This document shows positions 1 to 34,121 of a stretch of 34,121 bases of DNA, one piece after another; the first letter of the stretch is position 1; each line of letters opens with the position of its first letter. Both the position numbers and the translations under genes were made by a program. The notes beneath the pieces were generated by a model, which saw only the letters and a list, made by a program, of their open reading frames with translations, searched no databases and was not told the origin of the DNA. Source of the DNA: a virus (taxonomy: Duplodnaviria; Caudoviricetes). Where the stretch lies: positions 1 to 34,121 of the IMG/VR virus record IMGVR_UViG_3300021560_000043, one strand, 5' to 3'.

Positions 1-1
1 C

Positions 2-373
2 CCGTTCGAGCCCAAGGACGAGTTCTACCTACGCGCGATGCATCTCGGCCACACCTTCCCACTCCCCACGAACCTTTCTGAATACTCCGTCGTGGTGGAC
101 GACCTGGATCAACCCATCGCCGCTGCAGGCTACAAACTCGTGCCCGAAATCACGCTTCTCTGCGCCACCAATCCCCACCCCGTCGTGAAGATGAATGCAA
201 TTTCCTTGCTCCATCAGGCGCTTAGGGATAAACTCGGGGCGAATCACACTGAAGCGTTCGCTTTCGTAGAACCATGCTACGAAAGAGCATTCGGTCGGCA
301 CCTTCAGCGACTATTCAACTGGCGGGAAACGTGGAAATGTTTCCGGGTCGGGATTGGAGGCGCTGATGCCTAA
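2..373 (+). CDS. 5'-truncated small virion-module protein, GNAT-like (T7 gp13 / P22 gp14 position)
   Basis: Frame is open from base 2 (PFEPKDEFYLRAMH...). N-terminal PFEPKD and C-terminal 'FGRHLQRLFNW' resemble degenerate GNAT folds; lies directly before the ejection-type genes. Confidence 0.5.
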   Translation, partial: PFEPKDEFYLRAMHLGHTFPLPTNLSEYSVVVDDLDQPIAAAGYKLVPEITLLCATNPHPVVKMNAISLLHQALRDKLGANHTEAFAFVEPCYERAFGRHLQRLFNWRETWKCFRVGIGGADA

Positions 374-926
374 AGGGGTCGCAAAGGACGCATTCGGGAA
401 CTCGGGAACAGCGAATAATCTCCAGAATCAGTACTCCGCAAACGCCGCGAATGTCTACGGCGGCCTTGAACCCACGCTCGCCGCCGAATCCGCTCACCCC
501 ACCGGCCTCACGCCGATGCAGAAGGCGAGCCAGAACACGGCGGCGCAGCAGAGCGCGGGTGGCGGCACCGCTGGCGCAATTGGCGCGGGCAAACTCTACT
601 CCGCGCGGACCCACAACGCCGGTGGGGCGAAGCAGGCCATCGGGCAGGCGGTGCGGGGCGCGGGAGGGAATCTCTCGAACGCGGCGCTCGGGACCGAGCA
701 ACAGGATGCGGCGCTCCAGCAACAGAACCAACGCGCAGCCCGCGCGGGGCTCACATCGCTGAACGCACAACAAACCTCCGCCGGCGAAGGCGCGCTCGGA
801 CTCTCGAACCAAGCGCTCGGCGTGGCGAATCAGGCCGACGCAAACAATCCGTGGATGAAACTTCTTCAGCAGTCTATTCAATCCGGCGGCGAAGTGGCGG
901 CTGCGGCGGCGGGTGCGGGTGGATAA
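366..926 (+). CDS. putative DNA ejection/pilot protein (Ala/Gly/Gln-rich, P22 gp7-like position)
   Basis: ATG 366 after GGAGG (356-360); A/G/Q/N-rich helical low-complexity sequence with no Cys; first of three abutting genes. Confidence 0.55.
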   Translation: MPKGVAKDAFGNSGTANNLQNQYSANAANVYGGLEPTLAAESAHPTGLTPMQKASQNTAAQQSAGGGTAGAIGAGKLYSARTHNAGGAKQAIGQAVRGAGGNLSNAALGTEQQDAALQQQNQRAARAGLTSLNAQQTSAGEGALGLSNQALGVANQADANNPWMKLLQQSIQSGGEVAAAAAGAGG

Positions 927-2501
927 ATGGATCTAGTCAACCCACTCATGACGGAGATTGCCAACCTCTCCCCAGGGGCTCAACAGGCCCTCGTCCATGC
1001 CCATACCGCGATGGGAGGGCCGGGGGCGGCGACCCATGCGGCGACGACACCAGCCCCTTCGCTCGCAGCTCCTTCCGCCCCCTCCACACCCATGATGGGA
1101 GCCTCCGCGCCGCCAAATCTCGGCGAACCCAACGCCCCTACGCTCACTGGACATCACGGTACGAGCCTCACACTCTCTCACGCGACGGAGCCGGGTGCGC
1201 CGCCTGCCATGAGCGCTCCTTCTACGCCGCCCATGCCCTCCCTCTCCGCGCCCTCCATGCCCAGTGTGAGTCCTCCCATTCGCGGCACGGAGCAGGGAGA
1301 CCAACTCGAACGCCAGCGCCTCCTCTCCACCGGCCCTGGAATCGAGCAGATCCACTCCAAGATCGAGAACTCGCAATTCGGCCAGAACCACCCTACGCTC
1401 GGGAAGATTGCGGGATGGGGCGCGGAACTTCCTCTGCGTGCGCTCGAAGCCGCCGGTTCCATGCTCGGCCCGACGCGGACGGCGGAAATGCTCCTCCCCG
1501 GCACCACCGCCCATCACGCGCTGGAACTTCGCAACCTGAACTCGCAAATTGGACATGAGGCGGAGGAGAATTTGAAGGGGGCGCAGGCTGGGGAAGCGGG
1601 AGCGCGCGCGGGACTCGCGACGGAGCAGACGAATCTCGCTCCGGGTGAGGCTGCGAGCAGAGAAGCACAAGAAGCCGCTACAGTTCGAAATCTAGACTCC
1701 GAAGTTCAGGCACGCTCGCAGGGAGAGTTGGAAGTACACGACACTGATGCTGGCCCCTTGCTCATCAACAAGAAGACAGGCGCAGCGCAGCACGTAGACC
1801 TCAACGGGCAGCCCGTCGGCCCGAAGCTGAAGCTCACGCAGTCTCAGCCGATCATTGACCCTAAAGACGGGCAGCCCCACACCTACATGCTGGACGAGAA
1901 GGGGAACAAAGTCGTTGATCTCGGCAAGCACTACGAGCGTCCCATCAACGTCAATGCAGGATCGAATCACGAATTTGCAATGAACGAGCGTGGTCGTGGA
2001 CTTCTGGACAAAGCCGAAGGAAATTACCGTACTGCGCAACAAGGCGCACAAACAATTCGCGCCATGATTGATGATGCGATGCACAGCGGAAAGATCAGCG
2101 CGCGCGTCCTTCCCTTGGAAGGCGCGTTGGAAGTTACTGGAGCTAACGGCGTCCACCGTATCAACCGCACAGAAGTTGAGCAGTACGCAGGCGCGGGGAG
2201 CTTGTTTGACCGGCTTATGGGTTCGCTGCGCGGCGCGGAGAGTGGCATTCCCTTCACCAACGAAATCATGCAGGATATGAAGCGGTTGGCGGATATTCAG
2301 GAACGTGGCGCGTATGCCAACTACAAAGGAGCCTACGACTCCGCGACGAAGCGTTACCACCTTGAGGACGAGCAGGCGTTGCCGGAGCCGGGTGGAAGCG
2401 GCGGCAACAACATCACCGTCACCGCACCGAACGGAAAATCCTATTCCTTCAAAGATCAAGCCTCAGCGGATGCGTTCAAGGCAAAGGCGGGGATCAAATA
2501 A
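927..2501 (+). CDS. putative internal virion/ejection protein
   Basis: 524 aa, starts immediately after the previous stop (TAAATG); Pro/Ala/Ser/Met-rich N-terminus, helical C-half, no Cys. Confidence 0.55.
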   Translation: MDLVNPLMTEIANLSPGAQQALVHAHTAMGGPGAATHAATTPAPSLAAPSAPSTPMMGASAPPNLGEPNAPTLTGHHGTSLTLSHATEPGAPPAMSAPSTPPMPSLSAPSMPSVSPPIRGTEQGDQLERQRLLSTGPGIEQIHSKIENSQFGQNHPTLGKIAGWGAELPLRALEAAGSMLGPTRTAEMLLPGTTAHHALELRNLNSQIGHEAEENLKGAQAGEAGARAGLATEQTNLAPGEAASREAQEAATVRNLDSEVQARSQGELEVHDTDAGPLLINKKTGAAQHVDLNGQPVGPKLKLTQSQPIIDPKDGQPHTYMLDEKGNKVVDLGKHYERPINVNAGSNHEFAMNERGRGLLDKAEGNYRTAQQGAQTIRAMIDDAMHSGKISARVLPLEGALEVTGANGVHRINRTEVEQYAGAGSLFDRLMGSLRGAESGIPFTNEIMQDMKRLADIQERGAYANYKGAYDSATKRYHLEDEQALPEPGGSGGNNITVTAPNGKSYSFKDQASADAFKAKAGIK

Positions 2502-4139
2502 ATGGGAACGACTCCGATCAATTACGACGCACTGGCCAAGCAGAACGGCGGACAGGCTGCACAAGCTGGGTCAGTGGATTACGACGCGCTAGCTGCACAG
2601 CATGGGGGGAGTGCGGTGAGTTCGGACCAAAATCAGCCCACACCTCCGCAGCCGCCGCCGCAAGAAGGTTTCCTCCACTCCCTCGGCTCGCAGTTCGGTC
2701 TCACCCCGGAAGCGGGTGAGCAACAGCGACAGGAGATGATGCAACATCCCATTCGCACAGGACTCAAGGCGCTTGCAGGACCGGCGCTTCCCGCTGCGGA
2801 AGGGCTATTCGACTACGGCAAGCGCGCCGTAGGCGACGTGTACGACGCGGGGAAATCGCTTCTCAATCACAACCCTACGAAAGCCACTCTGGATGCCGTG
2901 GACGCGATTCCCATCGTTGGCCCTGCGGAGATCAAGACTGCGAATCAAGTCAGCAGTGGTGACTATGGCGGCGCTGCAGGGACTCTCCTCGGAAGCTCGG
3001 CACAAGCCGCGGCTGGGCTACTCGGTGGCCTAGACTCCGTTGCGCCGGGACGGCCTCTCGTTGCGCCGATTCGTCCACTGGCGATTGGCAATCCTGACGC
3101 CGCTGCGCTGCGTGGTCTCCAAGTCGGTCCAAAATCTCCCGACCAACTCAGCAAGATTGAGTCCATCCATCAGGCACGCCCTTTTGTGGCAGGTGCGAAA
3201 TCTCAGGCTGATATGCAGGCGCGTCTCCCGCCTGTAATGAACGAGGTGTGGACGCCATACAGAGAAGGGCTTGCCGCACTCAAAGGAAGGCCCATCCAAG
3301 GCCCAGAAGGAATCACCTCTGCCGAAGCGCTTGAGGCAGAGCGGATGCGTCTCTCTGCGCTGAATCGCGGCGTGAGAAACAATGTTCCTTCCGCATTGCA
3401 GGAAGTCATGCAACAGCAACGCACACCCGCACAGTTGATTGAACGTGAGGAGCAGTTTCAGCGTGCGCTCGATCCTCATCTCGAATCGGTGGGAATCAAA
3501 CCGGGTCTGATTCGACAGACTTATGGCAGCCTCGCTGATGTGCGCTCAGGAGTTGAGGGAAAGACGACGCTCAACGAGAAGCCGCAACCTTCTGGATTCG
3601 GTCGGATGATGAACCTCAAAGCAACGGAGCCTCGAACCTTTATCGGCGAACCCATGTCAGGTCTGCGCGACATCCTCGCAGGCCGTCCGTGGTGGAGCGC
3701 CAAGCCAACGGATCTCGGCATTCGCGAGGGATTCGCGCAGGGAGGGCCGAAGCCCAATTTTGGTGCAGTACAGCGCGACGCCTTTGGTGCTCCTCGCGCT
3801 CCTGCGCCGCGCGGCCTTCTTGGGGAGCCAACAATTGAACTCGGTGCGCCGCCTGAACGTGGTGGAACTCCTGAAGGCTACCGTCCGCCTCCCTTCTATC
3901 ACGACACCACTCCCATGCGCACGGGACGGTTGCTGAAGGCACCGCCGATTCAGCTTGGTGGTGCTGTAGAAGGCCCGAAAGGCCCACCAGTACGCTACGA
4001 CACAACGCCCATGCGTCAGGGCCGCATTCTGCCTCCGCCTACGCCCGACACTCCACTCTCCTCCCACGCGGACATCTTCCCCGAGCAACGCCCCGGAAGC
4101 ACGCTCCTGCGGAAGAAAACCATCGAGGGAAAGAAATGA
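2502..4139 (+). CDS. putative internal virion/ejection protein
   Basis: 545 aa; N-terminal duplicated YDALAxQxGG motif, Gly/Ala-rich amphipathic segment, Pro-rich C-terminal duplication; no Cys. Confidence 0.55.
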   Translation: MGTTPINYDALAKQNGGQAAQAGSVDYDALAAQHGGSAVSSDQNQPTPPQPPPQEGFLHSLGSQFGLTPEAGEQQRQEMMQHPIRTGLKALAGPALPAAEGLFDYGKRAVGDVYDAGKSLLNHNPTKATLDAVDAIPIVGPAEIKTANQVSSGDYGGAAGTLLGSSAQAAAGLLGGLDSVAPGRPLVAPIRPLAIGNPDAAALRGLQVGPKSPDQLSKIESIHQARPFVAGAKSQADMQARLPPVMNEVWTPYREGLAALKGRPIQGPEGITSAEALEAERMRLSALNRGVRNNVPSALQEVMQQQRTPAQLIEREEQFQRALDPHLESVGIKPGLIRQTYGSLADVRSGVEGKTTLNEKPQPSGFGRMMNLKATEPRTFIGEPMSGLRDILAGRPWWSAKPTDLGIREGFAQGGPKPNFGAVQRDAFGAPRAPAPRGLLGEPTIELGAPPERGGTPEGYRPPPFYHDTTPMRTGRLLKAPPIQLGGAVEGPKGPPVRYDTTPMRQGRILPPPTPDTPLSSHADIFPEQRPGSTLLRKKTIEGKK

Positions 4140-6403
4140 AAAAACTCCTCTTCACTCTCGTCGGTCTCTTTCTGATGGCCCCCATCGCGCGCTCTCAAGC
4201 CGTCCGCTGGGACTCGCACGCGCTCACCATCAACTCCTCCGCCCCGCTCCCTGGCGCGCTCTACCCCGTTCTGGCCATCACGTCCGCCACGGTCTCTATC
4301 TGCAATTACTCCGCGACGGACGCCTGCCCGACGCTCGCGACGACGTACACGGATGCGACAGGCACCACTGCCTGCCCCACCACCGCGCAACTCACCGCAT
4401 CTCAATCCGCGATCTGCACTCCGAACACGGATGCGGAGGGGGCGATTGGAGCGTGGCTGACCGCGGGGACATATCAATACAACATCACCACATCCTATGG
4501 GCAATTTGGGCCGTTTCAGTTCTCAGTTGGTGCAGGTGGAGGGGGTGGTGGTGGAGGTTGCGGCCCGCTCTCCGGCGATGCTACCTCTACCAACTGCGGC
4601 AATGGGAACTTTGTCTCGGCTGGCACCACGAGCAAGGATCAGGCTTACGGCTATACGAACATGGGATCGCTTACTAATCCCACATTCTCAGTCGCCATTG
4701 GGAATAACTCGCTCATCACGGGCAGCGGGAATAACTCAGACATCGTGGCAGTGGGGGACTTTGCGGCGAACAACATCGCTGGCAGCACAGACCTGATTGC
4801 TCTCGGCGACTCGCCCGCAGAGAACGTCAATATCGACACGGGTATATGCATCGGCTTGTCGGCGTGCAGCGAGGCAAACGGCGGGAGCATTACGACGGGA
4901 AGCGATCTTATCGCCCTTGGCAATACGGCCCTTGGCGAAACCGTTGGCAACACGGCAATGAACAACATCATCGCCATCGGGCAAGCGGCTGCGCTTCATT
5001 TGAATGCCAGCAGCGGGACGAACACGGAAGTCATCGCGATTGGCGATGGCGCAGCGAACGGCTATACCGCAGCCGTCAACAATGTCATTGCGGTTGGGAA
5101 CGGCGCTGGTTCGTACAACAATGCAAGCACAGGAGCCTTTGCGCCTTCCGATTTGGTGGCTCTCGGCGATGGGGCTGGGGCGGAGTTCGGTGGTTCTCTC
5201 GCGGTGGGTGTGGGTATCTCCTCCGCCTCGCACTTTGCGGCAGGCTCACACGACATTGTGGGCGTCGGCAACAGTGCGGCCACGGGTTCGATCACGGGCG
5301 ACACCCCCGAAGTCTTCCCGGTTGTGCATGATGTTATCGGTCTCGGCCAGGGGGCGGCGGCTCGCATCTCCGGCAACGAAAACATCGCTTTGGGCGACTG
5401 GTCGCTTGGTCAAACCAACTGCGGCTCCGGCTTCACCGGAACTACGGGGATCGACAACGTGGCGATGGGCGACCATGCGCTCGCTGCGAACGGCTCCGGC
5501 GCGGGCAACGTGGCTATCGGCTACTTCTCCGGCTCGAACGGATGGACAGACTGCAATCCGGGCGATGCAGGGAACTCGAACATCAGCGGCGTTCACAATA
5601 CGTGGGTGGGCTACGGCACCGGCCCCAACACCGCCACACAACTCTCCAACACCATTGCCCTCGGGTTCAACGCACAGGTCAGCGCGAGCAACCAGATGGT
5701 GCTCGGGAATTCGTCGATTACACAGACGAAGCTCTTTGGCTGCCCCTCGGGGCAGGCGGTTGAGGCTGATGGAAGCGGAACGTGCTTCACTCCGGGCGGA
5801 GGCTCCGGCCTCACCCTCACCACCACCGGAACATCGGGTGCGGCGACCCTCGTCGGGAGCACGCTGAATATTCCCGTCTATTCGGGCGGTGGATCGGGTG
5901 CGCTTACAAGAATTGCGCAGACGATAGTTAGCGGCACGACAACCACGGCGATTACCTTCTCGTCCATCCCTGGGACATTTACAAACCTGCGCGTCGTGTT
6001 CGTGGGCCAGACGAGCAATGGAAGTGCCGACGTGCTCCAACTTCAATTTAATGGAGACGCCGGTTCTCACTACAGCTATGGCGCTGTCTACAACGCGGGT
6101 GGCACCACCGCATCCGCCTACAACGGCGGACCAGCCACCTCGATCAACCTTGGTGGAATTGTTCCCACAACGTCTACAAGCTACCCCGGAATTATCGAAC
6201 TGACGGTACCCCTCTATGCGGGAACCACATTCAATAAGGTGGCGGTCGGCATCGTGTCCGTGGGTGCGAGTACCAATTCGGGAGCGCAGACCGATGGCGG
6301 GTCATGGGCCAGCACCGCAGCCATTACCTCCCTAACGCTAACGCTGAGCAGCGCTGGTCACTTCATCGCAGGTACGACGGCAACACTCTACGGGGAACAG
6401 TAA
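4136..6403 (+). CDS. tail fibre/adhesin-like protein with signal peptide, YadA-head-like repeats and phage-fibre-type C-terminal domain
   Basis: MKKLLFTLVGLFLMAPIARS|Q signal peptide; Cys-containing N-domain; many (I/V)A(I/L/V)G repeats; C-terminal ITFSSIPGTFTNL...FNGD...TAAITSLTL...TLYG domain I recognise from phage tail proteins. ATGA overlap with the upstream gene. Confidence 0.7.
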   Translation: MKKLLFTLVGLFLMAPIARSQAVRWDSHALTINSSAPLPGALYPVLAITSATVSICNYSATDACPTLATTYTDATGTTACPTTAQLTASQSAICTPNTDAEGAIGAWLTAGTYQYNITTSYGQFGPFQFSVGAGGGGGGGGCGPLSGDATSTNCGNGNFVSAGTTSKDQAYGYTNMGSLTNPTFSVAIGNNSLITGSGNNSDIVAVGDFAANNIAGSTDLIALGDSPAENVNIDTGICIGLSACSEANGGSITTGSDLIALGNTALGETVGNTAMNNIIAIGQAAALHLNASSGTNTEVIAIGDGAANGYTAAVNNVIAVGNGAGSYNNASTGAFAPSDLVALGDGAGAEFGGSLAVGVGISSASHFAAGSHDIVGVGNSAATGSITGDTPEVFPVVHDVIGLGQGAAARISGNENIALGDWSLGQTNCGSGFTGTTGIDNVAMGDHALAANGSGAGNVAIGYFSGSNGWTDCNPGDAGNSNISGVHNTWVGYGTGPNTATQLSNTIALGFNAQVSASNQMVLGNSSITQTKLFGCPSGQAVEADGSGTCFTPGGGSGLTLTTTGTSGAATLVGSTLNIPVYSGGGSGALTRIAQTIVSGTTTTAITFSSIPGTFTNLRVVFVGQTSNGSADVLQLQFNGDAGSHYSYGAVYNAGGTTASAYNGGPATSINLGGIVPTTSTSYPGIIELTVPLYAGTTFNKVAVGIVSVGASTNSGAQTDGGSWASTAAITSLTLTLSSAGHFIAGTTATLYGEQ

Positions 6404-6412
6404 GGAGAACAA

Positions 6413-9355
6413 ATGAAACGCTGGATACAACTCGGAGTTCTCCTTCTTCTCCCGCTGATGGCGAATGCGCAGGCCGTACGATTCAGCGGGAACGTATATA
6501 CGCTCAATTCCTCCGCGCCGTTGCCCGGAGCGTTGTATCCAGTGCTCGCGAATACGAGTGCCACCGTCGCGATCTGCACTTACTCAAGCGCCACCTGCGC
6601 CGCCACCGTCACCACCTACACCGACGCGACCGAAGCTACCGCCTGCGCGACAACGGCGCAACTCACCCCGCCTGCCTCCGGCGCGTGTACGGCGAATGTC
6701 AATGCGGACGGTACGTTCGGCGGGTGGATCGCCCCCGGCACGTATCAATACGTCATCACCACGCGGGGGAAGACCTTGGGACCGTTCCCCTTCACGGTAG
6801 GCGGGACGGGCGGAGGCGGCAGCGGCACCGTCACGAGCTTCGCCGCACCGTCAGGAAGCTGGCCGACATGGTTAGTTCCCACCGTCACGAACCCCACCAC
6901 CACGCCCTCTCTCGCGGTGGCTGCGAGTCCCATTCCGAACGCCGCGCTCGCGAACGCATCGACGACGGTGAATGGACAGACCTGCACGCTCGGCAGCACG
7001 TGCACGATCACGACCTCGTTTCCGAGTGGCACCGCCAACCAACTCCTCTACTACGCCTCCAGCGGGACGACGCTCACGCCGTTGACGCTCGGGACAAATC
7101 TCTCCATCACCTCCGGCACCTTGAACGCCGCCAACCCTACGTTCTCCGCCATCCAAAGTGGAACGAACCTCGCGGCTGCGATGCTCGTGGGCACCGGCGC
7201 ATCCCTCAACTACACCGGCTCCGGCACTATCAACTCCTCCTCCGTCGGCGGCGTGGCTCTGAGCGGCCTTTGCCAAACCTCCGGCGCGGGATGCCCTTCC
7301 AGCGGCTCGACGGCGTTCTCCGCCATCACGTCAGGAACGAATACCGCCGCCACCATGACGGTCGGAACCGGGGCCTCCCTCGTCCCCAGCGGAACCGGCG
7401 CGATCCAAGCCACGAACATCGCCTCCACCATCGTAGCGGGGACCAACATCACCATCACCGGCTCGGGCACCGTTGCCAGCCCCTACTCCATCGCCGCCAG
7501 TGGCAGCGTGGGCACGACGTTCAACTCCATCTCTACCGGCACCAACACGACCGCGACAATGACCGTGGGGACGGGAGCCACCATCACCTATTCCGGCTCA
7601 GGCGTGGTGAATGCCTCCACCCTCGGCGGAGTGGCGCTCTCGGGATTGTGCCAAACGGGTGGAACAGGGTGTCCCCAACTCCCCATCACCATCACTCCGG
7701 TTTCACATCAATGGCTGAACTCTTACACTTCCACCACGGGCCTTTTCACCCAGACTCAGCCCGCCTTCAGCGATCTCAGCGGACAGGCATCCCTGACGCA
7801 ACTTCCTACCCTCAGCGCGAACACAGTACTTGGCGCGGTCACGGCTACAACGCCTAGCGGCTTGGCGATGCCTTCGTGCTCTACGGGGGCGAGTGCCTTG
7901 ACGTGGACAACGGGAACCGGATTTGGCTGCAATAACATCGCGGGCATCACTCTCCAGACGAACGGAGTCAACAACACGTCGCAGACCGCGCTGAACTTCA
8001 TCACCTCCACCGTCAACACTACGGGCCTCACTGTCACGCCTTCGAACCCAGCCACGGGCAATGAAAAGTTTGAGATCGCGGGCAACATCAACAACGCCAA
8101 CCTCGCCACCCAGACAGCGAACACGGTGCTAGGAGCGTTGACCGCAACCACGCCTTCGGGGCTCGCCATGCCGTCCTGCTCCACGGGGTCCAGCGCCCTA
8201 ACGTGGACATCCGGCACGGGCTTTGGATGTAACACAATTTCCGGCTCGGGAACCGTCAACAGCGGCACGGCAAATCACATCGCTTGGTACGCAGCTACGG
8301 GTACAGCCGTCAGCAGCGATGCGAACCTTGACGATGGGGCAACGACGGCTGGCACACTAACCTATGCGGGTACGGGAGGAATTACAGCCTCCGCTGGCCC
8401 GCTGACCTCCGCTCCTGCCTCTGGCAAGGCTGGCATCCTCTCTCTCGCGTCGAATACCACGAATCCAACACTGACTGCCGGCGACTTCTCACTTCTTGGC
8501 GCACCTTCCGCCTCCGTCACGGCGTTTGCGTGGCAGGTGCCCACGGCGACCAACGCCAGCGCGGGCGTGTTGCATGTCGCGGCGAATGTCAGTGGAGTGT
8601 CGGCGCTCTCCGTCTCGACGGTTGCGAATGCTGATCTTGCTAACTCCTCAGTGACGTACAACGGGCAGACGGTGGCGCTCGGCGCGACGGGCAATGTGAA
8701 CTCCGGGGCGACGGCGCACACGGTTGCTGTGAACGAAGGCAACGGCAATGCTATCGCAGGAGTCGGACCAGGGACGGCGAAGCAAATCCTTACCTCGGGC
8801 GGTTCTGGTGCCGACCCCACATACATCGACTTCCCAATGAACTACATCATTCCGGCGGCGAACTGCAACAACGTCACGGCGGGCGCAAGCTGGAGTCTTC
8901 CTGCTTCCGCAGCGCCAACCGCCGCCTGCCGCACGGGCACCAACACCAACTACGGCGTGCTTCAATACGCAGCTTCCAACACGGCGCAGTTCCAAGTGAA
9001 CCTCCCTGCTGACTACGACTCCTCGGGCACGGTCTATGCGCTGATTCACTTCACTCAAGGGGCAAACACCACTAGCGGCCAAACGATCATCATGCAGATG
9101 GCGACGGCGTGCTCGACTACGACCGACGATCCTTCCTTCAACACGGCGCAGAGCTTCGCCACAGCGACGACCGTGACGACGGCAAACACACCTTATGACG
9201 AAACACTCTCCAGCGTGACCATGACCGGTTGCACGGCGGGTCATCCATTGAATGTGAAGATTCTCCGCTCCGGCTCCGACACTGCAACGACTGCGCCGAA
9301 CGTGGCGTATGTGTCGCTCACCATTCCACGACTGTTGACGAATCAGGCGAACTAA
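6413..9355 (+). CDS. tail fibre-like protein with signal peptide and internal repeats
   Basis: AAGGAG RBS; MKRWIQLGVLLLLPLMANA|Q; N-domain paralogous to 4136..6403; Thr/Gly/Ser-rich repeats; 18 Cys. Confidence 0.7.
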   Translation: MKRWIQLGVLLLLPLMANAQAVRFSGNVYTLNSSAPLPGALYPVLANTSATVAICTYSSATCAATVTTYTDATEATACATTAQLTPPASGACTANVNADGTFGGWIAPGTYQYVITTRGKTLGPFPFTVGGTGGGGSGTVTSFAAPSGSWPTWLVPTVTNPTTTPSLAVAASPIPNAALANASTTVNGQTCTLGSTCTITTSFPSGTANQLLYYASSGTTLTPLTLGTNLSITSGTLNAANPTFSAIQSGTNLAAAMLVGTGASLNYTGSGTINSSSVGGVALSGLCQTSGAGCPSSGSTAFSAITSGTNTAATMTVGTGASLVPSGTGAIQATNIASTIVAGTNITITGSGTVASPYSIAASGSVGTTFNSISTGTNTTATMTVGTGATITYSGSGVVNASTLGGVALSGLCQTGGTGCPQLPITITPVSHQWLNSYTSTTGLFTQTQPAFSDLSGQASLTQLPTLSANTVLGAVTATTPSGLAMPSCSTGASALTWTTGTGFGCNNIAGITLQTNGVNNTSQTALNFITSTVNTTGLTVTPSNPATGNEKFEIAGNINNANLATQTANTVLGALTATTPSGLAMPSCSTGSSALTWTSGTGFGCNTISGSGTVNSGTANHIAWYAATGTAVSSDANLDDGATTAGTLTYAGTGGITASAGPLTSAPASGKAGILSLASNTTNPTLTAGDFSLLGAPSASVTAFAWQVPTATNASAGVLHVAANVSGVSALSVSTVANADLANSSVTYNGQTVALGATGNVNSGATAHTVAVNEGNGNAIAGVGPGTAKQILTSGGSGADPTYIDFPMNYIIPAANCNNVTAGASWSLPASAAPTAACRTGTNTNYGVLQYAASNTAQFQVNLPADYDSSGTVYALIHFTQGANTTSGQTIIMQMATACSTTTDDPSFNTAQSFATATTVTTANTPYDETLSSVTMTGCTAGHPLNVKILRSGSDTATTAPNVAYVSLTIPRLLTNQAN

Positions 9356-9357
9356 CG

Positions 9358-10062
9358 ATGCTGCGAACCGCTCACTTCACTCTTGCTGGACTGTTGGCGC
9401 TGACGGGGCAGTACGTCCACTATCAGCCCAACACCGGAGCCGCAAGTGGCCCGACCTTTACGCATATCCAGTCCTGCGCGAACCAGAATTCAGGTGGCGT
9501 GGGAACCGCGACCTGCACACTCGGGTCTGCAATTGGAGCAGGGCATCTTCTGGAAGTCTGTCTCTCGAACGCCAACGGCGGCCCCCTGACTCTGACGTGG
9601 AGCGGGGACAGCGGAACCTTTACCTCCGACATCACGAACTATCAGTACAGCAATGGCGGCAACACGTTCATGTTTTCGTGCTACCACGTGTTGAGCACGG
9701 GCGGGGGCGGCACAACCATCTCCTGCACGGACTCTGGGAGCAGTTTGTTCTTTCCCGCCATCACTGTAGATGAGTGGTCGTTCACCGGCGGCCCAATCAC
9801 TGTCGATCAAACGGACGCCGGAAACAAAGCGACAAGCGGCGCTCCCGCTTCCAACTCCGTCACCACGACCGCAAATGGTGACTTGATTGTTGGGTATGCC
9901 TCCTATAACGGAGGAGTGGGTGCGGGGTCGGGGTTCACGGCAGGGGGCAATAGCGTCTTTCCGTCACTTCAGGAATACCAAGTGCAGACCACGGCGGGCG
10001 CGATTACGGCCACGTTCACCGGATCAACAAGCTGGGGGGCGCATGTTGTTGCGTTCAAGTAG
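9358..10062 (+). CDS. beta-rich putative tail/adhesin protein with N-terminal hydrophobic leader
   Basis: ATG 9358 two bases after the previous stop (preferred over the track start 9229); MLRTAHFTLAGLLALTG leader; 'SVTTTANGDLIVG...W..HVVAFK' beta-sandwich-like C-terminus. Confidence 0.6.
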   Translation: MLRTAHFTLAGLLALTGQYVHYQPNTGAASGPTFTHIQSCANQNSGGVGTATCTLGSAIGAGHLLEVCLSNANGGPLTLTWSGDSGTFTSDITNYQYSNGGNTFMFSCYHVLSTGGGGTTISCTDSGSSLFFPAITVDEWSFTGGPITVDQTDAGNKATSGAPASNSVTTTANGDLIVGYASYNGGVGAGSGFTAGGNSVFPSLQEYQVQTTAGAITATFTGSTSWGAHVVAFK

Positions 10063-12847
10063 GCTCCTTCTCTTCCTTCTCTGTCCGCTTTTTGCCCAGG
10101 CTGCGGCGATTGTGAACGGGACGCCTCTAAATATCCCTACAGGCACAACCACCACCGTCACATTCAACTCGGCTGGGAGTCTCCCCGCAACGACGTGGCT
10201 GAGCACATGCCCCACATTCTCCTTCGTCAACAGCACCTATGGCGCATCCATTTCGTCGATCTCCTGCACCAGCAATACGACGGCAACTGCTTCGATCACG
10301 ACCCCCAGCACGCCGGGAGCGCTGAATATCCTCGATTCCACGGACAGTGTGCAGTTCTATATGAACGTGCATCTTCCGTTCTGGAGTGACTATCCCTTTC
10401 TCGTCAATGGGGAAACGGGAGTTGCGGTCAGTCTGCATGGCACAGGCACCGCATGGACTACAAGCAGTCCCACGTTCTCAATCTCCGGCTGCGCGACAGC
10501 CTCCAAGGTCAGCCAGTCGGTCACGAATGACACAACCGCCACAATCACCCTGAATGCGGGTACGACCAACTGCACCATCACCGTCACCGATTCTTCTACA
10601 ACCAAGACACTAACGGTTGCCGTGCGTGGCCCGCTCCAGACCTATTATGTGGCTCCCTATGGCAGTACGCGCTACTCCACCGACCTGCCAAAAGGCGGGT
10701 GCAATGGCACCGCGAACACGCCGTATCCCGGCCTGACCTCCAACCTCTGGTGGCCGTCGATTGTCTTTGCGTCCACAGGTGCCTCCACCACCGCAACCTG
10801 GGCGAGCGGCAGCAACACCATCACCGTCGCTTCGGCTACGGGGATTATTCGCAACCAGACAGTAACGGGCACGGGCATCCCTTCAGGGACGATGGTGCTG
10901 AAGATTTCAGGCACGACCGTCACCCTGACCCAGAACACCACCGCTTCCGGCTCCTCCGCCGCCGTCAGCTTCGCCTATGTGATTGTGGACTCGAATGGAC
11001 GCTATCAAACGCTGACCACGGCAGGCACCGCCGGCACTTCCGCCCCAGCATGGGCCTCCAGCGGAACCACGACGGACGGCACGGCGGTATGGACGGCGAC
11101 CTCGGGCGCTCCCGGCGTGGCTCCCATCAACCAAGCCTGCCCCTTCAACGACTACCGTTTCACCTTCCTGACCGGGCAGTATGGAGTCGAATCGCAAGTG
11201 ATGGGCGGCGGAGACACGCTGGTGGTCTATGGCTGCAACCCAGCCATCACGCAGCAAAACGCCACGCCCCCTTACTGCCGCATTGGACCCGATCAGGCGA
11301 CGGGCTCGGTCTACAACGGCACCATCTATTATTGGTGTGCCGGGCCTCTAACGCATGGCTGTTCCATCCCTCCACCGCCTTCGGGAAGTCCCGCGCATCA
11401 CACGCAGATTCTGGGTTCCTGCGCGACGGGCAGCTACACCTGCACCCCCGTCACGACTTACCCTTACACCTCCAACAACCTCGCGCAAATCTTCGGCGGC
11501 TTTGCCCTCGGGCCGGTGTTCCTGTTTGACTCATTGGACTACGTGGACATGGAAGGGCTGGAGATCACCTCGCACAACGGAGCGTGTTCGACAGCAGGCA
11601 CCCCTGTCTATCCGAAGGGATGCAGCATCTCTTCTCCCGCAGATGATTTTGCGAAGTACGGCATCTCGACTACAAATCAGGTGGCCAACTGGAAGTTGCA
11701 GGATGTCTACATTCATGGATTGTCGCAGTTGGCGATTGGCGGGCCTGTAGGCAATGGAACCATCACCGTCAACCGCGTAATCTTGGGATTCACCGCCTTC
11801 GCTCTATGGAACTTCGACGACGGCTTTGGCACGCCGAATGACTCGGAGTCGGTCATCAACCAAAGCTACCTGACGCTGATTGGCGGGGGATTCTTAGAGC
11901 AATATCCCATCGTCAACACGCAGTTTCCGGCACTGGCGGGATGGGACTCGGGCACGGGCGGGTTTGGGGATTCGTGGAGTGGGCAGAACTCCGCCATGAC
12001 CACCTTTACCTGCGATCATTGTCAGATCCTCTACAACGCCAAGGACGGCGCGATGGGGCCGCACACCACCATCACCAACATCTCACTGACAAATTCGCTG
12101 TGGGTGGGCAACATGGGGCAGGATGGTAAGTGGGGCCAGCCTCCCGGCGCGACGTTCCTGTTTGAAAACAACCTGATTGTCGGCAACTGTATGAGGATGA
12201 CAGCGCAACTTCCCGGCGCTGCCCAGAATTTCGATCTATCAACGGGGCTGGGAGGGTCGTATCTCACCACGTATTGCAGGGCGGCCGGAACGATCTTCGA
12301 TTACTTCGCGGGAACGGGAGCGACCGTCAACTTCACCAACAACACGATTGTCGGCTATCAGCCCTCGTTCTTCGACTTTGGCTGCGCGCCCCCAACGACT
12401 TGCACCACAACGCCCTACAACATCACGAACAACATCTTCTGGGGCGTTACCTCCACGTACAGCGTCAGTCCCTTCAATCCCGGCGTTGCGCCTGGGCTGT
12501 TTGTAAACGACGATGGCACGGTGGACATGGTTTCCAAAAACAATATCGAGAACGGAGTGAACACCAGCGATACGTGCGGGGTGAATGGCATCCTCTGCAC
12601 TAGCCCGCTTTTTGTGAGCCAGCCCACAGGGTCAGTTCCCCCTGAGACGACGCTGGACAGCTTCAACTTCAACATCACCTCGGGAAGTCCCGCCATTCAC
12701 GCCGGAACAACGCCCTGTGCCTCGACGGATTATGCGGGGAATGCGCAGACCTCGCCCTGCACGATGGGTGCGCTGGTGTTTCCTTCGGGCATTGCGGCAC
12801 CGACGCAGCTTCAGGGGGTTGTGATTTCGGGAGGGAGTGTCAATTGA
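10043..12847 (+). CDS. secreted-type right-handed beta-helix protein (tailspike/depolymerase-like) with N-terminal Ig-like repeats
   Basis: ATG 10043 overlapping the previous gene; MLLRSSRLLLFLLCPLFAQA|A; 'TYYVAP' domain start, Asn ladders (FENNLIVGN, FTNNTIVG, ITNNIFWG) and the terminal F.I..GSPAIHAG...DYAGN...MGA motif typical of pectin-lyase-like proteins. Confidence 0.7.
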   Translation: MLLRSSRLLLFLLCPLFAQAAAIVNGTPLNIPTGTTTTVTFNSAGSLPATTWLSTCPTFSFVNSTYGASISSISCTSNTTATASITTPSTPGALNILDSTDSVQFYMNVHLPFWSDYPFLVNGETGVAVSLHGTGTAWTTSSPTFSISGCATASKVSQSVTNDTTATITLNAGTTNCTITVTDSSTTKTLTVAVRGPLQTYYVAPYGSTRYSTDLPKGGCNGTANTPYPGLTSNLWWPSIVFASTGASTTATWASGSNTITVASATGIIRNQTVTGTGIPSGTMVLKISGTTVTLTQNTTASGSSAAVSFAYVIVDSNGRYQTLTTAGTAGTSAPAWASSGTTTDGTAVWTATSGAPGVAPINQACPFNDYRFTFLTGQYGVESQVMGGGDTLVVYGCNPAITQQNATPPYCRIGPDQATGSVYNGTIYYWCAGPLTHGCSIPPPPSGSPAHHTQILGSCATGSYTCTPVTTYPYTSNNLAQIFGGFALGPVFLFDSLDYVDMEGLEITSHNGACSTAGTPVYPKGCSISSPADDFAKYGISTTNQVANWKLQDVYIHGLSQLAIGGPVGNGTITVNRVILGFTAFALWNFDDGFGTPNDSESVINQSYLTLIGGGFLEQYPIVNTQFPALAGWDSGTGGFGDSWSGQNSAMTTFTCDHCQILYNAKDGAMGPHTTITNISLTNSLWVGNMGQDGKWGQPPGATFLFENNLIVGNCMRMTAQLPGAAQNFDLSTGLGGSYLTTYCRAAGTIFDYFAGTGATVNFTNNTIVGYQPSFFDFGCAPPTTCTTTPYNITNNIFWGVTSTYSVSPFNPGVAPGLFVNDDGTVDMVSKNNIENGVNTSDTCGVNGILCTSPLFVSQPTGSVPPETTLDSFNFNITSGSPAIHAGTTPCASTDYAGNAQTSPCTMGALVFPSGIAAPTQLQGVVISGGSVN

Positions 12848-13368
12848 CTCCTACACTCTTCCTGCTCGCGCTCCAGGCGGTGTCGTTGACGTGGGTTCCG
12901 TCTACCACGCCCAACGCCGCGACCAATGTCTACCGGGACGGCACGCAGATCGCGTCAGGACTGACGGGGGCGGCCTACACGGACTCCACCGTGACTCAGG
13001 GAGCCTCGTACACCTACTACGTTACGGCGACGGCGCAAGGGATGGAATCCATGCCATCCAACACAATTCAGATCAACGTCCCCCCAACGCTCGCCCCCAC
13101 CTCTATCGCCCTCGCGACCAAGATCCTCAACACCAACATGACGGGGGTGCAGACGACGGTTTCCTCCACCACGTCGGGGAAGATTACCGGAAAGGTGAAT
13201 TGGATTATCGAGGGTTCGCTGATCTACTCCATTACGCTCGATGGAAAGGCGACGGCGAGTGTGCAGCTCCCGACGCTCCTCCTCCGTTTTCTTCCCGTCA
13301 CCATCACCTATGTCGGGAACAGCGCATACGCGCCAAGTACAACATATATCGGGAATGTTCCAAAGTAG
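12844..13368 (+). CDS. fibronectin type III + Ig-like domain protein with short signal peptide
   Basis: TTG start overlapping the previous stop; MTPTLFLLALQA|V; VSLTW...NVYRDG...YTDSTV..G.SYTYYVTA...ES.PSN is an FN3 pattern; the second half (G.V...LDGKAT...ITYVGNSAYAPS) is bacterial Ig-like. Confidence 0.75.
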   Translation: MTPTLFLLALQAVSLTWVPSTTPNAATNVYRDGTQIASGLTGAAYTDSTVTQGASYTYYVTATAQGMESMPSNTIQINVPPTLAPTSIALATKILNTNMTGVQTTVSSTTSGKITGKVNWIIEGSLIYSITLDGKATASVQLPTLLLRFLPVTITYVGNSAYAPSTTYIGNVPK

Positions 13369-13376
13369 GAATCTCG

Positions 13377-13405
13377 TTGCCTCAACACGCTCATCGTTTT
13401 AGAGT
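13377..13405 (+). promoter_or_regulatory. possible sigma70-type promoter for the lysis cassette
   Basis: TTGCCT-17 bp-TAGAGT in the intergenic gap before the lysis genes. Confidence 0.35.
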
Positions 13406-13442
13406 TATTTCGCGAAGCATTCCAAAGGAGGGTGGGGGGCAA

Positions 13443-13778
13443 ATGTCCATAGCAGCAGGAGGGGCCATGCAAGCCAAACTCGACGGGCTCGAAAGGACAG
13501 TAGCCGCATTGGATGCAACGATGAAAGCGAATCACGCGCAGAACCGGGGGGACATTCACCGTCTCTTCAACGGGCAGGAGACGTTATCGAACTCAATCCA
13601 GGCGGGACTGGACAAGATCGCGGACAGAATCGAACACCGCTGTAATGGGCTGGACGAGGACATCAACGGGATCAAGCTGAAGATGGCGAAGGCGACGGGG
13701 TATGTCGCGGGGGTGGCGGGAGCATGTGCGCTGATATTCGAGTTGATAAAGTTCGTAATTGAAAGGTGGCATGGGTGA
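13443..13778 (+). CDS. coiled-coil protein with C-terminal TM helix (XhlA-like/holin-associated)
   Basis: ATG 13443 or 13467 (AGGAGG at 13457-13462); heptad-rich body and hydrophobic GYVAGVAGACALIFELIKFVI; directly upstream of the lysozyme. Confidence 0.6.
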   Translation: MSIAAGGAMQAKLDGLERTVAALDATMKANHAQNRGDIHRLFNGQETLSNSIQAGLDKIADRIEHRCNGLDEDINGIKLKMAKATGYVAGVAGACALIFELIKFVIERWHG

Positions 13779-14203
13779 CACATTCGGAGAATGCAACAAA
13801 GTTGGTGGAACAATTTGAAGGGCTGGAGACGACGGCGTACCGGGACCAGCGCGACATCTGGACCATCGGGTACGGACACACGGCGGGAGTGCATGAAGGG
13901 ATGACCTGCACGAAGGCGCAGGCGGAAAGCTGGCTGAGTCAGGATATGATGATCGCCGACAACGCCGTGAACTCCTACATCACCGCCGATTTGACACAGA
14001 ATATGTTCGACGCCTTAGTGAGCTTCACGTTCAATGTCGGGGCGGGGAATTTGGAGGATTCGACGCTGAGGAAGCTATTGAACGGGGGATCGAAACTGGG
14101 AGCTGCAAATCAGTTCCTCGTCTGGAATCATGTGAATGGAATTGTTAGCCCCGGGTTGACAAAACGGAGGCAGGCGGAGCGTAACCTGTTTTTGAAGCCA
14201 TGA
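13775..14203 (+). CDS. endolysin, GH24 (T4/P22-type) lysozyme
   Basis: E-x8-D-x5-T catalytic triad in FEGLETTAYRDQRDIWTIGYGHT; FDALVSFTFNVG; GLTKRRQAERNLF. GTG 13775 overlaps the upstream stop (GTGA); 13766 is an alternative start. Confidence 0.95.
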   Translation: MTHSENATKLVEQFEGLETTAYRDQRDIWTIGYGHTAGVHEGMTCTKAQAESWLSQDMMIADNAVNSYITADLTQNMFDALVSFTFNVGAGNLEDSTLRKLLNGGSKLGAANQFLVWNHVNGIVSPGLTKRRQAERNLFLKP

Positions 14204-14538
14204 GCCTTATGACCGTCACTACACAACGCATCGCGCTTCTCTGCCTCATTCTCTCCACGGGATTGATGGTCTTCCTGTTCGCGGAGAGCCGGGGCGATCC
14301 CAGTCTAAGAATTGCGGCGCTGGTGGCGGGAACGGGACTTGTCTCCTCCCTCGCAGCCATCGCCTCCACCATGCTGACGGGGAAGGATCTCACGCACCGC
14401 GATCCAAGCGACCTTCCACCCGGTTCCAGCGTCTCATCGACTACGCAGGAGACAGTGCGAACGCCTCCGGCCTCGGCCACCCTCACAACGGAGACTTCCA
14501 ATGTCACACCATCACCCACCATCCCATCGACCCGATGA
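14200..14538 (+). CDS. putative holin (two TM helices, Thr/Ser/Pro-rich tail)
   Basis: Two hydrophobic segments (IALLCLILSTGLMVFLF; IAALVAGTGLVSSLAAIASTML); ATGA overlap with the lysozyme. Confidence 0.6.
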   Translation: MSLMTVTTQRIALLCLILSTGLMVFLFAESRGDPSLRIAALVAGTGLVSSLAAIASTMLTGKDLTHRDPSDLPPGSSVSSTTQETVRTPPASATLTTETSNVTPSPTIPSTR

Positions 14539-15007
14539 CCCGGCGGAGTTCACGGAATTGTGGCTCCTGCGGGAGATTCTGTGGACGCTCAGGGAATCCC
14601 TCGCCGTCAATTATGAGATCCTCGCGCTCATAACACCCCCTAACGCAACTTCACTTCAGATAGGAGCTAACATGCAACAGTTCGATCCCGGCGCAACAGG
14701 AATTGTCCTTCAGGCAGCATTTACCCCGAGCGGAAGCACCGCTCCCAACCCCGGCTTCGTGGTGGCGTGGAGCGATTCCAACTCCCTCTGCACGTTCGCG
14801 AACGATGTCTCGGACTCCAGCGGGCTCACGCAGGATGTGACGGTTTCGGCTTCGGCCGCCGTCGATACCTCCGGCACGATCACCGCAACCCTCACGGGCA
14901 CCTTCCCCGATGGCACCAACGCATCGCTGAGTGGCATCTTCAACTACACCATCGGGGCGGCCCCGTCGAACAACGCAACGGGCCTCGGAGTCACACAGAT
15001 CGCGTAA
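14501..15007 (+). CDS. Ig-like beta-sandwich protein with two candidate in-frame starts (14501, 14672)
   Basis: GGAG before ATG 14501 and AGGAG before ATG 14672; 'VAWSDSN...GTITATLTG' Ig-like pattern. Confidence 0.55.
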   Translation: MSHHHPPSHRPDDPAEFTELWLLREILWTLRESLAVNYEILALITPPNATSLQIGANMQQFDPGATGIVLQAAFTPSGSTAPNPGFVVAWSDSNSLCTFANDVSDSSGLTQDVTVSASAAVDTSGTITATLTGTFPDGTNASLSGIFNYTIGAAPSNNATGLGVTQIA

Positions 15008-15021
15008 CGCCACCGCGCGAT

Positions 15022-15057
15022 AAAAGAAAAGCCCACCCTAGCGGTGGGCCTTTCTTT
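15022..15057. terminator. bidirectional rho-independent terminator
   Basis: AAAAGAAAA-GCCCACC-loop-GGTGGGC-CTTTCTTT between convergent late (+) and middle (-) gene blocks. Confidence 0.85.
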
Positions 15058-15122
15058 GCTCTTACGATTACTTTGTCCGCAATTCTCCCTTCAACGCGAA
15101 TTGAACGCCATGCAACAGTCGT

Positions 15123-15488
15123 TCACGAGATGGGCGTGACCGGCGTGTAGGCGCTCGGGTCGTATCCGCTCTGCGCCTTGAGCCATGCGGTCATGCCATC
15201 TTGGGCCGCTTGGACGTAGCCTTCGATCTTGGCCGTGGTGGCGGCGTCCAGACCGCCCTTCTGCTGGATCAGAGTTAATGCAGCGACAGCGGTACCGTAG
15301 AAGGACATCACCTCGGTGGTGATGTCGGTGGTGGTCTGGGCGGTGCCGAGTTTCGCGATGATGGAAGTGAGGGCGGACTCGGCGGCTTGGGTCAGGGGAA
15401 CGAACGCCGCGCCACCGGGGATCGCGAGTTCGGCAATGTTGCCCGCCGTCTCGAAAATGGGGATCAGGGATTTCCAGTCGAAGGCCAT
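15123..15488 (-). CDS. hypothetical amphipathic helical protein
   Basis: 121 aa, Ala-rich; TAATG overlap with the upstream lipoprotein gene. Confidence 0.7.
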   Translation of the reverse strand: MAFDWKSLIPIFETAGNIAELAIPGGAAFVPLTQAAESALTSIIAKLGTAQTTTDITTEVMSFYGTAVAALTLIQQKGGLDAATTAKIEGYVQAAQDGMTAWLKAQSGYDPSAYTPVTPIS

Positions 15489-15853
15489 TACTTCACCCCC
15501 AGCGCGACGACGGCTTGCTGCTTGGTCGTCACGGCGTTGATATCGGCTTGGGCGGTCGCCGCGGACCCGGTGCCATTGTGGTAGGCGAGATAAGTCGCAT
15601 TCGCCATGTTGAGCGCGATGTAGAGATCGCTCATTGCATGACTCTCGGCGGGGGTCAGGGTCATGGTGCCGTTGGTCACGTTCGCTTGAATGCGCCGGTA
15701 GAAGGCGTCGGCGGCGGCGAGCGCTTGACCCATCTGCTGATCGGCGGTGTTGAAGTAGCCGGGGGCAATCGCGCCGGCAGGGGCCGTCGTGGCGGTCGTA
15801 TGAGTACAGCCGAGGAACGCGAGACAGAGGAGGAGGGAGAGAACTCGCTTCAT
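15488..15853 (-). CDS. lipoprotein
   Basis: ATG 15853 (ATGA overlap, GGAG RBS); MKRVLSLLLCLAFLG|C lipobox followed by a helical body. Confidence 0.75.
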   Translation of the reverse strand: MKRVLSLLLCLAFLGCTHTTATTAPAGAIAPGYFNTADQQMGQALAAADAFYRRIQANVTNGTMTLTPAESHAMSDLYIALNMANATYLAYHNGTGSAATAQADINAVTTKQQAVVALGVK

Positions 15854-16131
15854 TTCGTCTCCTTCGCTTTCTCGACGGCGTAGGTCTGGGTGTTGATCTT
15901 CCAGCCAGGGTGCGCTGCTTCCCACTCGTGTATGATCTGCGCCTTCAGGCTTTCGTCGGCGGCGAATTCTTTCTGCAGCTCCTGCTCATGGGTCGCAATG
16001 TCGGTGAGCGCCTTGCGGTCGGAGGTGGAGAGGGCGGGAGGATCGGCCTTGGGAGCAGGTGGTGGTGCCGGAGTCTGCGCAAATAAGCTAAGCGCCGACA
16101 TCAGCAGGACGTAAATTGCGGTGTTCTTCAT
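15850..16131 (-). CDS. secreted coiled-coil protein
   Basis: GGAGG RBS, ATG 16131; MKNTAIYVLLMSALSLFA|Q signal peptide, Pro linker, coiled coil. Confidence 0.7.
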   Translation of the reverse strand: MKNTAIYVLLMSALSLFAQTPAPPPAPKADPPALSTSDRKALTDIATHEQELQKEFAADESLKAQIIHEWEAAHPGWKINTQTYAVEKAKETK

Positions 16132-16273
16132 GTTCCTCCATTCGGTTGAGCCAGCGGGATAGGTTGACAATTCCGAGACTACCGCAGTAGTTGCAGCGGT
16201 CGCCAGTAGATTCGGTGATGCAGTTACAGGAAATGCAAAGTGTGGCGCGGTCGAGGGGGATGGTAGAGATCAC
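16088..16273 (-). CDS. small zinc-ribbon protein
   Basis: CISC...CNYCGS motif; GAGGAG upstream of the GTG start. Confidence 0.6.
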   Translation of the reverse strand: MISTIPLDRATLCISCNCITESTGDRCNYCGSLGIVNLSRWLNRMEEHEEHRNLRPADVGA

Positions 16274-16381
16274 TAGGACTCCTCTTCAGGTGATGCGTTG
16301 GGTGGGGCGGGAAGCTCGATGACGTGATTTGGGTCGGGTTCATAAGAATCGCACGGAGTTTTGAAATCAGAAAAATGCGGC

Positions 16382-16708
16382 CTACACGAGCTTGTGAGCT
16401 ATTACGTCCCACAGGTATTGCAGGTTTAGCCAGACGCACTGAGCGAGCGTGCGATGCTCTTCCGATAAAAGCGAATCGCCCCACGCATTGCCATCCCCTA
16501 TCCAAGGAACAATCGTTCCCACCATGAAGAGCGCCGCCATGCAGCTCCCTAAAACTGGGACTAAAATCTGGCCGATAAATGAATTCCTCCACCACTTGCG
16601 AAATCCCTTTTCGGACGACAACACCTGCCCGCAATGGGAACAGCGCTTGCGCTTGTCGGGATCGTATCCGCTGCCGCCGGTAGACATTGGGATAAATATC
16701 GGAAACAT
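16382..16708 (-). CDS. membrane protein with CxxC knuckle
   Basis: AAGGAG RBS; CSHCG followed by a hydrophobic segment. Confidence 0.6.
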   Translation of the reverse strand: MFPIFIPMSTGGSGYDPDKRKRCSHCGQVLSSEKGFRKWWRNSFIGQILVPVLGSCMAALFMVGTIVPWIGDGNAWGDSLLSEEHRTLAQCVWLNLQYLWDVIAHKLV

Positions 16709-16742
16709 TCTCTACTCCTTCGTCTCTTCTGTTGATGGTGCG

Positions 16743-16907
16743 CTAAGATCGTCGGATCATGTTGGCTTCAACAAGGGCGTTCGCGCACCGGATGGCTAGG
16801 ACTGCTGTCTGCTGGGTTGACATTTCGACAATTTTAGGTGCGGGGTTCGCCAGCAATCCTTGCATCGCCGCTATCATCGCTTTCTGTCTGAACTCTGCTA
16901 AGTCCAT
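16743..16907 (-). CDS. small phage protein (54 aa, not in ORF track)
   Basis: Manual translation MDLAEFRQKAMIAAMQGLLANPAPKIVEMSTQQTAVLAIRCANALVEANMIRRS; AAMQGLLAN...A.AL is a recurrent phage motif; abuts the upstream stop. Confidence 0.7.
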   Translation of the reverse strand: MDLAEFRQKAMIAAMQGLLANPAPKIVEMSTQQTAVLAIRCANALVEANMIRRS

Positions 16908-17222
16908 CTACTTCACCTCACTTTCTACTTCCGTTGCTGAAGGGGCGGGGTCGTCAGGTGTTGCGCGGTATTCCAACTGGTTACAAAATGTAACCAGTTC
17001 AAAGTCCACATCATTCTCCGTGGCAGTGCGTCCCTGCTTGCCTAGTTGCGAGTCGGGGGCGCAAGGCTTGTTGGGAAGCGGGAGCGCCTGACTCTTCGGA
17101 GCAAAGCGCCCGTGCCCCTTCAATTGAACCTGCAAACCGTCCCACCAGCGGACGCCGCAATGACAACACTGAAGCCCATGATGGTTATAGGCCGCCTTCT
17201 CGTGCCAGCAATGCTCAGGCAT
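16908..17222 (-). CDS. hypothetical protein with Cys/His cluster
   Basis: HCWH...CCHCG motif; overlaps the upstream gene end. Confidence 0.55.
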   Translation of the reverse strand: MPEHCWHEKAAYNHHGLQCCHCGVRWWDGLQVQLKGHGRFAPKSQALPLPNKPCAPDSQLGKQGRTATENDVDFELVTFCNQLEYRATPDDPAPSATEVESEVK

Positions 17223-17805
17223 CCCGTCCCTCCCGTTCTCCCTCTGTGTACTTGGCGTAGGTTGAGAGCCACGCAGTCTTTCGTGTCACCCATCCCTGCG
17301 TTATGGGTAGTGCAAGTAAGTTGCGAGCTTCCTCCAGTAGTTCTCTCCCTTGGTCTGGTGCGGGCGCTTGCTTGAAACCAAGTAAGGCCGCTGTTTTCGC
17401 ACACGCAACCCATGCGTTACGGGCTATGTCGGCAGCGGTTCCGCGCACTGCATTTACCACCGCCCATTCATCAAACTTGGCGATCAGACGCCCTACTTGG
17501 TTTCCATCCTGGCTGGGCTGCGAGAGTACAGGGGATGGACCGCGCTGAATCCCTCCATAGGTCGGCCACGTGTGATCTTCCAATGGCTCGTAGTAATGGC
17601 GGCCCGCGTACACATCATTCGCAGGGCTGGGCTGGAGAGTGGCGCGGGCTGCGAGGGCCGCTTCAGCACACTCGCCATACACATAGGAAACATGGCCGTC
17701 CGTGCCAACGTAATCGTTCTTGATGCACCACGAGCGCACCGCCTTGGCCACTTCAGGAGGCAGTCGGTTCCACACACCATCGCGTCCAATCGTTTCACTG
17801 CTCAC
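17215..17805 (-). CDS. hypothetical phage protein
   Basis: 196 aa ORF, GAGG RBS before GTG, fits the operon. Confidence 0.55.
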   Translation of the reverse strand: MSSETIGRDGVWNRLPPEVAKAVRSWCIKNDYVGTDGHVSYVYGECAEAALAARATLQPSPANDVYAGRHYYEPLEDHTWPTYGGIQRGPSPVLSQPSQDGNQVGRLIAKFDEWAVVNAVRGTAADIARNAWVACAKTAALLGFKQAPAPDQGRELLEEARNLLALPITQGWVTRKTAWLSTYAKYTEGEREGRDA

Positions 17806-17871
17806 GTTCCACCTCTTTCTGTGCAGCCTCGGGTTGGTGAAACAAAAGGTCGCTCATGCTCTTACTCCTCT

Positions 17872-17911
17872 GTCTGGTGGGCGGGAGCCCCAAACTCCCG
17901 CCTCTTCAGAC
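17872..17911. other. RNA hairpin downstream of the SSB-like gene
   Basis: GGCGGGAG (17880-17887) pairs with CTCCCGCC (17895-17902), extended by GTCTG/CAGAC; no clear U-tract. Confidence 0.45.
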
Positions 17912-17917
17912 CTTGTG

Positions 17918-18637
17918 CTAACTCGGCTTGTAATCAAACGGCATGAACGAGCTGAGTTCCGCCCGCGCCGCGCAGCGATTCCCAGTCTCGGGATGATCCG
18001 CCGCGCCGGTGAATTCACCCTGCGAGTTGGTGCCGCCTTTGAGAGCCTGTATCTTCTTCTGCCCATACACCGTCTTGGGCCGCTTCGTCAGCTTCTGAAG
18101 GTTCGGCCCGGTGTACTCTCCCACCTCGCCGATGGCCTTCTCCGCCTCGGAGTCACGGAGGATGTTCTGCACCCGCGCGTAGCCGATGGGCTCACCCTTC
18201 AGCACCTCGTCCAATTGCTTGACGTGCTCCACCGCTTTGAGGCCAGCAATCGGTTTCCCCGTCAACGCCTTGAACGCCGCGCCGACGGCGGACTGATTGT
18301 TGCGGTCCACGTCCGGCTTGGTGGTCAACGGCATCCCGGTGAAGACGAACTTTCCGTCGATCCTCGGGTTGTCAGGAGCGATGATGATCCCCTTCACCGC
18401 AATCTCCGCGTGCGGCCTCGTCTCGTTCTTCCACTGGGCCATGCGGTATGGCACCCGGTTCCCCTCGTGAAACACTCCGCCGTTGGAGAATTTCATCTGG
18501 TACGTTCCGTCGGGGATTGGCGGGGCGGGACGGTTATATTCCGCATCGGGGTCAAATTCCCCCGGCGCGCCAATTTCCTCGTCCTGCTCCTCCAGTGAAC
18601 TCAGGTAACTCTCGTCATACGTGATCTCAACTGCCAT
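17918..18637 (-). CDS. putative single-stranded DNA-binding protein (DUF669-like OB fold)
   Basis: Acidic N-terminus, PIPDGTY motif, beta-rich core; downstream of the AAA ATPase as in phage Sak4/SSB modules. Confidence 0.55.
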   Translation of the reverse strand: MAVEITYDESYLSSLEEQDEEIGAPGEFDPDAEYNRPAPPIPDGTYQMKFSNGGVFHEGNRVPYRMAQWKNETRPHAEIAVKGIIIAPDNPRIDGKFVFTGMPLTTKPDVDRNNQSAVGAAFKALTGKPIAGLKAVEHVKQLDEVLKGEPIGYARVQNILRDSEAEKAIGEVGEYTGPNLQKLTKRPKTVYGQKKIQALKGGTNSQGEFTGAADHPETGNRCAARAELSSFMPFDYKPS

Positions 18638-18691
18638 AGTCTTCTCTCGCTTTCATTGGGTTGGTAAAACGTTTGCCGAACGTCGTGGTGC

Positions 18692-18859
18692 CTATGGTGC
18701 GACCACAGTGCCCAGTTCCAGCAGGATTTGCTGATCGAGGTCCCTGCGGGCCGCTTTCGCCGCCGCGCTCAACTTCTCGTACAACGCCTTGTCATCGCCC
18801 GAAAACACCAGCGTCACGCGATTCGTTCCGTTGGACTTCTTTGTTGCGCTCTCTGCCAT
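18692..18859 (-). CDS. Arc-like ribbon-helix-helix DNA-binding protein (55 aa, not in ORF track)
   Basis: AGGAG RBS, TGATG overlap; MAESATKKSNGTNRVTLVFSGDDKALYEKLSAAAKAARRDLDQQILLELGTVVAP matches the strand-helix-helix pattern. Confidence 0.65.
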   Translation of the reverse strand: MAESATKKSNGTNRVTLVFSGDDKALYEKLSAAAKAARRDLDQQILLELGTVVAP

Positions 18860-19779
18860 CACTTCTCCTTTCTGAGGAACTCAAGAAATTCCCCGATTCC
18901 CGCTTCCAGTGAAAGCGGGATATATCCGTTGGGCCACTTCGCCCACAGATCCTTCAACTGCGCCGGCGGGAGCGTGACCTTACTCGGCCATTCGATCTTC
19001 GGAATCTCGGAGGGGTGCTTGTTGTACCACGCCTTGATCTTCTTATCCTTTCCAGCTCCCTCGGCCACGAGATGGAAGCAATGGTTGACGCGCGATGGCA
19101 ACTTCCCATTGATCGCCTTCCCAATCGTCTCCGGCCCGAGCGCCGTGCGCTTGATGCCGGAATCGTCATCCTCGCCCTTCCCCTCTAGCGCGGTGAACAT
19201 AGTGATGTGAACAGGGAGCGATTGGAACGATTGCAGCAGATCCAAAATCTCCGTGTGACAATCCGCGTAGTGATTCATGGTGTTGGTGCCCATTTGCTCG
19301 CCGTCCTCCAGACGGGGAGCGGCGGCGGGATCTCCTGACCGCTGATTCTTCTGCTTTACATCGGACATGAAGGCGGTGGCGTAGGAGCTGAGGGAGTCGA
19401 TTACGATGGCGCCGATTTCCGCTTCGTCTTCTGGAGACCATGGTCTCCATTTGGTATTCGTCTGATAGCGCACGACGCCCTTCTCTTCAATACGCGTAGG
19501 AAGATTTATGATCCCATCTACTGGGAACTCGCCACGCCGTAGCTTCCTCATCACAGCGAATGGATTGTACTCATGTCCTGTCGGAAACTCTAAGGGCACT
19601 ATGATTCCCGCATCGACAAGATCTTGACTGGGGGACCAAAGAGAGCCGCGATCTAGAGCAATGAGCCTAGTCTTCTTTCCAGTCATTTTGTAAACGTGCT
19701 CAGCAACGTAGCGAGCCTGCGTTGACTTGCCGCTATCGGAAGCTCCGTAAACAATTAGCGATGTCTTTCCTAGTGACAT
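18859..19779 (-). CDS. AAA/RecA-like ATPase (Sak4/AAA_24-like)
   Basis: Walker A YGASDSGKST, Walker B IVIDSLS, 'GPETIGK...LPSRVN' motif; ATG 19779 with GGGG RBS. Confidence 0.8.
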   Translation of the reverse strand: MSLGKTSLIVYGASDSGKSTQARYVAEHVYKMTGKKTRLIALDRGSLWSPSQDLVDAGIIVPLEFPTGHEYNPFAVMRKLRRGEFPVDGIINLPTRIEEKGVVRYQTNTKWRPWSPEDEAEIGAIVIDSLSSYATAFMSDVKQKNQRSGDPAAAPRLEDGEQMGTNTMNHYADCHTEILDLLQSFQSLPVHITMFTALEGKGEDDDSGIKRTALGPETIGKAINGKLPSRVNHCFHLVAEGAGKDKKIKAWYNKHPSEIPKIEWPSKVTLPPAQLKDLWAKWPNGYIPLSLEAGIGEFLEFLRKEK

Positions 19780-20201
19780 GCGATCCCCTTTGCGCGCCGT
19801 TCCGCCTGATACACGGCTGTCTTGTGACATGAATAGAACGCGCCGATCTCAGGGCCGCTGAAGCCATATGCACGCAAGTCAACAATTTCTCGCAACTGTT
19901 CGTTGCGAATCTTAGGTGCGGCCCCGCGATGAATGTTCACGAACTTAGTGACAGGTTCTACGTGATTCGGACGCACGCAATCGCGCTGGCGGCATAGATG
20001 ATCCATCTCCATGTTCGGAGGTATCGGACCGTTCAGCATCTCGTACAGCCAACGATGTGCATACATCTTCTTTCCGTTGTGCCACACCTTGGCATAACCG
20101 TTGGGAGTCAGCTTCGACTTCTTCCAAATCCAACACGGCGTATCATGCCCGCGGTCTTCAAATTCGAACAAGGGCTTCCCATTGTTTTCAAACGTCGCCA
20201 T
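19770..20201 (-). CDS. HNH homing endonuclease with C-terminal HTH
   Basis: CWIW...GY...AHRWLYE..NGPIP...DHLCRQRDCVRPNH..PVT..VN. Confidence 0.9.
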   Translation of the reverse strand: MATFENNGKPLFEFEDRGHDTPCWIWKKSKLTPNGYAKVWHNGKKMYAHRWLYEMLNGPIPPNMEMDHLCRQRDCVRPNHVEPVTKFVNIHRGAAPKIRNEQLREIVDLRAYGFSGPEIGAFYSCHKTAVYQAERRAKGIACH

Positions 20202-20350
20202 CAGAACTCCACCTCTTCCCTTCTCGCTCTCTCAGCCGTTTCAATCTCATCCATAATGGCCCACTCCTCCGCCCGCTCGTCGAGCCATTTCTCATACTCT
20301 TCGTCGCGGTACGCTCCCTGCGCTTCTTTCAAATCAGCATCGTCAATCAT
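20201..20350 (-). CDS. small acidic protein (49 aa, not in ORF track)
   Basis: GGAG RBS; MIDDADLKEAQGAYRDEEYEKWLDERAEEWAIMDEIETAERARREEVEF; overlaps both neighbours. Confidence 0.6.
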   Translation of the reverse strand: MIDDADLKEAQGAYRDEEYEKWLDERAEEWAIMDEIETAERARREEVEF

Positions 20351-21545
20351 TGTCGTCTCCATGCTCGGGGTGGTTACTCAAACGGATTTGGTATAAATCG
20401 CCAGGCTGTGCAGGAGCACCGTTCCAGCACGAATCCAAGAACGCGCACCCCAGAAAGGAATGGCATGAGTGCGTATATTGCGGAAACAACCTATCCAGCA
20501 ACTCCTTTGGCGGATCGCCAACAAGAAGGTACGGACGGAGCACTTCCAACTTGTCCGCAATCTCAAGCTCTTGCTGCACGACTTGCGTGCGCCAGCTCTC
20601 CACCTCATCCACCCGTCTCTCCACCGGCGTCTGCACCGGGAACACACTCGCGAGTGCCGAAAGATGACGGGGAAAAACGCGCTGATGGTGGAGGTCATCG
20701 ATCCACGCTTTCACCCCGCCTTCGTACTCGCGCCAGATGGGGACTTTCCGCCATCCCTTTCCGAGACGCGAGGACCCTGATCCATCCTCCTTCTCCCACT
20801 CGTAAGCCCAGCTCCACTCGTCCATCTCGGGCGTGTCGCCGCGCTTCAGCCAGCCATAGATGAGCGGAGTGTTTTGCTTATACAGATTGTCGAACTTGTC
20901 AAGACTGCGACGGCCCTTCACCACATGCTTGTACAGAATCCCTTCAATCTTCCCCGACCCGTTCGCCTCCAGCCCAAACATCTCGCTCATCGATTGCATA
21001 TCGGTACGACTTTGGTCGATGTTGCGCTTGCTGAATGCGGCGGTAGTTTTCCACGACACGACAAAGAGATCGCCGCTCGCCTTCTCCCGCACGAGAGCGT
21101 CGGGGCGGAACATGAGGGTGAGATCGTTGGCGAGATCGGCGCGCCCTTCGCGCTCTACCTCCATCACCTCAAACTGCTCCAGGAACTCTTTCCCTTCGTA
21201 CGCCCACCATCCGCGCAGCAGGGCCTCTGCCAGCGCCATCTGCTCCTCGCGTCCGTATGCCATCGCCGCTTCCACATTGGCCGGCTGCTCGCCGTCGAAA
21301 CTCGTGCCGCCATTGAGCGCTTGTTCGAGAAAGAGGAATGCACGGAGGATCGCTTCCTCGACATTCCCCTGAAGGAGATGCTCTGCTCCTTCATGAAAGG
21401 CGGAACCGAATTGTAAAGGGAGCGACTTCCGTGTGCGCTGGAGTCCGGTGCCCAAATGGTGATACGCCAGATATCTCTCGCGCGGGCATCTTTGGTAGCT
21501 TATGATTCGGCTTCTGTCAGTTTCCATCACTCTTCTCTCAATCAA
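20343..21545 (-). CDS. PD-(D/E)xK exonuclease, Cas4/AddB-like with probable Fe-S cluster
   Basis: SYQRCPRE...FGSAFHE, RPDAL..SWKT, C-terminal C-x5-C-x5-C. Start may be ATG 21527. Confidence 0.8.
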   Translation of the reverse strand: MIERRVMETDRSRIISYQRCPRERYLAYHHLGTGLQRTRKSLPLQFGSAFHEGAEHLLQGNVEEAILRAFLFLEQALNGGTSFDGEQPANVEAAMAYGREEQMALAEALLRGWWAYEGKEFLEQFEVMEVEREGRADLANDLTLMFRPDALVREKASGDLFVVSWKTTAAFSKRNIDQSRTDMQSMSEMFGLEANGSGKIEGILYKHVVKGRRSLDKFDNLYKQNTPLIYGWLKRGDTPEMDEWSWAYEWEKEDGSGSSRLGKGWRKVPIWREYEGGVKAWIDDLHHQRVFPRHLSALASVFPVQTPVERRVDEVESWRTQVVQQELEIADKLEVLRPYLLVGDPPKELLDRLFPQYTHSCHSFLGCAFLDSCWNGAPAQPGDLYQIRLSNHPEHGDDND

Positions 21546-21570
21546 TCAAAGGTTGAATTCGATGTCTAAA

Positions 21571-21599
21571 AATGTAACCCCGCAGGCTGTGGATGTCAA
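21571..21599 (-). promoter_or_regulatory. sigma70-type promoter for the recombination operon
   Basis: TTGACA-17 bp-TACATT on the minus strand upstream of the nuclease gene. Confidence 0.75.
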
Positions 21600-21608
21600 G
21601 AACTATTT

Positions 21609-22082
21609 TCACAGTTTGTTCAGTACCGCAAACTTCCCATGCAGCTTCTTCGCCATCTTGTTATAGGCTCTCGCTGCCTGCTCAGGTGTTGAATGAAGCC
21701 CAAGATAAATAGCCTTCCCTTCGTGTCCGATAGAGGCCATCCACTTCTTGCCGATAGCGTGCCAAAACACGCCCTTGAAGCCGCTGGAACTATTGGTCTG
21801 AGCCGCCCGATTCTGCTGGTTCTGTGAGCGTGTGCATACGCGCAAATTGGAACGTTGGTTGTTATGGGGATTGCGATCAATGTGATCCACCACCATTCCC
21901 TCGGGCGGATTCATAATGAATCGCGCCAGATACACACAACCGCCCTTCTTGCCGTTCGGCCTTCCTGCCGCATGTCGCATAGCTCCCGAAGGGAACCACC
22001 GCACCCTGGCCACCTGATCATAATCCTGTGGCGATATCAGCAGCGGAGTGCCGTCACTCATATAAATGGTCATCACTTTCAT
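21609..22082 (-). CDS. HNH-AP2 homing endonuclease
   Basis: VVDHIDRNPHNNQRSNLR..T..QN HNH domain plus SSGFKGVFW...W.ASI...YLG..TPEQAARAYN..AKKLHGKFA AP2 domain. Confidence 0.92.
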   Translation of the reverse strand: MKVMTIYMSDGTPLLISPQDYDQVARVRWFPSGAMRHAAGRPNGKKGGCVYLARFIMNPPEGMVVDHIDRNPHNNQRSNLRVCTRSQNQQNRAAQTNSSSGFKGVFWHAIGKKWMASIGHEGKAIYLGLHSTPEQAARAYNKMAKKLHGKFAVLNKL

Positions 22083-22089
22083 TGGTCGT

Positions 22090-22119
22090 ATGCTACAGCT
22101 ATATACGACTAAAAGTCAA
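22090..22119 (-). promoter_or_regulatory. possible promoter of the HNH-AP2 gene
   Basis: TTGACT-18 bp-TAGCAT; predicted start site close to the ATG. Confidence 0.45.
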
Positions 22120-23699
22120 TGCAGATCGAAATTATTCTTCCCCACCTGATGCTCAACCTCGACACTCAATCCCTCCAGCCCGGTCACGCCTGGATAGACC
22201 ATCAGCGGGCAGGGCGTCTCCATGATCGGTGGTACATTAGCGCGGCACTCCTCCACCAGCTCATCCGGGCAGTCGAACTTCAACGAGTCGTGCGTCGTGT
22301 TGATGATGCGATATCTTTCCAAATATCCCGCCGCATCCAATCTCAACATCCCATCCCGGATCATCCCAAACGCATTGCTTGCTGGAAGGAAGGCAATTGC
22401 CGCCTCACCTTGCTCCCCACCTACCATCTTCTGCTGCTTTCTATCCCATCGGATAACATCGAAGAAGTGTCGAATAGCCCCGAAACGCGAAACCAAACGC
22501 TTATCCTCATGCGCCCTCTGCTTCACTTCGTCCTGCCATTTCAGCAAGCCAGGAAACAATTCGCGCATAATGAGATCCCATAACCCTTCCGCCTCACGCT
22601 GAGACTCGAAATCCTCTTTGTAAAGCTGATACATCTTCTTCCCACGCATTCCAAAGCCGATTCCTAACCCCGCTGATTTCGTCTTGCCATTACGAATCTT
22701 TAGAAAGGTCAGGCCGTTCGTCCATACGCGCGATTCACCCTTCAGTTCCTTGAAGAACGCTTTCAAATCCCCATCGCTCATCCTCAGCAGATTGTGCCGT
22801 TCGGGGTGTTTGATGAAGTGGCATGTAGTGAAGGAATGAAGATCGATCCTCGCTAGCCTCAAGTATTCCGGCAGCCCCGCCTCACACGCTGTCGTCTGCG
22901 CATGAAAGCTCTTATAGTCGAAGTTGACGAGGGTATGGCCGGGAGATGATACAAGCGTACGATTGAATGCCTCAACCAATGCTTCCTGAAACTCAGTCTT
23001 CCCTCGTGCAGGAGAGTTCTGCACATTTGGTGCTTTGCTCGTTAGCTGCCACGTTGCGGTGCCGAAACCATATGTGGTGTGAATCTTACCGTCGGCATGA
23101 GGCTTGTAGCCGTCAACGTAGGTGCCCTCGACCTTTGTCAGTTGCCGCCGTTGGATTAGAAGAGGATAGATAGGGTGCTTGGTCGTCTGAAACAGCCTCT
23201 CTAGTTCCTTGACTTCCGTCGTCTCCGCCGCCTCCCCCTGCGCATCCTGCCGCTTGGAATGTTTCGGCACCGGGTGCCTGTGAAACCGCATGAACTTCAG
23301 CACCTGCTTTTGGGAATTGGGATTGAACTCCACTGGCAGCGCCCAGCGCGTAACTACACTCCCCGCCGGAATCATGCCGGAACCCGCACAGACGGCACAC
23401 GTGGGACGGGCCGCCTTCAAGCATGAACATTTCTCCTCCTTTTCGATTACGACTTCGATTTGGACCATCCCCGTGGTGTCTTTCGGCGTTCGTTTCAGCC
23501 CGTGTTTCTGCTTGGTGCTCAGCACCTCCGCCGGCACCAGGAGTCGAATCTCCGCATCTACGCGCAGTGATTCCCGCTCCAGCAGCGTACGTAACTCCTC
23601 CCGTTTCCCTGCGTCGATGGGAATCCCACGCGCGCTCATATCGCGCAGGATGGGGTGGATGTCGCGGAAGTAAATTTGGTAGCTATCCAATAAGTTCAT
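22116..23699 (-). CDS. polA: family A DNA polymerase, polymerase domain only
   Basis: RGIPID, FNPNS.KQ, GKIHTTY..GTATWQLTSKAPNVQN, motif A DYKSFH, motif B R...K...LG..FG, motif C HDS. Confidence 0.9.
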   Translation of the reverse strand: MNLLDSYQIYFRDIHPILRDMSARGIPIDAGKREELRTLLERESLRVDAEIRLLVPAEVLSTKQKHGLKRTPKDTTGMVQIEVVIEKEEKCSCLKAARPTCAVCAGSGMIPAGSVVTRWALPVEFNPNSQKQVLKFMRFHRHPVPKHSKRQDAQGEAAETTEVKELERLFQTTKHPIYPLLIQRRQLTKVEGTYVDGYKPHADGKIHTTYGFGTATWQLTSKAPNVQNSPARGKTEFQEALVEAFNRTLVSSPGHTLVNFDYKSFHAQTTACEAGLPEYLRLARIDLHSFTTCHFIKHPERHNLLRMSDGDLKAFFKELKGESRVWTNGLTFLKIRNGKTKSAGLGIGFGMRGKKMYQLYKEDFESQREAEGLWDLIMRELFPGLLKWQDEVKQRAHEDKRLVSRFGAIRHFFDVIRWDRKQQKMVGGEQGEAAIAFLPASNAFGMIRDGMLRLDAAGYLERYRIINTTHDSLKFDCPDELVEECRANVPPIMETPCPLMVYPGVTGLEGLSVEVEHQVGKNNFDLH

Positions 23700-24840
23700 T
23701 GCTCAACACCTTGTCCATGTGATCATCAACACACAGCGCCGCGTCTGTATCAAAGCACCCGTAAAGCGGCAGATCATCCTCGCCAATAGCCTTCCAGGCG
23801 TACGGGAATCCGCACATCTGGGCGGCAGTCTGCAAATTCTTCGGAAGATCGCTCCAATACGTCGAGAACTTCACCATCGCGTCGTCCGTCACGCCGACAT
23901 CCACTCCATTGACCGTCAGCACTTCATCATCGAAGTTCCAGCAGTTATAGCCAACTTTCTTTGGGGCTCGGCTGAAGATCGCCTTTGCCACATCCACGAA
24001 CTCCTCCCGCCATGGGAGCGCAATTCCTTCCCCACGCCTTTGAGTGAACTGCACCAGCTTGATATCCCGTTCTGTAAATCGGGTGCGTTCTTCCTCGTCG
24101 CTGCGGGTACTGAGGGGAGTTTCAAGGTCGTAACTTAGTTTCAATTCAGGGTCTATCGCATCCGCCCACCTCCAGGCTTCGTCAATCGTGGGGGCGGTTT
24201 GATAACGCAAATCCATCTCCCCTAATTGAACCGCGAAATGTCTCCCTCTAACGAGTCTTCCACTTGCGAGAAGAAATCCTCGTCGGAGATCGCGCTGTAG
24301 CAGAGGCGTGAGGTGGGCCGCGCCGCGACGCAGGAATGCAGGATGATAAGTAGGAACCACGAGTCTGCCGGTTGCAGCTCCAGCACCGGCATGGACATAT
24401 CCACGGGCGTAGTCAAGAGTTCCATATTTTCCTTTCGGCGGAGATGCGAGGGTGCGGAAGGCCGTCCCGCCTAACGCTACAATCGCGGCGGGGTTCAAGT
24501 CAGCTATAACTTTTGTCAGGTAGTTGGTGGTGCACTGGGAGACGGCGTGGTACTGCCAGGGGGCACCTTCGAGCCAGTCTTTCGGGGGGCGGCAGCGGAC
24601 GACGTTGGTAATTGCCACTTCAGCTCTATCGATGTGAACCTCGCGCATCGCATCAGCGAGGAGACTGCCTGATTGAGCATACGGGCGGAAAGGGAGCGAC
24701 TCACGCGCTTCGGCTTCACCAGACGCCTCGCCAACGAGCAATAATCGCGTATTGTCATATCGCTTTCCAATCTCCACCTCCGTGAATCCACTCCCGATCT
24801 TTTCTAAAGGACACTGCGAACATTCAGCAGGTTTTTGCAT
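23683..24840 (-). CDS. family 4 uracil-DNA glycosylase-like domain fused to 3'-5' exonuclease (N-terminal half of a SPO1-type PolA)
   Basis: CxxC...VGEASG..E...PF...TNVVRCRPP...C...VALG...TYHPA; then Exo I YDLET, Exo II GYNCWNFD, Exo III YGCFD. Confidence 0.88.
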   Translation of the reverse strand: MQKPAECSQCPLEKIGSGFTEVEIGKRYDNTRLLLVGEASGEAEARESLPFRPYAQSGSLLADAMREVHIDRAEVAITNVVRCRPPKDWLEGAPWQYHAVSQCTTNYLTKVIADLNPAAIVALGGTAFRTLASPPKGKYGTLDYARGYVHAGAGAATGRLVVPTYHPAFLRRGAAHLTPLLQRDLRRGFLLASGRLVRGRHFAVQLGEMDLRYQTAPTIDEAWRWADAIDPELKLSYDLETPLSTRSDEEERTRFTERDIKLVQFTQRRGEGIALPWREEFVDVAKAIFSRAPKKVGYNCWNFDDEVLTVNGVDVGVTDDAMVKFSTYWSDLPKNLQTAAQMCGFPYAWKAIGEDDLPLYGCFDTDAALCVDDHMDKVLSNELIG

Positions 24841-25294
24841 GGCGCTTGTAATACTCCTTCAGATACTTCTTCATGTACTCACGCCGACCTGGCCGCAGGT
24901 GCCGAGGGATAGGATTTGCGGGACTGTGATGCAATCCGTGTTCGCGCGCATCCATTAGAGTCAGATTGGAAATGTCATTGTTGGTGAAGTCGTGATCGAT
25001 ATGATGCACGTGTTGATCGCGAGCTAATTTCACTCCGTAGTGCCGTTCGTATGTTTTGCGTGCTGCTTGCCGAGATGATCTCCAGTGCTTGGAACGCGGA
25101 GGCTGCCGAATACGATTAGCTTCGGATATCGTGCGAGATAGTCCGTTTTCCTTCAAAATGCGTGCTACATAGCTAGAGCCTATACTCAGCTCGCTCGCAA
25201 TCTGGCGTGAACTCTTTTGATTGATAAAGAGATCAATTATTCGCGCTTCTAACTGCGCGCGCAGAGGAGCCTTACGAAACAAAGGTTTGGGCAT
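24824..25294 (-). CDS. HTH-HNH homing endonuclease
   Basis: N-terminal SSRQIASELSIGSSYVARIL HTH; HVHHIDHDFTNNDISNL...H..HH HNH motif. Confidence 0.85.
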   Translation of the reverse strand: MPKPLFRKAPLRAQLEARIIDLFINQKSSRQIASELSIGSSYVARILKENGLSRTISEANRIRQPPRSKHWRSSRQAARKTYERHYGVKLARDQHVHHIDHDFTNNDISNLTLMDAREHGLHHSPANPIPRHLRPGRREYMKKYLKEYYKRHAKTC

Positions 25295-25496
25295 GAACTG
25301 TCCCCCTTCTGATCCATTCGCTCTTCGCGTAAGGGGTGTTGTGAATGCGGCAAGTGCAGGCCATCACATCGGCGGCGTCGAGCAGGCGCTGGTGCATTTC
25401 CGCATTCACCCGACGCTCCTCCTCAAGATCCGCCTCCAGCTCCTCCACCCTGTCCATCAACTCTTCTTGCGTCATCTCCTCTACGCTCTTTTGCAT
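25272..25496 (-). CDS. small coiled-coil protein
   Basis: GGAGG RBS before ATG 25496; EELMDRVEELEADLEEERR heptads. Confidence 0.55.
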   Translation of the reverse strand: MQKSVEEMTQEELMDRVEELEADLEEERRVNAEMHQRLLDAADVMACTCRIHNTPYAKSEWIRRGTVHAQTFVS

Positions 25497-25617
25497 CGCG
25501 CTTCTTCCTCCTGCACTCTTCACATTGTTTGAATGGATACTTCACCTTCCGAAATGGCCCGATATTCCGCAGCCACGCATGACACCCCGTGCAGAACTTG
25601 TGCGTCCTAATCGCCAT
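25423..25617 (-). CDS. small zinc-finger protein
   Basis: MAIRTHKFCTGC...CEEC; overlaps the downstream gene by 74 nt. Confidence 0.45.
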   Translation of the reverse strand: MAIRTHKFCTGCHAWLRNIGPFRKVKYPFKQCEECRRKKRDAKERRGDDARRVDGQGGGAGGGS

Positions 25618-25861
25618 TGAATCCGTGCGGGATATTCCAACTCCGCGCCATTCTCTCCCGCGCATTGCGCTCCCGCTCCGTCAATTCAGGCAGGGAGTAC
25701 ATATCGCACGAACACCACCCGAACCATCCTTCCGGCACCATGATTCGCACCGTATGCGCCACTGCCTGCTGATGCTCCTTCGCCATCGCGACGACATCGG
25801 TTTCCGTGGATGCCATCGCGTGCCAGCCACACCCCATGCACTGCGCCTTCGCGCTACGCAT
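25607..25861 (-). CDS. small Cys/His protein
   Basis: GGAGG RBS; CMGCGW...H...H and CSC motifs. Confidence 0.6.
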   Translation of the reverse strand: MRSAKAQCMGCGWHAMASTETDVVAMAKEHQQAVAHTVRIMVPEGWFGWCSCDMYSLPELTERERNARERMARSWNIPHGFNGD

Positions 25862-26063
25862 TTTTCACCTCCGTAATTCGCAACGATCCCTGCAACTGCT
25901 CGTGCACATCCAGCTCCACGAGTTTCATGATGCGCGATTCGAGGCGCGGGAACTCCAACTTACTCGCGCTCAGTAACGTCACGGCGTCAGCCATGTTTGC
26001 CGCAACAGTCACTTTCAGCAGTGCGATCCCAGTAGCGGCATCATCTCTCACAATCACGTACAT
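25854..26063 (-). CDS. hypothetical protein, first gene of the leftward replication operon
   Basis: ATG 26063 with GGAGG RBS just downstream of the promoter at 26084-26113 (track start 26126 lies upstream of that promoter). Confidence 0.6.
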   Translation of the reverse strand: MYVIVRDDAATGIALLKVTVAANMADAVTLLSASKLEFPRLESRIMKLVELDVHEQLQGSLRITEVKNA

Positions 26064-26083
26064 AACATCCTCCAGTGAGAATG

Positions 26084-26113
26084 ACGGTACGCTTCCCGTG
26101 CGGAATGTGTCAA
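26084..26113 (-). promoter_or_regulatory. leftward sigma70-type promoter
   Basis: TTGACA-18 bp-TACCGT. Confidence 0.6.
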
Positions 26114-26139
26114 GCACTAAATTCAATTATTTTTCATCC

Positions 26140-26168
26140 TTGACTCAGGCTGCCACCGCGCGTACCGT
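26140..26168 (+). promoter_or_regulatory. rightward sigma70-type promoter (probably leaderless transcript)
   Basis: TTGACT-17 bp-TACCGT with the ATG at 26175, where transcription would start. Confidence 0.6.
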
Positions 26169-26174
26169 GGGAAC

Positions 26175-26366
26175 ATGGGACGCAAACCAACCTGGCACTG
26201 CGCGAGCGCCTATCCGAAATTAATGTGCCGCAAGTGCAAAAAGAAGTATCTCGCCATCCGCCGCCGCGAGGCCGCAATCCGTAAACGCTCGCTTGAGTAT
26301 CGAGATGCCATCCGCAAGTACAACCGCGAATATCAGCGGAAGCGGAGAGCGAAATCGGACATATAA
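26175..26366 (+). CDS. small basic protein with Cys/His cluster
   Basis: 63 aa, Arg/Lys-rich, HC...CRKC; placed at the predicted transcription start. Confidence 0.55.
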   Translation: MGRKPTWHCASAYPKLMCRKCKKKYLAIRRREAAIRKRSLEYRDAIRKYNREYQRKRRAKSDI

Positions 26367-26477
26367 TGGCGGGATGAATTCCCACCCCAACTCTGCGTAA
26401 AAGGAAAACCCCACGTTTGCCGCGTGGGGTCTCATGTCTCCGGTCTCCCAACCAGAAAGGCCCAAAGGAGCCTCTAT

Positions 26478-27872
26478 ATGGCAAACGATACCACAGCACA
26501 ACAAGTAACGCCAAAAGGTAAGAAGACCGTCCCTGTGACGGAGATGCCCGTCTCCCTCAACATCGCGTTTGAAAAACTCAACAGTTCCTACTGCTTTGTG
26601 GAGCAGATCGCGCAGATCGTGCGCATTCCCACCGATTCTCGCCCCTTTCTCGACATCTACCCGCCAACTGTATTCGCCAACTCCCTTGAATCTACGCGCA
26701 AGGCTGAAGGGCTCCCCGTAGCGTCGAAGTGGATACGCTGGAGCGGCCGGCGCACAGCCTACCAGCTCGTATACGAACCAGGGCAGCCGCGCTTCACGGG
26801 CGGTAACCTCAACACATGGATGCCGTCGAAGGTGAAAGCCAAAAAGGGCGACATTACACTCTGGCTCGATTACCTTCAGCGCGTCTTCACCACTGATCCC
26901 ACGTACCAAGACTGGTTCCTCGCATGGCTGGCGTATCCGCTCCAACACCCCGGCACGAAGCTCCATACCGCAACCGTGTTCTGGTCCGAACAAACCGCAA
27001 CGGGCAAGTCCATGCTTGGGCGCATTATGAGCGCCATCTACGGCCAGCACAACTACGCCCAACTCGACGAAGCCACCCTGCACAATCCCTTCAATTTCTG
27101 GGCAGTTGGCAAGCAATTCGTAATGGGCGAGGAGATCAAAGGAGCCTCCAGCGCCAAATATGCCGACAGGCTAAAGGCCATGATTACTCAACAAGTCAAT
27201 TACGTAAACGTGAAGTACAAAGCGCAATTCGAACTCCGCGACTGTCTCAACTACTACTTCACCTCCAACCATCCCGACGCTTTCTACCTCGACTCCAACG
27301 ACCGGCGATTCTTCGTGCACAACCTTGGGGATCAGAAATACCCCGCTGATCTCTACCGCGATCAATTCGAGCCGTGGTTCAACAATGGCGGCGCCGAGGC
27401 AATTCGCCACTACTTGGAACACGAAATCGACCTCACAAAGCCCATTGTTGGGGGAGATCCTACCTCGTCAACTCCCCACCGCTTCAATCCCGGCGCAGCA
27501 GCTCCCCAGTCCAATGCACGCAAGGCGATGATTGTTGCGAACCTAGATGATGTGGAATGCTGGCTGAATGAGCTTCTGGACTCTCCTGGAGCGATTCTCA
27601 AAGGGGATGCCGAAGCTTGGACCTGCGCCACAGCGCGTGAACTCTACACTCTATTCTGTACACAGAACAAACACACAAAGTGCCTGCCCAAGCGTTTCAG
27701 CGCATTGCTACGCCGTCAGGTCCCGCCTTTGTATTCCGACAACAAAATAGACCTAACACCTGAACACCGGGACAAACTTTACCCGACTCGTAAGACGCCA
27801 CGTTCGGGTAAGCCGTGGCGAGAATTGGGTGCGCTCGAACTTTCGGTCGAATGGAATGAGGTACGGGTATGA
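26478..27872 (+). CDS. SF3 (D5/DUF5906-like) replicative helicase without primase domain
   Basis: AAGGAG RBS before ATG 26478; WLAYPLQHPG.K, Walker A QTATGKS, Walker B FVMGEE, LKAMIT, motif C FTSNH, DRRF. Confidence 0.85.
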   Translation: MANDTTAQQVTPKGKKTVPVTEMPVSLNIAFEKLNSSYCFVEQIAQIVRIPTDSRPFLDIYPPTVFANSLESTRKAEGLPVASKWIRWSGRRTAYQLVYEPGQPRFTGGNLNTWMPSKVKAKKGDITLWLDYLQRVFTTDPTYQDWFLAWLAYPLQHPGTKLHTATVFWSEQTATGKSMLGRIMSAIYGQHNYAQLDEATLHNPFNFWAVGKQFVMGEEIKGASSAKYADRLKAMITQQVNYVNVKYKAQFELRDCLNYYFTSNHPDAFYLDSNDRRFFVHNLGDQKYPADLYRDQFEPWFNNGGAEAIRHYLEHEIDLTKPIVGGDPTSSTPHRFNPGAAAPQSNARKAMIVANLDDVECWLNELLDSPGAILKGDAEAWTCATARELYTLFCTQNKHTKCLPKRFSALLRRQVPPLYSDNKIDLTPEHRDKLYPTRKTPRSGKPWRELGALELSVEWNEVRV

Positions 27873-28021
27873 CAATCGGGTATGACTTCGACTAATGGAA
27901 TGTTATATATACCCGATTTATCTTATTTATCTAAAGAAAATATAAAGACTATAAGAGAGGCCTAAAGTGTGGGTTTAGGCCTCTCTAGAAGTTTTCGTGA
28001 AAAGAATCGGATAATCGGGTA
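27864..28021. repeat. AT-rich origin-like region with AATCGGGTA repeats and a 13 bp inverted repeat
   Basis: CGGGTATGAC x2 (27864, 27877); AATCGGGTA at 27874 and 28013, inverted at 27910; AGAGAGGCCTAAA (27954-27966) / TTTAGGCCTCTCT (27974-27986). Confidence 0.7.
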
Positions 28022-28042
28022 AAGGCGGATTACGACATAAAA

Positions 28043-28159
28043 TTACCGGTTCACGAAGTAAGCCACGCCTGTCGCCAGCGCCACCATTCCCCACACCAGG
28101 ATGCCGAGCGGAAGAACCACCATCTCGCGCCGGTCCGAGAGCCATTGTGCGAATTTCAT
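28043..28159 (-). CDS. single-TM mini-protein (38 aa)
   Basis: MKFAQWLSDRREMVVLPLGILVWGMVALATGVAYFVNR; AAGGGGTG RBS, ATGA overlap. Confidence 0.55.
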   Translation of the reverse strand: MKFAQWLSDRREMVVLPLGILVWGMVALATGVAYFVNR

Positions 28160-28272
28160 CGAATCACCCCCTTTCGCGCCAGAATCGCCATTGTCACCAC
28201 CCAAACCACCGCGAGCGATGGCACGAGAAACTTGAGAAAATGGAACATCTTTGCTAATTCTTCAAACGTCAT
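28156..28272 (-). CDS. single-TM mini-protein (38 aa), in frame with the longer ORF starting at 28704
   Basis: AAGGAGCTGGAG RBS; MTFEELAKMFHFLKFLVPSLAVVWVVTMAILARKGVIR. Confidence 0.55.
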   Translation of the reverse strand: MTFEELAKMFHFLKFLVPSLAVVWVVTMAILARKGVIR

Positions 28273-28704
28273 AAACTCCAGCTCCTTCCGAGGTACAAAA
28301 TGCCGGCACTGATTTCCCTGCTGATTTCGCTCATCATCCTCGGGCTCATCCTGTGGGTCATCTGGTGGATCCTCTCCCTGATCCCCGTCCCGCCCCCGTT
28401 CGCCGTCGCCATCCGGGTCGTATTCGCGCTTATTTGTCTCGTGGCGTTGTTGAGCCTGCTGTTTGGGGGTTGGAGCTTCCCCTTCGCCGTGTGGAGGCAC
28501 TGATGGCGTCTCTCGTACTTGCCATGAGCCGACCTTCTCGAGTACCTCGATCTCGCCAGTTCGTCCAAGCTCAATTCCGCGCTTGTAGATGCGGTCGTAG
28601 CGCATATCGGATGCAACGCGGCTGAGAGCCTTGGCGATCAACTCGCGCCTGTCGCCAGTGAGTAGTTCATCATTCCCAAGTTCAATCGTCAGTGTGAATT
28701 GCAT
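28156..28704 (-). CDS. early phage protein (MQFTLTIELGNDE...VGSW), frame stays open across the antisense gene
   Basis: GGAGG RBS before ATG 28704; the first ~65 aa look like a compact phage domain, the remainder is antisense to 28300..28503. Confidence 0.55.
   Translation of the reverse strand: MQFTLTIELGNDELLTGDRRELIAKALSRVASDMRYDRIYKRGIELGRTGEIEVLEKVGSWQVRETPSVPPHGEGEAPTPKQQAQQRHETNKREYDPDGDGERGRDGDQGEDPPDDPQDEPEDDERNQQGNQCRHFVPRKELEFMTFEELAKMFHFLKFLVPSLAVVWVVTMAILARKGVIR
28300..28503 (+). CDS. two-TM membrane protein (Thivi_2564-like)
   Basis: GAGG RBS; LISLIILGLILWVIWWILSLIPVPPPFAVAIRVVFALICLVALLSLL hairpin with IP.PPP turn. Confidence 0.75.
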   Translation: MPALISLLISLIILGLILWVIWWILSLIPVPPPFAVAIRVVFALICLVALLSLLFGGWSFPFAVWRH

Positions 28705-28868
28705 GATTCCTCCGTGAATCGATACGAGACGGCCCATCCGGTTGGCGTCGTTGTGGTTCTTCCACTGTAGGGGCGCGGCAGGGCGATCAAATACGCTTCA
28801 GCGGCGTCTTGGGTGGCAAAAGTGATGAAACCTCGCCTTCCGAGCGCCGCTATCGGTGTGAATTGCAT
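28689..28868 (-). CDS. hypothetical early protein
   Basis: AAGGAG RBS before ATG 28868. Confidence 0.55.
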   Translation of the reverse strand: MQFTPIAALGRRGFITFATQDAAEAYLIALPRPYSGRTTTTPTGWAVSYRFTEESCNSH

Positions 28869-28881
28869 AGGGAAGACTCCT

Positions 28882-29181
28882 TTAGCGCAAGATGGTATGT
28901 GTGTGCCCATGCCCGCCACCAAACTCAACATCCGGCTCGGCAAATCCTGACTTCACATACCAGCGAAAATCACGCTGATAAACCTGATACCCCAGACCGA
29001 ATTGATTACTTGCCTGGTTCATCCGCAACTTGGTGGTGTTGGACATCCACCCGCCTGTGTTGAGCACGATTTCCTTGGGCGTCACCTTCACAACCTGCGT
29101 TCCGCGATAAATTACGCTGATCTCGCCATCATGGGCTGCAACTGCCGTCTGGACTCCACGAACTTCCTGTGTCTGGCTCAT
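28882..29181 (-). CDS. conserved early phage protein
   Basis: AAGGAG RBS; Y.GT...LNTGGW.S.TTK.RMN...VYQRDFRWYV pattern recurrent in phage early regions. Confidence 0.7.
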   Translation of the reverse strand: MSQTQEVRGVQTAVAAHDGEISVIYRGTQVVKVTPKEIVLNTGGWMSNTTKLRMNQASNQFGLGYQVYQRDFRWYVKSGFAEPDVEFGGGHGHTHTILR

Positions 29182-29237
29182 CTCTCTATCTCCTTCATTT
29201 CTCAGGTGCATGTGCCGGGTTACGTACCGGCCCTGGC

Positions 29238-29618
29238 TTACCGTTCATGTCTCAATCTGTGGCAACAAGCACAGATCACAACGCACTTAGCGATTTCAGC
29301 AACTAGAGCCCGTGGTGTGCAGCGTCTCCATCCAATCGTGAACCGTTTAGGGAACTTGACGTGGTGGAAGTCCATGCAAACCTTGGGGAACCTATTACCG
29401 CAATCGGCGCACGGTACATCTTTAGCAGCGGCAATAATCGCCTTGTTGCGCTCAGTCCGCGTTACACGACTCGCACGGTCCATCTCGCGTCCACGTTCTG
29501 ACAGCCGGTATCTGTCGCGCCTTGCCTTGCCGCGCTCCGAGTCTTCATATCGGCGGATTGTCGCCTTGCCTTCTTCGGATTGCCTGTAAAGCTTGTAACG
29601 CTCTGGCGTGAATGGCAT
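29238..29618 (-). CDS. HNH endonuclease
   Basis: Basic SExG repeats, CADCG...MDFHH...EIAKCVVICACCHRLRH. Confidence 0.85.
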   Translation of the reverse strand: MPFTPERYKLYRQSEEGKATIRRYEDSERGKARRDRYRLSERGREMDRASRVTRTERNKAIIAAAKDVPCADCGNRFPKVCMDFHHVKFPKRFTIGWRRCTPRALVAEIAKCVVICACCHRLRHER

Positions 29619-29708
29619 CTTTGATTCCTTTTGGTGGGGCTTGCGTACCCCACCGGAGAGTTACCAACTCCCACGCTCTAAACGCCGTGGAGACGGCGCG
29701 GCAGAGGG

Positions 29709-29966
29709 CTATTCGATGAGTCCAAGCAGGGCAGAGCGCACGTTTTGGAAGCCCCACGGCGCACCGTCTGGTGTCTTATCGGTCCCTACTTGTGCAATGA
29801 AATCCAGAGCGGCTTGGCGGTTGCCCGCTGCGTTGCGGTTCGTACGGTTCAGGCAGTCAAGAGCTAGCCTATACAGCCCTTCGTCATTGCCGATCCATAG
29901 CGCCACGTTCCAAGCGTTGTAGCTGCGATGTCCGTTGTAGCGTTTGGTTGCCATTTTCATCTCCAT
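29709..29966 (-). CDS. conserved early phage protein
   Basis: YNGHRSYNAWNVALWIGNDEGLY...TPDG motif; likely start ATG 29954 after GGAG. Confidence 0.7.
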   Translation of the reverse strand: MEMKMATKRYNGHRSYNAWNVALWIGNDEGLYRLALDCLNRTNRNAAGNRQAALDFIAQVGTDKTPDGAPWGFQNVRSALLGLIE

Positions 29967-30009
29967 AACCGCCGGTAAGCGGCTTTCGGTTGGTGTTGCG
30001 GTTGAGGGG

Positions 30010-30231
30010 TTAGGCGTTCAGCGGATCATTCATCGCCGCGCTACAGGAATCGCAATAGTCCGCTCCTTGGTGACGAGTCCACCCGTGTTGCTTGGCTAGC
30101 TTTCGGAGTTCTGCTGCCGTCGGTGCACCGTCGATAAACATGCGCGAGTCAAGATCCATCAGGTCAGGAAATGTGCGGTCCCCCGTTCCGTGGTCTTCCT
30201 CACAGAAGATGACCTTGATTGTGCGGATCAT
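30010..30231 (-). CDS. small zinc-binding early protein
   Basis: GGAGG RBS, ATGA overlap; C...AK.HGW....DYCDSC. Confidence 0.65.
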   Translation of the reverse strand: MIRTIKVIFCEEDHGTGDRTFPDLMDLDSRMFIDGAPTAAELRKLAKQHGWTRHQGADYCDSCSAAMNDPLNA

Positions 30232-30428
30232 GCCCTTACCTCCGATAGACGGAACCGGACTAGCCATGATGGGCCAAGGGTATTTCGTAGACATTGCAGT
30301 ACGTTAGAACGCTCAAAGCCGCTGTAGTCGCCAGACATCCATGCTTCACGGAGAGCCGATTTCCAGTTGCGTCCATGAATCTCCGCCCAAAGTTCGACCG
30401 CGTGTAACTGTTCGATTGTCAGCGTCAT
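30228..30428 (-). CDS. conserved early phage protein
   Basis: GAGG RBS; HGRNWKSAL..AW..G...LQ.LRN..GPSWL pattern. Confidence 0.65.
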   Translation of the reverse strand: MTLTIEQLHAVELWAEIHGRNWKSALREAWMSGDYSGFERSNVLQCLRNTLGPSWLVRFRLSEVRA

Positions 30429-30463
30429 TGTGTTTCCTCTCTTTCTCAGGTGCATGTATGTAC

Positions 30464-30697
30464 TTAGGCTGCTACAGCTGCTGGTGCGGCATACGTGTCG
30501 AATACATCAACCGCACAGCAATCAGAAGCACCCAAACGCTCTTCTGTCAGCCCTGCGGCGTACACAGGGCGGTAGTAAACCCATCCACACGCGATCTTTG
30601 TGATCTGGTAGATCTGGGGAGTCTTGCCGTCGAAGGGCTCCGTGCTCAGAACGCGGCGGTGATTGAATCTCAATCCAACCTTAGGTGTGAGTGCCAT
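30464..30697 (-). CDS. first early gene, hypothetical
   Basis: GGAGG RBS before ATG 30697, directly after the promoter at 30723-30751. Confidence 0.6.
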   Translation of the reverse strand: MALTPKVGLRFNHRRVLSTEPFDGKTPQIYQITKIACGWVYYRPVYAAGLTEERLGASDCCAVDVFDTYAAPAAVAA

Positions 30698-30722
30698 CTT
30701 CTCATTCCCTCCAACAATCACA

Positions 30723-30751
30723 ACATTACGCCTCTTCCCAATGGATGTCAA
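30723..30751 (-). promoter_or_regulatory. early sigma70-type promoter
   Basis: TTGACA-17 bp-TAATGT with an AT-rich upstream element. Confidence 0.75.
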
Positions 30752-30815
30752 GAACAAAATATAACCTGTTTGAACTATCCCCACTTGACACATTGGTGTA
30801 ACCTTTTCAGCAGTT

Positions 30816-31181
30816 ATGGAGACGGGACGACCAAGCGAGTTTCAACCTGAGTTTGTTGCGCGCGCGCAGAAGCTTTGTCTTCTCGGCTACACTGACGCGG
30901 AACTTGCTGAATCCTTTGATGTTAGCGAAACTACAATCAACAATTGGAAGCGCCGCTATCCTGAGTTTCTTGTCGCCATAAAAGAGGGCAAGGAAAACGC
31001 CGACGCAGAAGTTGCAAGTGCTTTGTTCGAAAGAGCTAAGACAGGCTCCGATACCGCTGCAATTTTCTGGCTGAAGAACCGTAAGAGCAAGTTCTGGAAA
31101 GACCGCAAAGAGTTCACCGGCGAAGATGGCGGCCCGATGCAATTCGTAGTGAAGTCGATTCTGGAAGAGGAGTCCAAGTAA
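30816..31181 (+). CDS. terS: terminase small subunit
   Basis: GRPSEF...LGYTDAELAESFDVSETTINNWKRRYPEF..AIKEGK..AD..V..ALF..A...TAAIFWLKNR...W.D...TGEDGGP. Confidence 0.9.
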   Translation: METGRPSEFQPEFVARAQKLCLLGYTDAELAESFDVSETTINNWKRRYPEFLVAIKEGKENADAEVASALFERAKTGSDTAAIFWLKNRKSKFWKDRKEFTGEDGGPMQFVVKSILEEESK

Positions 31182-31183
31182 AA

Positions 31184-31522
31184 ATGCCCGCATATCCAGC
31201 ACATTCGCCTGTCTTCCTCAGCCTAGGGAACGTTGTGCCGTTGGTGAACAACGCGGCGACGGACAGCGGAATCACGGCGACAATCCAGGTGAGCGTTGCA
31301 GGGCAGCCGAGTACGACTTCGAAACTCACTCTGGTGAACAACACTAATCAAACGGCGACCGTTCAAGTGGCCGCCGTGGATGCGAACGCGAATTATGTTC
31401 CATTGACTGCATCCGTCACGGCAGCCGCCGGCGCTGCTGTGGTATTCGATTGCGTCGGCCCTTTCGTTCGGTGCTCTTTCAGCGTGGCTCCCACGACAGG
31501 TTCACTCTACCTGTGCAGGTAA
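31184..31522 (+). CDS. beta-rich hypothetical protein between terS and terL
   Basis: 112 aa, tight spacing to both neighbours, Val/Thr/Ala-rich. Confidence 0.65.
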   Translation: MPAYPAHSPVFLSLGNVVPLVNNAATDSGITATIQVSVAGQPSTTSKLTLVNNTNQTATVQVAAVDANANYVPLTASVTAAAGAAVVFDCVGPFVRCSFSVAPTTGSLYLCR

Positions 31523-31525
31523 TGC

Positions 31526-33292
31526 GTGGCCCAATCACCGCGCGAAGTCTCGCTGATACTACAACCGAAACAGTTCTCGCTCGGACAACTCATCTACCGC
31601 ACCGGCCCCGATGTCGCCACGTGGATCGGCGGAGGTGGTGCGCGTGCCGGCGGGAAAAGTGGCGGATTGCGCCGCATCATGCTGGACCGTCGAATGCAAC
31701 GCCCCGGCACACCTGGCGTCATCGTCCGTCGCACCTACAAAGACGTAAACGAAAATCACATTCAGAAGTACTTCAGCGAGTTTCCGGATCTCATTCCCTA
31801 CTGGCGGGCGACGGATAACGAATTCCGCTTACCCAATAAATCCCGCCTCTGCTTCCGCTACTACGAAAACAAAGCCGCTGTGGACCAAGGAATGTGGGGG
31901 CCGGAATGGTATGACGTGTTCGTGGATCAAGCGGAACAGTTCACCGAGCACGAGCTGACCATCATGCGCTCCGCGTGCCGCTGGCCCGGCGCCCCGATGA
32001 ATGATTGCAAGCTGGGATTGTTCTTCAATCCGGGCGGAATTGGCACGGAATTCCTAAGGCGCATCTTCCACCAGCGGAGATACAACGGGAATGAGAATCC
32101 GAGCAATTACAACTTTACTCACTTGTTCGGTTGGGACAATTACGTGTGGTTCGAATCGTGCGGGCTTACTCCAAAGGAGTTCTATGCACTCCCCGATGGC
32201 GTCAAATCGAGTGAACCGTGCCCTGCGGGCGATAGCGGTGATCGGGAATCTGGCTATGTCTGCTGCCGTTTTCATCTCTTTATTCATCGCACCGCCGAGG
32301 GGCAGAAACTCAATGCTCTACCGCCTAGCCTACGCGCTGGTCACCTTCTTGGCAGCTTCGATAGCTTCGCTGGTCAATACTTCGCCGGAGTCTGGGACGA
32401 ATCGAAACTGATCCTCACGGCGCAACAGGAAGTCAATCTCGTGCAGAGTTGGTGGGCGCGTTGGATGGCGCACGATGATGGGTTTGTGCATCATGCGGCG
32501 GTGGGGTGGTTCGTGACGGGGAAGGTGAGTCCGAAGTTATTTCAGGAAGTGTTCGGAGTAGCGATCCCAGAAGCAGTAACCGTAGTCGTTGTATATCGCA
32601 ATTTGGTGGAAGCTGAAGTTGAGCCTGGAGAGCTAGTACGCCGAGCTCGAAAGCTAACCACGGTGGACGAATGCCGCACTCTGAACCGCTACTTCCTCTC
32701 CGTGGACGCATGGGAGAAGGATAGCAAAGGGCATTCCGTCGCGGAGGAGATTACGCGGGAGTTGCTGAGGCCGGAGACCATGGCGCAGGGAGCGAAGGAA
32801 TTGACCGTCACGTTCCCCTCTCCCGAGCAGGCCGACAACGCGCGGGTCGGCGGGTGGCGCTACCTGTACGCCATGATGAAGAAGACATCCGACGTGCTGG
32901 ATGGGAAGATGAATCCGACACGGACGAGTGAGGATTACGACGCGGACGATAGCGGCGGATACTCCCTCGCCACACCGCTCCTCTTCATCTCCTCCCAATG
33001 TCAGGACATCATCGAGTCAATCCCCATGGCCATCCGCGACGACATCCACGCAGGGAAGCACGAGGACATCATCAAGCTCCCGACCAAGGCGGACGACGTG
33101 CTGGACATGCTGCGGTACGGTGTGAAGAGTGTGCTGAGGGCGCGTGTGACTCCCGTGCCGGTGCAAATGGCGGAGAAAAGACTTGAAATGGAGCAGTCCG
33201 GGCGTAGTATGACGGAGATGGCGATTCAGTTCAAGAAGATGGTTCTCGGGCGGCATGAAGGAAGACACAGCCGAAAGGGGAGTTTCCGATGA
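31526..33292 (+). CDS. terL: terminase large subunit
   Basis: LQPKQ adenine motif, Walker A GGARAGGKS, IVRRTY, Walker B VFVDQAEQ, FNPGG motif C, nuclease HDDG...DDVLDMLRY. Confidence 0.9.
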   Translation: MAQSPREVSLILQPKQFSLGQLIYRTGPDVATWIGGGGARAGGKSGGLRRIMLDRRMQRPGTPGVIVRRTYKDVNENHIQKYFSEFPDLIPYWRATDNEFRLPNKSRLCFRYYENKAAVDQGMWGPEWYDVFVDQAEQFTEHELTIMRSACRWPGAPMNDCKLGLFFNPGGIGTEFLRRIFHQRRYNGNENPSNYNFTHLFGWDNYVWFESCGLTPKEFYALPDGVKSSEPCPAGDSGDRESGYVCCRFHLFIHRTAEGQKLNALPPSLRAGHLLGSFDSFAGQYFAGVWDESKLILTAQQEVNLVQSWWARWMAHDDGFVHHAAVGWFVTGKVSPKLFQEVFGVAIPEAVTVVVVYRNLVEAEVEPGELVRRARKLTTVDECRTLNRYFLSVDAWEKDSKGHSVAEEITRELLRPETMAQGAKELTVTFPSPEQADNARVGGWRYLYAMMKKTSDVLDGKMNPTRTSEDYDADDSGGYSLATPLLFISSQCQDIIESIPMAIRDDIHAGKHEDIIKLPTKADDVLDMLRYGVKSVLRARVTPVPVQMAEKRLEMEQSGRSMTEMAIQFKKMVLGRHEGRHSRKGSFR

Positions 33293-33612
33293 TTGACGCG
33301 ATTACGATTCTCATCCTCCTCGGGCTCCTCGCGGTTCTGCTCATCCAGCGCAAGAACGAGCGGAAGATTTATGACAACATGCTTGAGGCATTGAACGTGA
33401 GCCTTGCGGTGGCGGAGGCGAATTACACCCATCTCCTCGACCGGCTGAAGGAAAAGTCATTGACGGGGCGCGGGAAGGTAGCGCAGACTGAGACCGAACG
33501 GCCCATGTCGGGTCCGCAGTTGCGCCGGCTGAACGAGCGCCTGAACAACGCGCAGTGGGAACAGATGCAGGAACGGCCCAACAGTGAAGTTCTAAAGGAT
33601 CAGGAGGCGTGA
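33289..33612 (+). CDS. N-terminal TM / coiled-coil protein
   Basis: ATGA overlap with terL; ITILILLGLLAVLLI followed by a helical region. Confidence 0.65.
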   Translation: MIDAITILILLGLLAVLLIQRKNERKIYDNMLEALNVSLAVAEANYTHLLDRLKEKSLTGRGKVAQTETERPMSGPQLRRLNERLNNAQWEQMQERPNSEVLKDQEA

Positions 33613-33613
33613 A

Positions 33614-34078
33614 ATGGCTGAAGAGATGAAGAAGGGTCTGGGGCGAATGTCGAAAGCGCCGGATGAGCAGAAGGGACGGGAGGCGAAGAAGCCGTCAGGG
33701 TCCGTGGACGGCGAGCATAAGCCGGACGAACATGATGGCGGAGAAGAGGGTACGAGCACCATCACCCACCACGCGGACGGGAGCCACACGTCGCAAATGC
33801 ACGGCGGCGAGGAGACCCACCACCCGGATCACAAGCATTTGATGGCCCACATCGGCCACCATCTGAGCGGCGGCGATGCCCACCACATCACTCACCACGA
33901 CGGCATGGAGGCACATTCGCACACCGTTCACGAGGATGGGACGCATGAACCCCACGAAGGCGACCCGCACGAGTCGCTGGACGCGATGATGAACGGGGGA
34001 ATGGGGGACCAGGGCGCGATGGGCGATCAGGGCGGAGAGCCAATGCCGCCACAACATGAAACCTTCGGTGGAATGTAA
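33614..34078 (+). CDS. histidine-rich protein
   Basis: AGGAGG RBS; about 24 His in 154 aa by manual count. Confidence 0.75.
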   Translation: MAEEMKKGLGRMSKAPDEQKGREAKKPSGSVDGEHKPDEHDGGEEGTSTITHHADGSHTSQMHGGEETHHPDHKHLMAHIGHHLSGGDAHHITHHDGMEAHSHTVHEDGTHEPHEGDPHESLDAMMNGGMGDQGAMGDQGGEPMPPQHETFGGM

Positions 34079-34121
34079 GCCGCCGACCAACAAATCACGA
34101 AGGACGAACTTTTCGCAGGAC

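Follow-up and report, generated by a model that had tools for sequence, protein, structure and literature searches.

The window analyzed here, a stretch of 34,121 nt, is part of the genome of an uncultured soil phage and contains a terminase, an endolysin, and a replication arm. The features of this arm that are needed below are the following (residue numbers in parentheses are those of Klenow).

17918..18637, minus strand: conserved neighbor gene, DUF669-like (Atlas DUF669 score 0.91-0.93)
18859..19830, minus strand: Sak4-like annealing ATPase (profile match)
20343..21545, minus strand: PD-(D/E)XK exonuclease (profile match)
22116..23699, minus strand: polymerase domain (thumb, fingers, and palm) of a split family A DNA polymerase, 527 aa (Pfam DNA_pol_A, E 7e-26)
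22284..22292, minus strand: motif C, HDS, with the catalytic D471 intact
22368..22394, minus strand: motif 6 with A436 (N845), A440 (Q849), and F444 (A853), its register set by the motif FLPQST of the sister clade described below
22653..22667, minus strand: L345 (762; 22665-22667) to F349 (766; 22653-22655) of motif B, KSAGLGIGFG, to which R336 and K341 also belong
22902..22907, minus strand: F265 (22905-22907) and H266 (22902-22904) of motif A, DYKSFHAQ, in place of I709-E710, the steric gate; D261 of the same motif is at 22917-22919
23046..23048, minus strand: Q218 in place of R668, the minor-groove Arg
23683..24840, minus strand: uracil-DNA glycosylase (UDG) of family 4 and 3'-5' exonuclease, 385 aa (Pfam UDG, E 2e-20)
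26424..27872, plus strand: D5-type (SF3) helicase lacking the customary N-terminal primase domain

Four HNH endonuclease genes (19770-20201, 21609-22082, 24824-25294, and 29238-29618) also lie in or near the replication arm.

An AlphaFold model of the 527-aa polymerase (pLDDT 95.6) matched Bst and Taq Pol I fragments in a Foldseek search (E 5e-20; TM about 0.65). This Klenow fold, the catalytic Asp residues in motifs A and C, and the Arg and Lys of motif B place the protein in family A. The first-pass annotation had listed the motifs DYKSFHAQ, KSAGLGIGFG, HDS, and TWQLTS, and all four are present in ORF 22116-23699; TWQLTS, however, lies at 23037-23054, about 110 nt beyond the range to which it had been assigned. 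The catalytic Asp residues and the motif B Arg and Lys are kept, as was claimed (D261, D471, R336, and K341), and the former are invariant across homologues. A HMMER alignment to KlenTaq placed Q218 on R573, H266 on E615, L345 on F667, and F349 on Y671; we take Taq R573 to be E. coli R668 and Taq E615 to be E710, a numbering based on a count along the chain. The canonical pocket of R668, E710, Y766, and Q849 is absent, and the polymerase has Q, H, F, and A at these positions. Beyond the substitutions first noted, the pocket changes comprise R668Q, I709F, N845A, Q849A, and A853F. The thumb of the window's subclade also carries a four-cysteine insertion (CxC...CxxC; polymerase residues about 90-105), probably a zinc knuckle, and a related insert is found in some sister polymerases.

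The UDG-exonuclease gene is separate, lies upstream of the polymerase gene, and overlaps its start by 17 nt (23683-23699). This junction is the same in two sequencing runs, both of them possible sources of the record, and the same overlap occurs at loci L006 and L007. The UDG catalytic Cys, E38, E44, N79, and H166 are conserved in the partner gene, as are D238, E240, D304, Y360, and D364 of the exonuclease, whose acidic residues are retained in 69 to 70 of 70 sampled members of the clade to which the polymerase belongs. The layout is thus that of a UDG-PolA in the broad sense, with a family-4 UDG N-terminal to exonuclease and polymerase, here in a separate upstream gene. Most relatives encode one fused UDG-exonuclease-polymerase protein: 179 of 236 clade protein records have at least 780 aa, and most of these long records carry a listed UDG domain, while 42 short records start at the exonuclease/polymerase junction.

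A programmed frameshift fusing the two genes need not be invoked, since the polymerase gene starts with an ATG of its own, preceded by a purine-rich stretch, and the junction contains entire genes in relatives. The PolA of phage S-SBP1 (PMC10201439) is likewise divided between exonuclease and polymerase into overlapping genes, with a +1 shift; it belongs, however, to the T7-like family, and the fission described here is independent and often marked by an inserted gene in relatives. At this fission point, we found HNH-like genes (L002:2208-2720 and L021:9466-9984) and a methyltransferase-like gene (L005:9444-10004), these three identified by eye, as well as an adenine methyltransferase gene (L004:9225-9992) and a Mom-like gene (L038:9389-9937). 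Other side observations concern the UDG (23683-24840), in which an RP insert after a conserved PF (residues 52-53) is present in 57 to 59 of 70 clade members and 0 of 55 sisters, and in which residue 88 is Asp instead of the usual Asn of PPxN in 26 of 70 clade members. Intein-like insertions directly after the TxxQLS motif or within motif B were seen in many homologues (P0005, P0009, P0014, P0018, P0067, and others).

Homologues were pooled from protein matches and from viral and genome loci. The query profile was matched by 558 sequences, 515 of which covered all seven key columns, and 446 were left at <90% identity; the homologue counts are samples, since each search gave its best 120 to 150 matches. 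Gln668 was present in 293 of the 446 sequences and Arg668 in 152, and a single sequence combined Thr668 with Glu710. At position 710, the Gln668 sequences have His (288), Phe (4), or Gln (1), while all 152 Arg668 sequences have Glu; 147 of the latter form a sister UDG-PolA clade and 5 are outgroups. There were no 668/710 intermediates (293/293 Q668 sequences without Glu710, 152/152 R668 sequences with it). In an extended search, the His clade grew to 354 sequences (<90% identity), 353 of which have Gln668. Position 710 is His in 346, Phe in 7, and Gln in 1 of them and never Glu, Gly, Ala, or Ser, so that a ring is kept in 353/354.

Further columns separate the two groups. Position 709 in the 354 sequences is Phe (268), Cys (34), Tyr (32), Ala (17), or Leu (3) but never Ile, the residue found in 147/147 sister sequences. 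Position 853 is Phe or His in 291/293 clade members versus Ala or Ser in 143/152 Glu-type sequences, and position 762 is Leu in 262/293 versus His in 143/152. Position 849 among the 293 clade members is mostly Ala (214), Gln (39), or Ser (31) and never Leu, and N845A is common to the clade and its Glu-type sister. Hence, E710H goes together with R668Q, with A853F/H, and with the loss of Ile709.

When the diagnostic columns were masked, the clade came out as monophyletic (FastTree 0.894; 185 sequences), and a second masked tree of 53 sequences supported both the clade (SH-aLRT 96) and the sister (SH-aLRT 97). Within the sampled sequences, the pocket residue set arose once. Because the clade is monophyletic, the perfect 668/710 coupling represents one evolutionary event in the sample and not repeated evidence. 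The earliest clade branches retain the His762 of the sister, so Leu762 was probably acquired later. Phe replaced His710 on 3 occasions, in every case alongside Asn766; with three independent pairs only, this link is not significant. Cultured relatives were not found: the best tblastn matches among 50,697 phage records, with the sister also queried, were 22 to 27% identical, and a GTDB genome scan for a host returned two short MAG contigs only. In the sister UDG-PolAs (e.g., L068:8831-11671), His762 lies outside the Phe, Tyr, and Leu classes described in the literature consulted. Some sister polymerases (L067, L070, L167, L170, L173, L177, L182, L183, L186, and L189) are interrupted inside the thumb region, possibly by introns or endonuclease insertions.

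The split of the polymerase gene from its exonuclease could point to decay or to an assembly error in this contig. The chance of this is negligible: the residue set is common to 354 nonredundant homologues, the catalytic Asp residues are invariant, and the sequence is identical in three runs. One run contained the whole stretch with 0 differences (and may be its source), a second soil run contained it in overlapping contigs (again a possible source), and a third soil run, from a different study, covered 21620-23544 with 0 differences. In line with the first-pass annotation, the rewiring is conserved at the level of a clade.

The proposal that E710H and Y766F form a coevolved pair was not borne out. 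F766 occurs in 92/152 Glu-type sequences (mostly in one well-sampled subclade), 79/293 clade members have N, L, or Y at 766, and the partner tied to E710H is R668Q. Similarly, of the H/F/WQ set to be checked for covariation as a clade, alignment and phylogeny support His and Gln but not Phe766 and Trp. The Trp that precedes Gln668 characterizes a subclade and is also found ahead of Arg in Glu-type sequences. HDS is found in 45/152 Glu-type sequences and also in the SP-10 and phiVC8 polymerases. Within the clade, position 766 instead covaries with 848/849. The pair 766-848 ranked first by mutual information (z 17), and the 766/849 combinations include F/A 196 times and L/Q 28 times but never F/Q. 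Of 19 independent pairs, about 17 change in the same sense and 0 in the opposite one (766 versus 848/849; p 1.5e-5). This covariation suggests conserved packing of the closed pocket.

We compared the polymerase with known UDG-PolAs and related enzymes. SPO1-like UDG-PolAs such as that of SP-10 (PMC10201439, PMC13697223) share the family-4 UDG with its catalytic residues, the 3'-5' exonuclease, the PolA domain, and HDS. The SP-10 polymerase is, however, 26% identical over 370 aa, keeps R668, E710, F762, Y766, and Q849, and was placed with the outgroup in the tree, where the His clade did not cluster with SP-10/SPO1. The N4-like UDG-PolAs (cluster 17, N4 gp39) have the same UDG-exonuclease-polymerase layout and similar neighbors (helicase, exonuclease, and Sak4), but N4 gp39 is 22% identical over 221 aa and keeps TVSGRLSS and DFASLE; N4 has an inactive UDG and Phe762 and encodes a primase, whereas here the UDG residues are kept and position 762 is Leu. 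The phiVC8-like and Wayne-like DpoZ enzymes share Phe766 with F349, and phiVC8 also has Leu762 and HDS. DpoZ nevertheless keeps Arg668 and Glu710, has 633 aa, falls in a cluster without a listed UDG fusion, and is accompanied by PurZ. Thus, Arg668 and Glu710 are retained in all of the nearest named groups (SPO1-like and N4-like UDG-PolAs and DpoZ), and identity to them is at most 26%. A search of nonsubscription papers, excluding the supplements of PMC10201439 and PMC13697223, revealed no description of a PolA with His710. The His710 clade is a conserved variant of phage UDG-PolA, apparently undescribed in print.

The likeness to DpoZ raises the question of modified bases, which the first-pass annotation had also suggested. 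Specialization for 2-aminoadenine, a modified uracil, or another noncanonical base would fit the joint presence of L762, F766, and HDS in phiVC8 DpoZ (PMC8599892), the minor-groove nature of the changed residues, and the modification of T by other UDG-PolA phages. Gene content argues otherwise. We profiled 50 relatives' genomes (47 of the His clade and 3 of the sister; 40 at least 90% complete; controls detected) and found PurA/PurZ, the ThyA family, FolE, and RNR in 0/50 each, ThyX in 2/50, and dUTPase in 1/50, as a weak hit below the cutoff. SP-10, in contrast, encodes a dUMP hydroxymethylase, a dUTPase, and an RNR; as to the T-modification genes of SPO1-like phages, these genomes hold only the weak dUTPase hit. 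PurZ was also absent from the scanned ORFs of the partial window, and dATP/dGTP diphosphohydrolase was found in 2/25 His-clade versus 9/25 sister genomes; NT5C gave no contrast (1/25 versus 4/25).

Palindrome depletion reflects restriction pressure on unmodified DNA. Palindromes of 6 bp are depleted in the window (0.44, compared to 1.03 in the shuffled window), in 19 clade genomes (0.36 to 0.70; mean, 0.52), and in 3 sisters (0.48 to 0.60). The value for T7 is 0.51, and those for the three modified-DNA controls are 0.78 (SP-10), 0.84 (phiVC8), and 0.85 (T4), SP-10 and T4 being represented by 49-kb parts; the test is uninformative on ribonucleotides. The lack of nucleotide-synthesis genes together with T7-like palindrome avoidance argues against a modified-base genome. 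Furthermore, DpoZ, as noted, retains the residues that are replaced here. We consider a noncanonical-base polymerase very improbable and the suggested use of modified nucleotides unlikely; Z-DNA and T modification were rejected on the gene content of the 50 genomes.

Additional observations on DNA and lifestyle were made in the same genomes. A DNA methyltransferase was found in 10/19 clade genomes (cluster representatives scanned). TTAA in the window is at 0.11 of expectation, the strongest 4-mer depletion among 23 genomes tested. One sister subclade has nucleotide-pool genes near the polymerase (L157:8196-8633, L158:15075-15464, L161:7442-8408, and L165:3151-3720), namely, nucleoside deoxyribosyltransferase-like, dATP/dGTP diphosphohydrolase, MazG, and NT5C genes, and DNA modification is possible there. 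A temperate lifestyle, suggested by Leu762, was rejected, since a tyrosine integrase was found in 1/25 genomes only.

What the repacked pocket does can be approached through its canonical counterpart. In Bst Pol I, an electrostatic cluster is made up of R615, E658, Q797, and D830 (Klenow 668, 710, 849, and 882), and fidelity drops when these residues are mutated (PMC10520511). The cluster of Arg668, Glu710, and Gln849 lies under the nascent base pair in Pol I enzymes. In this lineage, the charged pair appears to have given way to neutral Gln and His and residue 849 to have become smaller, with rings at 709 and 853 taking up the space; the contacts proposed here rest on the literature and on covariation. 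We favor, with modest confidence and from sequence evidence, a replicative, proofreading dNTP polymerase in which His serves as a substitute ribonucleotide gate and which copies DNA of probably ordinary bases.

In this reading, the imidazole of H266 would clash with the 2'-OH, as does His931 in archaeal PolD (PMC7708050). Loss of two minor-groove readers would also relax control of the primer end, shifting more of it onto the exonuclease, and might help the enzyme to pass abasic sites that its partner UDG creates. The PolD gate gives an about 2,300-fold preference for dATP over rATP and is opened by H931A/S/V (PMC7708050), and the engineered gate-open Taq enzyme carries E615G (table in PMC4854868). 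Since the gate-opening residues are small, a ring occupies position 710 in 353/354 clade members, and His is a measured gate in PolD, a substitute gate is favored; PolD has the unrelated two-barrel fold and serves as a functional analogy only. Further support comes from the absence of 668/710 intermediates, selection on 766-848/849 packing, the retained acidic residues of the exonuclease, and the missing nucleotide-synthesis genes together with palindrome depletion. Three reports count against a gate. Klenow I709F, which introduces the commonest 709 residue of the clade, raises rNTP incorporation (PMC4854868); random mutagenesis of Taq E615 tolerated only Asp (PMC4215692); and an aromatic residue at 762 is described as necessary for the Glu gate (bioRxiv 2026.05.20.726624), while the clade has Leu, which may weaken the gate.

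The I709F result also speaks for the main rival of a substitute gate, a permissive enzyme that uses rNTPs, dUTP, or damaged templates more readily and so helps a phage without its own dNTP synthesis in slow-growing or dNTP-depleting soil hosts. The lower fidelity of R668A and E710A mutants (PMC10520511) and the lack of RNR, ThyA, and all but one weak dUTPase in the 50 genomes are in line with this, as is the finding that the YerA41 and phiLo UDG-PolAs remove dU from the template and copy past the abasic site (PMC13697223). On the other hand, position 710 always holds a bulky side chain with a ring (but for the one Gln), the proofreading residues are intact, the Glu-type sister shares the UDG and the module, and branches in the clade are only slightly longer than in the sister (1.68 versus 1.54). 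A permissive pocket is thus possible, though unlikely.

A replication module of PolA, Sak4, SSB-like protein, PD-(D/E)XK exonuclease, and helicase is common to both clades. The product of 17918-18637 is probably a single-strand binding protein; its cluster (E 4e-41) is present at 35/61 His-clade and 21/40 Glu-type loci, and a single-sequence fold of the candidate gave a pLDDT of 34. Comparison of the 61 His-clade with the 40 Glu-type loci revealed no clade-specific neighbor gene. A Dda-like helicase is enriched (38/61 versus 4/40 loci) and was not found in the partial window.

Primases were sought in several ways. Prim-Pol was found in 0/25 His-clade and 1/25 sister genomes, and Toprim_2 and the DnaG zinc ribbon were found in 0/50 genomes each. 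The N4, T7, SP-10, and phiVC8 primases were also searched against 22 genomes and the window, and matches were limited to the half of phiVC8 p28 that is a helicase. Indeed, the D5 helicase of the window matches only positions 513-803 of 855 of phrog_1156 and residues 392-622 of phiVC8 p28. A PHROG scan covered 113 cluster representatives plus 120 of the 158 other ORFs of six complete genomes (the remaining 38 were scanned earlier or lie in the virion block); matches to primase-named families were confined to their helicase parts. Altogether, the Prim-Pol, Toprim_2, and DnaG zinc-ribbon searches detected no primase in 49/50 genomes across both clades; a divergent AEP (PF01896, PriCT) would lie beyond these profiles. 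Helicases without a primase domain are of two kinds, D5/SF3 and AAA_25/DnaB-like (L076:4944-6389, L127:16463-17377, L119:854-1867, and L093:534-1400). Two phages, G029 and G047 (L091-L093 and L096-L098), one of the His clade and the other Glu-type, have most of their virion genes in common, which suggests that the replication module moved between phage backbones.

This gene content recalls the CcPol-MP and proposed TV-Pol primases, in which a PolA likewise has a D5 helicase without a primase domain and a probable SSB close by (PMC7581432, bioRxiv 2022.12.02.518924). By analogy, the altered pocket could let the polymerase start chains with its SSB-like neighbor, and such self-priming could be compatible with a substitute gate. 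The idea is retained because no primase was found; however, the sister with its canonical pocket also lacks a detected one (1/25), so the absence, although reminiscent of the CcPol/TV-Pol setting, is no peculiarity of the His pocket. Moreover, CcPol primes with E710 and F762 kept and has lost most of its exonuclease (PMC7581432), whereas the exonuclease here is whole, joined to the UDG, and encoded by a separate gene. Replication could also be primed by recombination, with Sak4, exonuclease, and SSB, or by host primers. Self-priming as the reason for the pocket is therefore improbable. Somewhat bolder, and doubtful in our view, is the combined idea that in this primase-less soil-phage lineage the rebuilt pocket takes enough ribonucleotides to make its own primers or to replicate when host dNTPs run out; if true, this would be a natural Pol I-type enzyme that gave up the glutamate gate.

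Family A polymerases are regarded as invariant at Glu710, Arg668, and Gln849, where single substitutions cost activity or fidelity. These three residues are nevertheless replaced together in hundreds of natural enzymes, while a close sister with the same layout and module keeps them, and the two clades form a ready paired system for studying ways of rebuilding sugar and base-pair checking. That no primase turned up in either clade, but for one sister genome, is a question separate from the pocket. With His as a substitute gate, the clade would have reached a histidine gate by another route than PolD, and it may offer a starting point for engineered polymerases that take 2'-modified nucleotides.
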